NCBI RefSeq assembly: GCF_035594765.1
Contig: NC_085842.1
Coordinates: 91,054,782 to 91,118,781 of the forward strand
Direction: 5' to 3'
DNA: 64,000 bases
Source of the DNA: Anolis carolinensis
Lineage: Eukaryota
Within the stretch, counting starts at the first letter, position 1. Each line of letters opens with the position of its first letter. Below the pieces are notes generated by a model, which was not told where the DNA came from, did no database searches, and worked only from the letters and a program-made list of their open reading frames with translations. Of this stretch, positions 1 through 64,000 are shown one piece after another. The position numbers and the translations under genes were made by a program.

Positions 1-916
1 TCATGAATGGACCCACCACCACATTTATGGTCCATCAAAATGTTAATACAATGAAACCACATTGTATGAATAGGAATTAGATTTTGCTATAATCTTGGAG
101 GAAAGAGTAAGTAATATACTATTTTAGATTTCTCATGTTTTCTTTTCAATGCTTTTCTAACAACCTGTCAAGAAAATGGATACTTGGGTGGATGAACATA
201 TGTGGTGGCTTCCTTGGGGTTGTGTCATCTCATTTATATTGGGATGGCACCAAATAATTTCATTCAGATGAGATAATGGATATTTGCAAACATATACACA
301 TTGACATTAAATATTTATTTAGATATTCATTCATTCATTTATTGAAGTAATTTGTTCATAATTTGTTATGTTTGTAAGTTTCTCTATTCATCCTATCTGG
401 AATAGTAGAGAAAAAGACAGAAGGATTACACTAGTTCCAAGATTGATAAAAGTGGAATTTTTTGTCACATGGAACTATGCAGAGTCAGAAAGGATGGGCC
501 TTCTTTGTTCCTGCTTTCTGTTTGTGGCACAGTCTGGGCTGGTTTATGTAGGATAATCTGGAATCTTATGTAGGCTAATCTGTAGCTACCTTGTATTCTG
601 TGCAAGAACAAAAACAATATATACATTAAATAACTGAACGGATAAAGAAATCTATATATATAAAAGGGTAATGAAATTTTGGCCTAGGACAAAACAACAA
701 AACTACACATCCCAGAAACACTAAACTTGGCAGCACAACCCCTCATCCATGCATCTACGTTCATACAACAAAAAGAAAATAAAAATAAAATCCTAATTAG
801 AGGGAGAGGAATAATTGTTTTTATCCAATTGCTGCCAGTTAGAAGGCTAAGCTCCACCCACTTGGTCTCCTAGCAACCCACTCAGCCAGGGAACAGGCAG
901 AGTTAGGCCTCACTTA

Positions 917-990
917 GGCCTCTTCTACACTGCCTATAAAATACAGATTATCTGATTTGAACTGGATTATATGGCAGTGTAAAAGGGGCC
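917..990. mobile_element. Short palindromic MITE-like remnant inside the Helitron
   Basis: ggcctcttctacactgcc ... ggcagtgtaaaaggggcc inverted arms; a related sequence lies at ~59975-60058. Confidence 0.55.
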
Positions 991-1323
991 CCTGATGGCA
1001 CAGTGTGTTAAAGCACTGAGCTGCTGAACCTGCGGACCAAAAGGTCCCAGGTTCAAATCCTGGGAGTGGGGTGAGCGCCCGCTGTTAGCCCCAGCTCCTG
1101 CCAACCTAGCAGTTTGAAAGCATGCCAATGTGAGTAGATCAATAGGTACCGCTCTGGCGGGAAAGTAACGGCGCTCCATGCAGTCATGCCAATGGCCACA
1201 TGACCTTGGAGATGTCTATGGACAACGCTGGCTCTTTGGCTTAGAAATGGAGATGAGCACCAACCCCCAGAGTCAGACACGACTGGACTTAATGTCAGGG
1301 GAAAACCTTTACCCTTTACCTTA
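985..1323 (+). mobile_element. Sauria-type tRNA-derived SINE, full length
   Basis: Pol III A/B-box head (tggcacagtg...ggttcaaatcc), conserved body, (ACCTTT)n tail; matches the copies at 2759-3072 and 33996-34203. Confidence 0.88.
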
Positions 1324-1427
1324 ACTACCACCAATTCCTCAATACTTTATTTCCCAAACCACCAGACTTCGCCACAGCAACGTGTGGCCGGGTACAGCTA
1401 GTAAGTAATAAAGGTGTACATGTGTAC

Positions 1428-1458
1428 AGGCAGTCCCCGAGTTACAAACATCCAACTT
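1428..1458 (+). mobile_element. Tc1/pogo (Tigger-like) terminal inverted repeat fragment
   Basis: TA|caggcagtccccgagttac start motif, truncated by the following LINE. Confidence 0.45.
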
Positions 1459-2456
1459 GAAATTGAAACCAGACAAGACGGAGGTACTCCTGGTCAGCCA
1501 TAGGGCTGATCAGGGTATTGGGTTGCAACCTGTACTGGATGGGGTCACACTCCCCCTGAGGGCACAGGTTTGCAGTCTGGGGATGTTCCTGGACTCAGCG
1601 CTGACCCTGGAGGCCCAGGTGTCGGTGGTGGCTGGGAGGGCCTTCACACAGTTAAAACTTGTGCGCCAGCTGCGCCCATACCTTGAAAAGCCTGATCTGG
1701 CCATGGTAGTACACAACTTAGTCACATCCAGACTAGATTACTGTAATGTGCTCTGCATGGGGCTGCCCCAGAAGAGCGTTCAGAAACTTCAACTGGTTCA
1801 AAAGTCAGCTGCTAGACTGCTTACAGGAACAGGATATAGAGAACGAGCTTATCCACTCCTGAAGCAGGTATGCTGGCCTCCAGTTTGTTTCTGAGTGCAA
1901 TTCAAGATGCTGGCTTTAGCCTATAAAGCCCTAAACAGTTTGGGCCCAGCCTACTTGAGGGACCGTATCTCCTTCTACCAACCCACTCGAGCCTTTGAAA
2001 TCCTCAGGAGAGGCCCTTCTCTTGGTCCCACGATCATCGCAGGCGCATTTGGTGGGAACGAGAGAGAGGGCATTTTCGGTGGTGGCCCCACAGTTCTGGA
2101 ACTGCCTCCCTAATGAGGTACAATCAGCCCCCTCCTTATTGGCCTTTCATCCACAAATTAAAACCTTTATGTGGAGCCAGGCCTTCCCAGATGAATGATA
2201 ATAGGCACTGTCAGTTTGATATTAGTCTGACAATATTTGACAAATAACCTCAATGGCCTCAGGGGAGGTTATGGATTGGATACCTTCAAATGGTTCTTGC
2301 TGTAAGTTTTAATTGTTTTATATGATATGTTAAATTGAGTTTTTATATAGGTTTATGATATTTTAGCTGATTATGTATTGGATGTATTTTTATTGGTTTT
2401 GTATTTTGTAAGCTGCTTTCAGTCCCACCCACAAGAGAAAAGTGGGATAGAAATGA

Positions 2457-2499
<43 letters not shown>

Positions 2500-2512
2500 T
2501 TAATAATAATAA
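1457..2512 (+). mobile_element. 5'-truncated, decayed L2-clade LINE (ORF2 C-terminus, 3' UTR, (TAA)n tail)
   Basis: Translations KTEVLL...SRLDYCN...KLQLVQKSAARLL...RERAFSVVAP broken by a stop and a frameshift; ends in a tgtaagctgc...(taa)n tail. Confidence 0.85.
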
Positions 2513-2758
2513 TGGAAAACTATGCTTGTGAATAGATGACCCTGCAGAAGCTACAACAGGTGGTTGTTGTCTACTCAATATAAAAGAACAGAACATACTT
2601 TATCTGCTGTTGTTGTACATAGGTGCCATACGACTCTCTCAATGAACATTGCAGTTTTAAAAGTTAAATTTTCAACAATGATTTACATTGTTTCCATGGT
2701 CAAAATTGCCACTGAAATTTCATCTTGAAAGAGATTATAAATGGTGTTGAATATATAT

Positions 2759-3072
2759 AAGGTAAAGGTTTCCCCTGACATTAAGTCCAGTCATGTCTGA
2801 CTCTGGGGGTTGGTGCTCATCTCCATTTCTAAGCCGAAGAGCCAGCGTTGTCCATAGACACCTCCAAGGTCATGACTGCATGGAGCGCTGTTACCTTCCC
2901 GCCGGAGCGGTACCTATTAATCTACTCACATTGGCATGTTTTCGAACTGCTAGGTTGGCAGAAGCTGGAGCTAACAGTAGGCGCTTACTCCGCTCCCGGG
3001 ATTTGAACCTGGGACCTTTCGGTCTGCAAGTTCAGCAGCTCAGTGCTTTAACACACTTCGCCACCGGGGCTC
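2759..3072 (-). mobile_element. Sauria-type SINE, reverse orientation
   Basis: Reverse complement of 985-1323, with a short internal deletion; begins aaggtaaaggt (reversed tail). Confidence 0.88.
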
Positions 3073-3075
3073 TGA

Positions 3076-3077
<2 letters not shown>

Positions 3078-3123
<46 letters not shown>
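3078..3123. repeat. (TA)n microsatellite
   Basis: Seen directly. Confidence 0.95.
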
Positions 3124-3128
<5 letters not shown>

Positions 3129-4289
3129 CATGTCTATAATCACATTTGATGACAACAAGTCTGTCTCAACAGCTGGCCCTGCTGCACCTTTAATTTGAAT
3201 AAAGAATAGTCACCAGAAGAAGCCAGGATTCAGGTGCTAGTTTTGCCATTTGATTTGGTTGTGTATCTTTCTATTTCTAGTTAAGAATGACATCATACAG
3301 CAGTGCCATTAAGAAAAGGAAATTAAATTCACAGGAATATGTTTAAGTGAAAGAGACACATAAAATCATAAAAGCAGGGAAACTCTGAGGTAGATTTCCC
3401 AAAACCTTTATAACACCAAGCCCAATGTCTCAGTCAAGCTTGCTCCACCCACTTCCATTTTCCATTGCCAATGGGAATAAATGCGGGGGGGGGGGGGAGT
3501 TTAATGAAAAGGAAGCTTTATAAAAAGTAAATCATATTAACAACAACCACAACAAAAATAGCCCCACTGCTTGTATGGTTTCATTTAATGATGTTTAATT
3601 AAGAAAGAAAACTTTCTTTGCATGTGAGATTTGCAAAATATACTCTTTCACTTGATGATGTGTGTGTGAAGTAGATTTTTATGCTCCCCTGTGGACCAAT
3701 TAAAGCCCTATTGCATACAAAGGTGCTTGGTTAAGAACTCGCTGTATCAGTCTTGAGGCTCTATAGTCTTGCTACTGCATACAAAAAATAAACGGCCAGA
3801 TAGGGACATGAACTTTCCTGGCAGATTTAGGGCTGCTTGCCAGAGTTGTCATTTATTATCATTTTTGCTTGCCATGTCTCTTTTTTCAGTGCAGTTTCCA
3901 CAGAGTTTTAAAAATGTTTTCTGAAGGGGAAATGTCAAAAAATAAATGTTAATACTTAGAGATACTAGGACAATTCTATCTTATGTGCTTGAAGAAAAGT
4001 GACTTAACCTGAAGATATAGATTAATCTTCTAGTCTAGTGTTATAGGACCAACGTGCTTCTTACTATCTACAATGAAAGGATGAAGTTTAATGAAATGAA
4101 GTTGAATAAAAATGTATCTTCCATTTCCACATAGCACTGGACACGCTCAAAGCTAGTTTATCCAATGTTCAGGGTTTCTGTGCTTTGAACTCCCAAATAT
4201 CTCGAGGACCATAGCTAGAGGCCAACTGTTCTTTTGTGTATTGTGCATTTAGCACATTTTGTTTTGACACTGTTCATCAGGATGTAAAC

Positions 4290-5005
4290 TGTTCCGTCCC
4301 CCAGGACGATGGTTTGCCTTACCTATTGGTCGTTTGTTTGTTTCCCCTCCTTTACATTTTGTTTGAGCCTCTGGCTGCAAAAGCCTAGGAAAAGTGGCTT
4401 GGAATCTGCAAGAGCTGGCTGCAGTTTTCTTTGCAGTGATTGGTCAAAGAATGCAACATCTTAGGACCGCCCTTTTTACCAGGGTCTAGTCTCCATTTTG
4501 GAGCTTCATTCTGGCTATAGTCTTCCAACGTGCTGGAGCTGTGCAAGGCTAACTGGGACAAATCATCCTCAAAACCAGGCCAATCTAAGCCTATCCAAAT
4601 TAGATAAGTATTGAATTATATTGATCTGGAATAGGAAATCTAGTTAGAGGAGCAGGGTTATTCTGTCGCTTCTAGAACTAATCTTTGCTGTAAAGATAGG
4701 GAAGGAAAGAGTTTCTCCTTCTAATATAGGCAGCGTGATTAGGGTATAGTGGTTTTATAATCACCTTTGCTTTCTGGAACCAGGGATAATTCTGTACCTA
4801 AAACCTATAGAAATTTGTTTCATTTTCTGCAACTTTAAGATCTGTGCCAGGTTTACAACCTTGTATGAATAAACATCCTTTTTTGAAGTTATCCAGACTC
4901 AGTCGTTCAATATCTATAGGACAGCTTATAGGGATTTGCAGTTCGCCCGGATAAAGGACAGCACGTTTCAGTTTTATAGTTTTTTATTGTCCGGCGGACG
5001 GCACA
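4290..5005 (+). repeat. 5' LTR of the BEL/Pao element
   Basis: TGTTCCGTCC...GGACGGCACA imperfect terminal inverted repeats; AATAAA at 4868-4873; differs from the 3' LTR at only 2 positions (4515, 4965) by manual comparison. Confidence 0.97.
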
Positions 5006-5405
5006 GTTTTGAGGTAGATCAGCGGTTTTTCCGCTTGAGCTAGCTTGCACGGCTTATAGTTTTTTATAGTTTAGGAAGTTTAGTTTAGGCCGCGGCTTTT
5101 CCGCCTGAGCTCAGTCTGCATACCTAAAGACTCTACCAGCGTCTGAGGCAGTCAAATAGTGGGGCTCTATTTCCTTGCTATTTGGCTCGCGTGTGCGCAC
5201 GTGGCCCAGTGGCTTTCTGGGTTTGCACAGGCTGTGCAGTTCCCAGCAACGTCCAGGGCTCCCTCGGCGGTAGACCTCGAGCCGCGGAGCACCAGCGACA
5301 GTTCTTTGGCTGGCTCTGAGGCGTGAAGCCCACCAGAACCAGGCTAGAACCTGGACAGGCCTGGCAACGCTGCTGCGAGTTCGGCCGGAGCACTCGGCCG
5401 GCTTC

Positions 5406-5592
5406 GACCTGCCTCATCGTCCTGCGGTGGTGACCTGCCTCATCGTCCTGCGGTGGTGACCTGCCTCATCGCCTGGCGGTGGTGACCTGCCTCATCGTCC
5501 TGCGGTGGTGACCTGCCTCATCGTCCTGCGGTGGTGACCTGCCTCATCGTCCTGCGGTGGTGACCTGCTTCATCGTCCTGCGGTGGTGACCT
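5406..5592 (+). repeat. 26-bp tandem array (7 units plus a partial unit) in the element leader
   Basis: Unit GACCTGCCTCATCGTCCTGCGGTGGT starting at 5406, 5432, 5458, 5484, 5510, 5536, 5562. Confidence 0.95.
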
Positions 5593-5972
5593 CCCTTCAC
5601 AGCGGGGAGGAGGCGTCTTTTCTCTCCTCCTTTCCAAAGCCAGCCTCGGTGCTCCTTCGGCGGCAGGCCTCGAGCCGCAGAGCACGAGGTGCTTGAAAAT
5701 TTGGCGAAGTCGCCATTTTGGCAGTTTACGTCACTCGGGCAAGGGAGGTATCAAGTGGCAAGTTGCTGTCAGTTGGCATTTTGCAGCTTGCCCACTAAAA
5801 TCTGGCGCCAAAGGTCACAATCTTTGTAAAGTATAGTTACTTAGTGATATATATTGCTATGGTTAAGTGTTGTGCATTGTATTATATATTGCATTTGCTT
5901 TTATTGTAAATTTACTTGCTGGTATGTTGTATTTGCTTTTGTTGTAAATTTACTTGCTATTAAGAATACATA

Positions 5973-8900
5973 ATGTCTATGCAATTTCAAGATGATACAG
6001 ATGGTATACCTCCTTCTGAGGCTGAAAGTAGGAATGAAAGGCCCCAAAGGATAAAGCACCCTTCAGCCAAGATGCTAGCCCATCTAATAGATGAAAAGGA
6101 GCTCCTCCATGTGAGGTTAGGTTCGGCATGGGAGCGAATTGTAACATTGATGGACAGAATTGAGAGCTTGGGTATTACAAGGGTGCCATCCATATTACAG
6201 ACCGACCTTGAAGAGACCTTCGGTCTCTGGAGGGGTTTGGTGTCTAAGATAGTCCAGGTCCTCGAGCGCATTAACGCCAAGGATTCAGAGTTAGAAATAG
6301 TGAGTGTCTTAGCTGACACTAATGAGAAAGAAAATAAGGTGAGGGCAATTCTAGATGCCTTGGAATTTAGTTCTCCACCTGTTAATCTAAGGTCTGAGCC
6401 AAAAGGAAATCAGTCTTCCTTATGCAGCCATGAGACCAATCTTTTAAAATCACCTGCTGTGGCACTTAGTCTTAAGTCCAACCGCTCTAGCCAGGTATCT
6501 AAACTAAGGGAGTGTGCATCATCTAAACATAGCCACTCTAGCAAGTCTTCTGCTGCTGGGAGTGCCATCTCTTCCCTAGCTGCCTTGCACATTAAGGAGG
6601 CTGCACGTCTGGAGCTAAAGAGCAAGGTAGCGGGGGCGGAGGCTGATGCTAAGGCAGCTGATCTCACCCTTCCCTTTAAAGAAGAAGAGCAACGACTGCA
6701 AAGCAAAATGCAAATAGAACAGGCCCAAAGGCAATGTGAAATAGAAATGCTTAGAATAAAGATGGATGCCGCAGCCAAAAGGGTAAGGGCTGAGACTTTG
6801 GCCAAGGCCCTAATTGAGCCACTCACAGAAGAAAATGTAAGTCAGTTGCCGAAGCAGGACCCTTCTTCCAAGGTGCTTGTGCATCTTAATAGCTTAAACA
6901 GCCAGTTTTCGGATGAGGAACAGGAAGACTTCTCTCCTTACCCAGAGCAGGGCCCCAAAGTCACTTTTGAGTTTCCTGCAGAGCAGAGCGTCATAGCGGG
7001 GAGCTCACCCTTGCCCGAGCTACCTGTGCCTCCTGCTAAATCCCTAGGTCAGTCAATCAGGGCCTCAAGGCCAAGTGCTAGTTGGCCCTTACAGACAGCT
7101 GCACAGGGAGCCACCGATTCGTCAGTGGTCGATGTCATCCCTCCAAGAGGCCAAAGGTTGACGCAAGGTGCACGGTGGGAGTCCACTCCACAACAGCAAA
7201 CTCCTCAATTGTTCCCTTCGACGCCAGAGTCCCAGCTTGTCTCCATCATCAGAAGCCCCAGAAGAGATCTTAAGGACAAGGGTGTCGAAAAGTTTTCGGA
7301 CAAGCCTGAGGAATTTCTTCTCTGGAAGGCCACCTTCCAGAGAGCAATCAGAGACTTAAAGTTATTGCCTGAGGAAGAACTGACTCTTCTGGCTGCATGG
7401 TTGGGCCCAGCCTCATCCTCACAAGTTAAGAAGATCTACGCAGCCCACGTAGCCGATCCCGACAAAGCCCTGGAAAAGGCCTGGGCCAGGTTGCAGCAGA
7501 GGTATGGGGCCAGCACAGAGATTGAAGCATCTCTTATGGACAAGCTCCAAAGGTTCCCAGCTTTGAAACTCAAAGACTTCAAACTCTTGTGGGACCTCAG
7601 CGATCTCCTTACGGAATTAGAGTCGGCCAAGGAGAATCCAGAACTGCCCGGTTTGAAGTGCCTCGATCAGCACCTGTCCCAGAGGCAGATCTTGACCAAG
7701 CTGCCCTTCACTTTGCAAGAACGCTGGGGACAGGAGGTCTTCAACTACAAGGAGGCCCACTCCCAGGCATACCCTCCATTTTCTCATTTGGTCCAGTTCA
7801 TCACCAGGGCGGCCAGAGAAAGGAATGATCCGCAGACGGGCCTCCCCACCTTATACCAAGGGACCCATCCAGGGAAGGCATCTGAAGTGGACAAGAAACC
7901 ACCTAGAGAGGCCAATAGACCTGTCAGCGTAAAGGCAGTCGAAACTCAACACAAGACTGATGAACCCAGGTCGGAGGTAAAAGAGGTGCTCTGCCCCATT
8001 CACCAAAAGCCTCACAGTTTGGCCAACTGCCGGGAATTTGGCAAGAAGCCTTATAAAGAAAGACAACAGATTGTACAGAAGCTGGGCATATGTTTTAGGT
8101 GCTGTGGAGCAACTCTTCACTTTGCATCCAACTGCAAAGAGGACGTCAAATGCGCAAGGTGTAACAGCCTTAAGCATTGCACCGCGATGCACAACTCTGA
8201 CGCTGTCTCCCGCGCCAAAGGGGACACGTCTTCCAAAGAAGGGTCATCTACTGAAGCCACCAACATGCAGACCGCGTCACGGATGCAGGAGGATGCCCCA
8301 TCGGTCACCTGTACTGAACTATGCTCTGACGTGCACCAGTTCAGAGTCTGCCATCCCATCTGCCTAGCAGATGTATATCCAGCCAGAAGACCTTGGCTTA
8401 AAAAGAGACTTTACGTGGCTTTGGATTCACAAAGCGACGCCTCCCTGGCGACTCCAGAGTTTTTCCAACTGTTTGACATAAAAACCCAGACGGTCGACTA
8501 CACCATGTCCACCTGTGTAGGGAAGAAGAAGTTGCAGGGTCGCATAGCATCCGGCTTTGTTGTCTCCTCTTGTGACCAGAAGAGACTGTTCGAGTTACCA
8601 GACCTCATTGAGTGTTCCTCTATCCCTCGGAACAAAAAACAAATTGTAACTAGAGAAGTTGTGGAGGCTCATCCACATTTGCGACGATTAAAGAATGCCA
8701 TACCTGCTTTCCGTCCAGATGTGGACATTGCCCTTCTGCTTGGTGCGGACTGTCCGAACTTGTTCTATGTGAACGACCAAGTTAAGGGACCTCCAGGGGC
8801 GCCCATTGCTCAGCTGCTACCACTAGGCTGGACAGTTACAGGCCCAGTGTGCATAAACAAGATGCACCCACCATCGTCGTTGGACTCCAATCAAGCACAG

Positions 8901-10622
8901 GTGCTTAAAGGTGGACGTCCTACACTTGTGCGCAGTTGCCTAAGTCACATCTCAGTCTACTGCCAAGCAATAACTCCAGAGTATTCCTCCATTTTCAAAG
9001 TCTCTGAGAGAGACGAAGCCACAGCGCTCTCGAAAGATGAGCAAAGGTTTTCGGACATTATGAATGCTCAAGTCTCACGAAGTGCAGAGGTGAAAGCCTG
9101 CAAATCAACCACAGAAATCAAGATGGGCCAAAGATCTTGCCTGGAACCACACCGTTTTGAACGTTTTTCGGAGTGGCACAGTCTTCTTAGAGCAGTAGCT
9201 AGGCTTATACATCGTTTAGCTTGCAAAGATAGTGAGCCTTTACAGGTCCAGGATATGATAAAGGCTAAGAGCGTCATATTCAAGTCAGTGCAGAGATCTG
9301 CTTTCAAGCAGGAAATAGCTAGGCTAGAGCAAGGGCTCAACATCCCTAATCAAAGTCTTCTAAATGAGTTAAACCCATTTCTAGACAAGGAGGGTATTTT
9401 GAGAGTTGGAGGAAGGTTAGCCAAAGCTAAACTCAAGGCGTGCATAAAAAACCCCATCATCATACCCCCTAATAGTCACACTGCATTGCTGCTCGTTCGG
9501 CATCACCATGAAAGGATCCATCATCAGGGTAGAACTCTAACTGAGGCAGCCCTTAGAAATGAAGGTCTGTGGGTAGTTAATGCCAAAAGGTTGGTCAACA
9601 GTTGTATTTTCAAATGTGTCAAATGTCGGCGACTCAGACGAAACTGTCAAAGTCAGTTGATGGCAGAACTACCTCAGGATAGGACTTTGACAGACCCACC
9701 CTTTTCCCATGTGGGAATCGATGTGTTTGGTCCTTGGGAGGTTGTCACTAGGAAAACCAGGGGTGGTGTTGTAAATAACAAGAGGTGGGCAGTTTTGTTT
9801 ACTTGTTTAGTAATACGAGCTGTCCATATAGAAGTCATAGAAGGGATGGACACTTCATCATTTTTAAACGCATTAAAAAGGTTCATAGCCCTCAGAGGGC
9901 CAATTAAGTCAATTCGGTCGGACTGTGGCACCAATTTTGTAGGTGCGACCAAAGAACTCAATTGTGTGTCTAGGTTTGGGAGAGACCCAAAGGTTCAGAA
10001 CTTTACAAATACTGAACAAATTATGTGGACTTTCAATGTTCCTCACGCCTCCCATATGGGTGGTGTTTGGGAGAGGATGATTGGTATTAGTCGCAAAATC
10101 CTTAATGCCATGTTTTTGAGTCATAGGTCATTGACGCATGATGTTTTGGTGACACTTATGGCGGAAGTTACCGCAATTATCAACAACCGGCCGCTGGTTC
10201 CCCTTACCAGTGACCCTGAGAACTTACAACCACTGACTCCTGCACTTATTTTGACACAAAAGGTGCCAGGATGGAAGGACGTCATGTTGCCAGTTCCGGA
10301 CGGAACTCACCGTGCCCTGTGGAAACAGGTGCAGTCCTTGGCCAACCACTTTTGGAAAAGGTGGAAAGCTGAGTACTTAAGCCAGCTTCAAGCTAGAAGA
10401 ATCTGGCAAAGCCCACAGGACAACATTGAGGTTAACAACGTTGTGTTGTTAAAGGACAAAGACTTGCCCCGCCATGCGTGGCCCATGGGCATTGTATTAA
10501 AGACCTTTCCTTGCCCGGACGGTAAGGTCAGGAAAGTTCAATTAAAGACTTGCAACAGAGGCAAAGTGTCCATTTTGGACAGACCAATTAGTGACCTCGT
10601 GTTGCTTATTGGAGATGTTTAA
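5973..10622 (+). CDS. BEL/Pao Gag-protease-integrase polyprotein (1549 aa) lacking RT and RNase H
   Basis: Coiled-coil/capsid Gag; three Zn knuckles (CPIHQKPHSLANC, CFRCCGATLHFASNC, CARCNSLKHCTAMH); aspartic protease-like LDSQS and PLGWTVTGP; integrase HHCC (HERIHH...CVKC) and D-D-E (GIDVFGP, RSDCGTNF, GGVWERM); C-terminal FWKRWKAEYL. No YxDD or FSDAS-type motif. Confidence 0.93.
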   Translation: MSMQFQDDTDGIPPSEAESRNERPQRIKHPSAKMLAHLIDEKELLHVRLGSAWERIVTLMDRIESLGITRVPSILQTDLEETFGLWRGLVSKIVQVLERINAKDSELEIVSVLADTNEKENKVRAILDALEFSSPPVNLRSEPKGNQSSLCSHETNLLKSPAVALSLKSNRSSQVSKLRECASSKHSHSSKSSAAGSAISSLAALHIKEAARLELKSKVAGAEADAKAADLTLPFKEEEQRLQSKMQIEQAQRQCEIEMLRIKMDAAAKRVRAETLAKALIEPLTEENVSQLPKQDPSSKVLVHLNSLNSQFSDEEQEDFSPYPEQGPKVTFEFPAEQSVIAGSSPLPELPVPPAKSLGQSIRASRPSASWPLQTAAQGATDSSVVDVIPPRGQRLTQGARWESTPQQQTPQLFPSTPESQLVSIIRSPRRDLKDKGVEKFSDKPEEFLLWKATFQRAIRDLKLLPEEELTLLAAWLGPASSSQVKKIYAAHVADPDKALEKAWARLQQRYGASTEIEASLMDKLQRFPALKLKDFKLLWDLSDLLTELESAKENPELPGLKCLDQHLSQRQILTKLPFTLQERWGQEVFNYKEAHSQAYPPFSHLVQFITRAARERNDPQTGLPTLYQGTHPGKASEVDKKPPREANRPVSVKAVETQHKTDEPRSEVKEVLCPIHQKPHSLANCREFGKKPYKERQQIVQKLGICFRCCGATLHFASNCKEDVKCARCNSLKHCTAMHNSDAVSRAKGDTSSKEGSSTEATNMQTASRMQEDAPSVTCTELCSDVHQFRVCHPICLADVYPARRPWLKKRLYVALDSQSDASLATPEFFQLFDIKTQTVDYTMSTCVGKKKLQGRIASGFVVSSCDQKRLFELPDLIECSSIPRNKKQIVTREVVEAHPHLRRLKNAIPAFRPDVDIALLLGADCPNLFYVNDQVKGPPGAPIAQLLPLGWTVTGPVCINKMHPPSSLDSNQAQVLKGGRPTLVRSCLSHISVYCQAITPEYSSIFKVSERDEATALSKDEQRFSDIMNAQVSRSAEVKACKSTTEIKMGQRSCLEPHRFERFSEWHSLLRAVARLIHRLACKDSEPLQVQDMIKAKSVIFKSVQRSAFKQEIARLEQGLNIPNQSLLNELNPFLDKEGILRVGGRLAKAKLKACIKNPIIIPPNSHTALLLVRHHHERIHHQGRTLTEAALRNEGLWVVNAKRLVNSCIFKCVKCRRLRRNCQSQLMAELPQDRTLTDPPFSHVGIDVFGPWEVVTRKTRGGVVNNKRWAVLFTCLVIRAVHIEVIEGMDTSSFLNALKRFIALRGPIKSIRSDCGTNFVGATKELNCVSRFGRDPKVQNFTNTEQIMWTFNVPHASHMGGVWERMIGISRKILNAMFLSHRSLTHDVLVTLMAEVTAIINNRPLVPLTSDPENLQPLTPALILTQKVPGWKDVMLPVPDGTHRALWKQVQSLANHFWKRWKAEYLSQLQARRIWQSPQDNIEVNNVVLLKDKDLPRHAWPMGIVLKTFPCPDGKVRKVQLKTCNRGKVSILDRPISDLVLLIGDV

Positions 10623-10700
10623 AGTTCTAGTGTTTGTATTGTTGTGTATACAAAGGTGTTTGTATGTTTTTGATTGGTAAATTCCCACATCCTGGGAATT

Positions 10701-10710
10701 TAGCGGGGAG
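10701..10710 (+). other. Polypurine tract (plus-strand priming site)
   Basis: tagcggggag immediately 5' of the 3' LTR. Confidence 0.7.
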
Positions 10711-11426
10711 TGTTCCGTCCCCCAGGACGATGGTTTGCCTTACCTATTGGTCGTTTGTTTGTTTCCCCTCCTTTACATTTTGTTTGAGCCTCTGGCTGCA
10801 AAAGCCTAGGAAAAGTGGCTTGGAATCTGCAAGAGCTGGCTGCAGTTTTCTTTGCAGTGATTGGTCAAAGAATGCAACATCTTAGGACCGCCCTTTTTAC
10901 CAGGGTCTAGTCTCCATTTTGGAGCTTCATTCTGGGTATAGTCTTCCAACGTGCTGGAGCTGTGCAAGGCTAACTGGGACAAATCATCCTCAAAACCAGG
11001 CCAATCTAAGCCTATCCAAATTAGATAAGTATTGAATTATATTGATCTGGAATAGGAAATCTAGTTAGAGGAGCAGGGTTATTCTGTCGCTTCTAGAACT
11101 AATCTTTGCTGTAAAGATAGGGAAGGAAAGAGTTTCTCCTTCTAATATAGGCAGCGTGATTAGGGTATAGTGGTTTTATAATCACCTTTGCTTTCTGGAA
11201 CCAGGGATAATTCTGTACCTAAAACCTATAGAAATTTGTTTCATTTTCTGCAACTTTAAGATCTGTGCCAGGTTTACAACCTTGTATGAATAAACATCCT
11301 TTTTTGAAGTTATCCAGACTCAGTCGTTCAATATCTATAGGACAGCTTATAGGGATTTGCAGTTCGCCCGGATAAAGGACAGCACATTTCAGTTTTATAG
11401 TTTTTTATTGTCCGGCGGACGGCACA
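10711..11426 (+). repeat. 3' LTR of the BEL/Pao element
   Basis: 714/716 identical to 4290-5005 by manual comparison; followed by TSD TAAAC. Confidence 0.97.
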
Positions 11427-11800
11427 TAAACACTGGCTTAATTTGCAAGTTTGATTGCTGAAGCACATTAGCGCTCCCTTTGTGAAAGGAAAAGAAATAC
11501 ACATCTAATTTGACTTTCAATAATAGTGAAATTTGTAATGATTCTGCTTTGAGGACAATAAGACACTCAACATATGCTCATAGGGAACCCATTTCTCTTT
11601 ACAATTATTCCCCATTATGTTTAATAAAATGTTGCCTGACATGAAGAAGATGGGATGCCATTGTCTGCCATCGGTGCTTAAGTTGGGAAACTGCTTCTTT
11701 CCTTCCTTTTCTTGAGTAGACTGGAAGCTGTGTACCTCATTCATTTGTCTTCCAGCCCAAGAAAGTATATAGATCCACACATGTTTATGGTTAAAAAGAG

Positions 11801-12529
11801 TGTTGTACCTCAGCAATGGTTCACCTTGCTCTTAATACACACTCCACCATAGCAGACTTGGTTTAAACAGTTTATTGATAAAAGATAGCAAAGTCTGAAT
11901 AAAAAGCAGTAAAGAAAGCAATAATCCAAATGCAAAGGCAGTCTGTAGAATATAGTTCAAAGTCTCCAATATAGCAAATCAATCCTGAAAATAAGGCAGC
12001 ATGAACTTCAGAACACAATCCAAAATACAAGATCCAAGCATGAACAAAAGCAAGAATACTTTTCCATGAGCCTAGACAAGACAGGAACTCTTCTTCCAAA
12101 ACCAACGTTAATTCATCTGAAATCTTTCCCTGTTTTTCCCTTATTTAACCATGCTTACAGGACAAGAAAGCATTTCTTTGTCCTTGGGTTCCCACACATT
12201 TACCAGCTATACTAAGAGAACGTTTGGGATGATGAACTTTTAACCTTAACCTTGTATCCCTATCTAAGGAAGACTCCTCTTACTCACTGCCAGAGAAACC
12301 TGGGACTTGTTGATGTTCTGAACTCTGTTGATGTTCTGAATCCTGTGAAAGGTCACCCTTATCACTGGCTTCTGCATCACTGCTAGTCTGTTTATTACAA
12401 GCTTCTGCTTCACTGCTAGTCTGAGGCCTCTCTAACAATTCAGAGCCTTCAACATTTCCCTCATCAACATTTCCATGGTCAGCCTGCATAAACCCAAATC
12501 CCCCTTCATCATCAGATTGAACCACGACA
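11801..12529 (-). mobile_element. Solo LTR (729 bp) of an unrelated, probably Gypsy-type, LTR retrotransposon
   Basis: TGTTGT...ACGACA termini; 5-bp TSD AAGAG (11796-11800 / 12530-12534); TTTATT at 11871-11876 is a minus-strand poly(A) signal. Confidence 0.8.
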
Positions 12530-12569
12530 AAGAGGGCATATCTTCTCTATGCTGTATGTGTTTGGAAGT

Positions 12570-14917
12570 GAATCAGGTGAAGCTCACCAGGTGCCAAGCC
12601 GATTTGGGCTCTCCCAAGAAGACTTATGGAACCTAGTAGGTTCCGGAATGCTCTGAAGGATCTGGAGCCTGTCAGCGACTCGATCGATGTGCAGGTGGAC
12701 ACATGGAACATCAGGCTGTCCCAATGCACTCGACGAGATCACCCCTAGATGCCCTCTCCAACTCCACCGGAATCGGTCTCCTTGGTTCACCGAGGAACTT
12801 CGATCGATGAAGCGGGAAAAGAGACGGCTAGAGGGCGTGTGGCGAGAACTTCATGACAGAGCTTCGAGATCAGCTTATAGGGCATTTATGGAGTCCTATG
12901 AGCATGCTATCATCGAAGCAAAGCGAGTATATTATGCCTCTTTGATAGCGTCCGCCAGCTCACGCCCGGCAAAATTGTTCAAAATAATTAGATCTTTAAC
13001 AACGATTCCTACTAACCCAAAAAGTGATGATCAGGCCCCTTCAGCCGAGGCTTTTCAAAGCTATTTTGCTGACAAGATATCACCGGGACCTCCCCGCCAC
13101 AATTGATACAATGAGAGAACTTGAGACTCCGTGGCCACTTGCTGGGCCCACCCTCAACCGGTTCATCCCACTGGACGCAGAGGCTTTCAATAGGCTCATA
13201 GCTGCAGCTAGACCGACCACTTTCTCCCTCGATCCGTGTCCCTCTTAGTTGGTTAAATCCTGCTTGGAGGGATTACGTGACCCTCTGTTGAAGATAATAA
13301 ACAGTTCTCTTGAGCAAGGAGTCTTTCCAGAGGGTTGAAAAGAGGCGATGGTCTCTTCCTTGCTGAAGAAACCAGATTTAGATCGTTCGGTTCCCTCCAG
13401 CTATCGCCCAGTTTCGAACCTCTTGTTCCTGGGCAAGGTGATTGAGAGGGCAGTAGCGGAGCAGTTGCAACAGTTCCTAGACGACACAGCCAGATTAGAT
13501 CCCTTCCAGTCCGGCTTTCGTGAGGGGCATGGGACAGAGACTGTACTGGTCTCCATCACGGATCATCTTCGCTGCCAGCTTGATCAGGGCGGGTCGGTGC
13601 TGCTCGTGTTATTGGACCTCACTGCAGCATTTGACACTGTCGATTATAATCTTTTGACCCACCGCCTTGCCATTGTTGGAGTCAGGGGGGCAGCTTTAAA
13701 TTGGCTGGCCTCCTTTCTTCACAACTGTGGACAGCGAGTGGAGAGGGGAGGCCTGGTCTCTGAAAGGTCCCCTCTACTTTGTGGGGTTCCTCAAGGGGCC
13801 ATTCTCTCCCCTCTGTTGTTTAACATCTATATGCGAACACTTGCTCAGCTGGTTCGAGGTTTCGGGCTCAAGTGCTACCAGTACGCTGATGACACTCAGC
13901 TTATGTTGAAGATGGAAGGCCGACCGGACTCTGTACCCGATAACTTTCATCAATGCCTCGAGGCTGTTACTGGATGGCTGCGTGCCAGCAGGTTGAGGGT
14001 GAATCCAGCAAAGACGGAGATCCTATGGCTGGGTCGACCGGGCAGTGGGGATATCCAGTTGCCTACCCTGGATGGCGAGGCGCTATGCCCGTCATCACTG
14101 GTAAAGAGTCTGGGAGTCCTTTTGGACCCTCTGCTGACGATGGAAGCCCAGGTCTCCGCCATTAGCCTTCTTTCACCTGCGGCAGGCTAGATGGCTGGCC
14201 CCCTATCTGTCAAGGGATGACCTAGCTACAGTGATCCAGGCCACGGTCATCTCAAGACTGGACTACTGTAATGCCCTCTACATTGGCCTTCCTTTGTCGG
14301 TGATCCGGAAGTTCAAGTTGGTACAAAATGCAGTTGCTCGACTTCTTGCGGGAGTCCCGATGAGATGTCATATAACACCAATCTTACTACAGCTGCACTG
14401 GTTACCAACTGAGCACCGGATTACTTTCAAAGTGATGGTGCTTACCTTTAAGGCCTTACATGGTCTAGGAACAATGTACCTGAGGGACCGCCTCACCCCC
14501 TACCAACCCCAGAGATCCCTCTGCTCTGAGGACCAAGATCTATTGGAAGTTCCCAGTTTTAAGACCTTGCGTCTAACAGCAACTAGACGTAGAGCTTTTA
14601 CATCAGTGGCGCCATCACTCTGGAACACTCTGCCGCCTGAAGTTCATGCCTGGCGGGACTTATCAGTCTTCCGCAGGTCATGTAAGACACACCTGTTTCG
14701 GCAGGCTTTTGATCTCAGTTATTGCTGTTTTTAAATTGCTTAGATTTTAGCTTGTTTTTGTAAGCCACTCTGAGCCCTGGGGGAGTGTTTTAAGATGTTT
14801 TTTTAAAAGATATTTTAAAGATGTTTTTAAATTGTTAGATTTTAGCCTTTCTTGTAAGCCTTTCTGAGCCCTAGGGCAGTGGCGACATATAAGTTTAAAT
14901 AATAAATAAATAAATAA
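12570..14917 (+). mobile_element. 5'-truncated L2-clade LINE with a disrupted RT ORF
   Basis: Non-LTR RT motifs SPWFTEEL, YRPVSNL, FQSGFR, LDLTAAFDTV, GVPQGAILSP, YADDTQL; stop at 13246-13248 plus frameshifts; (TAAA)n tail. The 5' boundary is approximate. Confidence 0.9.
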
Positions 14918-15117
14918 AGCTGTTGTTTGCCTCCAGTTCATTCCCGACATGGCTAACCTAAGGCGAGGTTATCACAGGGTGTTCCTAGCATTCATTCAGA
15001 GGAGGTTTGCTGTTGTAAAATTTCTGAGGATACATCTACATTGGCCACTTACTGTGAAGAGGCCCTAGATCAGCTCCATGACAGCCAAATGCTGCACAGG
15101 GCTGTACCAGGGGTATT

Positions 15118-15920
15118 CTGGTGGCAAGGCTGGATTACTGCAATGCGCTCTACGTGGGGCTGCCTTTGAAGACGGCTCAGAAACTACAACTAGTACAACG
15201 ATCGGCAGCCAGGTTTCTAACTGGGGCAGATTACAGGGCGCGCTCAACGCCGCTGTTTAAAGAGCTCCACTGGCTGCCATTTATTTTCCGAGCCCAATTC
15301 AAGGTGCAGGTTATCACCTACAAAGCCCTAAACGGTTTGGGACCCACCTACCTTCGAGACCGCATTTCCCCCTATGAACCCACACGACCTCTTCGCTCGT
15401 CGGGGGAGGCCCTCCTTTCGCTTCCACCAACTTCGCAGTTGCGGTTGGTGAGGACGAGGGAGAGGGCCTTCTCCACCCTGGCCCCCCGGCTGTGGAACTC
15501 GCTCCCCAGGGAGATTAGGCAGGCCCCTACCCTACTTTCTTTCAGGAAGAGCCTGAAAACTTGGCTATTTCAGAAGGCCTTCATTGACTGATCCTTGTGG
15601 GATCATGTTATTTACCTATTAAGCAGTAGACCCTCTGGATTGTTTTTAGGATTCATTCAGCACTTTAAGTATTACACCTGCTGTATAATTATCCCTCCCT
15701 GATAACTTGATATTGCTTTGCACCTTGGCCTGGATCTTTTGACCCAAATCGGGGTTTTAATATTATTGTGTATATTGACTTTTATGACTGTTTTTAATCA
15801 TGTTGAAGTTTTACTGCTCGGTTTAATGTTTTATCTGATTTGTGCTGTTGTGTCTGGGCATGGCCCCATGTAAGCCGCCCCGAGTCCCTCCGGGGAGATG
15901 GGGCGAGATATAAGAATAAA

Positions 15921-15978
<58 letters not shown>
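15118..15978 (+). mobile_element. L2-clade LINE 3' fragment with (TTA)n tail
   Basis: ORF RLDYCNALY...RERAFS...KTWLFQKAF, then 3' UTR, tgtaagccgccccgagtccc tail and (tta)n. Confidence 0.88.
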
Positions 15979-15979
<1 letters not shown>

Positions 15980-17841
15980 GGCCATCTTAACATAGTCTTG
16001 ATCCACATTAACCAAAGTTGCAGGATGCTCCAAATTCCGATTCAGAATTTGGCATATCCTGTCACTTTGGACAGGTGTAAATAGCTGTAAACAGTGTTTC
16101 TGGGGGTTCCAGATCCTACTGGCTGATCATTGACTGTACTGACATTGGCAATCAGGGAAGGAAGGTGGAGAGGAGGTTTCCCTCTTCACCCCATTAGACA
16201 TCACTGCAGATGAGGGCTGATTGGTAGAACCCATGTCACAGTCAGAAACCTTCAATGACATGGAAAATGGGTTAACTAAGTTATAAAAAGTCAGAGAATG
16301 CTCCAGGATTTTAGTGAAACTTCAGACCAGACCAGCATTTTGGGAAAGTGCTGAAACAGCTCTCATCAGAACTGATTTGCAAAATAAAAATTAAAAAGAT
16401 TTGTTTTTGCAAAAAGAAAGTGTTCCAAAAACATATAGCACACAGTATGAGCTGTTTTTTGCCCCAAAACACAAGTTTTGCGCAATACACAAAGATATTT
16501 CACAACAACCAATGTTTTTGTTTTTGTTATTGCTTCTATCAAAAAATAAATAAAACCCATTGAACTGCCCTATTAACACTCTTGCAGAGGTGAAAACGTT
16601 CACTGAAATTAATGATATTTTAGGCAGAAGTGTCATGGTAATGTCATACTTTTAAAAATAAATTTATAGATTTCATAACCTTCTTAGCAGAGTTAATCTA
16701 GGCATTATCAGGGTCAGAGCAGAGGGAGAGTGAAATAGGTTTGCTAGTACCCAATGAAAGTTATATCGTTTTATATTCTGGCTTAGTGAAGAGAGAGAGA
16801 AATATTTGAGAAGTGGCCAAAAAAGAGTAAGAAGAGAAATAAATAAATAAATGACACCATCAATTGTAAGCAAATCAAATCACTTTGCTATGTCTGTTGT
16901 GAGATGTCACCAAAATGTTCCCATATAGTGTGTTTATTTTTCCTCAAATAATAGTATTAAAATGTGTTTAATTCAATTATACTCCACAACATCTGAATGA
17001 GTTTCCCCAGACTAACCCAAGCTTTGAGTTAACATGATACTTGAACAGACTTGTTTAATTGCTGATATTAAGTGTCGATCATTCTGCTGTAAGTTGGCAG
17101 TATGGCTAGAGATACAAATTTCTCTCTCCTGTATGTCAGACAGTCATTCAATTAACAACCAAGGCTGTATTGATACAGCAGGACCTCATTATAGGAAACA
17201 TACTGGAAAAAAGAAATACAAAGGCCCAAATAGACAATCAAAGAATTTATATTTTCTCTGCTTAATTATTAGAGTGATGAAGACATTTAGTTCAGAATAA
17301 ATATTTTTGTAAAGGATATTGAAATGAAATTGGTGAACATTTAAACTGCAGTTTTGAAAACATTAAAATAATTACATGCCTAGTTCTCAATTTCACAAGT
17401 GTGTATTTTTCCTTGTATTCAAAGTGTTGGATTTTATGAGTTACAATTTGAAATACAGTGCATAAAGTGCTTCTGAGGCATAGTCTGTTCAAGACTAATC
17501 TGAAAGTAAGTTCTTCCTCAAGGGTTTAAGTAGTAATTCATAAAATGGAAAGAATAATAAATATTGTGCCTTAACTCATACACTAGCACACATAGACAGA
17601 TTTTGTACACCTGGGTGTAATTTTAGTTAATTCACACAAGAGACAGGTTGAAAGTTTACTGTTTAGATAGGAGAAAATGGCTTAAATCTCATATTTGCAA
17701 AAATGATTACATTACCTTAAATGAAAATGCTATTCTATTAGCCATTTCAATAAGCATTGCATTTAGAAAAGTATTTTAATAAAAAAGTTGTCTGAAGTTC
17801 CACACAAGTTGAAATACATAAGTGAGGGAAAAGTACTTACT

Positions 17842-17992
17842 NNNNNNNNNNNNNNNNNNNNNNNNNNNNNNNNNNNNNNNNNNNNNNNNNNNNNNNNNNN
17901 NNNNNNNNNNNNNNNNNNNNNNNNNNNNNNNNNNNNNNNNNNNNNNNNNNNNNNNNNNNNNNNNNNNNNNNNNNNNNNNNNNNNNNNNNNNN
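17842..17992. other. Assembly gap (N run)
   Basis: Seen directly. Confidence 1.
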
Positions 17993-19162
17993 CAGTCAAT
18001 CAAAGAATTTTAAGGTTTATTTCCTCTTTAGAAATGATTGATAGCCTTTTAGATTTACAAGCTGACAAGTTAAAGGGTGCTATTGGTATAATTATGTACT
18101 ATATTCACAGTCTTTCAATTTAAATGTCCTTTTAAAACCATGAGATTATCATACCTGTATTTTGAAAAGTAGGCCAATCAGTTTGGGTTGGTACACAAAT
18201 TGCTTCCATTAGCCTTGGGACCTATTTGAATTTAATACATTTTTTAAAGTCAGTAGTACTTTCAATGTACTTTTGAAATTTAGGGTAATGGGAATGCATT
18301 TTAACTATGGTATGTGCTAACTTTGTTTTTAATGGATGATGGATGTCAGAAATACAAACACTGACTGTTACTGAGTCTATATATAAAAGTTTTTAAAATC
18401 TTATTGATATTTCCCCCATCTACTGTATAGGAAAAAAACATTTTCGTAGTAGGACATGGGGAATGCAGAAACACATTTTATGTATGGCCAAGGAGGTGGT
18501 TTCAATCCATCTCTCATTAAAAACAATGGCAAAAGCTTCAAAGTATCTGTAAAAGAATACATTTATTCACTGTTATAAAAAGGTTAATCTAGAAATTCAG
18601 TATAATAATTGCACCAAGAGTCCCATTTATTTTATCTGTGACTTGAAGAATAGAAATGCATGTCTGTAAATCTCTGCATTTTTCTACTCATTTATAAAGA
18701 AACAACTGTAATTCATATTGTATTTCTAGTTCAAAATTAAAACTATTTATTCACCTGGTACAAACAGTCTAACGGACAAACTTTTGCTCTGCAGTCAGGT
18801 TAATCGTATTTTCATATACTGTGATTGAAGTCAGCAAATTCATTCTTTCTGCATGATAATATTCACCTGTTCCTCATCTTTCCTGAAGTGATAAGACACA
18901 AGGAAGCTTACAGCATATTAAAAACAATACAAACCAAAAACTATACAAAAATTTTAATACATGTAGAAATATTAAATGTATTTAAAAGATGATTAAACAA
19001 TGCATACAGCTAAAACATTAAAATTTATGAAAATATCATATAGAAACTATAAAATGGCCCAGCATATCATTAAAAGTTCATTCCAAACAAAGACTGGTGG
19101 TTTAAGGATATTTTGATTTGCTGGCAGAAGAAGAATAAAAACAGAGCCATTCTGGGCCTCTC

Positions 19163-19228
<66 letters not shown>
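19163..19228. repeat. (AAT)n microsatellite
   Basis: Seen directly. Confidence 0.95.
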
Positions 19229-21041
19229 TGTTTGCCACTTTTTCTCATGGCTTGAGATTCTTAGAACTCTAAAGGGATTGTAAAGGGAGATGCAATCTGG
19301 CAAGAATGACTATGTTCAGAAATGCCTTAATCATAGATGATAGACCCAACATTGTTAAGATAAAAATTACCACAAGTATTTTTAAGGATCTAGTTTCCTT
19401 CATTTTTGTTTTCACTGTAGCCTTATTAGTAGATGAATATTTCTCAAGCATCAAATAGAATTCTCCAACATCAATCTCAGTAGTTTAGGGGGTTATTAGC
19501 AATCGGGTTATGCCTCGCATCAGAAATGTGGAGATTGCAGGCTGCAGTTTATTTGATTATCTATGTAGAGCTCTTAACAATCAATCCCTTGTTCCTCTTC
19601 CTATCTACATTGCAATTCTTTCAATTTTAAAAATGGGGAGATGAAGCTGAGAGGCAGAAGCTTGGACAGTGAAACTATGTTTAAGATGGAGTACAGTCTC
19701 AAGATTTGCAGCTTTGTTTCTGCTAAATACACCCAGTATTTCTTGCCAGTATGCTTTCTTCTAATTACTTATAAATGATGAAGTGCAAAGTTTCTTAGAT
19801 GACTGAATCATTGTGTTTTCTAAGCAGTCCTGAACTCATACTCCACCGCTCTTTCTTAAAGGAATGCCTTTAACTGAAAAATATATGGTTGTCTTATACT
19901 TGTTTTCCTTTATCTGTGCCTTCACTTTGGTTTCTGAACTTCATTAATGAGTTTAAAAATTATATGTGATCTCATCTTTTCATGTTTGTTTTATAAATCC
20001 TATGAATTTGGTTTTATTGCACACATAGTAGTAGTGAGCAGCTTTTAAAATTCGCATGAGGGAGAACATAGGTTTTTCAACTATACCTTACTTTCAGATT
20101 ACTCTCTATAAATAGTTGTCACTACTGGCCAGAGTCCTGCTCATTAATATGTCATGTGCTAATAAGTATTTTATAAGAAAGTAAAGAGAACTCATCAATT
20201 TTGTCATCCTCAGCTGGAACACTATTTTGATATTCCATTAAAAAACATTGATCAATATTTTTTCCATTTTAAATTTTGTTTCAGAAAAAAATGGTTTCAT
20301 TATAAACAAAATACCTGTAAATAACAGTGTTTTTCAAAAAGTCCTGAAATATGAAAAAGTCACCAACAATGGTGTCCAAAACATTGTAATACCTTCCAGC
20401 AGGTAGAAACTTCAGAAATTTATGCTTTTATACATGAATGAAATATGAAGATTTGCATCCCTAATATTTGACATGAGGTCATTATCATTGGCTAGACTGC
20501 TGAGCCAGCTGAGGACTCTATGACAATAACTAGCAACATGCACTCCCCCCCCCCCCCCCTGCTCTTCATATGCTATATTTCTTGGGAGTTTTGGAGCAAC
20601 CAATAATGGCTGCAGAAAGGGCAGAATTGTTCGTTTCCTATCTTAAAAGCACGCCATGTATTTTATAAGAAAATATACATGGTTCTGTTTTCAAATGGGA
20701 TCAAATACACAATAGAATCTGCATGCATGAGCAGCTGTTTTGTATCCTAAAGCCTCCACAATAAAAAAATCCAAGATTATGAAAATGGAAAAACTTGAAA
20801 AGCAGAGTAGAGAACATTTGACCAAATGAATTTCATCAAGCTGACCATAATTGTTTCTTACTAAAAAGCTATTTATAAAATCAAAACTTGTCACCTTTTC
20901 ACAGATACTCATACCACAGACTCACATTAAAACTCAAACAGTATTTGAACCCTAACTTAACGGTCATTGCTGATTTAAGTGAAAAAGGTATTGCTCTTTG
21001 ATAAATTTGCCAATAGAGGGCTTTGTCTCATTGCTTATTAG

Positions 21042-21266
<225 letters not shown>

Positions 21267-22522
21267 TAGGATCAGTGCTTGGACTGGGAAGTGGAATCTT
21301 TCCTACTGCCTTTGTTCCATTGTTGATGCATTCAGGTCTTCTCTGTGGAGTCTGCATACATTATTGTTTGTACAGTGCCGTTTTTGCAGGATAAATCACA
21401 CTGCATGCCAATGAAGCTTCCATTATGTTACATGCATACACTTTAATGGTGGGTAGATTTCAAAATATGTAGATGTGAGCTTACAACTTCAGGTATGTAG
21501 ATCAGTACAAGTGTAGTTATTCAGTCAGGGTTTTTGTTTGTTTGCATGTTAGCTTCCAATTTCCCACATATTCTCAATTTTGGCAAGCTTTTGTGCTGCC
21601 ATACCTATAGTTCCGATTTAAGCTCAGTAATGGGAGAGTAGTCAATTGTATTGAAACACAAACTTTCCATTTGTGCACACAGATACATAATTTAGTAACT
21701 TATTAAAAATAGTCCTATTCTGTTCCTTTGACTATATTTTATTTCCCTTATTTAGACATGTATTTTATTCATGCCAAATTTTTACACTCCCCTCTCAAAA
21801 GACAACTAAACAACAAAGGTCTTTTGAAAAAGCAGAGGGCTCTTTTTCAAGCAAGATTTGGTAGCATATTTTTCCAGCAGCTGGAATAGTCATAGGTTAT
21901 AAAGTTTGGCTTCATAACACTGTAATTTAAAGATACGTTTTAGTATATGGATGCTATGGCCACTCACTCATGACATTTTACCTACATGCATAAGCAGGAT
22001 TTATGAGGCAGGGGCAACAAAAACAACATATACATTATAATAAGTGACAATTTTGCATGTCTGTATTTCCATATGTATGCCAATTGAGAAACTGTTGTCA
22101 CTGACATTTAGGCCATTCTTATAGATGATAATATTATATGATAAAGTAGCAAAAATGCTATCAGTGTTGTAAGGGAAATATATACTTAAAAAATAAAAAG
22201 AAAGATAAAAAGTTTAAAGCTATTGCTGGCTCAACTTTGAGTAGTCAAAAGGACTTTAGGTTTCCTGTGTTGTAACTGCTCCCAAAAACTGAAATAAAAT
22301 AAAGGATGTAAAAAACAAATGAACACTTAGCCTTGAGAATTCCTCATAGGATGGCAAGTTCAGAAGCTCAAGCCATCAGAGTTGCTTGAAAACTCATATC
22401 TGCTCTAATGTCTATCTAAGCTACTGCCTCAGCTGTCATCATCTCAATGCACACCATGGATGAAGCTTTGTATTTTTGCCTCAGATGTTGCGTTAGAATC
22501 TAGACTTCAGAACTCTGAGTGA

Positions 22523-23975
22523 TTGTTGTTGGTACAAGCCTTCAAATCAGTTTTGACATACGGCAACTCTATGAATGAGAGACTTCTAAATCACCTTATC
22601 CTCAACAGGTTTTGCAGATGCAGGGCCATGGCTCCCCATGAGTGAGTGTCTCCATCTGGCAGATGGCCTTCCTCTTTTTCTATTGTCTTCAAACTTATCA
22701 AGCATTATCATATTTTCTACTGAATCATGTCTTCTTATGATATTGCCAAAGTACAACATTTTAATCAAATTGGCTTCTAGGATGTGTTCAGGGCCAATAC
22801 CTATAAAACCCTATACACTTTGGGTCCAACCTATCTTCAGGACTGCATCTCTTTCTATGAACTGGTTGTGGGCACTGAGATCTGCTGGGGAGGCCCTTTT
22901 CTCAGTTCCACCATCATCTCAAGTACAGTTGGTGGGGATGAGAGAGAGGGCTTTCTTGGTGGTGGTTCCCTGACTCTGGCATATCCTTCCTAAAGAAATT
23001 AGATTAGCCCCCAGTCTTCAAGCCCTTTGGGTGAGTTTAAAAACATGGCTCTTCAGACTGGCCTTTGACCCTATGTAATCTATAGTTAGCTCGATGAGCC
23101 ACCGACTGCAGATAGCCAGCTTTATTCACAGGTTCTACTGCGTTTTAGTCCACGGAATCCTCAAAACTCTTATTTAGCACCATACCTTAAATGAGCTGAT
23201 TTTCTTCTTATTGTCTTTTTTCTCTGTCTGGCTTTCACAGCCATACATGGAAATGGGAAATGTGGCATGGACTATCCTATCTTTTATATTCAGTGATATA
23301 CCTTTACACTTCAAGATCTTGACTAGTTCCTTCATAGCTGCTCTTCCACATCCTAGCCTTTCTCTGATTTTTTTCAGTGCAGCCTCCATTCGCTTTAATG
23401 CCTGAGTTAAGGTATGGAACATCTAGAACTATTTCAATGTCTTCATCATCTATTTTAAAGTTCTGTTAATTATCTGTAGTCATACTTTTTGCTTAATGTT
23501 CAATAGAAAATCTACCTTTGCACTTTCTCTCGTTGACTTTCATCAATAATTGTTCCAATTAGTTGCAGTTTTCTGCATATGGTGTCAGCTCCATATCTTA
23601 GATTGTTGGTGCTTTTCCCTCCAATTTTCACACCTCCTTCCTCCAAATCTAATCCTGCTTTATGTATGATGTTTTTTGGCATTCAAGCTGAACAGATATG
23701 AAATGTAGCTTTTTCTGATCTCCTTGCCCATTTGAAGCCATTCTATTTATTTGCGTTTTGTCCTAAATATAGCCAGTTTTTCGGAGTACAATTTACACAT
23801 CAAGACAATCAGATGTGGCACATCCATCTCATTAAGAGCAATTCATAGCTTTCCATGATCTACAAAATAAAAGTCTTTGCCACAGTCTGTATGGCACAGG
23901 ATGAGTTTCTTTTAGAATTCTTTGGTTCTCTCCATTATCCAGTGTATGTTTGTGATATGATCTCTAGTTATACAA
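22523..23975 (-). mobile_element. Decayed RTE-clade LINE, interrupted by an L2 fragment
   Basis: Minus-strand translations YFGNIIRR...RKRGRPSARW and FPISMYGCES...FKVWC are typical RTE ORF C-terminal motifs. Boundaries approximate. Confidence 0.75.
22785..23080 (+). mobile_element. L2 3' fragment nested in the RTE
   Basis: LRSAGEALFSVPP...RERAF motif shared with the other L2 copies in the window. Confidence 0.75.
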
Positions 23976-24841
23976 GCTTCTAAAACAACTTTTATGCCAT
24001 GTCTGAACCAGCCATCTACTTAAGGGTATCTCTGAGTTCAAAGTCATTGGCATACTGCTACCTTTTTTTAAAGAAATCTGAGATACATTCAGATATTTGG
24101 ATTTATACTTTTTGAAATTAATAAATGCTAAATCTTAGATGGAACTTAAAAACCGGCAGGTCTTCAGATGGTATTAGACTCTAACTCCCATCAGACTCCA
24201 GAGTCAAACACTGAAACTCTTATACAGGCCTGCATAGCCTGTGGCCCTCCAGGTGTTTTGGACTTCAGCCTGCATAAGGGAAGGTGCGTGGACTGCCTCG
24301 TGGTGCTCCATGTGGCCTCCCGCCTTCCCTCATCACATGATAGGAAAGTTGGTGCCCTGTCCCCATCAGAATTGGGAGGATGCTGATGGAGGAATGGAGA
24401 AATACAGATTTTCAACAGTATAAAAAGTCAAAGCCCTCATATCCTCTGCTATATTATAAACCTGGGTCAGGATTTCTGAGGACCAGTGTTTCATTTTCTG
24501 AAGCAATTGCACGGCACTTATATTGTTGTTATTATTGTGTCTTCTTGTTGTTATTGTTATTATATAGTGGCTTTTTCCTAGTTCAGGAAACAAGATGCCT
24601 TCCAAATGATTTAAAAAAAACAGACAAACACAGTTTCACAAAATGAAAAATCTGAAAAATGATTAAAGCTATAAGAAATTAAAACCACAAACCATTAAAA
24701 ACACAAAAAGCAGTAATAGTCAAACAATTATAACAAATAGTTGGTCCTCTTACAATCCATCTTCAAAGACTTGTCAAAACAGAGGGATCTTCACCTGTCC
24801 ACGGAAAGAGAGTAGTGAGGTTACTAGTCTAATGTCACTGG

Positions 24842-24990
24842 GAATGCATTTACACTGTAGAATGAATGCCGTTTGACACCACTTTAACTGCAGTGGCTTT
24901 GTAAAACTACCAACGACCATGATTCCATAGCATTGAGTCATTCCAGTTCAAGTGGTGTCAGACTGATTCATTCTACAGTGTAAAAATGTA
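24842..24990. mobile_element. Palindromic MITE inside a reversed L2 remnant
   Basis: catttacactgtagaatgaat ... attcattctacagtgtaaaaatg inverted arms. Confidence 0.7.
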
Positions 24991-25667
24991 CTCTGGGAAA
25001 GAGGTTTTAATGTCTGGGAACAGACATTAGTAAGGCCCTCTCTCATTTTCCCACCAGATGTAACTGTGACAGTGTTGGGAGAGAGAGGAGTGTCCTCTCA
25101 CTATCACTTTAATGGTGATCTAAAGACAAAATAAATGCAAAAAGGCTTTCATGATCCATATAGAGGTAGGATCATATTCCTAAATGATAATGGAATTTCA
25201 TGCCAAGCCACACTTGTCATCAGGGCAAGATTAGGAAGTATGTTCAGTTTGCTAGTCCACAAAGTCTGAAATCAGGAACCATGCTAAAACGTTGCATGAG
25301 AAATGAAACGTCTGAGAAATGAAAGTCAGAATCCTATTCAAAGTGCTGGCAAAGAGCTCTTGTCTTTTTGAAGTCTGCAGAAATATATACATTCTAGTGC
25401 ATTTTCTAAGTGGGTCAGTGTTTGCTCAGCAAATGATCAGAGCAGATGGTGTAATTTAGAATCTATGGCAAACTTTAATATATGAAGGCCAGCAAGAACA
25501 GCATATATCTCTTTGTTTTATCATCTCCACCTTTAAAATGTTCTCCCAAAGTCTCAGAGGGGCAATTATGTATTTGTCAGCACTCTAGGAGCAAGTGACA
25601 AAATAATTGTGATGTTTTCCGTGGTTGGTTATAATGATTGTTTACTGCTTGTCAAAATTCAAAGCCA

Positions 25668-25893
25668 TAGCCATGTTAGTTTGGATCAGTATACAAAGGG
25701 ATCTTGTAGCACACTTGAAAGTAAGTGAGAGAGAAATTGGTAGCATAAGCCTTTGTAGACTTAAGTCTACTTCACCAGATGCACTTTCCTTCATGGTCAA
25801 TAGAAAAAGTAGACCTGTGTCTATAAAGACTTACACTACTATCTTCTTTCTTTCAGTCAATCTCTAAGGAGCTACAAGATCCCTTTACATACT
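25668..25893. mobile_element. Inverted-repeat remnant, probably Penelope-like
   Basis: agtatacaaagggatcttgtagc / gctacaagatccctttacatact inverted arms; family assignment from recalled similarity only. Confidence 0.55.
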
Positions 25894-28800
25894 CCCCTAG
25901 AATGCCAATACACAAAAAATGTCCCTGGATCGTTTGATTTTGCCAACTTCTGGCAAAACATATTGATCAATCTGTAAGTTTCGATCAGACCACAATATGA
26001 ATCAAGCATTGCAATCTGCCTTAAGCAAACTCATTTGATAGAGTGTTGTCTGTACTAGCAGCAGCTCACTAGTATTTCAGGAAAGGGTCTCAGCTCTCCA
26101 TTCCAGGAATTGAACTTGTGACCTCATGCATATAAAGTATGTGTGTGCTGTGACTGACTTGTGGTCCTTCCCCTTGACTGCACCACAAATATGTGCTGGT
26201 CTTTAAATTCATGTATTTACACACAAACACAATGAAATAATGAAGCCAGTGGAAGGATACTAGCCCTGCCTCTGGGTTTTCTTCTAATATCATATAGATA
26301 TAGGTATAGATGATATACATGATATTGATATAGATATAGATATAACACACACATATACACAGAGTTCAGTTTTGAAGATTGCCACAAAAACTGCATTTGT
26401 GTATTTTCCCCCATGGAGCTGAAAATATCAAGCAAATTGATCCGGTGGGAGTAATAAATACACATTACTTTATCTTGTACTTCATGTCTTATACCCCTGA
26501 GCCTTGATAGAACAACACCACTTAATAGACTTAAAAAAAGAGTAATTACAGTCATTGGCTGTGTGATTTTTCAGCCCTTCCAGCCCTGCCTGACCTTCTA
26601 ATTTAGCTCACCGTGTCTAACTAATGCATTTATATTCATCTTTTATGAAGCATGTGTAGTACAAAATTGACTTTGGAGCCTTTAGCAAGCTATCTTACTA
26701 GGTTGAGAATCTGGTTAGTCTTACATTCTATATTTTGTGTGTGTGTGTGTGAGAGGGGGGGAGAGGGAGATGCTGCTTTGTGATTTTGTTCAATTATTTC
26801 TTTTATGTTTTGAAAAAAATATAAATAGCATTTATCCTACTTTCCAACAACCTTTTGAAAAATTGCTACGCATCCCATTCTTATTTACAGCCAAACATGC
26901 ATACAAAAAGATGCAAGTGTTTTTAAAATGATTACCACTAATGTTTCTGCTTGTCAAGAGTGCTTAAATTTCCCTGCACTTTGTCTTAGAACTTATCACT
27001 GTTACCTTTTAAGCATTGCTGTTATAGAAGATCATCTGGGGCTGATTTGTAAACATGGCTGACAGTTTATGATGAATGATCTCGCAAAGCGTTCAGTGTG
27101 CCTCTTTGTCACATCCGCATATGTACATGTTCAGAAGCGGATTAAGGGAAGACTAGAGGAATCCCCGCTCTGAAAGAACCCTTGAGCTAGAGAGCACACA
27201 GACAAATCTCTTTCCTGTGCTTTCTCGTAACTTCCTACTCAGTTCACTCATCCAGTGGAGCCCAATTGTTCTCTGTGCATTTCTTTTCTCACCATATGGT
27301 ATCCTCATTACCATACTCTAAGGGTCCATATGGGGAACTTGTGAAGTGAACTGTATTTATTTTAACTGCCAGATGAGCAGCCTTTTGCTTTGCAAGCTTA
27401 GCTTAAGTCATCTGCTGCCTTTAGGTTGTTATGGCAACACAGTACCAATAAAAAATTCTAATCTACTGTAAGTATCTTGGATCACAGTATTTTAAATGCT
27501 TGCCGTAACTGTCCTCTAAAGTGAGGATGCTTGTTCTTTTTAGTATGACAAAGAGTTATTACCAGCTCCAGCAGGTGGCAGTGAAGAAATTATCCTCCTC
27601 CCCCTCTCCAAAGAAGTCATATAATTACAAACTAGCATTACACATTCATTTGTCAACTGTTCCTCTGAATTTTGTTAGAAGAAAAGCCCTTATTTTCCAT
27701 TAGATGTATAACAATGCCATCAGAAAAGCATTGGCTAAAACCAGGCTTGAAGCAGACCTTGTTGGAATTGTGAAGCTTCAATAAACGAGAAGTCCAATGG
27801 CCTCTGTGTGTGTTCGTTCCCCCCACTCTCTGAATTACTCATCCTAACACCAGGCTAATTAAGGGTACCTTAAAGTAGGCAGTCACAACCTTAAATATAA
27901 ATCATTTTCACATCCACAGGCCACATGATACGTTGCATAGCTGTCTCCCCGACTATATTGAAAGTGAATGTTTGTAGTCTCACTTCATCAGTTCACATTA
28001 GCCTCATGCTGAATATTTAAACACAGAACAATTTGAACACACCATGAAGAGATGCACTTTCCGTTGGAACTGCAAAGGCTCATCCAATAATAATTTAGTA
28101 AATCAGCCATTTAGTGGCTCACTTGTACTCTGCATTGTGCCAAATGCGATTCAGCTCAACTGTGCATGCCAGCTAAAACTGAAATTCAGACTCTAGTCAC
28201 GTGGCGGCACTCTGTTGTTCATTGGAGAAATGAAACAGAAAATCTTCTTTCTAACAGAGTGTTTGTGCTTGGTGAATTATCGTAAATGAAGCAGAGTGAC
28301 AAACACAAGGAGGATTCACTGCATGCTGTACCATCTATTCTAATTACCCTAATATTGTTCAAGAATGTTTGGGTATGTGTTCAATGAGCAGTTTAAATAT
28401 TGCAGTCATAGTCTTTAGTCATCCGCAAATATCAATAAGGAGCACTGGCTGAGCAGCAGTAAGAAAGAATAAATGGAATTTCTAGGTTTCAGCTAAATGA
28501 AAAGAACACTTTAGATTGGTACTCAGTTGGATAGATTTGAAAAATAGCTTGAGAGGCTGGCTGCTGCTATGAACACCCAAGAACACAAGGGTGTTTTTTT
28601 TACCACCCTTGAATAGTGTAGTACATGCTCTGCCTGTCTCATCATGAATAATACAAATGTTGTTTCAATGTCATACGTGCTAATTATTTAAGTTATTTAC
28701 ATTATTTATTGGCTGACCTACAACAAGAAATAAACATTAGCAGTGACTGTTTTCATGTGTTACTCTTTAAGAGGTGAAGACTAAAGATTGCCTGGATATT

Positions 28801-31624
28801 CAGATATTGTGCTAGGAAAATAAGGACTAAAGTAACGTTTACACTTTTTAAATGCCGTTAAAAGTAGCATATTATTATTGCATTCTTATTATGAAAAGCT
28901 AACATAAAATGGGTTACATAAGACAACTGTCTTGTGGATGTTCTTTCAATGTGGATTAGCACATATGTCAGATAGCCACATATCTGGCCATTCTTGCATA
29001 CATTGTAAATATTTTCAGGGACATAACCATCACATATATGTGAGAACTTCAACAGGATCTTGAACCCAATGCATGCAGGGTTCCATGCCACAAGAAAGTA
29101 TTGCAAATACGCCTGTCTATACAAAAGCAGGATATCTGCAGACTTTTCTACTATATAAATAGATGCTAGTAGTTATGTTCAATGTCCGAAGTATTTTGCT
29201 TGGTGCAGCTGCAACCAGATTTTAGAAGGCCTCCAAAAAATTTCTGAATTGGGCTTCAGGGAGCATTCACACATGAGATTTCAAAGTACTCGGGAAGATG
29301 ATTAAGGACATTTGTGAGACCTCTGTATATAAATCTCTAATAGTGAAATTGCTTTGTGACTGCAGCATGCACCATAGACTATGCAAGGCATAACATGCAC
29401 CTTGTAATGAACCTTCCCATTTCCAATGCTGGTGTAAAACTATTGTCCCATCGCTGCAGGCAGCCAGCTCTCCTTGTCCCTACTTTTTCTCAGCAGTAAC
29501 GGCAATGCCATACAATTGTCCCAGATCAGTATCTCTTTCACAAAACAACTTTCATACTCTGACTTCTACAAATTAAGTACTTCAGAACTGCCAGTCTTGG
29601 AAGTTATTTTTCAAGGAAGATATGCTTGAAACTATGAGGCTTAGGCTCTATCTTTGTCATTTGTGACATTCAAATCAGTTTCGTAATAGCACAGCCATGT
29701 AAAACTTCATTGTTGTGTACTGCAGCTAAATGTTATAAATAAAAAATGTGGTGAAATATGCAGATGAAATATTACCATTGCATAATTTTCTTAAGATGCT
29801 TCCAACTGCACCGTAAAAGGCTATTCCTTCTTGCTATCATTTTATGTCATTTTATGAAATGAGCAGGAAACAGTCCAATGACACCATTGTAATTCTTTTC
29901 TAAGAAACACAAGGATTCACACTCTATATTTAAGACTAACACTTGAAAGTTAGACCTTTTTGGTCAAGTGAATGTAATGTTTCTTTTATAAGAATTCTCA
30001 TAAATGAAATGAATGTGACCACTTGGAGACCATATTTGTGATCAATCTCTATAAAATCACCTGTCCCAACCAGGCTTTTTAGAATTATTGAATTAGCAGC
30101 TGTTACACTATTGCACATAGAGTGGTAATTGTAACCGTGAGTAAACATTACCAAGTCTAATTGGAAGTGAACAACTTGCTTGCAATATGATTTGAAACCA
30201 AATCATTAATTTCATAACATTTAGACTAATTTATTTGTTAACCTTCTAACAAAGTTCTTTGGTGGTATTAACTGCACCTCCAACAAAATCTCATGTCTTC
30301 TCTTTATTTCCATTGGTTTTCTTTTTCACTCAGACCATAACACCGCCCCAACTTGTGTTGTAAAAACCAGTCATTTAGCTTACAGTGATATAATTCTTTC
30401 AGACAGTAACATCCTCTAAGGATTACAGCATGAAAACTCACACTGCCTTTAAAACAGAGATGTATGCATTCTGACTTTGCTGTAACTATATCTGAAAGAA
30501 CATATCTGTATTTTAGGTGACGGAAAGCATACATAACCTGGATGACAGAGAGTATGCACATTAATTTTATTTTGTTAAGTTTTAGAAATATACAGTAATT
30601 TTAGTTTTTGTTCTCAATTGTTAGGTAGTTGTATGCATCCGGTGGATGTTACAATCTATTATAAAAATCCCAACAAAGGGTAGCTTGTCAAAATGCCCTT
30701 CAGTTGTTTGTATTACAAGATAATTAATGAAATAAAGGGCAAAAAAAACAGTGAAAATTTTGCCAGGATTTATGTGATTTCTCCCTTGAGCCATGCTTGG
30801 GTAAAATGCATAATATTGTTTTAGCCCAATCCCATTCGACCTCCTTGCAAATGTTCTCAGTGCTTGGCACCTTTGTTACCACTGAGTGAAGATGCAGTAG
30901 GAATATGAAATACAGTGATTGTTACCACACTGCTGAGCTCTATCTGGACTAATACCAGGTGCTTCTATATGCCCCCGATATTCTGAGAAAATTTAATTTA
31001 TTGGTCTGGGTAACTGCTTAAGACATCTGCTTAGTGAAATTAGTTACTGCCAGATTTTTAGGGCTCCTTAGATGTGTTCAAAAATTAATCATGTCTTTCT
31101 CTTGCTGATAATAAGAAAGTAAGTTGATGAAGTGCTTTAACAACATAAGGCAGGGAACACTCCAGTAAAATAGGTCTTCTTGAGTTGAAGCCTCTTGGTG
31201 TAATAAAATACTATTAAGTCCTTTGAACACAGAGTTATAAAACATAATTGTTACACATTTGGCATTTTATGCTTCCCTAGAAATTACCACTTGGTATCTA
31301 GATGTAAGCTGTGCTCTTTCTTTTCATTTCAATTGGGTCTGAAGTGGTCCTTTATTCTAATGAGCATACCTCTTTTCAGAGACTTTTGAAAAAATTATGC
31401 CTATGATAAAATGGAAGTGAATGTACTCATTTGTTGGGGTTACAAATGAGCAGACTTTTTTTAAAGCACTCTAATATGAAGCCTCCACAATATTATTTTA
31501 CTGTTGCAGTATTTTTTATGCATTCACGTCTGCCAAAAGTAGCAAAATACCATTATAGGTCAGAAATAATCAGGTTTGGGGTTTCCTACTTTTATAAGCC
31601 CCTCAAAGAAACGATTAACAGTTA

Positions 31625-31830
31625 TAATAATAATAATAATAAAACTTTATTTATACCCCGCCACCATCTCCCCAACGGGGACTCGGGGCGGCTTACATGG
31701 GGCCTTGCCCAGGACAATTCAATATAACAAAATATAAAAACAACATATCATAGTACAATTAACCAATACAATAGATAAAAATATGCAGTACAACACAAAA
31801 TCAAGAAAGCAATATAACAAGGGCGGGACA
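31625..31830 (-). mobile_element. L2 3' tail, reverse orientation
   Basis: Reverse complement of the tail at 15855-15978 (ggggactcggggcggcttacatgggg). Confidence 0.8.
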
Positions 31831-31857
31831 TCAGATAGTGAAACAGTTAGGTATCAT

Positions 31858-32672
31858 CAGAGCCGGTCCAAGGTAATTTTCAAGTGTAGGCGAACAGAAA
31901 TTTTGCCCCCCCCCCCCAAAAGAAAAAACCAATCACTGAAAAATAAAAGTGTTGGATAAGCAAAAATGTTTGATAATAAGGCGGGATTAAGGAAAAGCCT
32001 AAATAAACAACACTCTGAAAATGGGAAATCCAGACAGGAAGCAATCAGGGCCAACTAACACCCCCCCAACCAAGGATGCCCCCAGGGAGGAAGCCCCACT
32101 TGCCTTGCTTCCTAGACTTCCTACAGAGGAGGAGGCTGAGTTGGATGACCCAGTAGTCTGAATCAGTACAACTATTTCTGACAATGTATGTCAGATTTTC
32201 TCAAACTGACATTTTCCAGAAGTGCTGGACATTCATTACTGCCATCTCTGCCTTGCACATCCATTAGAAAGTGTAGATTCTATATCTCTGCTAAACTAGT
32301 TGCATACAGGTGTTAAAACTTTAATCCTTGGGAAAATGTACTTATAAATGAAGGCACTAGGACTTATTTAACAATTTCCCTCCTTTCTCATAAATGGGGC
32401 CAAAAGTGGCTCACCAATGAATTAAAACAAGCTCCATAAATTAAAAAGTAACAGTAGAAAATGAACATTCAATTAAATAAGTGTGTATGCATTAAATTAA
32501 CTCACCCAAGTTAGGTAAGATAAGCAATACTTACTTCACAGGCTTCCCAAAATCCATATTGTCTTCCTTGGCTCCTTTCTGCCGCAGGAGACAGGAGTTG
32601 CCTCAATGGCGCCCCCAACAACTTGGCGCCACAGGCAAATGCCTAGTTTGCCTGGTGGTAGAACCGCCTCTG
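31858..32672. mobile_element. Non-autonomous hAT transposon with captured internal fragments
   Basis: Termini CAGAGCCGGTCC / GAACCGCCTCTG; 8-bp TSD GGTATCAT (31850-31857 / 32673-32680). Confidence 0.85.
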
Positions 32673-33995
32673 GGTATCATCTAACAAGAATCTTCCTTCA
32701 ACTGAGTTTTGTATCTCACAAGATCTTTGGTGGCTACAAAGCTCTCCTTTAATGTATGCTCCTTTCTCATTTCAGTTTTAAACATTGCAGTTTCTCATTG
32801 CACAAAGGATTTGTAAATATTGCATTCCAGTTTTCAAGTCCAGTTATTAGAACATTTTGGACAAAGTACAGTAGAATCTAAGGACACAATCATAACACAG
32901 AGTTATTTCCCTTTGTTTCGCTACTGCTTCCTGTGTCCACTCCAGTGTGTTAAAAAGCAGAATAAGTGACCACCCCAAGGACATTGTGAACCTTCCATAT
33001 CCCAGTATTGCACACTTTTTATGTTTCCTTTCTCTGGAGTCAAGAATCTGTCCATCCTTTATCTGGCTACTATATATTTCTAATAATAAACTGCAGTTAT
33101 CTGCTTGGATTTATATATATATATATATTTGCTACTGTGGGGGGAAACAGGGTGCTCGTTTAAGGACTTCAGCACATGGAGGTCCTTAAGCCAGAGGACA
33201 GCAGGGACATTTGTGGGGCAGTGGGGCAAATTCATTGGGCAGTGGGGCAAATTGACAGGCAGTGCCCTGCATCACCCCCTTATCATCCCACACAGAAATC
33301 CATCTGTCCCCTGCTTGATCCCGCACTGCCCCCGGCCACTTTTATATATCATTTCTCTCATGCCATTGAAACTTAATCACAGATACAAGTTTCCCTATCT
33401 GTTGGATAAAGGAGTCAGAGAGCAATGACTTTTCCTAGAAGTGCCAATGCAGAAAAAAGGCTTGTGTGAAGTTGTATGGAGCAGAGGTATAAAAAAGAAA
33501 TTGTGTTTGGATAGAAGACGCAAAACAATTTATTATGTAGGCACATCAAAAAGTGTACCTGTCTCATTCTCCTTCAGTGAGAGTCAGTGGCAAACCTGAA
33601 CATAAATGATGCATACTCAATGCCTTATCTATGTATTTGTGAGGGATGTTGAGACCTTCTTGACAATCAGAACATCTAATTCTGCAACCAGGTGCTGTAG
33701 CTGGGTTTGTTTGTTTTTTCCAATTTCAGACAGCTTACATTCTCCTGACTCAAATTCTCATGATTACAACAATTACATTGTGGAATATTTTTGGAGACAG
33801 ACAAAAACAATGGGCTAAAGTGCTATTAATGATCAGTGTTCAGAATAGTAAACTATCTAAATAAGAATTTCTTTTCTGTTATGGCATTATCAGTCTTGTG
33901 ACTAAGAGATGGACACTTTGATTTATAATATATTATGGCTTGTTGCCTGCATGCATTTACATTTCAATGTTGAAAGATTTTGCTGTCTCACATAT

Positions 33996-34203
33996 GCAGT
34001 TTGAAAACATGCCAATGTGAGTAGATCAATAGGTACCGCTCCGGCGGGAAGGTAACGGCGCTCCATGCAGTCATGCCGGCCACATGACCTTGGAGGTGTC
34101 TACAGACAATGCCGGCTCTTCGGCTTAGAAATGGAGATGAGCACCAACCTCCCAGAGTCAGACATGACTGGACGTAACGTCAGGGGAAACCTTTACCTTT
34201 ACC
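33996..34203 (+). mobile_element. 5'-truncated Sauria-type SINE flanked by a 64-bp direct duplication
   Basis: Matches the 3' ~60% of 985-1323; flanks 33934-33997 and 34204-34267 have 3 mismatches. Confidence 0.9.
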
Positions 34204-34671
34204 TATGGCTTGTTGCCTGCACGCATTTACATTTCAATGTTGAAATATTTTGCTGTCTCATATATGCTTACTGCATTTTATTTATAAGCTTGGTTCAATG
34301 CAAATCAGGTGGCAAATTCATGCATGAGTGTTTTGGTTAGTGCCCTAGCCATAGGCTATGGTCTTCAGTTTGTATGAAAATTATAGAAATCATTACAGCT
34401 TGGAGAGACTTTAATTCCCCTCCGTTAAGTAAGTGTCATTTAAGGAAATAAAAGTGAGATGAAAGATTATCTGTTTTAATATTCTTATCCAAAGGTTTAT
34501 TTTCTACTATTTTAGTTACTCATGGTTACTGTTCATAGAACTGTCTCTCTTTTTCTATGGTATGCTTGTATCAAAGAGGAAGGAGCAAACCTGCTTTTCT
34601 TGTTCTTGTTGTGCAAGCATCTGTTGAGGCAGCACCAAAGGAAAAGTTGAAAGTATAGAGGTTCAGTACTA

Positions 34672-35149
34672 CAGTGTTCCCTCACTTATTGCGGGGTTTT
34701 CATTCCAGGACCACCCGCAATAAGTGAAAATCTGAGAAGTAGAGACACTATATTTATTTTAATATTTATACCTTATTTTAGTAGTTAGGTGGCCTTTCTC
34801 TGCTTCGCAAGCCTGTTTTGCACTGTAGTTGTTTTAATTTGGTGAGGTGGGCAGCAATTTGGCAGAGAAGGCTATAAACATGCAAATCCCAGGATTCCCG
34901 GGGAGCCAGTGAAGCCTTCCCAGAAGAGGGGGTGGGGCGAGAGCGCATGTGCGAAAGGCAGGCGCCACCACGGCCTAGTCCTCCGTGAGTTGCTTTGTGT
35001 TGTTTAATTGGTTAGTTTAATAGATAGATACCACTTTTAATTGGATAGCATTAAGGTCCAAGACATTCTGAGAGTGCTTTGGACCAAAAGAAACCCCACG
35101 AAACAGTGAGAGAGTGAAAAGTGAACCGCGAAGTGGCGAGGGAACATTG
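34672..35149. mobile_element. Non-autonomous Tc1/pogo (Tigger-like) element
   Basis: TA|CAGTGTTCCCTCACTTATTGCGG ... CCGCGAAGTGGCGAGGGAACATTG imperfect TIRs. Confidence 0.75.
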
Positions 35150-38100
35150 CATATGCTGTTTCAGGCATCTATGGAAAAAAATTTTTAAAAAATATTTTTA
35201 TTAGTGCTTTCCAAGAAGATTATGATACACAAAGACTTTACAAAACAACAACAACACAGTAACACCCCTGTGAGTCCCCCAATGAAAGAAATAGCAGATT
35301 TAAAGAAGTCTAGAAGGGGGAAAAGAGAAGGAAAGAGAGAAGAGGGAGAAGAGAAGAGGAAAAGAAAAACAAAATAAAAATAAAATAAAAATAAAAAGGG
35401 GGGAAATGGGAAGGGATTTGCGTAAAATAAGATAATATCATGTTACCTATGGAGAGTTTTGAAAATCCCCCCTGTGGACAAGGGGATCTTACTGTACTTG
35501 GCACCAAATGGTTCTATGCAAATGTGGAGGGAAATTACTACAAATGTCCTGAGTCTATTGTTCAACTTCTAGAGCAGTAGTGGATTTCCAATATTACTTC
35601 GTGAATGCTTAGCTATTAAGATATATTTTGTTTTTATTTTTTACATCTTGTTTTATCCTTTCTGTTCTACCACCTCTTAATTAGATTATATGTTATGTTA
35701 TCGGTACGATTTCTACTCATTTTGTCCTTGTTCTGGTTTTTCATTTGCTACAAGAGGGGAATAGTTGATTAGACTGTTTCCCTTGTTCACATTTCCTCCT
35801 CCTGCCTTCCCAGTTCATATATAGCGTTTTTAATTGTTTATACAATTTTCAACTGAAAAGCCATGATCTGTTTGTGTATAATCACGCTATAATACTGTAG
35901 TTACTATGATGTCAATTCACAAAAGGCATTTTAAAAAATGAAAATCAAATGAACATTATTAGTTTTTAATGTTTCTGCATCCATTTCAAACCCTTAATAG
36001 GAGAAGGTAGAGTTACCTGTATCAGTGAGGTGTGGATTTTCAATCTACATCCTACAATATTCAGATAACCTGTATGTATGGATTAAGAGACAAAGCACTT
36101 AGGATCTCATTATTTAGTTACACGAAGGGAACAGTTACAGGGAGATGCAAGTTATCTTTCTCTATAATAAAAGGATGTATATTTTGCTGTGCATGTGTAA
36201 AAGTTCTTAGTAAGTCCATGGATAAGTATGCATCAGATATAACTAGAAATCCTCAAGCATGAAATTAGAATCTAGATTAACTGTCTTCAATGTATAAATT
36301 TACTTTAGTTCATCTTCTTTATTTTAAGTATAATTTTGAATACTGAACTTTATAATGTTCATTACTGTGGGCAAGAATGACCAGTTTCATTATTTTTCTC
36401 TCCACGGGTTAAAAGCCATCAAATAATGCACATTTTGGGATATATTTTGTAAAAAAATCCACACTTTTGTGCAGTACTTTCTTTACAGAATTTTTGTTTT
36501 CTACAGAGAAAAGTATATTTATTGCACAGGAAACTTGCTTTTTCTGTGCAGAAAAGAGCATAACATTCTCCGTTGTGTATGTATTTGTGTGAAATAGGTC
36601 CAAATGTTTTTCATCCCTGCAAAAATTCTACTTGGCAGGGTCACTTAAAAAAGCTCTCCTTTCCCCTGAAATTTACAATGAATAAATATCTTCTCTAATA
36701 AAGTATGTATATTCATTCTTTTAAAACCTTTAGCGGAATGGAACAAAAATTATATCCTGATTTTAAAGGGGGAGGTTATCTTCATAATAAGTGTTAAAAA
36801 GCTAGCAAATGAAGGTTTGCAGCTCAGCCTCATTGATGAATTTTATAGTATTGGTTCACGCATTACTCTATATAGATTTTATAACATTATGATTTTAAAC
36901 TTTTTTCAATGTACGTTTCCCCTTGTTATATGCAACATATAACTGATCGTGACTTCAAAAGAGTCATGAGATGTGACACTAGGAGCCAGAACATATAACT
37001 GAAAAATGGAAATACGGCAATTATAAATGACATCATTTTCATTAAGCACTTTTGCAGAAGATGAATGATATCTCAATTTTTTATCTTTGTTACAGTGCAA
37101 CATTAATAGAGCATTAGAAGATAATGATACCTAGACTAAATAAATGCCTCATAATTTGGTAGAACAGCATATCCCTAAAAATATAGTAGTGCTTTAGGAC
37201 ATTGATAAGCTTCATATCGAACTGAAAGCTTTTGCTTGGAAAAACAAAAACAAAAGATGCTTCCTTTATCAAATTACCCATTGAAATTTCTTGAGATCAT
37301 TTACATTTAAGGTCCACATGTACCTTTCTTTTCACCCATGTGAACATATAATGTGAAAGCAGAGGTTGGCATGAATGTTGTAGCATGTATTACTAGGAAA
37401 AGGCACAAAATATTGTCGTCATGATGAAATTTGACCCCAGTGAACCATATGAGGAAAATGGTTTTCATTCTGAGGAAAGTGGTTCAGCCAACAAAGCACT
37501 GGGCATTCATATAGAAGATTATAATTCATTTTAAAAGCAAGTTTCATGCTTTGATGATTCCTCAGTGGCATTATACACATCAAAAGCTGAACAAATAAAG
37601 TTGGGCTATTGCTGTAATAGAAGCCTTAAAGCAGATGTGGTGTTTCTATGAATTTTAACTTTCAAACCTCACAACAATATCTCTGTCACAGTAATAGCTC
37701 CTTGTCTGCATCATTGTTGTATCTCACACAATGTGACAACTGAATTGACTTTTATACCTCATGGTGTGCATCACTGTTTGTATGAGAATAGCCCCTAAGT
37801 GAAAGAAAAGGAAGTGTTTGTTTCTCTTAGTACATGTAACAAAAATCTCAATGACATATTGGAAAGAATTCATTCACATGATAAAATCAATGCAAATTAT
37901 AGAGGATGAGATTTACTTTCTATTTCTGATATGAGCTTGACTAACAAATTGTCGGATCTCTCTGCTTCCCTACTTTGATTAATACAAAACAAATCATGAT
38001 GTACATCTATTTTCTTCCCCACAAATTATTGTTTTATTGTATTTTGTTTTTAAGATAACACAATATTTTAAACTGTTTTAGTCCAAGCTGGTTGTCCCTG

Positions 38101-40039
38101 GGAAATTTTTCAAAAATAACTTTCTGTAGGAGGTTGAGTCTGCATCTGTGGAGACTTCAGTCTTTGCTGGAAAAATTTTTCTTGATTCTGGTACTTGAAT
38201 TTCACCTAATTTTAGAATACATCTTCATAATGGTTTTGAAATAAATGTACATCTTTCCAGTGCATGCTCTGCTAGTTTTCCTAACCAAATAGTGTAGAAA
38301 TCAGGGGGAAAAACCAAATAATGTTGAAATATTAAGCCGGGAATAATATAATAGCTCTAAAAGGATTGTTCCACTTCCAGGTACTCGTTCATTGGTTTCC
38401 TCTGCTTCTGTTTCATTGTTTTTTCAAGTACTGAACTAGCAATACAATTATTTTTGCTTTAGTTGGAGACAGGTCGTAACTCTTTCAAAGTTGAGAAAGG
38501 GTCATGTTGCAAAGAGGGGAAGCTGCAAGCACTGCCTGGGTGCCAGCTCTTCCTGCCTGCTACTGCCACCATTTTTCTGCCCAGGAATTCAAAAAGGCCA
38601 GAAGTGGTGCCATGGCACAGAGAGTGGGGGGAGTCAGTCCTTCCTTTAAATTCTCCCAGGGATGAACTAAGCTCTTGCCTTTTCCCACTCCTTTTAGATA
38701 TAGTTTCCCTTTTTATAAGAATTAAGGCCAAGTGCTTACATTTAACACATGGATATGTTGAACAAAGTTTTTTGTGATGACTTTTGACTAAAATCTCTAG
38801 ACATATACTTGAAAGTATACAATAAGTAATTATACCAACCATGCAGTCCTGTGGCTGGTGACTGAAAAGTCAGTTACATAGTGTTCATTAGTGAAAACTA
38901 ATGAAGCAAATAGATTACTCCTCCCTCCCTCTACATCTGATGCAGCAGTGCTATGGGAGAAGCATGTTTATTGGCCTCAAAGGAAATGAGTGAGTGGGTG
39001 GGGTATGGATGTTCTAGATTGTTCCACCCCCTACTCTTTCTCTTTGCCTTCTGGCTTCAGTTCAATCTCTCATCTCTATTACAGTGTGAGCTTTGAGGCT
39101 GGGGAGATTTTTTTCCCCTTTTCTCTTCCCCATTTTTCACTTACTCTATTCTGCCATTTGAGGACTTGATCAATTGGCTCAGGATGGTGTCTTAAATCAG
39201 AGGTTACTTGGCAGGTAGTGGGGGAAGATGTATGAGTTTGGTGGGCACCTATAGGCTCTTTAGTTGAAGAAGATTCCACTGGAACTGCCTCTTTAGGTCC
39301 TGTGACTAAGAAGATAGGGAGTGAGAGGAAACCAATATTTTAAGTCCTGTGATTCAGAGGAGGGAACCTCTGGTTGGTCATCCATTTACAGACCACTTGG
39401 GTAACAACCTGTCCTTTGGATCTGGGGAATAGACCATCTGCCTCAGCTGCTCTCACAGTAGGTTGCTCCACCCATTTTCAAGAAGATAACAATAAGGTCG
39501 ATTAAATAAAGTGGTGCATTTTTCAATCCAGTTTATTGCATCCGGCCTAATTAAATCACCAATTGGTCAGCAAGCAGAACTGGATAATTCTTTGAAAGTA
39601 AATATGAAAAGGGATATAGTTATGGCTTTGCTTCCTTAGAGGGTGACAGAAACCATCACGTAGAATTATATTCATAACAATGTTTCTATAAAAGATGCTG
39701 CATGGCTTTAAGAGTAGTAGAGTAATAACATTTCTAACGCACTTTGGAGGGTCTTAACTTTACTCTCTAAAATAAAATTCTAAATTGCAATGTATATTAT
39801 TATACTTGTCTTCAGTGTCTGCTTAAGGACAGGCTTTTCATGTATCTCTGCCTCCCTCCCCATGCTTGCTTTCAGTAGGACAATATCACCTTCATTTTCC
39901 AAAGCATACATCTTTTTTATATTAGCTATCCTTCTTATAACACCATTTGCAAATTTAATCAGTGTATTTTAATATTCCATATACTTTAAGTGCAATATAC
40001 AATAAATAGCGAGGCTTCAGCTTAAACATGCTTTAGCCC

Positions 40040-40323
40040 NNNNNNNNNNNNNNNNNNNNNNNNNNNNNNNNNNNNNNNNNNNNNNNNNNNNNNNNNNNNN
40101 NNNNNNNNNNNNNNNNNNNNNNNNNNNNNNNNNNNNNNNNNNNNNNNNNNNNNNNNNNNNNNNNNNNNNNNNNNNNNNNNNNNNNNNNNNNNNNNNNNNN
40201 NNNNNNNNNNNNNNNNNNNNNNNNNNNNNNNNNNNNNNNNNNNNNNNNNNNNNNNNNNNNNNNNNNNNNNNNNNNNNNNNNNNNNNNNNNNNNNNNNNNN
40301 NNNNNNNNNNNNNNNNNNNNNNN
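40040..40323. other. Assembly gap (N run)
   Basis: Seen directly. Confidence 1.
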
Positions 40324-41477
40324 CGCTCGGGGGCTGGTTCACTGGGAACGTAATGACATGGAGGTGAGAACAATTTTCTGGTCACCGCAATTCAAGCACC
40401 TTGCAAGTTCTGTTTCTGTAAGTTATAGAAGACTTTTTGGTGCTGCTGTGTGTTTGAAGTAATGACAGCATTAGTTATGGTAACTCAGTGGGAATGGAAA
40501 GCGCTTGAATTTATACTTATCACTGTGTGTTTTCTTAAGCTGAATATTGATGCTTTGATCATCTTTCGAGTAGCTTACAATTATCTAACAAAAGAGGTTT
40601 TTGCGTAACATTTACCTTGCCTAACCTCAAAATCTCACATGCAAAGAAGGTATTATTATGCAGCGATGTTGTTTAAGAAAACATTAAACAGATAGGCTAT
40701 TGCTTTACTTAAAAGACATCCCAAGCATAAAGTAGCTGTAAACTGTGATGTCACATATTTAGTGTACTCCAATAATAAATTATCTTTCTGTTTTCATTGT
40801 GGTTTGCTTATTAAGTAACAGCTTCTTTATTTGAGAACTGAAGTATGAAATTTCTATGTTATGATATTGAGGCTATAGTGAGGCTGTAGTGATATCAAAC
40901 TATTTTTTTCTGAAGATTTCTCTTCAGGTGAATTAAACTGCTCAGAATTGAACAAGAATCATTTTAGTTCCAACTAATACTATGAGGAAATTGATCTTTT
41001 TTTTTTTTTTTACAAACACTGATAGTAGTGTGGCACCAGACTTTGATTTTACTTGGAAGACCTTTACAATTCCAAAGTTGTTTTTCCTGGACAAGATGCT
41101 GAGGAAGTCAAATCTGACAAACAGTTCTGCTCCCCTACTCTAGAATTCTAATCCTTTACAAGGAAGACAGAGTTTATTGCCATTCTTAGTGGCTCAGCTA
41201 AAGAAGCATGGCCTGATTCCACATGGATATCGTGTGCATTCAGTTCATAGCCTTTTAAATTATTTAGTGCTTTGGTCAAGATGCAGAGAAAAGGACAAAG
41301 GCTGCAGCTAGTGATCTCTTCAAAAATAGTATTCAGAATTGTATTGATTCAGAGTCCATCAATTATATAATGCACACGGCTGTGTGTGAAAGCGAAAAAA
41401 AAAAAACAATTGAATTGTGCATTCTGAAATTGTGAGACTATGCAGTGGTTTTAAGAAACACCAAATGTTTATTGTAG

Positions 41478-41482
<5 letters not shown>

Positions 41483-41523
<41 letters not shown>
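41483..41523. repeat. (CA)n microsatellite
   Basis: Seen directly. Confidence 0.95.
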
Positions 41524-41524
<1 letters not shown>

Positions 41525-43345
41525 CCATCTCATGTTAAAATTTAGGACATCTTGTATGTCATAAGTATCTACTGAAATATGCCAACTATTTTATCATATA
41601 GTGTAGAGAATTTTAAATTGAAAAAATGCTAATATGCATCTAAAAGCTTGTCATCTGAAGAGTTGTTCTAGGATTTTGAAGAGGTTATGGTGACAGCAAA
41701 ATGAATGCAATTATATCTCTATTTTCTGATCATAGACTATAGCATTTGAAAATTGAACATTACTGCTTCTTTTAGTTAGAAAATGTAGCTAGTGTATAAA
41801 ACATTCCTGGTAAAACTTTTCAACTTTATCAAAAATTCATTTTTTAATGTTTCATTTAGTTTTGTGAGGCACCTGAAGAAATCTATTTGTATTCTGTTTT
41901 ATTGTTTTTATGTAGTTGGATCTGAAGAGATAAAACCATATTTTAAGTTGCCTGATTAGTTGTTTGTTTTTAAACCCAGCCAGTGAAAATCCACTCTGTG
42001 TCAGGGAGATTTGGGGGGCTTCAATTTACAAATATGTTTTATTATCCCTGTTCTGATTCTCCTGTGTTCTTACATGCCGCACATCCGAAGGGGCCCATGA
42101 TATTATGCAAATAGTATGGATATGATAATCTTTGGATATTGATTTCACTATGTTTCTCCCAATTCCATCTGCCTTCTTATCCTATCTGCTATTTGCATCA
42201 GGTTACAAGTCTTCTTCAGCTAATGCACACATTTTATATGCATTTCATTGTTGACTGAAGTTAGTTTTGAATAGTATTTATTTTATCTGTTTGGATTTTT
42301 AAAATGTTCACATGATTTTGTATGTATTTTAATTATCTGAAACATACAGCAAGGCTTACAAATGTGTGTCATGCTCAGAATCATTTGGTTTTGCATGCTG
42401 TTGGAATGGATTCTGTCATCAAGAATATTGATATCTACAAAGTTATTCCCCATCCTTATCAGATTTCATTTTGTGCTTTTAAATTATAAGAACAACAGCA
42501 GCAGCAACAACAACAACAACAACAATTCTATTTCTTCCCTGCCTTTCCTCATGGCTTGAGGTGGGTTACAATATTTCTAAAAACACATAATCATCATATA
42601 AAAACACACATTAAAATGTATTCCTTCAATATGTGTTTGTGTATATTTGTATATACACACACACACATACATGCATGCATGCATACATACACACACATTG
42701 GGGTGTACATCTGCATTCAGAAAGTTGTTAGCAAATTACTTGAGGAGTATAACAGAAATAAACAAATGTGCAAATGGAGAAGCAAGAATTAAAGTGTTAT
42801 GCCCAAACTACAGGAATATCTTTCATTTATTCTGAATGGGCTACCATGCAGATATTTGTATACACATCCCTCTGCATTATTGATGTTTGTTTTTAAAACC
42901 TTTTCTGTTCTTTCATACATTATTGTGAATATCTGATTGTGATACCTAAGATAAAGGGAAATAAGCCGAAGAAGTTGGACATTACATTATCTGATCAACT
43001 GTGTTCTAGAGATAGATGATCTGATAAGGTCACTGTTTCTGTAACATGAATTTAGGAACAAAATAAACAAATTGGGGGATTTGTAACATACTTCGAATGA
43101 AATTGATTGTGTTAATCTAACAAATAACTATAGGTCATCTTCCACAATAAACCTACAAAATGGCTTATCATACAGACAGAAGAAAACTGACAGGATTTTT
43201 TTTTGCAGCACAAACAAGTTTCACCTTTTAACTTTTAGTTAAATCACTGAACTTGTGATTTAACAACATTTGGAATTCACTATTGTTTTTACTGTTGCTT
43301 TTAACCCGTTGCATAATAAAGATGAAATTGAGGATACAATTTTAG

Positions 43346-43507
<162 letters not shown>

Positions 43508-44897
43508 TAGCTCTTAATACTAGCATGTTGGCATTGTTTACATAGCAGTAACCTATAGAGACATGTATTTTATTTTCAAAAATAAATATTTTAAAAAGCA
43601 GATTGTTTTTCAAATTACAAATCAAATTATTTATCTTTTGATGACTATTCATTAGAAGGTCAATGCACAAAACATATTTAATAAACTCATTTGGAGTTTC
43701 AATATTCTGTTTATATTGAACCAAGCAATTACCTTTCACTGTGAAGAAGTGCACCTGCCCAGGAAGATACCCACAAATAAGGAACACATATTAAAATCTA
43801 GAAAGTACTTCCTGCCCAATATAGGAAGCCTGAAAAATATAATGCACCACCGAATGTAATACACACCTCATTTCAAACTATGAATTTGCTGTTGAATGTG
43901 ATGTTCCCAACAGAACAGGCTTGGTGCACCAGGAAAACAGACAGAATGAATGAGGCAATTTGGGTACCCATGCCCCTCTGTCAAGCCAAGGCTAGTGAGT
44001 TCACCAACTGGTGACGAACAGAACTCATTCATGAGGCCTTCAAAACCAGGGGGCCGGGTGAGCATTTGAGGACCTGATGAATGAGGCCAGTTGGGAATCA
44101 CGTGGTTGGGGGGGGGGGGGGCAAGAGACCCTGAAAGTCATCCAGGAGGCAGAATTCATGGCTAAGTGGCAGGAACAGCTTAGTCAACAGCAAGGCGCTC
44201 CTTCTCTAGGCATCACAGTGCCTAAATAACCTCAGCAAATAGTACCCATTTGGCAACTATATATTGGATTCAATTTGTCCAGCATTTAATACTTGTAATT
44301 ACTTCTGCAGTCCTAGCTGAAACCATGGCTGATTCCACATTACATTTTTAACTAGGAGCTTCATAAATTTGTAAGAATAATGTATGTATTTTCATCAGTA
44401 CAAGTGTAACAGGGTAGTATGTTTTATCATTTAGTAAAAGTTAAATTTAAAATGTACTTTAATATGCTATTTGTAGTCTAAAAAAAGGGCAACATCTTCT
44501 TTGTCTATAGATAATTAGCATATGAAAACTGCATTTATTGACATGTAAAGATTGTGTTCTCTTTTATTTGTTCTATAGTTTTATATTATTTTATTGTGCA
44601 CACCTGCATACTTGCATGACTCATGTTTGTAAGTTAGGTTCCAATTATACAGAAACATGAGAAATTGTGATAAGTCTACGGCTGAGATAGTTTACATAAC
44701 AACACAATCCACTTTCACTCATTGCTTTCTTTGAATGGATCAGGGCATAACATTTAATTTATTAAGTACTCAACTCATTCCAGTCACGTTATATTTAGAT
44801 GTGAGTTTGATATGACTTCCATTATTGTAGGGTTCATTAATTTGTCCATGAATTATCTCTTGATTACTGTGTTACATTTCTTTGAATTTTTTTCTAG

Positions 44898-45075
44898 GAA
44901 ATAATACTGAAAAGAGCAGCTGATATTGCAGAAGCACTCTACAGCGTCCCTCGCAATCACAACCAACTCCCAGCACTCGGCAACACATCTGTCCATGCAG
45001 GAATGATGGGTGTGAACTCCTTTAGTGGTCAGCTAGCAGTAAATGTTTCAGAAGCCTCACAGGCTACAAATCAGG
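44898..45075 (+). CDS. EBF1: EBF1 exon (178 nt): [59 protein letters not shown](G)
   Basis: ttctag| acceptor and |gtaagc donor; the [17 protein letters not shown]...EASQATNQ peptide is characteristic of EBF1 among the paralogues. Confidence 0.96.
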
Positions 45076-45993
45076 GTAAGCAGTAGATTTTCTCCCTTAA
45101 GAGATAATTCATGGCCAGTAAAAGATATAATAGCTTGCTTATTTTCATTAAAACAATACACAATTTTTAATCACACTGGAGCTTCCAATTCAAAATGCCT
45201 GCAACATAAGTGTATTTAAACAAAAGTAGGGAAATAATTTTGATCACTTTGTTCTTGAAGGAAGCAACAAGTAATTTGAATTATTTCTTCTCACTGTAAT
45301 AATGTTTTTAAAAACTGTGCAAACCAAAAGATTGTTAACTAATCTGGACAAAATTCACATTTTTTTAGCAGAAAGTAGAATTTTCTGTGCAGAAAATATT
45401 ATTTGTAGAAAATGTATTCTTCATAGATTCTTTAATATGTCTAGTTGGAGATTTATTCTGTGCCAAAAACCCATATGGTATTTTTGTGAAGAAAATACTT
45501 TCTGAATGGGAAAAAAGCATTTTCTGCACGGCAAATAATATGTGCAGAAATATTGTTTTTGTTCAGTAAATCATCTTTCCTGTAGAAAAATGCTGTTTTA
45601 TGCACACTGGATTTTTTGTATACAAGAAGACTTGAACCACAAAGATTCGTCATTCTACTCATATTTCATTTCTTGAAACATGTCTTTTAGCTGCTTTTCA
45701 AATCTTTTCAGATGTTCATTCTATCCCTAAACAAACTGATGTAAAAAGCACTACAAGATGAAAGCAATGAAATTGTTACATATAAACTAGCAATCTGATT
45801 AAGGATCTCTAGGACCATGTACAAGGGTTAGTGAGCAGATTTTAAAAAGTAATAAAATATTTACACATGGATGTAATCTCTGCTCCTTCATCTTTTGCTA
45901 CAAAATGTAATTTTCTATTGATTTTTTCATGCTAGCAGAGTTTGGAATGTTTTGAAATTACCAACTGTTATACCTTTTTGAATGTCTACAAAG

Positions 45994-46173
45994 GTTTTAC
46001 TCGCAACTCAAGCAGCGTGTCACCTCACGGTTATGTGCCAAGCACTACTCCACAGCAGTCAAACTACAACTCAGTCACGACAAGCATGAATGGTTATGGA
46101 AATGCTGGAATGTCCAATTTAGGTGGATCTCCAACTTTCTTGAATGGATCTGCTGCCAATTCTCCCTATGCCA
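45994..46173 (+). CDS. EBF1: EBF1 exon (180 nt): [60 protein letters not shown]
   Basis: aaag| acceptor and |gtatgt donor, phase 1-1; Ser/Pro-rich activation domain. Confidence 0.95.
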
Positions 46174-46408
46174 GTATGTATTCATGTTGTACAATTTATT
46201 ACCATATCCCTAAGACTAACATCCAAATCATATTTACCAGATTATAAACCTCACTGAATTCATTGTGCCTTACTTTAGAAAAAAGAACCCAAAAGCCCTT
46301 CATTTTGACTAATCATGGGCTTTGTTGGTTACATATTTATGCAGACAAATGCAATTTATCTGAATCTTTTTGGAAATTGTACTTTGTATCATTGATATTG
46401 ATATATGA

Positions 46409-46508
46409 CATCTGTCGGGGGTGCTTTCAATGTGATTTCCTGCTTCTCGGCAGGGGGTTGAACTGGATGGCCCATGAGGTCTCTTCCAACTCTGTGATTC
46501 TATTATGA
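46409..46508 (+). mobile_element. CR1 3' tail fragment
   Basis: Matches 52438-52535. Confidence 0.85.
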
Positions 46509-47858
46509 TAGTCTTTATATTCACTATAGTTTTAAAGGCACAGCCCTTGGAAGTTTAGATGGGGGTCCAAGTATCTCATGTTCAAGAATCAATCAAGTCA
46601 ACATCTGTTGTTTCAGAATGCTACATCATTACAAACCTCAGTGAAAGAGTGGCGATTTCCTTTTAGACCCAGAGAAAACTGTAGCATTTTCTAGACAGAC
46701 TACTTAAATGTGTGAATTGAGACCCATAGTTTCCACACCATCTTGTTAAAAAAACATGCTGCTCATTATAAAAAAAATTAAAAGATGATATAATTGAATA
46801 GAACTGAATGATATGATTCAGTTTGACAGAATTCAAGAGGCTGCTTTCCTCAATGCTCCTTACATCTAAAAAAAGAAGATAAAACAGAATGACATAAGCT
46901 AGGAATGCTTATAAATTCCGATAGCAATATAATAATATTTTTAGCTATAACAAAACTCCCCAAACATTTTAAATGTAAAAGCTGTCCTCTGTAGTGAGTT
47001 TCCCCTACATCTTGTTTTTAATTCATTAAGTATTTTAGCAATGCACTTTTCATGATCCTAAATATATTCTACATCTGAAGTGTGTCTTCCTATTACGTTG
47101 TGCCTTTATATTACTTTCCATATTGTTATTGCTACTATAATGAACAGCAACAATCACCTTGGGAGATTTTTCCTGTTAGATTCTGCTGTTCTGTCAATAG
47201 CAAATGCATTCAATTCAAATATGTTTCAATCATGACCTGAGAATTAGAAAGGTGGCATTTTTAATTAAATCAATAAACTAATTGCTGTATAGTAGCAATT
47301 CAATTTAGGTGCTTTGATTCCTCTGCCTTAACAAGTGCTTGCGGATATGAAGTGACTTTAGACCAAGATTTTATCTGTCTGACTGTGAAACTTTGAACAT
47401 TTAATTTCCATTAATTGATTTCCTCAGTGTTCACAAATATGATATCAGATTCTGGCACAGGGATTCTGAGAATTTGATATTTATCTACACAGATGCAAAT
47501 AAACTCATACTCTAAAGCTCAGATGATTTGAATTTTTATTCCCCTGCCACTTAATTATTCATAAACCACTCTGAGCATAAATCGTTTCTAAACAAGCTGG
47601 AAAAATGGTCAGTGTTACAGATCTTCTGGTTTTTTTTTCATAGTCATGAAAGTCAATAATCTGAAGTATTTTGATACTTCTATATAAAGAAAGGGAAGAG
47701 AGCTATTCTAAATGTAAGTGTTGAATACACCAGTCAGCATCATTGTCTTCCCCACAAGACATATTTGCTGCTACTTTGGCATTTCAAACCAAAAACCTTA
47801 TGCTTGAAAAAAAAAGGCGCCAATTTCAGGCTAATTTGGGTCACATAGATTTGGTACC

Positions 47859-47913
<55 letters not shown>

Positions 47914-47962
47914 CTTTAATTATAACCCACCCTATCTCCCCAAGGGGACCATTACTCTGATT
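47859..47962 (-). repeat. (TAA)n with a reversed L2-like tail remnant
   Basis: Microsatellite followed by ccctatctccccaaggggac. Confidence 0.65.
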
Positions 47963-49405
47963 CATGGAATCATGGGTGCAATCAGCCTGACTCATATGCC
48001 TTCCATTTGTAATATTCACAGGATTTTTGGTAGAACTTCTTAATTACTTTTTTCCCCTACTAAAGCAAAGAAAAAGTCAGCTAAAGAGTGAAAGATGGCA
48101 TATGTGCCCAGTGCCTTTTGATTAACAGCAATATGAATGGTCCATGGAAGCATCCCAGAAGCAATTCAAATAACACTGAAAAATGTTTTAAGTCTGTTCC
48201 TATGCATGCTTAGTCATTTAAATCCCAAACATTCAAAATTAAGTTTTCATAGAATTGCAGCATTATAAGAATAGGTTGGTGCCTTTTTATATAGGCATCA
48301 ACTCCTCTGCATTCAGTGGATTTATTCCCAAATGAGGGTGAGCTGAACTGAAGTATATCCTATACATTTTATTTCTAAACAGCTAATATCTTGTTTAGTA
48401 GGTATTACTCGGGATATGACTGCAGTCTTAGTCATGAATAATATTGTGTACTAAACACAATATTGTAAACAGAAAAATGATTGACGTTTTATCACTGAAA
48501 CATTTTTAAAAAAAAGCATTTCAGGATTTGGTCTGTTTTAGATATGTTTTTTTCCTGCATGAAAACATATAACTGTCCCTATAAAAAGAGATGGGATGGG
48601 ATTTTAAGAATATATGGTGCTGTCAAAACCATCCATATGTGACCTGTTACTATCATCTTTTTACTAATTAGTTAAAGATGACTTCAGCATTTCATTATAT
48701 GTATTCTTCTTGAATTTGACTTCTCAAAGCCTGACTTGAATTCATTTATAAGAGAAAAAGATAAAAACCAAGTATGAAAAAAATAGATTTAATTGTTTTA
48801 TTAGATGTCATAATGGTCCCAGAATTGTCCTTCTAAAGCAGGCCTGCATGATTGATGGTCCTCCAGGTGTTTAGGCCTCCAACTCCCAGAAGCCCTAGCC
48901 AGCTTGTCCAATGGTCAGGAAACCTGGGAGCTGAAGGGCTGTAAGCCTGCCCTAGGCCTTTAATGAGCAATCCTTAGGTCTCAAGAGGACTATGGGAGCG
49001 CAAATTGTGATGAAAGTGTACCTTTGAAGATCTCTTCTAGTCTCCTCTGTTCTGATATTATCTTCAGAGGATGGTCACAGGAGGAAGAAATTGTTCTTCA
49101 CCACAGATGCAATGTCTACTTCTCCAGAGTCCACTAGACTAGAGTTGGGATCTTAAGACAATATTTGTAAAAGAACAAGACCTGATGTGGCCTGTTTCCA
49201 CATGGCCAATATTTCTGAAATTATCCCTGGAATAAGAGTCTATCATAAACCCACATCACATAGATCATGTTAAGGGGAAATGCTGAGAACACCAAGGATG
49301 CAGGACATCTGTTGAGCAAGACTTACTGCTAGCCAAGCCCATGGACTTTAGATTCGCAGGCTTGACAAGAATATTTCCTCTTTGTTCTTTTTCCACTCCC
49401 TCTAG

Positions 49406-49600
49406 TTGTGCCATCAAGCCCAACAATGGCTTCCTCCACTAGTCTCCCTTCTAACTGTAGCAGTTCCTCTGGGATCTTCTCCTTCTCACCAGCCAACATG
49501 GTTTCAGCAGTGAAACAGAAGAGTGCATTTGCCCCTGTCGTTAGACCGCAGACTTCTCCTCCCCCCACCTGTACCAGCACCAATGGGAATAGCCTCCAAG
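49406..49600 (+). CDS. EBF1: EBF1 exon (195 nt): [65 protein letters not shown]
   Basis: ctctag| acceptor and |gtaggc donor, phase 1-1; conserved [14 protein letters not shown] motif. Confidence 0.96.
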
Positions 49601-50015
49601 GTAGGCCAATCCTGGCATGTTATTATTTTACAGCACCTTTTTTTTCACCTTGACAAAACAGTAACAGACCTGCAATCTGGTGTAAGGCCTATAATTCCTG
49701 GCCCAAATCCTATTTCTAATCCCAGTGAGAGTAGACTCACAAAATCTGAATGGAACAATTTCATTAGTTCCATCAATTTTAATGGGTCTACTCTAGTTGA
49801 GATTAACAGTAGGATTCAGATCTCCTTAAGTTGCTGATACTTTTTTCTTTGCTTTGCTTTGCAAAACAGATTGCTGATTTTGCTCTGTTGAACTCCTGAG
49901 ATGTGTCTTAAAAGCATGGTCTGAGTTTTTGCTTAAAATGAGTAATTATTGCAGCTTACTAACACCAGCCTTTCTCTTTTTTCCTTTCTTATTCCCTGTT
50001 GTTGTCTTTTATCAG

Positions 50016-50083
50016 ACCAGTCTTTTGTGGACTCTAGCAAGTTCTCCACTTCAGGGTCTCTCCAGGGTCTGGCCTTCTCCTGA
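50016..50083 (+). CDS. EBF1: Putative alternative EBF1 exon encoding the C-terminus DQSFVDSSKFSTSGSLQGLAFS*
   Basis: TACTAAC branch point at 49957-49963, long pyrimidine tract, atcag| acceptor, in frame with the phase-1 donor at 49600; TGA at 50081-50083, then a|gtacgt donor-like site. Confidence 0.8.
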
Positions 50084-51339
50084 AGTACGTTAGTTGATCT
50101 TCCCTTCCTTTTTTTAGTTTGTTTTTCCTTTGTCATGTCCACATGTGCAAAATCATCACTAATAGCAGCAACATTTGTGTGGGTTCAGCACAGACTGGTT
50201 TGCATATGATGGGCTATCATTCAATATAGATGGCACATTGTGCATTTATTTAAAGTTCTCCCTGTTTTTACCTTATGTGACATTAATGCCTTAAGAATAA
50301 TACACTGCATGTAAACTAATTTATTATGCAAAGTGTGCCCTCTTCAATTGTTGGCGAACTTCACTTCTGCATCATCCCATAGATTTTCACTGATGTCTTT
50401 CCTTTTCTCTACTGTGTTAGTTCACATTTAGAGCGATTGCATGAATATAATTTTTTAGTTTATATGTGTGTCTATGTACCAGCCTTCAGCATTCAGTGAA
50501 TTCAAGGGAGCCCATGCCAGGAGTCCTCAAAGGGTCACATCTCAAAGGGTCATACTGTTATTTCATTCCACTTTTCCAGTCTCATTGGGGCAACCCTTAA
50601 GTCAGGAGAGCATCGTGGTGTCCCAGTATTCCTAGATGGTAAACTTTTCTCCAAAAGGGAGCAGTGAGACAAAGATCTGAACCATAATAGCACATTGCTC
50701 GTTAACTCCTTATAGCAGAAAAGGATTTATCCCAGGTAACTGGAAGAATTCATCTTCTGTAATATAGTTGAATTGTTATTCTCTATGCTATACTTTAGCA
50801 AGAACTATCTTGGAAAATGAAAAAGTTAGGATCTATACTAGGCCTGTGCATTTGATGAAAAAAAAATGTTTCAATACTCATTACAAAATTAGGAGACGCC
50901 GGTGAGTTGTTTCTGAAGTGTTTCTACAATATCATACGTGTCCATTTTGTTACTATAACAAGAGTAACAAATTAGTTTTTACTATTTCGTTAAGTAATTG
51001 CACAGAGGGAACTTCCGGGGCTCCTTTGCACTCATTATTAGAGCTATTGGTGTGAAACTTGCTACAATGGTAGAACATATTTACCACTGTTAGCCACCAA
51101 GTTTCGGAACATTTCACTCATCTATTGATTTTTGGGGATTTTAAAAGGTTTTTTTTTTACAAACACTTTTTTAAAACAAAGTACAAGAGCTATGTTCTTG
51201 AATTTCTCTACAATTATATAACATAACCAGGGCATCATTCCACCCAAGTCGGTTGTGGTAACTAATGCTGTCTCAAACAACTTTTTGTGTGAGTTGTGGC
51301 AACCAACACACACAAAATAGGCTGGCAGTAGCCCTAGGA

Positions 51340-51474
51340 CAGTGGTTCTCAACCAGAGGGTCCCCAGATGTTTTGGCCTACAACTCCCAGAAATTCCAGC
51401 CAGTTTACCAGCTGCTTGGATTTCTGGGAGTTTAAGGCCAAAACATCTGGGGACCCACAGGTTGAGAACCACTG
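51340..51474. mobile_element. 135-bp palindromic hAT (Charlie-type) MITE
   Basis: CAGTGGTTCTCAACC...GGTTGAGAACCACTG TIRs and an internal palindrome. Confidence 0.88.
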
Positions 51475-51569
51475 CACTAAAAGACAGTGATACCCAGTGA
51501 TACAAGTGTTTTGTTTGCTTGCTTGGTGCTGTAGCAGGAGGTGCATGATGTAATGGATAGCAGTTAAAT

Positions 51570-52555
51570 GCCGCAGGGCTCCGTCCTGGGCCCGGTTCTG
51601 TTCAACATCTTTATTAACGACTTAGACGAAGGGTTAGAAGGCACGATCATCAAGTTTGCAGATGACACCAAACTCGGAGGGATAGCTAACACTCCAGAAG
51701 ACAGGAGCAGAATTCAAAACGATCTTGACAGACTAGAGAGATGGGCCGAAACTAACAAAATGAAGTTCAACAGGGACAAATGCAAGATACTTCACTTCGG
51801 CAGAAAAAATGGAAATCAAAGATACAGAATGGGGGACGCCTGGCTTGACAGCAGTGTGTGCGAAAAAGATCTTGGAGTCCTCGTGGACAACAAGTTAAAC
51901 ATGAGCCTACAATGTGATGCGGCAGCTAAAAAAGCCAATGGGATTTTGGCCTGCATCAATAGGGGAATAACGTCTAGATCCAGGGAAGTCATGCTCCCCC
52001 TCTATTCTGCCTTGGTCAGACCACACCTGGAATACTGTGTCCAGTTTTGGGCACCGCAGATGAAGGGAGATGCTGACAAGCTGGAAAGCGTCCAGAGGAG
52101 GGCAACTAAAATGATTAAGGGTCTGGAGAACAAGCCCTATGAGGAGAGGCTTAAAGAGCTGGGCATGTTTAGCCTGCAGAAGAGAAGGCTGAGAGGAGAC
52201 ATGATAGCCATGTACAAATATGTGAGGGGAAGTCATAGGGAGGAGGGAGCAAGCTTATTTTCTGCTGCCCTGCAGACTAGGACACGGAACAATGGCTTCA
52301 AACTACAGGAAAGGAGATTCCACCTGAACATCAGGAAGAACTTCCTCACTGTGAGGGCTGTTCGGCAGTGGAACTCTCTCCCCCGGGCCGTGGTGGAGGC
52401 TCCTTCTTTGGAGGCTTTTAAGCAGAGGCTGGATGGCCATCTGTCGGGGGTGCTTTGAATGCGATTTCCTGCTTCTTAGCGGGGGGTTGGACTAGATGGC
52501 CCTTGAGGTCTCTTCCAACTCTACTATTCTATGATTCTATGATTCTATGATTCTA
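51570..52555 (+). mobile_element. 5'-truncated young CR1 LINE (open ORF2 C-terminal part, ~296 aa)
   Basis: [24 protein letters not shown] and RRLRGDMI motifs; (ATTCTATG)n tail; possible TSD TAAAT. Confidence 0.95.
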
Positions 52556-54692
52556 TAAATATGTAGAGTCCATATAGAAAAAAATCATTAAACCAAATGC
52601 TAAAAATCAGAGAGTGGGTTAACCTTACCGAAGGAGCTACCTTAACCCTGTGGAATTTTTTACTTCTAAGAAAATGAACAGCAAGTCCTTCCCTTTGTTA
52701 TGCCACACTTAGGCTTTGAACACTCTCCACTTTTTCTTTTTTAAAAAGTGTTAGAAAAGATTACCATTTGCAAATGTATAGTTGAAATGGAGATTGGCAC
52801 TCACAAATGGGTTTTTCTATTTGATTTTTTAAAACCTTTTGTCCAGTTCTAGGAAAATTTCCCAGGAAGCTTATGTGTATAACAAATGTACCCAGATCAG
52901 TTCTAGGTCAGTTGCAGTGTGTTAGGTTTGCTTGCGATGTTATTGTCTAAAGCAGGTGACATTTAGACTATCTTGGTAAATATCTTGGCAAATATCTGTT
53001 TTGTTCCAGAGCATCTTGGCATTGTCATGCCATATCATTTCTCAGCTCAAAATCTTATTTTGAACCCACCTTCAACTTTCCTGCTTTGTTCCTGAGATGT
53101 TCACTTAACTCACACTGACACTTTATCAGCATACTATATAAACCTTCTGAGAGACTCAAATTTCTGTGTACAAATCTTCCCAGCATATATATTGCAGTGC
53201 TGAACAGAAATTAAAAAGGAGGATGTATGCATATTCTCAACTCATTTTTCATATATACACTGAAACATTCAGTCAACTGCTAGACCATATATATCATAAG
53301 ATCAAAATTCCCTGTTTCACTGTTTAGTTTGTTCTGTTGTGCGGCTGCCCTACTGTGCTTTACTCTCCCTCATAATTACTGCATCACACACTAAAGCACT
53401 GAGAGGAGTGTACATTTTCATGCTTACTTACACAAGAAGGGTTCTCATTATCACCAGCTGCCTTAATCTGTGCTGGAGGAAGAAAGGGTTACTGAGGCAT
53501 GCTGTAGTTCATCCTCCTAGAGCTGAGGTTTTATATCTTTCCTTTCTTCCGGCTATCTACTAAAATAGCATATGACAAACAGCAAATACTCCTTTCTCTC
53601 ATATTAAGCCTTTTCTTCTAAGAGTTCTTTAAGAACTGCAAAATGTATACAATGTATTAGAGATTATCTGAGTTAGGCCATGAGTTTCCAAAAGTGAGAA
53701 GACCGCTTGTATTTATAGAGGAAATAACACCCTCAGTATTCAATGGTACACCAGAATGGGTGACATTAAAAAAGCATTTTCATGCCTAAAGATAAATGCT
53801 ACATCAAGTATCCTTATACTCTGAATAATTTGATTGACTGTATCAGAAGATGGAAAACTGACAGCATAAATCTTTAGAGTAAAACAAGATGTTTTGTTTT
53901 TTACTTTAATGTGTGTGGTCTACAAGAAAACTGATCTGTGCAAGATACCCCTGTAATAAATAATGTTTGTATAGAAGCTGTGGTGAGGAAATTGCATGTA
54001 AAGAAAATAAAAATGCATTAATTGAACATTTTCCTTTTAATTTTGGGTTTAGATTTTTAGTCTCATATGGGCAGATTAAAAAAATTGTACCGAGTGATGC
54101 AGAAGATTTGTTCTGATCCCTTGGGATTACCATTGTATTTCTCAATATAAACATACCCCATGTTCAAAGGAATATTTGTAGGTACAACCCAAGGGATTGC
54201 ACAGTGTCCAGATGCCAAGAGCCAGAAATCTCATGTTCACATGAGGTGAAATGTAGCTCTGAGCCCTCGGAAGCTGAAAAAAAAGTAACCAACACAATTT
54301 CTTGGTTTTAAAAATAATACTTCTGTTATTTTACATTCAGAATAGTAAACTTTTCTTTTCAAACCTTCAAATTATGGGAGGCCTAAAGAAAATAACTTTT
54401 GCTAATGTATTTTGTTGGAAGACCTAATGTTAATGTTATCATGGAATAATTTTCTATGATTGTAACAAAATACTATCTGTTAAGAGAAGTGTCTTCCAGT
54501 AAATAGCCATTCTTTGTGTCAGTAAACCTACAGATCATGCCACTTCAGTGTTGCTGTGCACATTTTACACATGTGAGGTTTTCATAGCCCTTGTTCAGCT
54601 GAAGAGATGTGTGTATATGGAAGGGATAAATCACACATTTCATTGAGCAATACCACCCTGTGCTAGGGCTTTGGTTACCAGACCTTCTAGTA

Positions 54693-55396
54693 CAATGATT
54701 CCCAAAGTGGGCGCTTCCGCCCTCTGATGGACACTGCAGCGATCCAGGGGGGTGGTGATGGCACCTATTAGGATGCGTGGGCGGAGCCAGGGGAGGGGTG
54801 TGGCTTCTTCCCGAGAACCCGAGACAGGGCTGAGAATCTATATGTCTCCTGAGGCACTTGTTGGGACACAGGGCTGAGCTAGGGAAGGGGGCGGGGCCTC
54901 CTTCCAAGAGCCCAAGACAGGGCTGAGCCTCTATACCTCTCCTGAGAGGCCTTTTAGGACTAAAGGGCGGGGCTGGGGTGGGGGCAGGGCCTCTTCCCAA
55001 GAGCGTGAGACAGGGCTGAGCCTCTGCATACCTCCCCTGAGGTGCTTGTTAGAACATGGGGGCAGGCTATAGAAGTTCAGCCCCATCAGGCACTTGGGAA
55101 GAGGCCCTGCCCCCTCCTCTAGCCCCACCCCCTGTGTCCTGGCAGGCGCTGCGGGACAGGGATAGAGCTCAGCCTTGCCTCAGAGCTCATAACTCCGCCT
55201 ATCCCAGTCCTGGCCGCCCATTTGTGACCCCGGCCACCTCCCCCTCCCAGCCCTGCATCTTGGACTAGGGGGGAGGCTCAGCCCCGCCCCCTTGAACAGT
55301 AGCCACACCCACCCCTATAAGCCATGGGAAGGGGGGCACTGAGTAATATTTTTTCTGGAAAGGGGGCGGTAGGCCAAATAAGTTTGGGAACCACTA
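54693..55396. mobile_element. Non-autonomous hAT element with GC-rich internal repeats
   Basis: CAATGATTCCCAAA / TTTGGGAACCACTA TIRs; 8-bp TSD TTCTAGTA (54685-54692 / 55397-55404). Confidence 0.88.
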
Positions 55397-55644
55397 TTCT
55401 AGTAGTTCTAAACTGGTTAAAAACTCCTTCACAGTATATTACATGGCATGGGTAAGCTCATGGTGTATTGTGGTATTGGCCTAGGTAGATGTCTCCCATC
55501 AGATAATATATTTTAAATTATAGTATCATCACATTTAAGCTTACTTGACCTATATTGTCAAAGTGGGCATTTATATTAACTAAGTGTTCATCAATGTTTA
55601 GATCCATCTCTGGTGTTTACAACTTTCCAAGCTACTCAACAAAC

Positions 55645-55840
55645 CTCATCACACTAGAGCATGAATCCACCTTAAAACCAGTTTCTGCCTCCTGCAGAAT
55701 ATTGGGGCATGTCATTTTTATAGAGGGGCCTTTAAACTGCACAGCCAGAGAGGTCCTGGGCCTCACTAAACTACAAACCCCAGAATTCTGCAGGAGGCAG
55801 AAACGGGATTTAAAGTGGATCCATGCTCTAGTATGATGAT
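55645..55840. mobile_element. Palindromic MITE
   Basis: catcacactagagcatgaatccac ... gtggatccatgctctagtatgatg long inverted arms. Confidence 0.78.
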
Positions 55841-58662
55841 GTTGAGTTCACATATTCTGAAAAACAACCAATTTAACAGTGACCCTATGTATCACTTACT
55901 TCATTATTGTTATGAAGTGCATTGTAAATCTACAATCTTCAAGCTCACTGTTACGTTTAAGTGACAACATCCTGAGACTTGATATATTGCAAATTCTCCT
56001 AGAACTTAAGTTGTCATGATGCTGCTGTTCCAGGAGTAGTAGACCACTGTTTGTCTTCAGTTCAGTGATGACAAGTGCCTTCCATGCTCTGATGTCATAA
56101 AGCACCAACCTAGTATTTATTTCTTAATGGTTTGTTTTATTTATTTCCCCTATTATATCCTTATGGACCCAAAGGAGTCTGTATGACTGCAAAAGTAGCA
56201 CTAAGAAACTGATATGTCTAGAGATTTACCAGATAAGAGTTAAAATGGAAAGCATTTTGGGCTGAATTAAAAAACATACTGCCAAAAAATAATCCCAGGG
56301 GTTAAAAATGCCTAATAATGCAAGTAAATAAAGAAGAAATATCTCTATCAGAACACATCAGTGAAAAACATCGATGAACAAAGATGCAACATTTGATTCA
56401 ACAAATGGTCAACAAAACTGGGTACTTCATCATATGTGTCTTTGTAAGCGTCATAGGATGCTTGTGCAACAGTTGATTCACTGAGTCCCACGCCACCCAT
56501 CACACAATGCATATTCACTTCTGGGGGGGGGGCGCTTCACTGATCAACTGGGAAGCAAGTGTCCTATGATGCTATACCTAGAACACGGGAGGCCTCCATG
56601 TTCCAGGGGGAAGCCGTGTGGACCTGCTGATTCACCACAGAGGCTAGCAAATTGCCCCATGAAAACTCATCAATATGATGAGGTTGAAAGCAGGCATGTG
56701 TGCCCTGGTTAGCCATTCTTGGTTGGGGCATCCAGCTTACAGCATGGTTCACTTCCTAAAGTAAGAGATAGGGCAACTGAGTCTCATCTGTTGAACTCTT
56801 TGTGCCTTTTGGTGTATGGGATGGAAAGAATGAAAAGGCAATGGGAGGAGCAGGTAAGAAGAGCTGCAGCTGCATTTTCCCCATAATGGTCAAGACTAGG
56901 CAGCAGGTTTTTAAATATTTTAGGGTCTCAAGGAGAGGAGAAATAGCTTACTCAACAAGGCATTATATTGTTAAACAAAATTTCAATCCAATGCATAGCA
57001 GTGATGCAAGCCAGTCACAACTGATTGTGATTTAAATAGGAAATATATACTATAAAATTGTGGTTATGATTCTCGTGTGTAATATAAAAGTGATTCAGGT
57101 ATCCTTTGCAAAAACGGTATCTATTTTGGGAATAAGTACCTCAAGTGTGAAGTGCCAGCAGGCAGACCTCCACTTCTTGAAAATAGAGGGACGGCTGTCA
57201 CATATCCTTAGTAAAGATTGCTCATTAATCACTACACATGTCACATCCCAAACTGACATCAGCCTTCATCATAATTTTGTTAGCATCTCCATCTTCTAAT
57301 ATAAGAGTACAACTAAGATAGACAGGTCCTTTTGATCCCCTGAGGTGAGGCTAAAAGTGCCCAGTGTATGCAGTGTATGCAGTAAAGTTTGTTATTACTT
57401 AACACCATGGGAAAGGAGAGTCTGGGGTTCTCTCTTTGTGGCCTCTGAATACTTCAGAGATCCACAAAATTTTGCTTCTGCTATTTAGAAGCCAGCAAAG
57501 TCTTCACTAAATAGCAGGCATATTGTACAGTTGTTTTCAACAACGAATTTACTTTCATTCCACATCCACTCAACCCAGTAATACAACATCTTCACACAGG
57601 ACACAATAACAAAAATCCACAATAGTGATAATAATCATAGAAATAATTCCATATATATCTTCTGTCAGGTTTAGAGGGATCTGGTGATTTTCCTTTTTAG
57701 AAGCATTTCACATTGAACCTAGAAAAAGCCTGGGTGGTCTTGTTACATGAGGCACTTAAAGCACAAAAGTAGCATGATAAGACCCTGGCAGAATGGAAAT
57801 ATGAAACCTTTTAAGCAGGAAGAAATTCAGAATGTCATTCTGCCTTTTGACTTGTAATTTAATTCAGAAGTATTAGGCTTCTTCAGTAATAATAATGATA
57901 GCTGTTCTTTGAAAAACCTATTTGTGTACTGTATTTTATGATATTTCTCTTCCATTGGCACTGTCTCTTGCATTTTATCTACTGGAAATGCTAAACTTTC
58001 CTAAAAGGATGAATCATCTTTGCTTAGAAAATTATAGTACAGTTACCACAAATGCCCAGTACAGGAAATTTACAACAATGCTTTATTGTCTACTGGTTGC
58101 TTCTATATGCCTATCATCTTAGTGGTGATGGATTTGAATGAAGAATCTTCAGCAGGAAGGGCGTAGTAGACCTAAAGATTACAATGGTTCCATCTTTTCT
58201 CTATAAGTCAGTCCAGTTCTAAAAATATTCCGCAACTTGCATCCCATTTTTTAAAAAATTAAGTATTTTTGTGCAGTTTACTTATTGTATACAATGTTCC
58301 CTTAATACCTGAAGCATTTATTTCAATTATACATGTTTATCCGTCTGTAGAATAAAGTATATACATTGATGCTGCACACTTTATTTTTGGAAATGTACAA
58401 GCCAAAGCAAAGTGCAAATTTTCTTTCTGTCCCTTGTTGAAATGGACAGAAAATCATAGTATAATGCTTGTTTTTGTCAGTTTGGCACACTACAGGCCTC
58501 CACATTTGCTGGGGTTGTGAGTCCTGGATCCCCTGTAAAAGTGGGAAAACTGCTAATAAAAAGCTATTTTTTTAAACCTGCGAGAACTTCTATCACAAAC
58601 TAACCATAGAATCACACTGGAAATCTACAAATCATTAAATCCACAAAGGTTGAAGCCTTAAA

Positions 58663-59370
58663 TGTGGATTACTGCAATGTGCTTTACATGGGGCTGCCTT
58701 TGAAGACAGCCCGGAAGCTCCAATTAGTACAACGGGCGGCAGCCAGATTGATAACTGGGGCAACATACAGGGAGCATACTACTCCACTGTTATGCCAGCT
58801 GCACTGGCTACCGATATGCTACCGAGCCCAATTCAAAGTGCTGGTTTTGACCTACAAAGCCCTAAACTGTTCTGGTCCAACTTACCTGTCCGAACGTATC
58901 TCCTCCTATGAACAATCAAGAACGCTAAGATTGTCGGGAGAGGCCCTGCTCTCGGTCCCACCAGCCTCTTAGGCGCGGCTGGTGGGAACGAGGAACAGGG
59001 CCTTCTCAGTGGTGGCTCCTTGGCTGTGGAACACCCTCATCAGTAACATCCGGCAGGCCCTGACCCTTCTGGGCTTCAGGAAGAATATAAAGACATGGCT
59101 TTGTGCACAAGCATTTCATGAGTAAGCAAATATTGACACGGTCTGAATTAAGGTCTATGTACAAGGTTCTTGGAAGAATGGAATTAAGTAATTTATATGT
59201 TTTAATGCTTTTTAATGTTTGTATAATGTATTTTTACTGATTACTGTTAATGGTTTAAATGTGTGGTTAATTTTATTGATTGTTTGGCATTGAATCTTGC
59301 CAGGTGTTGTAAGCCGCCTTGAGTCCTCTGGGGTGAGAAAGGTGGGGTAAAAATGTTGTAAATAAATAAA
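58663..59370 (+). mobile_element. L2 3' fragment next to a Tigger-like remnant (~58491-58660)
   Basis: DYCNVLYMGLPL...LHWLPI translation with an internal stop; tail tgtaagccgccttgagtcc...aataaataaa. Confidence 0.85.
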
Positions 59371-59559
59371 GCCAAGTGTATAACATTTTAATGTCTCCTT
59401 ATATAACAAGTCACAATATTGCCTGGGTTCTCTATGCCAAGGAGAAGATTGACATTTCCCAATTTGGCCCCTTTAGATGTTTGCAGCTACAATTGTCAGC
59501 ATCCCAGATAATTGGCATCCTGAGTGGGACTGACAGATGTAGTTTACATGTTTTATGTG

Positions 59560-59680
59560 GTTATGCTTTTCAATGTATACATATTTTATGGTGTTGTATT
59601 TTAATTTTTGTTCCACTGGGCTGGGTCCCCATGTAAGCTGCACCGAGTCCCTTTGGGGAAATGGGGCGGGATATAAGAAT

Positions 59681-59715
<35 letters not shown>

Positions 59716-59745
59716 TGTTGTTGTTGTTGTTGTTATTATTATTAT
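59560..59745 (+). mobile_element. L2 3' tail with compound (GTA)n(GTT)n(ATT)n microsatellite
   Basis: ccccatgtaagctgcaccgagtccc tail motif. Confidence 0.75.
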
Positions 59746-60225
59746 TCAAACTACCGATAGTCTCAGAGAGGGCAAAATGAATATTTCCTATTTGGATTAC
59801 TCATACATGTTCTACCATACATTTCAAGACAGTTCAGAAATTTGAGTTGGTACAAAGAATAGCTAAATTGTTAAATGTGGCTGGTTATAGAGACCATATA
59901 ATTCCTGCTACAACAGCTACAATGGCTATTAATCTGATTAAACACTATGTGGTTTATGTTCAAGCTATCATAGGCAGGATCTATACTGCCATATAATCCA
60001 GCTCAAATCAGATAATCTGGTTTCAGAAAGTGAATTATATGGCCATGTAGATGGAGCCATAGACATTTCTTCTGTGTCCTGAAATTCTTGGGAGAAGCCT
60101 ATTTCTCAAGATGGATTTATTCTGGCCACATATCCCACCCAATTCAGAGTGGTGAATGCTGGATTGGGCTGGGATGGTTTAGATCCCCACCTGCTGCATG
60201 TATAGGGAGTCCTGAATGTCTAGAG

Positions 60226-60961
60226 CAGGGGTCCCCAAACTAAGGCCCGGGGGCCGGATGCGGCCCTCCGAGGTCATTTACCTGGCCCCCGCCCTCAGTT
60301 TTATAATATAATATATTGTATATACATATAATACATATAATATTGATAATAATATTATGATGTAATTCAATATAACACGAATAATAATACCATATAATAA
60401 TATTAATTATATATTCTATATTACATATAATATTACTAATAATATTACAGTATAGTGGTATAGTTCAATATAGTAATATATAAAGCTAATATTGTGCTAT
60501 GCTAATAATATAATATATTGTATGTACTTGTAAGCCACTCTGAGTCCCCTTTGGGGTGAGAAGGGTGTGATACAAATGTAATAAATAAATGCAGTAAATA
60601 ATAAATAAATAAATAAATAAATAAATTTTAGACTTCGGCTCACCCAAAGTCTGAAATGACTTGAAGGCACACAACAACAACAACAACAACCCTAATTAAC
60701 TTGACTATCTCACTGGCCAGAAGCAGGGCCACACTTCCCATTGAAATCCTGATAAATGTATGTTGGTTAAAATTGTTTTTTTAAAAAATATTGTATTGTT
60801 CTTTTGTTGTTGTTGTTGTTGTTGTTTTTGCACTACAAATAAGACATATGCAGTGTGCATCGGAATTTGTTTGTATTTTTTTTTTCAAATGATAATCCGG
60901 CCCCTCAACAGTCTGAAGGATTGTGGACCGGCCCTCGGCTTAAAAAGTTTGAGGACCCCTG
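60226..60961. mobile_element. Non-autonomous hAT (Charlie/OC1-like) element, copy A
   Basis: CAGGGGTCCCCAAACT / AGTTTGAGGACCCCTG TIRs; TSD GTCTAGAG on both sides. Confidence 0.9.
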
Positions 60962-60969
60962 GTCTAGAG

Positions 60970-61472
60970 CACAGGTCCCCAAACTAAGGCCTGGGGGCCA
61001 CATGCAACCCATCAAAGCCATTTATCTGGCCCCTGAGGTGGCAGCTCCCTCCTCCTCTGCCAAGGAAGGTGTGTGCGGGTTTTCCGTCTCCTTTCCCGTC
61101 TCCTCCCTCGACTGGTGCGTGCCTTCCAAAGCTTTGCTTGTTTATAATGGTATTTTAATTATTATTTAATTAACAATTATTAAAGGGTGCTTTGCTAGTG
61201 CTTTTGGTGCACAAAGGCAGAAGGAAGTTGGACTAAATGGCCCAAGGGGTCTCTTCCAACCCTCTTTATTAGTTTTTTATTATTATGATTATGATTAACA
61301 TTGAGGCTGTATTTATTCTTGTTTTGTTATTTTACTTCAAAATAAGATATGTGCAGTGTGCACTGCATAGGAATTCGTTCATAGTTTTTTTTTTTTAAAC
61401 CTATAGTCCTGCCCTCCAAAGGTCTGAGGGACCATGAACTGGCCGCCTGTTTAAAAAGTTTGGGGACCCCTG
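60970..61472. mobile_element. Non-autonomous hAT (Charlie/OC1-like) element, copy B
   Basis: CACAGGTCCCCAAACT / AGTTTGGGGACCCCTG TIRs; TSD GTCTAGAG on both sides. Confidence 0.9.
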
Positions 61473-61578
61473 GTCTAGAGACACCAAACTTAGCTTGGTG
61501 TCCCTTAAGGCTGCCCCTAAGATCTAGAACTTCCATTGCAAGTGGGTCAGAATGACCCCATCTTCACTGTTCTTCCAT

Positions 61579-62000
61579 TGGGGCCGCTGCTAGCACAGCA
61601 GGTTAAACCACCAACTACAGAAGATCTTGCCAACCAGAAGGTTGGCGGTTCAAGCCACAGGTCGGGGTGAGCTCTCACCATCAGTCTTAGCTTCTGCTTA
61701 CCTAGCAGTTTGAAAACAGCAATGTAAATAAATAATAGCTACCGCTTCAGTGAGGAGGTAAAAGGAAGCCTTGACAACAGGATCCTTGGCATGAAAATGA
61801 AACAACAGCCACCTTCACATGGCTGAGTAGAGAACAGCCTCCAGAAGCTGAAGATGAAAAAAGAGGGAAGCCTTGCCTCTGTTTATGTACTGTCTGTCTT
61901 TGTTGTCAATTGTATAATGATATTGAATGTTTGCCATATATGTACCCTGTAATTCGCCCTGAGTCCCTTTGGGGAGATAGAGAGGAATATAAATAAAGTA
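61579..62000 (+). mobile_element. tRNA-derived SINE with a Sauria-like 5' half and an L2-like tail
   Basis: ggttcaagcc B-box; cctagcagtttgaaaac shared with the Sauria SINEs; 3' end tgtaattcgccctgagtccctttggggagat...aataaa resembles the L2 tails in this window. Confidence 0.7.
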
Positions 62001-63540
62001 TATAAGCATATAAAAATATTTTCCCCTAACTAGCTTTTAGAACTAAAGGTTTTTAAAGAAAGGGGTTTTAAGAATGTGGTAACCAAAACTCTTGGACTAG
62101 CAATTGATTTCTAAGGTCTCACTAAAATAATATTTGCTGCTATTGTCAGAATTTGAATATTTAACATTCAAATTTTAAAAGGTAAATGGATCAGGGTGCA
62201 ATCTGTGATTGGTCATCCAATATATTCTTTTTCTAAAAGGTGTTCATTTAATCAAATTTACACTGAAGATTAAAGACCTTTTTGTTTGTAAAGGCTTTAT
62301 TCTGATCATTTGAAGAATCCCCTAAAAGCAGACAGACTGCAAGTTTATTTTCAAGGGGAATGGCTGTTTGCTATCAGAATATGTCATATTCTTAGGATGC
62401 CCGATCCCAATTGAATGGATACATTTTACATTCTTGTCTTCTCTTGTATTACTTCATTTAGTGTTTGCCGTTTGCTTAAACTGCCTTTTCCTTGCTGATT
62501 AGTCTTGTAATTCATGCACATATGGTGATGTTTGGGTATAAAATATTCCCTCCCACTCTCCCCACCAAGTCTGCAAGTCTTTCACTTTGACTTGGTTCTT
62601 ATCAAATTATTGCAGCTGTAATTAAAGCATAATGAATTAGAACAAGTCATGGGTCTGAGTTCTTCCCCAAGAAATCACTTGCCCAGATGTTTGAGATGGC
62701 TGCTCTGATTTTAAATCATGTGTCTATGAAGTGCATCAATCTAAAGACCAGCATTCATTTTATGTCCTCTCACAAATAACCATGTTGCTGACATTTTAAA
62801 GAGTCAGTTTTGTTGCAACCATCACCATGAACCATGTGTGACTCCCAGCTGTACTGATGCATGTGTTAGTGATGGGTTTCTTTTTGGCTTTGCCTTTGGA
62901 AGTTATAGAACTAGATTATTTTACCGACCCTTCCAGATATAATGAGACCTACAGATTGTTTACACTGGAAAAATTGGTATGAGTCATTTAGTCCCACTGA
63001 ACTCAATTTGATAGCAAATAGCCTCAAACTGAAACATTATTTAGTGGGATGGATTCGTTTGTGTCATGATCTGCTGTAGAGCAAATTTGGAGGACAACAA
63101 AATTTTAATTCAAGTTGAGTGTAATCTTCTTTGTTTCTCACAACACACTGCCTTTGGAGGGGAAAATGATGTTTTCCTTAAAGCTCTAGTGTGACTACTA
63201 GTGACAATCTGCTTCCTTTTGGTGGCAACTCTGTGTAGCAAATAGCAATTCAAGCAAATTCCTCAGTTGGCCTCATAGTATGACTACAGCCTCTACCAAC
63301 ATTATGCATAGATTATGGCAACATCAGCAGCTGCTAGATTTCAAACTTACTAAATAGTTGTTATGTTTACTGGTTGAAGACAGTATTCCTTCCAGGTAAA
63401 CCATGTTTTCATCAATTGAAATGTCATAATAATCATAATTAGGTCAAAACTAAATTCAAATTCAAATTGATATCAATCACATCCTTGCAAATGTGATACT
63501 AAGACTAGAACGTCTGATAACTGAATGAAATTATATATCA

Positions 63541-63594
63541 CATATTATCCGGCACACACCTGATCTTGTCTAAATTTGGCAGCTAAACAGGTCA
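63541..63594 (+). pseudogene. Degenerate 5S rRNA-derived fragment (pseudogene or 5S-SINE head)
   Basis: catattatccggcacacacctgatcttgtctaaatttggcagctaaacaggtca resembles the 5S 5' half CATACCACCCTGAACGCGCCCGATCTCGTCTGATCTCGGAAGCTAAGCAGGGTC. Confidence 0.55.
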
Positions 63595-64000
63595 CTTTAC
63601 AAGTATGAATCCTGGTCACTTACAAGTAAGTGATAAAAAGCAAATACTGTCAGTCAGAATTGACAATATTTGGCCAGATACACTATTTATGGCAGCTCCA
63701 TATAAGGCAACTTCATGTTTCTATACAATTGTTTGAGAGTAGATGTAGGATTGGCAGCAAAATTAATACTTTTCCTCAGACTGTAGTAATGGCTATTTTG
63801 CTTAGATTACTCTGAAACATACTTGGCTACGTATATGGAGGAAAGGTTTGTCGCTGGCAATTGTCCAAAAAAGTCAATTTCACTTATTCATTTTGACCAT
63901 CAGAACAGCTTTCTGCAGCTGTTTTCATGCTTTATGTTGTGTTATAAATTGGAATAATATTTTAAAATTTTTAATTTAGTCCTTCTCAGAGATAAGGTGT

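Follow-up and report, generated by a model that had tools for sequence, protein, structure and literature searches.

An LTR retrotransposon of Anolis carolinensis probably starts its own reverse transcription with a piece of its own transcript. We put at about 0.85 the probability that the element family primes itself in the manner of Tf1, given a primer site that is complementary to the element's own LTR. This pairing is kept with different letters across families, so that a piece of the element's own RNA likely starts DNA copying.

A nonautonomous BEL/Pao-type element

The element occupies positions 4290-11426 of the window, i.e. of the whole 64,000-nucleotide stretch of DNA that was analysed. 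Its LTRs (4290-5005 and 10711-11426) are 716 bp each, with 2 differences between them, and its features are as follows:

4285..4289, + strand: left copy of the 5-bp target-site duplication TAAAC (from the sequence)
4290..5005, + strand: 5' LTR, 716 bp, TG...CA (from LTR comparison)
4562..4564, + strand: ATC, distal 3-nt partner of 5017-5019, probably left over from occasional longer primers
4565..4575, + strand: predicted self-primer, with putative start and cut; 4567-4575 is perfectly paired with the primer site
4868..4873, + strand: AATAAA, likely polyadenylation signal, with the R/U5 border just 3' of it
4941..4999, + strand: predicted U5 stem just 5' of the LTR end (4941-4953 with 4988-4999; folding prediction)
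5006..5014, + strand: primer-binding site core GTTTTGAGG, with no TGG start, abutting the LTR
5015..5016, + strand: hypervariable dinucleotide just past the helix (from copy comparison)
5017..5019, + strand: distal GAT, complementary to 4562-4564
5406..5596, + strand: 26-bp tandem array in the 5' untranslated leader
5964..10622, + strand: single open frame of 1552 aa with Gag (DUF1759) and integrase (rve, DUF5641) (from domain search)
10702..10710, + strand: polypurine tract, abutting the 3' LTR
10711..11426, + strand: 3' LTR
11427..11431, + strand: right copy of the target-site duplication

Compared with a longer natural copy, the window element has lost about 1.66 kb internally near 9085-9095, and with it reverse transcriptase (RT) and RNase H. 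It is therefore a nonautonomous copy of a BEL/Pao-type family, hereafter family A. In a domain search, a full-length copy of the family matches PF05380 (E 7e-44), RVT_1, rve, DUF1759, and DUF5641, and thus combines the BEL/Pao traits of a Pao-type RT/RNase H, an integrase, and one gag-pol frame. The LTR length of 716 bp and the tract at 10702-10710 also match the BEL/Pao LTR size (0.2–1.2 kb) and polypurine tract of about 10 nt, and the joint between polypurine tract and 3' LTR (GGGGAG or GAGGAG, then TGT) is also found in relatives. Among the closest homologues (41–46% identity) are proteins of fish, amphibians, molluscs, and ticks that have the same domains, and the named homologues among the 120 matches listed come mostly from these groups.

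We find 870 family A 5' LTR junctions in the 1.85-Gb genome, and a count made with slightly different flanks gives 864 with the exact 9-mer of the primer site; this is a young and large family, at present expanding in a vertebrate. Many genome copies lack RT/RNase H while their Gag-integrase frame of about 1550 aa is still open, and a second deleted class of about 1810–1830 aa recurs. Nonautonomous classes with frames kept open appear to spread widely. Elsewhere in the window, 13339-14734 and 51122-52458 match RVT_1 in fragments and likely belong to non-LTR elements.

The primer site pairs with the element's own LTR

Directly 3' of the 5' LTR, positions 5006-5019 read GTTTTGAGGTAGAT. A mature tRNA ends in CCA, which requires TGG at the primer site, and the absence of TGG remarked on in the initial annotation is confirmed. 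That annotation also described 5006-5014 as the exact reverse complement of 4567-4575, and rightly so, the next-best site in the LTR matching at 7 of 9 positions. Its extended pairing of 12/14 with 4562-4575 likewise holds, as does its claim that the pairing ends at the LTR boundary: C4576 is unable to pair with A5005, so the helix stops at the LTR border. A match of this length had been estimated to arise by chance about 0.3% of the time, and dinucleotide shuffles of the LTR agree (12/5000, or 0.24%). The TATA-like word noted at 4516-4519 exists, but it was dropped as support for a transcription start: it lies about 50 nt before 4565-4567, which is too far upstream for a canonical TATA box.

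When the leader is folded, the base pairs of the 9-bp helix have probabilities of 0.98–1.0 for four assumed starts, and the fold of 4565-5030 is better than that of any of 100 shuffles (z −3.8). Most pairs of the U5 stem (4941-4953 with 4988-4999) are predicted at P 0.7–1.0, with two bulge-side pairs at 0.35 and 0.67. With G-U pairs allowed, the primer site also has 10-nt runs at LTR positions 215 and 552, which the folding ensemble does not use. A second candidate primer (4795-4804) was rejected, as its pairing requires a bulge and its sequence differs between copies, in contrast to the constant site.

Among the first 100 of the 870 junctions, all on one contig, 5006-5014 is invariant (100/100). 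In L025 (= L054), the last base of the primer is changed from C to T, which leaves a G-U pair, and the primer site carries more changes. A search for copies truncated at the predicted start or the predicted cut gave 0 matches. In a single case from another family of this genome (L180, family B), the 5' LTR starts roughly 12 nt downstream of the predicted cut.

No host tRNA match to the site in a partial set

Against host tRNAs, which the initial annotation had named as what could overturn its reading, the best match to the site is 5 nt in a partial set of 38 distinct genes with 22 anticodons, Arg-TCG and Gly-GCC included. The 18-nt site for tRNA-Arg or tRNA-Gly that is a BEL/Pao trait is also absent, judged by the lack of TGG and by this partial set. 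By its sequence, the element is of BEL/Pao type and departs from the ICTV profile in its primer site. An Rfam search of 4200-6000 returned no family near its cut-off.

These results bear on the possibility that a tRNA half or another small host RNA binds the site and that the match to the LTR is secondary. Half-tRNA priming is known in Ty1/copia elements (in the available text of PMC6317226), ICTV assigns a tRNA primer to the family (PMC8742986), and the 22 anticodons form an incomplete set. Against this stand the 5-nt ceiling among the 38 genes, the Rfam result, and the finding that primer sites differ in five families of one host and each time match the LTR of their own family, a pattern that no single host RNA can account for. 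We therefore regard priming by a host RNA as very improbable.

Covariation among families of the same genome

Compensatory covariation of the two segments across related families, which the initial annotation had put forward as a check, is found: in five families or subfamilies of this genome, and at 15 of the 20 testable loci outside it, the site pairs with its own LTR using different letters. Besides family A, the genome holds B, C1 (L226), C2, and C3 (L028), all with different primer sites. The best Watson–Crick run to the own LTR is 9 nt in A, 10 in B, 11 in C1, 15 in C3, and 10 in C2, and all 20 cross pairs with the LTRs of other families give 4–8 nt. Shuffles reproduce the own-LTR match in 12/5000, 5/5000, 0/3000, 4/3000, and 3/3000 cases for the five families. 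Folding gives helix probabilities of 0.73–1.0 across all five and predicts a U5 stem beside the primer duplex in A, B, C2, and C3, with a shorter one in C1.

Family B shares 48% protein identity with A. Its primer site, GTGAATTTCT, has its complement at LTR positions 172-181, and the 10-mer is present in 49 of the 51 junctions among those listed. In C2, 9–11 nt of pairing is found in 16 of 16 complete LTRs (19 loci sampled, of which 2 without a junction and 1 with a cut LTR were excluded). The C2 (L234) and C3 (L028) LTRs can be aligned at 68%, and two paired positions have changed on both strands of the helix, which by sequence amounts to two compensatory changes.

Three further observations concern these families. 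In family B (L151-L181), the primer site is tandemly repeated 1–13 times, with variable tails, within 400 bases of the end of the 5' LTR; repeated copying and slippage during plus-strand transfer may account for this. A CAAATTAGAT-like word is common to A (4596-4605) and B (L031, around LTR position 203), about 20 nt past the predicted cut; the two LTRs are otherwise unalignable and the E-value of the word is not significant, and it is possibly a downstream promoter element. In C2 (L227-L245), a short tandem array lies right after the predicted cut, and its variable length makes the LTR vary from 622 to 771 bp.

A hypervariable dinucleotide lies just past the helix

Across 54 distinct aligned copies of family A, positions 5015-5016 show 7 states, compared with at most 4 at each of the other 775 adjacent pairs. 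Among the first 100 of the 870 junctions, all on one contig, they take 9 states: by hand count of these 100, TA occurs 49 times, AC 25, TC 18, and CA 3, with GA, GC, TT, AA, and AT once each. Variants at 5015 and 5016 recur in 4 of 4 sequencing runs (contigs), and none is listed at 5006-5014 or 4562-4575. Families B and C2 are also variable at the first bases past their own helices.

Such a hotspot is as expected if a primer of 9–11 nt is copied and untemplated bases are added. The perfectly complementary state, AT, occurs in only 1 of the 100 junctions, which makes routine copying of a full 11-nt primer unlikely and leaves the 5' end of the primer uncertain. The hotspot would offer a genome-only readout of primer length. 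Perfect long complements are rare (14 nt in L016, 15 nt in L028, and 20 nt in L151), and distal pairing past the hotspot is kept in all five families.

The latter two observations favour a variant of the self-priming reading, not exclusive of it, in which the primer acts in trans from another LTR transcript (a dimer partner or a solo LTR) or forms the 3' portion of a longer leader whose start lies far upstream of 4562; the TATA-like word at 4516 would place such a start near 4545. This variant seems unlikely to us, since a hotspot right after position 9-10 fits a short primer and folding favours intramolecular pairing (P 0.98 or more).

Relatives in other hosts point to a possible spliced primer

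Sequence scans yielded 64 metagenome loci and 5 GTDB loci as outside relatives, and a scan of IMG/VR yielded none. Fifty of these 69 loci were screened for LTRs and 28 were re-examined for partial LTRs, leaving 20 in which the LTR end could be read and part of the LTR sequence was present, while the rest were too short or without ends. None of the 20 primer sites begins with TGG, and all 20 begin with GT. Among the loci are animal BEL/Pao elements on contigs binned as Sedimenticola and Endozoicomonas genomes (L146-L149), which most likely reflect host contamination of bacterial bins.

Pairing of 11–13 nt appears in 11 of the 20 only across a predicted GT(A/G)AG...pyrimidine-AG joint inside the LTR, with predicted introns of 76–727 nt; the joint of L149 was found by hand, the blind filter having missed it. 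Four loci, from 3 families, have contiguous pairing of 11–13 nt with G-U allowed. As for the remaining 5, L085 is too short, L088 has the acceptor half only, L091 needs a bulge, and L101 and L110 show no match. In the first 7 families with a 7–9-nt run, the run starts at the very base that follows a pyrimidine tract plus AG, while the adjoining bases of the primer site pair with those preceding an upstream GT(A/G)AG donor. For family A itself, a splice-built primer was rejected: the LTR has no GT(A/G)AG donor, and the only genomic place with AG before the 3' part of the primer is unrelated DNA. Contigs assembled from 8 sequencing runs contained no joint within the LTR in those runs presumed to be RNA, a result that speaks neither for nor against splicing.

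With fixed primers, own-family runs are 9–13 nt, whereas those between families have a mean of 4.6 and are as long as 9 in 10 of 240 comparisons. When sites are chosen blindly and G-U is allowed, runs reach 11 in 10 of 15 own pairs vs 12 of 210 cross pairs, so that single cases are not decisive. A chance match could draw on the 0.24% probability of a 9-mer in 716 bp combined with a scan that reads many elements, but the pairing is repeated independently in four more families here and at 15 loci elsewhere. The cross-family matrices rule chance out, and we give it next to no weight.

Across 16 families, each of helix positions 3–11 shows at least 3 pair types. The helix starts at the first base after the LTR in 16/16 and is not extendable into the LTR in 15/16, which is the geometry that a primer would need in order to define the LTR end. 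This geometry, together with a hotspot just past the helix, argues against the pairing being real but structural (serving packaging, dimer formation, or translation control) with some other primer in use, such as a protein, the end of a U5 hairpin, or random RNA. A structural role would be consistent with the U5 stem predicted beside the site in four of five families; overall, we consider it improbable.

A CA lies 10–13 nt upstream of the predicted cut in 13 of 16 families, sister families included, against a background of 0.25 and in an interval picked post hoc; the count is 0 of 3 in the C families. As an initiator, this position would give a first exon of 3–7 nt. L120 has an intron-less LTR of 235 bp, in which the surroundings of the primer look like the spliced joint of L095, its neighbour on the tree. 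In a quick tree (SH-aLRT only, long outgroup, C families left out), A and B are sisters (SH-aLRT 99) within a group containing spliced families. As A and B are nested among spliced families, intron loss is the simpler reading, and the tree suggests such a loss in the window lineage; the splice-built primer is likely ancestral.

A model of self-priming

We propose that transcription by RNA polymerase II begins at 4565-4567 or slightly upstream, as indirect signs suggest, and that the first 9–11 bases of the RNA (4565/4567-4575) fold onto 5006-5014, as predicted by folding. By analogy with Tf1, RT/RNase H supplied in trans by an intact copy would cut after 4575, and the released 4565/4567-4575 segment would serve as minus-strand primer in place of a tRNA. 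RT would then extend the new 3' end into U5; a cut after 4575 followed by extension into U5 would place the DNA end exactly at the LTR border. A primer of 9–10 nt would usually be copied into the plus strand with 1–2 untemplated bases added, and these extra bases would become fixed at 5015-5016 during plus-strand transfer, while a longer primer may occasionally reset the site. The primer segment would be rebuilt each cycle from the 3' LTR.

In the intron-bearing relatives, the primer would exist only once a cap-proximal intron has been spliced, and survival of the intron would require an unspliced 3' LTR copy; the window lineage presumably lost its LTR intron. This leads to a broader picture that we lean towards. 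A wide aquatic and vertebrate BEL/Pao clade would have dropped tRNA priming and would have the host spliceosome build its primer, joining a first exon of about 3–7 bases to an exon immediately 5' of the poly(A) signal into a primer of 11–13 nt. Only the cap-proximal LTR copy would be spliced, and the unspliced 3' copy would pass the intron on. The families found here and a few others would have lost the intron and become plain self-primers, with the primer end recorded as a mutation hotspot.

If true, BEL/Pao would be the third LTR superfamily with self-priming, after Ty3/gypsy, where it is described, and some Ty1/copia elements, where it is predicted. A splice-assembled primer would also link the initiation of reverse transcription to splicing by the host and account for the retention of an intron inside an LTR. 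A self-primer site would likewise explain why tRNA-based LTR finders miss the primer sites of these elements, and such a site, being independent of tRNA, would probably evade silencing by 3' tRNA fragments, an idea drawn from the available text of PMC7472051.

Comparison with known systems

The ICTV profile of Belpaoviridae gives an 18-nt primer site that pairs with the 3' end of tRNA-Arg or tRNA-Gly from the host (PMC8742986). Family A resembles this group in its LTRs, polypurine tract, single gag-pol frame, Pao RT/RNase H, and integrase; unlike the profile, the window clade has no such site, which, if self-priming is true, contradicts the ICTV statement of host tRNA use in BEL/Pao. The words tRNA and PBS are absent from the main text of the Sinbad paper (PMC554778), and the host range fits Sinbad-like elements as a lead only. 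PMC3118150 reports its largest BEL/Pao family in the green anole, and the words PBS and primer are absent from its main text. We found no paper on BEL/Pao self-priming or on a splice-built primer, although subscription journals, Repbase reports, and supplements may mention them; the available text of PMC3601003, PMC13524379, PMC6934838, and PMC8220671 holds no case of BEL/Pao self-priming.

Self-primers are predicted for Tcn1 and for the TAR/Houba/Osr-1 copia elements in the available text of PMC6317226, whose 10-bp threshold exceeds the 9-bp duplex of family A. As here, self-priming was inferred for these elements from complementarity between LTR and primer site. Unlike the BEL/Pao element, they are plant elements of other superfamilies, and that text mentions no splice-built primer for them.

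Within BEL/Pao, Cer7 of Caenorhabditis elegans reportedly encodes a tRNA-like primer RNA. Family A would resemble it as a BEL/Pao element that possibly supplies its own primer; unlike the separate tRNA-like RNA reported for Cer7, the primer here would be a piece of the LTR transcript.

The closest parallel is the Tf1/sushi group. The Tf1 primer is 11 nt long, and a further stem lies in U5 beside the primer duplex; unlike in Tf1, the perfect duplex here is shorter (9 bp). The available text of PMC4600332 and PMC5341516 describes self-priming in Tf1, Tf2, Tj1, and the Tf1/sushi group, and family A likewise has a primer site complementary to a segment of its own LTR and no tRNA site, as known here from sequence alone. 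According to the available text of PMC11042837, roughly half of Tf1 cDNA contains a copied primer site and untemplated bases are added by RT; the hotspot suggests that the same happens here. Unlike the Tf1/sushi elements, which are Ty3/gypsy chromoviruses, family A has a Pao-type RT/RNase H (PF05380), and a chromodomain sought in the full-length copy gave no match. A further difference is that the partner of the primer site arises in most testable relatives of the window family only after predicted splicing. As far as its sequence indicates, the element works like the Tf1/sushi group and is not a member of it.

What the first reader, a model, noticed from the sequence alone, without database searches (positions are those of the whole stretch)
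5973..10622. BEL/Pao element with RT and RNase H missing in frame, while Gag-protease-integrase stays fully open
Seen: one stop-free 1549-aa ORF. After the protease region (...LSKDEQRFSDIMNAQVSRS, nt ~9083) it runs straight into AEVK...HRFERFSEWHSLLRAVARL and the integrase. Established: BEL/Pao polyproteins have the order Gag-PR-RT-RH-IN. These two peptides normally bracket several hundred residues of RT (YVDD) and RNase H (FSDAS-like), and none of that is present. The LTRs, TSD, PPT, Zn knuckles and integrase D-D-E are intact, and the LTRs are ~99.7% identical. Inference: this may be a propagating 'semi-autonomous' lineage that builds its own particle and integrates itself but borrows RT/RH from a helper, or that acts as a defective-interfering partner. 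The deletion covers just the RT-RH module and keeps the frame, which hints at selection. However, a random deletion is in frame one time in three.
Basis: partly seen in the sequence, partly recalled or inferred. Interest (0 to 1): 0.85.

Follow-up and report, generated by a model that had tools for sequence, protein, structure and literature searches.

The report
RT-less jumping-gene lineage in green anole
This is one young copy of a lizard BEL/Pao retrotransposon lineage that has lost its reverse transcriptase and RNase H but still spreads, keeping its coat, protease and integrase genes under selection, so it must borrow the copying enzyme from elsewhere.

Summary
Window 4290-11426 is a 7137-bp BEL/Pao element of Anolis carolinensis. 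It has 716-bp LTRs (2 mismatches), a TAAAC target duplication and one 1549-codon ORF reading Gag, protease-like domain, integrase. About 560 residues of RT and RNase H are missing.

It is not a one-off. Six other genomic copies carry the same junction, each with its own 5-bp target duplication and 0-2 LTR mismatches.

Four sister copies carry smaller deletions at the same site. All of them preserve the frame and all remove the RT core.

Coding sequence is under purifying selection (dN/dS about 0.1-0.25). This holds inside the clade that shares the junction: integrase N-part has 12 synonymous against 3 non-synonymous changes.

The integrase matches the published consensus of family "NC-1" (397 copies, the largest BEL/Pao family found in animals). 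That family's published RT consensus continues exactly from the RT stub left in sister copies. RT-bearing relatives therefore exist or existed and are the likeliest helper. I found no intact one.

A sub-lineage that also lacks the integrase core still transposes, so integrase can act in trans too.

Other first-stage readers of this scan flagged further RT-less BEL copies elsewhere in this genome.

The closest analogue is the mouse IAP I-delta-1 element.

The parts
4285..4289 (+). left copy of the 5-bp target-site duplication (TAAAC)
   Evidence: the flanks read ...GTAAAC|TGTTCC and GGCACA|TAAAC...
4290..5005 (+). 5' LTR, 716 bp, TG..CA
   Evidence: 714/716 identical to the 3' LTR (mismatches at offsets 225 and 675)
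5006..5972 (+). leader (primer-binding position and untranslated region), with two 87-nt direct repeats at 5406-5492 and 5510-5596
   Evidence: no ORF of 100 aa or more
5973..10622 (+). single ORF of 1549 codons: Gag, protease-like domain, integrase, without RT or RNase H
5973..7292 (+). Gag N-terminal extension (aa 1-440), seen only in the Anolis lineages, with a variable 33-nt repeat near 6698-6740
   Evidence: dN/dS 0.23-0.9
7293..7616 (+). Gag core (DUF1759 match, aa 441-548)
   Evidence: E 5.9e-5, just under the Pfam cut-off; Gag 441-800 has dN/dS 0.07-0.31
7992..8192 (+). Cys/His-rich nucleocapsid-like region with a CX2CX5HX4C knuckle at aa 707
   Evidence: the cysteines and histidines are invariant in alignment A2
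8304..8927 (+). protease-like domain (aa 778-985); the active-site position reads L-D-S-Q-S (aa 817-821, nt 8421-8435) where full-length relatives have L-D-D-Q-S
   Evidence: AlphaFold model pLDDT 81.5; almost all top Foldseek hits are retroviral proteases, e.g. HTLV-1 2b7f_A, prob 1.0, E 0.007; dN/dS 0.10-0.23
9084..9092 (+). deletion junction (..SRSAE|VKACK..); exact cut ambiguous within the shared CAGAGG
   Evidence: bridged by contigs of runs X5, X19 and X9
9507..9626 (+). integrase H-H-C-C zinc-binding region (aa 1179-1218)
9720..10073 (+). integrase catalytic core, D1250 to E1367 (D, D, E present)
   Evidence: matches residue for residue the part of the published NC-1 integrase consensus shown
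10320..10607 (+). DUF5641, the C-terminal domain typical of BEL/Pao integrases (aa 1450-1545)
   Evidence: E 1.4e-25
10694..10710 (+). polypurine tract next to the 3' LTR
10711..11426 (+). 3' LTR
11427..11431 (+). right copy of the target-site duplication (TAAAC)

Best explanation
The element is a recent insertion of a non-autonomous but still protein-coding branch of the Anolis carolinensis BEL/Pao family published as NC-1 (Sinbad superfamily).

Shown: RT and RNase H were removed by a series of frame-preserving internal deletions. The result is a fused Gag, protease-like, integrase polyprotein.

Shown: these RT-less genomes keep being reverse-transcribed and integrated. Every copy has an almost identical LTR pair, which reverse transcription regenerates, and its own 5-bp target duplication.

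Inferred: the polymerase must therefore come in trans. The likeliest source is RT-bearing members of the same family that are packaged in the same particles. The mosaic, recombinant make-up of the copies fits co-packaging with template switching.

Shown and inferred: Gag, protease and integrase are under purifying selection within the RT-less clade. The inference is that the element's own proteins raise its own transmission, for example by packaging their own RNA in cis and matching their own LTR ends, as in mouse IAP I-delta-1.

Shown: integrase is not strictly needed in cis, because an integrase-core-deleted sub-lineage also spreads.
For: Identity and host: protein relatives at 88-95% identity occur only in A. 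carolinensis.

Propagation: 11 DNA copies were examined (window, L001-L009, L012). All have 715-718-bp LTR pairs with 0-2 mismatches and 11 different 5-bp target duplications, while LTRs differ by up to 4.2% between copies. Seven copies share the window's junction to the base.

Deletion variants: variants B (L005), C (L009), D (L001) and E (L008) keep 76-213 more codons, but all lack the RT core. Their deletions differ by 36, 294, 411 and 639 nt, all multiples of three.

Selection: dN/dS is 0.15-0.27 overall. Inside the A-type, integrase-intact clade, the integrase N-part has 12 synonymous against 3 non-synonymous differences (pN/pS 0.07, p = 3e-6). In the sub-lineage whose integrase core is deleted the count is 31 against 29 (pN/pS 0.27).

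Recombination: synonymous divergence between the window and L001 changes from 0.013 to 0.43 between adjacent segments.

Helper: the published NC-1 integrase consensus matches the window residue for residue over the part shown. The NC-1 RT consensus starts with the same 44 residues as the RT stub of L001 and runs on through YVDD (PMC3118150).

Activity in populations: BEL insertions are often private to single anoles (PMC7561263).
Against: No intact RT-bearing copy was found. Three protein searches, covering lengths of 275-3115 aa and including the RT stub as query, returned no Anolis protein with an RT closer than 61% identity, and that one (P0005) is itself RT-deleted. All 27 annotated Anolis proteins of the three related lineages lack RT.

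Copies were sampled through annotated proteins, which favours long ORFs. A copy broken at the junction would still encode about 1040 aa and would have been caught.

Because of recombination, part of the purifying-selection signal may have been acquired in RT-bearing ancestors.

Transcription is not proven. The runs that look like RNA are only guessed to be RNA.
Confidence: 0.78

Rival explanations
1. The RT-less copies are pure passengers. Their ORF is open only because they are young and keep recombining with full-length elements, and their own proteins contribute nothing to their spread.
For: Strong mosaicism. The integrase N-part is nearly identical in all integrase-intact copies (dS 0.065 or less) while Gag-protease differs by dS 0.17-0.94, as if one module were repeatedly re-acquired. 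An integrase-core-deleted sub-lineage still transposes.
Against: Within the clade that shares the junction, the tightly linked integrase N-part shows 12 synonymous against 3 non-synonymous changes. The integrase-dead sub-lineage shows relaxation, 31 against 29. All RT/RNase H-site deletions preserve the frame. The same pattern arose independently in lineages B and C.
Confidence: 0.12
2. It acts as a defective-interfering or hyper-parasitic element. The RT-less polyprotein co-assembles with the helper and lowers the helper's own transposition. This would explain why intact RT-bearing copies are rare.
For: RT-less copies dominate among young and annotated copies: 11 of 11 DNA copies and 27 of 27 annotated proteins. 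No intact helper was found.
Against: Nothing measured here addresses interference. The reading is compatible with, and not exclusive of, the best explanation.
Confidence: 0.2
3. There is no cognate helper any more, and the lineage uses an RT from a different retroelement family.
For: No intact RT-bearing relative in any search. Three diverged Anolis BEL lineages are all RT-less. Other readers of this scan note a tRNA-independent, self-complementary primer site, which would lower the need for a matched RT (unchecked).
Against: A published RT consensus exists for this very family, built from at least two genomic copies. RT normally enters particles as part of a matching Gag-Pol.
Confidence: 0.08
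4. A single dead copy with a chance in-frame deletion, or an assembly artefact.
For: A random deletion is in frame one time in three.
Against: Seven loci carry the identical junction with different target duplications. Contigs from three independent runs bridge the junction.
Confidence: 0.01

Closest known systems
BEL/Pao family NC-1 of Anolis carolinensis (de la Chaux and Wagner 2011, PMC3118150)
   Same: The integrase sequence matches the published consensus residue for residue over the part shown. The RT stub in sister copies equals the start of the published RT consensus. The family was reported as the highest-copy BEL/Pao family in 62 metazoan genomes, with 397 elements.
   Different: That survey accepted elements with any one domain and does not mention non-autonomous or deleted members; 'non-autonomous' and 'deleted' occur 0 times in its text. 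Every young copy examined here lacks RT and RNase H.
Mouse IAP I-delta-1 elements (reviewed in PMC6466679)
   Same: An internal deletion yields one fused ORF. The element is non-autonomous and needs proteins in trans, yet causes most new insertions. Its fusion protein helps in cis. This is the same logic as proposed here.
   Different: IAP is an endogenous retrovirus and its 1.9-kb deletion removes parts of gag and pol. Here a BEL/Pao element loses only RT and RNase H and keeps Gag, protease and integrase. There are several nested deletion variants. The cis effect is inferred from selection and has not been measured.
Plant TR-GAG elements and the barley BARE-2/BARE-1 pair (discussed in PMC13570524)
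   Same: These are partly coding, 'semi-autonomous' LTR retrotransposons that depend on an autonomous partner.
   Different: TR-GAG elements keep only Gag (plus protease in some). BARE-2 lacks Gag. None is described as keeping Gag, protease and integrase while losing just RT and RNase H, and they are Copia or Gypsy elements of plants.
LARD and TRIM elements; ETn/MusD
   Same: Non-autonomous LTR elements mobilised in trans.
   Different: They have no, or no selected, coding capacity. Here a 1549-codon ORF is under purifying selection.

Membership tests
BEL/Pao LTR retrotransposon (family NC-1, Sinbad superfamily) | LTRs ending TG..CA and flanked by a short target duplication | tested here: met
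   716-bp LTRs, 5-bp duplication, in all 11 copies
BEL/Pao LTR retrotransposon (family NC-1, Sinbad superfamily) | Gag of DUF1759 type, and an integrase with H-H-C-C, D-D-E and a C-terminal DUF5641 | tested here: met
   DUF5641 E 1.4e-25; DUF1759 and rve fall just under the Pfam cut-offs
BEL/Pao LTR retrotransposon (family NC-1, Sinbad superfamily) | retropepsin-like protease between Gag and RT | tested here: inconclusive
   The region is homologous to that of full-length relatives, and the model matches retroviral proteases weakly (E 0.007). The motif is D-S-Q, not D-S/T-G; relatives have D-D-Q. Activity is untested.
BEL/Pao LTR retrotransposon (family NC-1, Sinbad superfamily) | reverse transcriptase and RNase H in the polyprotein | tested here: not met
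   absent from this copy and from all 10 sisters. It is therefore a deletion derivative of the family, not an autonomous member.
BEL/Pao LTR retrotransposon (family NC-1, Sinbad superfamily) | sequence identity to the published family | tested here: met
   the integrase consensus matches residue for residue over the stretch shown (compared by eye)
Partly coding non-autonomous LTR retrotransposon (IAP I-delta-1-like) | lacks an essential replication enzyme yet has several independent recent insertions | tested here: met
Partly coding non-autonomous LTR retrotransposon (IAP I-delta-1-like) | an autonomous partner with related LTRs and sequence is present in the same genome | tested here: inconclusive
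   A published RT/RNase H consensus of the same family exists, but no intact RT-bearing copy was found.
Partly coding non-autonomous LTR retrotransposon (IAP I-delta-1-like) | the retained ORF is functional and selected | tested here: met
   (dN/dS 0.1-0.25; 12 synonymous against 3 non-synonymous changes within the junction-sharing clade)
Partly coding non-autonomous LTR retrotransposon (IAP I-delta-1-like) | mobilisation in trans and a cis effect of the fusion protein | not testable with these tools
   needs a bench assay
TR-GAG | retains only a Gag ORF | tested here: not met
   integrase and a protease-like domain are retained
LARD / TRIM | no coding capacity | tested here: not met
   1549-codon ORF

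The most novel reading that the evidence does not exclude
RT-less Gag-protease-integrase genomes, not full-length elements, are the main replicating form of the most abundant BEL/Pao family known in animals. They are kept going by very few RT-bearing copies, or by heterologous ones. The same state evolved independently in three diverged anole lineages. Some trimming steps may have arisen by reverse transcription of spliced RNA: two deleted segments, of 294 and 228 nt, are bounded by GT..AG.
Probability: 0.2. Interest if true: 0.7.

Novelty: new variant of a known kind. Interest (0 to 1): 0.5.

Why it matters
Deletion derivatives that outcompete their autonomous parents are well documented for a mouse endogenous retrovirus and for plant Copia and Gypsy elements. 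They have not been documented for BEL/Pao elements, nor for this architecture, in which only the polymerase module is lost and the particle, protease and integration genes stay under selection.

The case offers a natural dissection of which retroelement functions must match the genome in cis (Gag, protease, largely integrase) and which can be shared (RT and RNase H). It may also explain why the anole holds the largest BEL/Pao family known.

For annotation, the roughly 27 'uncharacterized protein LOC...' gene models of the anole found here are transposon polyproteins. Some predicted introns in those models coincide with natural deletion variants.

Tried and rejected
- **Helper search.** Three protein searches found no RT-bearing close relative. 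The queries were the whole ORF, the RT/RNase H stub of L001, and a 501-aa piece chosen to catch short fragments. This says nothing about unannotated DNA.
- **Copy number from reads.** All runs were Logan contigs, whose summed depths are not copy numbers, so I made no estimate.
- **Expression.** Runs X1, X5 and X19 cover the element but not the unique flank at 11516-11712, which would fit RNA. Their RNA status is only a guess, so I claim no transcription.
- **Age of the deletion from divergence between junction-sharing copies.** I weakened this argument after finding recombination close to the junction. L006, L007 and L012 carry a different integrase haplotype from about 80 nt to the right of it.
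- **Splicing as a general origin of the deletions.** Only two of the steps can be drawn with GT..AG ends. Variants B and E cannot. Microhomology (AAGGT, CAGAGGTG) fits template switching equally well.
- **Domesticated host gene.** Rejected: the sequence is multi-copy, with LTRs and target duplications.
- **A hidden RT elsewhere in the element or window.** Rejected by tblastn and the ORF list.
- **Literature.** Searches for an RT-less BEL/Pao description found none.
- **Handling of sequences.** The published domain consensus was only read and compared by eye.

Full report
**What is at the coordinates.** The window holds a complete LTR retrotransposon at 4290-11426 (7137 bp).
- The two LTRs are 716 bp long, begin TG and end CA, and differ at 2 positions.
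- They are flanked by the 5-bp duplication TAAAC, and a 17-nt purine tract abuts the 3' LTR.
- One ORF of 1549 codons runs from 5973 to 10622.
- Pfam sees DUF1759 (Gag), the integrase zinc-binding and core domains, and DUF5641. It sees no RVT_1 and no Peptidase_A17.
- A 750-residue RT-RNase H probe cut from a full-length zebrafish relative matches the 64-kb window only with its first 114 and last 38 residues. About 567 residues have no counterpart.
- In a multiple alignment with seven full-length relatives from fish, frog, tick, abalone and starfish, the ORF aligns up to the end of the protease-like region and resumes in the linker before the integrase.

The one exception is that DUF1758, which it expected, is not detected. 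Full-length relatives of this branch do not match DUF1758 either.

**Whose element it is.** Close protein relatives (88-95% identity over the whole length) occur only in Anolis carolinensis. The integrase matches, residue for residue over the stretch shown, the consensus published for family NC-1 of de la Chaux and Wagner 2011. That family has 397 copies, is assigned to the Sinbad superfamily, and was the largest BEL/Pao family in their survey of metazoan genomes (PMC3118150). The survey accepted elements with any one retroelement domain and does not mention deleted members.

**It is a propagating lineage, not a single dead copy.** I fetched ten further genomic copies through their annotated proteins (L001-L009, L012).
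- All have LTR pairs of 715-718 bp with 0-2 mismatches.
- All eleven copies, the window included, have different 5-bp target duplications.
- LTRs differ by up to 4.2% between copies. Near-identity within each pair against clear divergence between copies is what reverse transcription produces, so each copy is a separate, recent retrotransposition.
- Seven copies (window, L002, L003, L004, L006, L007, L012) have the window's junction to the base.
- Contigs from three unrelated public runs also bridge the junction.
- A population study found many BEL insertions private to single anoles, that is, ongoing activity (PMC7561263).

**A series of frame-preserving deletions.** Four sister copies keep more sequence at the same site.
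- Variant D (L001, 1780-codon ORF) keeps about 110 residues of the RT N-terminus and about 100 residues from the end of RNase H onwards. It lacks the whole RT core and the front of RNase H.
- Variant E (L008) is D minus 36 nt. Variant C (L009) is D minus 294 nt. Variant B (L005) is D minus 411 nt. Variant A, the window's form, is D minus 639 nt.
- Every difference is a multiple of three. The breakpoints sit in short direct repeats: AAGGT for C, and CAGAGGTG for A relative to B.
- L012 is exactly variant B without a 228-nt segment.
- The 294-nt and 228-nt segments can be drawn with GT..AG ends, and the NCBI gene models of L001, L008 and L005 treat them as introns. These two steps may therefore stem from spliced RNA. 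Template switching at microhomology explains them equally well, and variants B and E have no such ends.
- Two other anole lineages, about 45% identical in Gag, have their own frame-preserving RT/RNase H deletions. Lineage B shares one junction in all seven annotated proteins that cover the site (L011). Lineage C is L010.
- Sampling went through annotated proteins and so favours long ORFs. However, a copy broken at this site would still encode about 1040 residues, would lie inside the search's length range, and would have been found. Copies with frame-breaking lesions further downstream were indeed found.

**Selection.** Nei-Gojobori dN/dS between copies is 0.15-0.27 over the whole ORF, about 0.1-0.2 in the protease-like part and 0.06-0.24 in the integrase.
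- The copies are strongly mosaic. Between the window and L001, dS is 0.013, 0.067, 0.43 and 0.045 in four successive segments. Gag-protease differs by dS 0.17-0.94 between copies whose integrase N-parts are almost identical.
- This is the signature of recombination between co-packaged RNAs. It also means that some of the constraint could date from RT-bearing ancestors.
- The cleanest test uses only the four A-type copies with intact integrase, which share the junction and the adjoining haplotype. Their integrase N-part carries 12 synonymous and 3 non-synonymous differences (pN/pS 0.07, p = 3e-6). The last 100 codons before the junction carry 10 and 3.
- Three copies (L006, L007, L012) share a 386-nt deletion that removes the second catalytic Asp and the Glu of the integrase. 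In these the remaining integrase N-part shows 31 synonymous against 29 non-synonymous differences (pN/pS 0.27), while their Gag-protease stays at 0.05-0.11.
- So integrase is constrained where it is intact and less so where it is broken. The broken sub-lineage still made three independent young insertions, so integrase can be supplied in trans.

**Protease.** The segment between Gag and the junction is homologous to the same segment of full-length relatives. The conserved motif is L-D-D-Q-S in those relatives and L-D-S-Q-S here, not the classical D-S/T-G. An AlphaFold model (pLDDT 81.5) has retroviral proteases as nearly all of its best Foldseek matches, though only at E about 0.007-0.03. I call it protease-like; its activity is untested.

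**Where the RT comes from.**
- Three searches of the large protein collection found no RT-bearing close relative. The nearest RT-region match is 61% identical and belongs to P0005, which is itself RT-deleted. Other matches are about 40% identical and come from fish and invertebrates.
- All 27 annotated anole proteins of the three lineages lack RT.
- The published NC-1 RT consensus begins with the same 44 residues as the stub in L001 and continues through YVDD. The published 'protease' consensus, which is really the Peptidase_A17 region, that is, the RT connection and RNase H, ends where the L001 stub resumes.
- So RT-bearing members of this family were present in the first anole assembly, in at least two copies by the paper's rules. 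They are the most economical helper. Whether any is intact today is open.

**Comparison with known systems.** The closest analogue is the mouse IAP I-delta-1 element. It also has an internal deletion giving a fused ORF, depends on proteins in trans, causes most new insertions, and has a fusion protein that acts in cis (PMC6466679). Plant TR-GAG and BARE-2 elements are the other partly coding non-autonomous LTR elements (PMC13570524). This case differs in four ways:
- the superfamily is BEL/Pao;
- the polymerase module is lost precisely while Gag, protease and integrase are retained;
- the deletions form a stepwise, frame-preserving series;
- the loss recurs in three lineages.

I found no description of this in the searched literature.

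**Other notes of this scan.** Other first-stage readers flagged further RT-less BEL copies elsewhere in this genome, and a possible self-priming site in this very element. I used these only as leads. None describes an RT-bearing copy.

**Limits.**
- There was no genome-wide DNA search, no raw reads and no confirmed RNA data.
- dN/dS was computed pairwise on a recombining family.
- The comparison with the published consensus was made by eye from the paper's supplement.

Noticed in passing
L006, L007, L012 (deletion corresponding to window 9940-10325): A shared 386-nt deletion removes the integrase second Asp and the Glu. L007 has a further 1-nt deletion about 85 nt downstream that restores the frame, so its DUF5641 tail is read again.
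   Followed up: partly
L011:5001-9125 and L010:5001-9464: Two other anole BEL/Pao lineages, about 45% identical in Gag, have their own frame-preserving RT/RNase H deletions. All seven annotated lineage-B proteins that cover the site share one junction (..EEQ|WHYISTSENPAD..).
   Followed up: partly
L001:6001-11343, L008:4001-9307, L005:4001-8701: NCBI gene models (P0002, P0127, P0003) splice out 294-nt or 228-nt segments of continuous ORFs. These 'introns' equal the natural deletion variants C and A and have GT..AG ends.
   Followed up: partly
window 8421-8435 and alignment A3: In this BEL/Pao branch the protease active-site position reads D-D-Q-S (D-S-Q-S here) instead of D-S/T-G. It is conserved from molluscs to frogs.
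   Followed up: partly
P0006 (Danio) aa 990-1341; supplement of PMC3118150: Pfam 'Peptidase_A17' matches the stretch after RVT_1, that is, the RT connection and RNase H with its DAS motif, not a protease. The published 'NC-1_protease' consensus is that region too.
   Followed up: no
window 6698-6740: A 33-nt repeat (peptide QIEQARRQSEM-like) in the Gag N-terminal extension varies in copy number between copies.
   Followed up: no
window 5406-5492 and 5510-5596: Two 87-nt direct repeats (94% identical) lie in the 967-nt leader between the 5' LTR and the ORF.
   Followed up: no
window 11386: The 3' LTR has A where the 5' LTR and all laid contigs of four runs have G. This is probably a mutation that arose after insertion.
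   Followed up: no
window 17842-17992 and 40040-40323: Runs of N (assembly gaps or masked sequence); left untouched.
   Followed up: no
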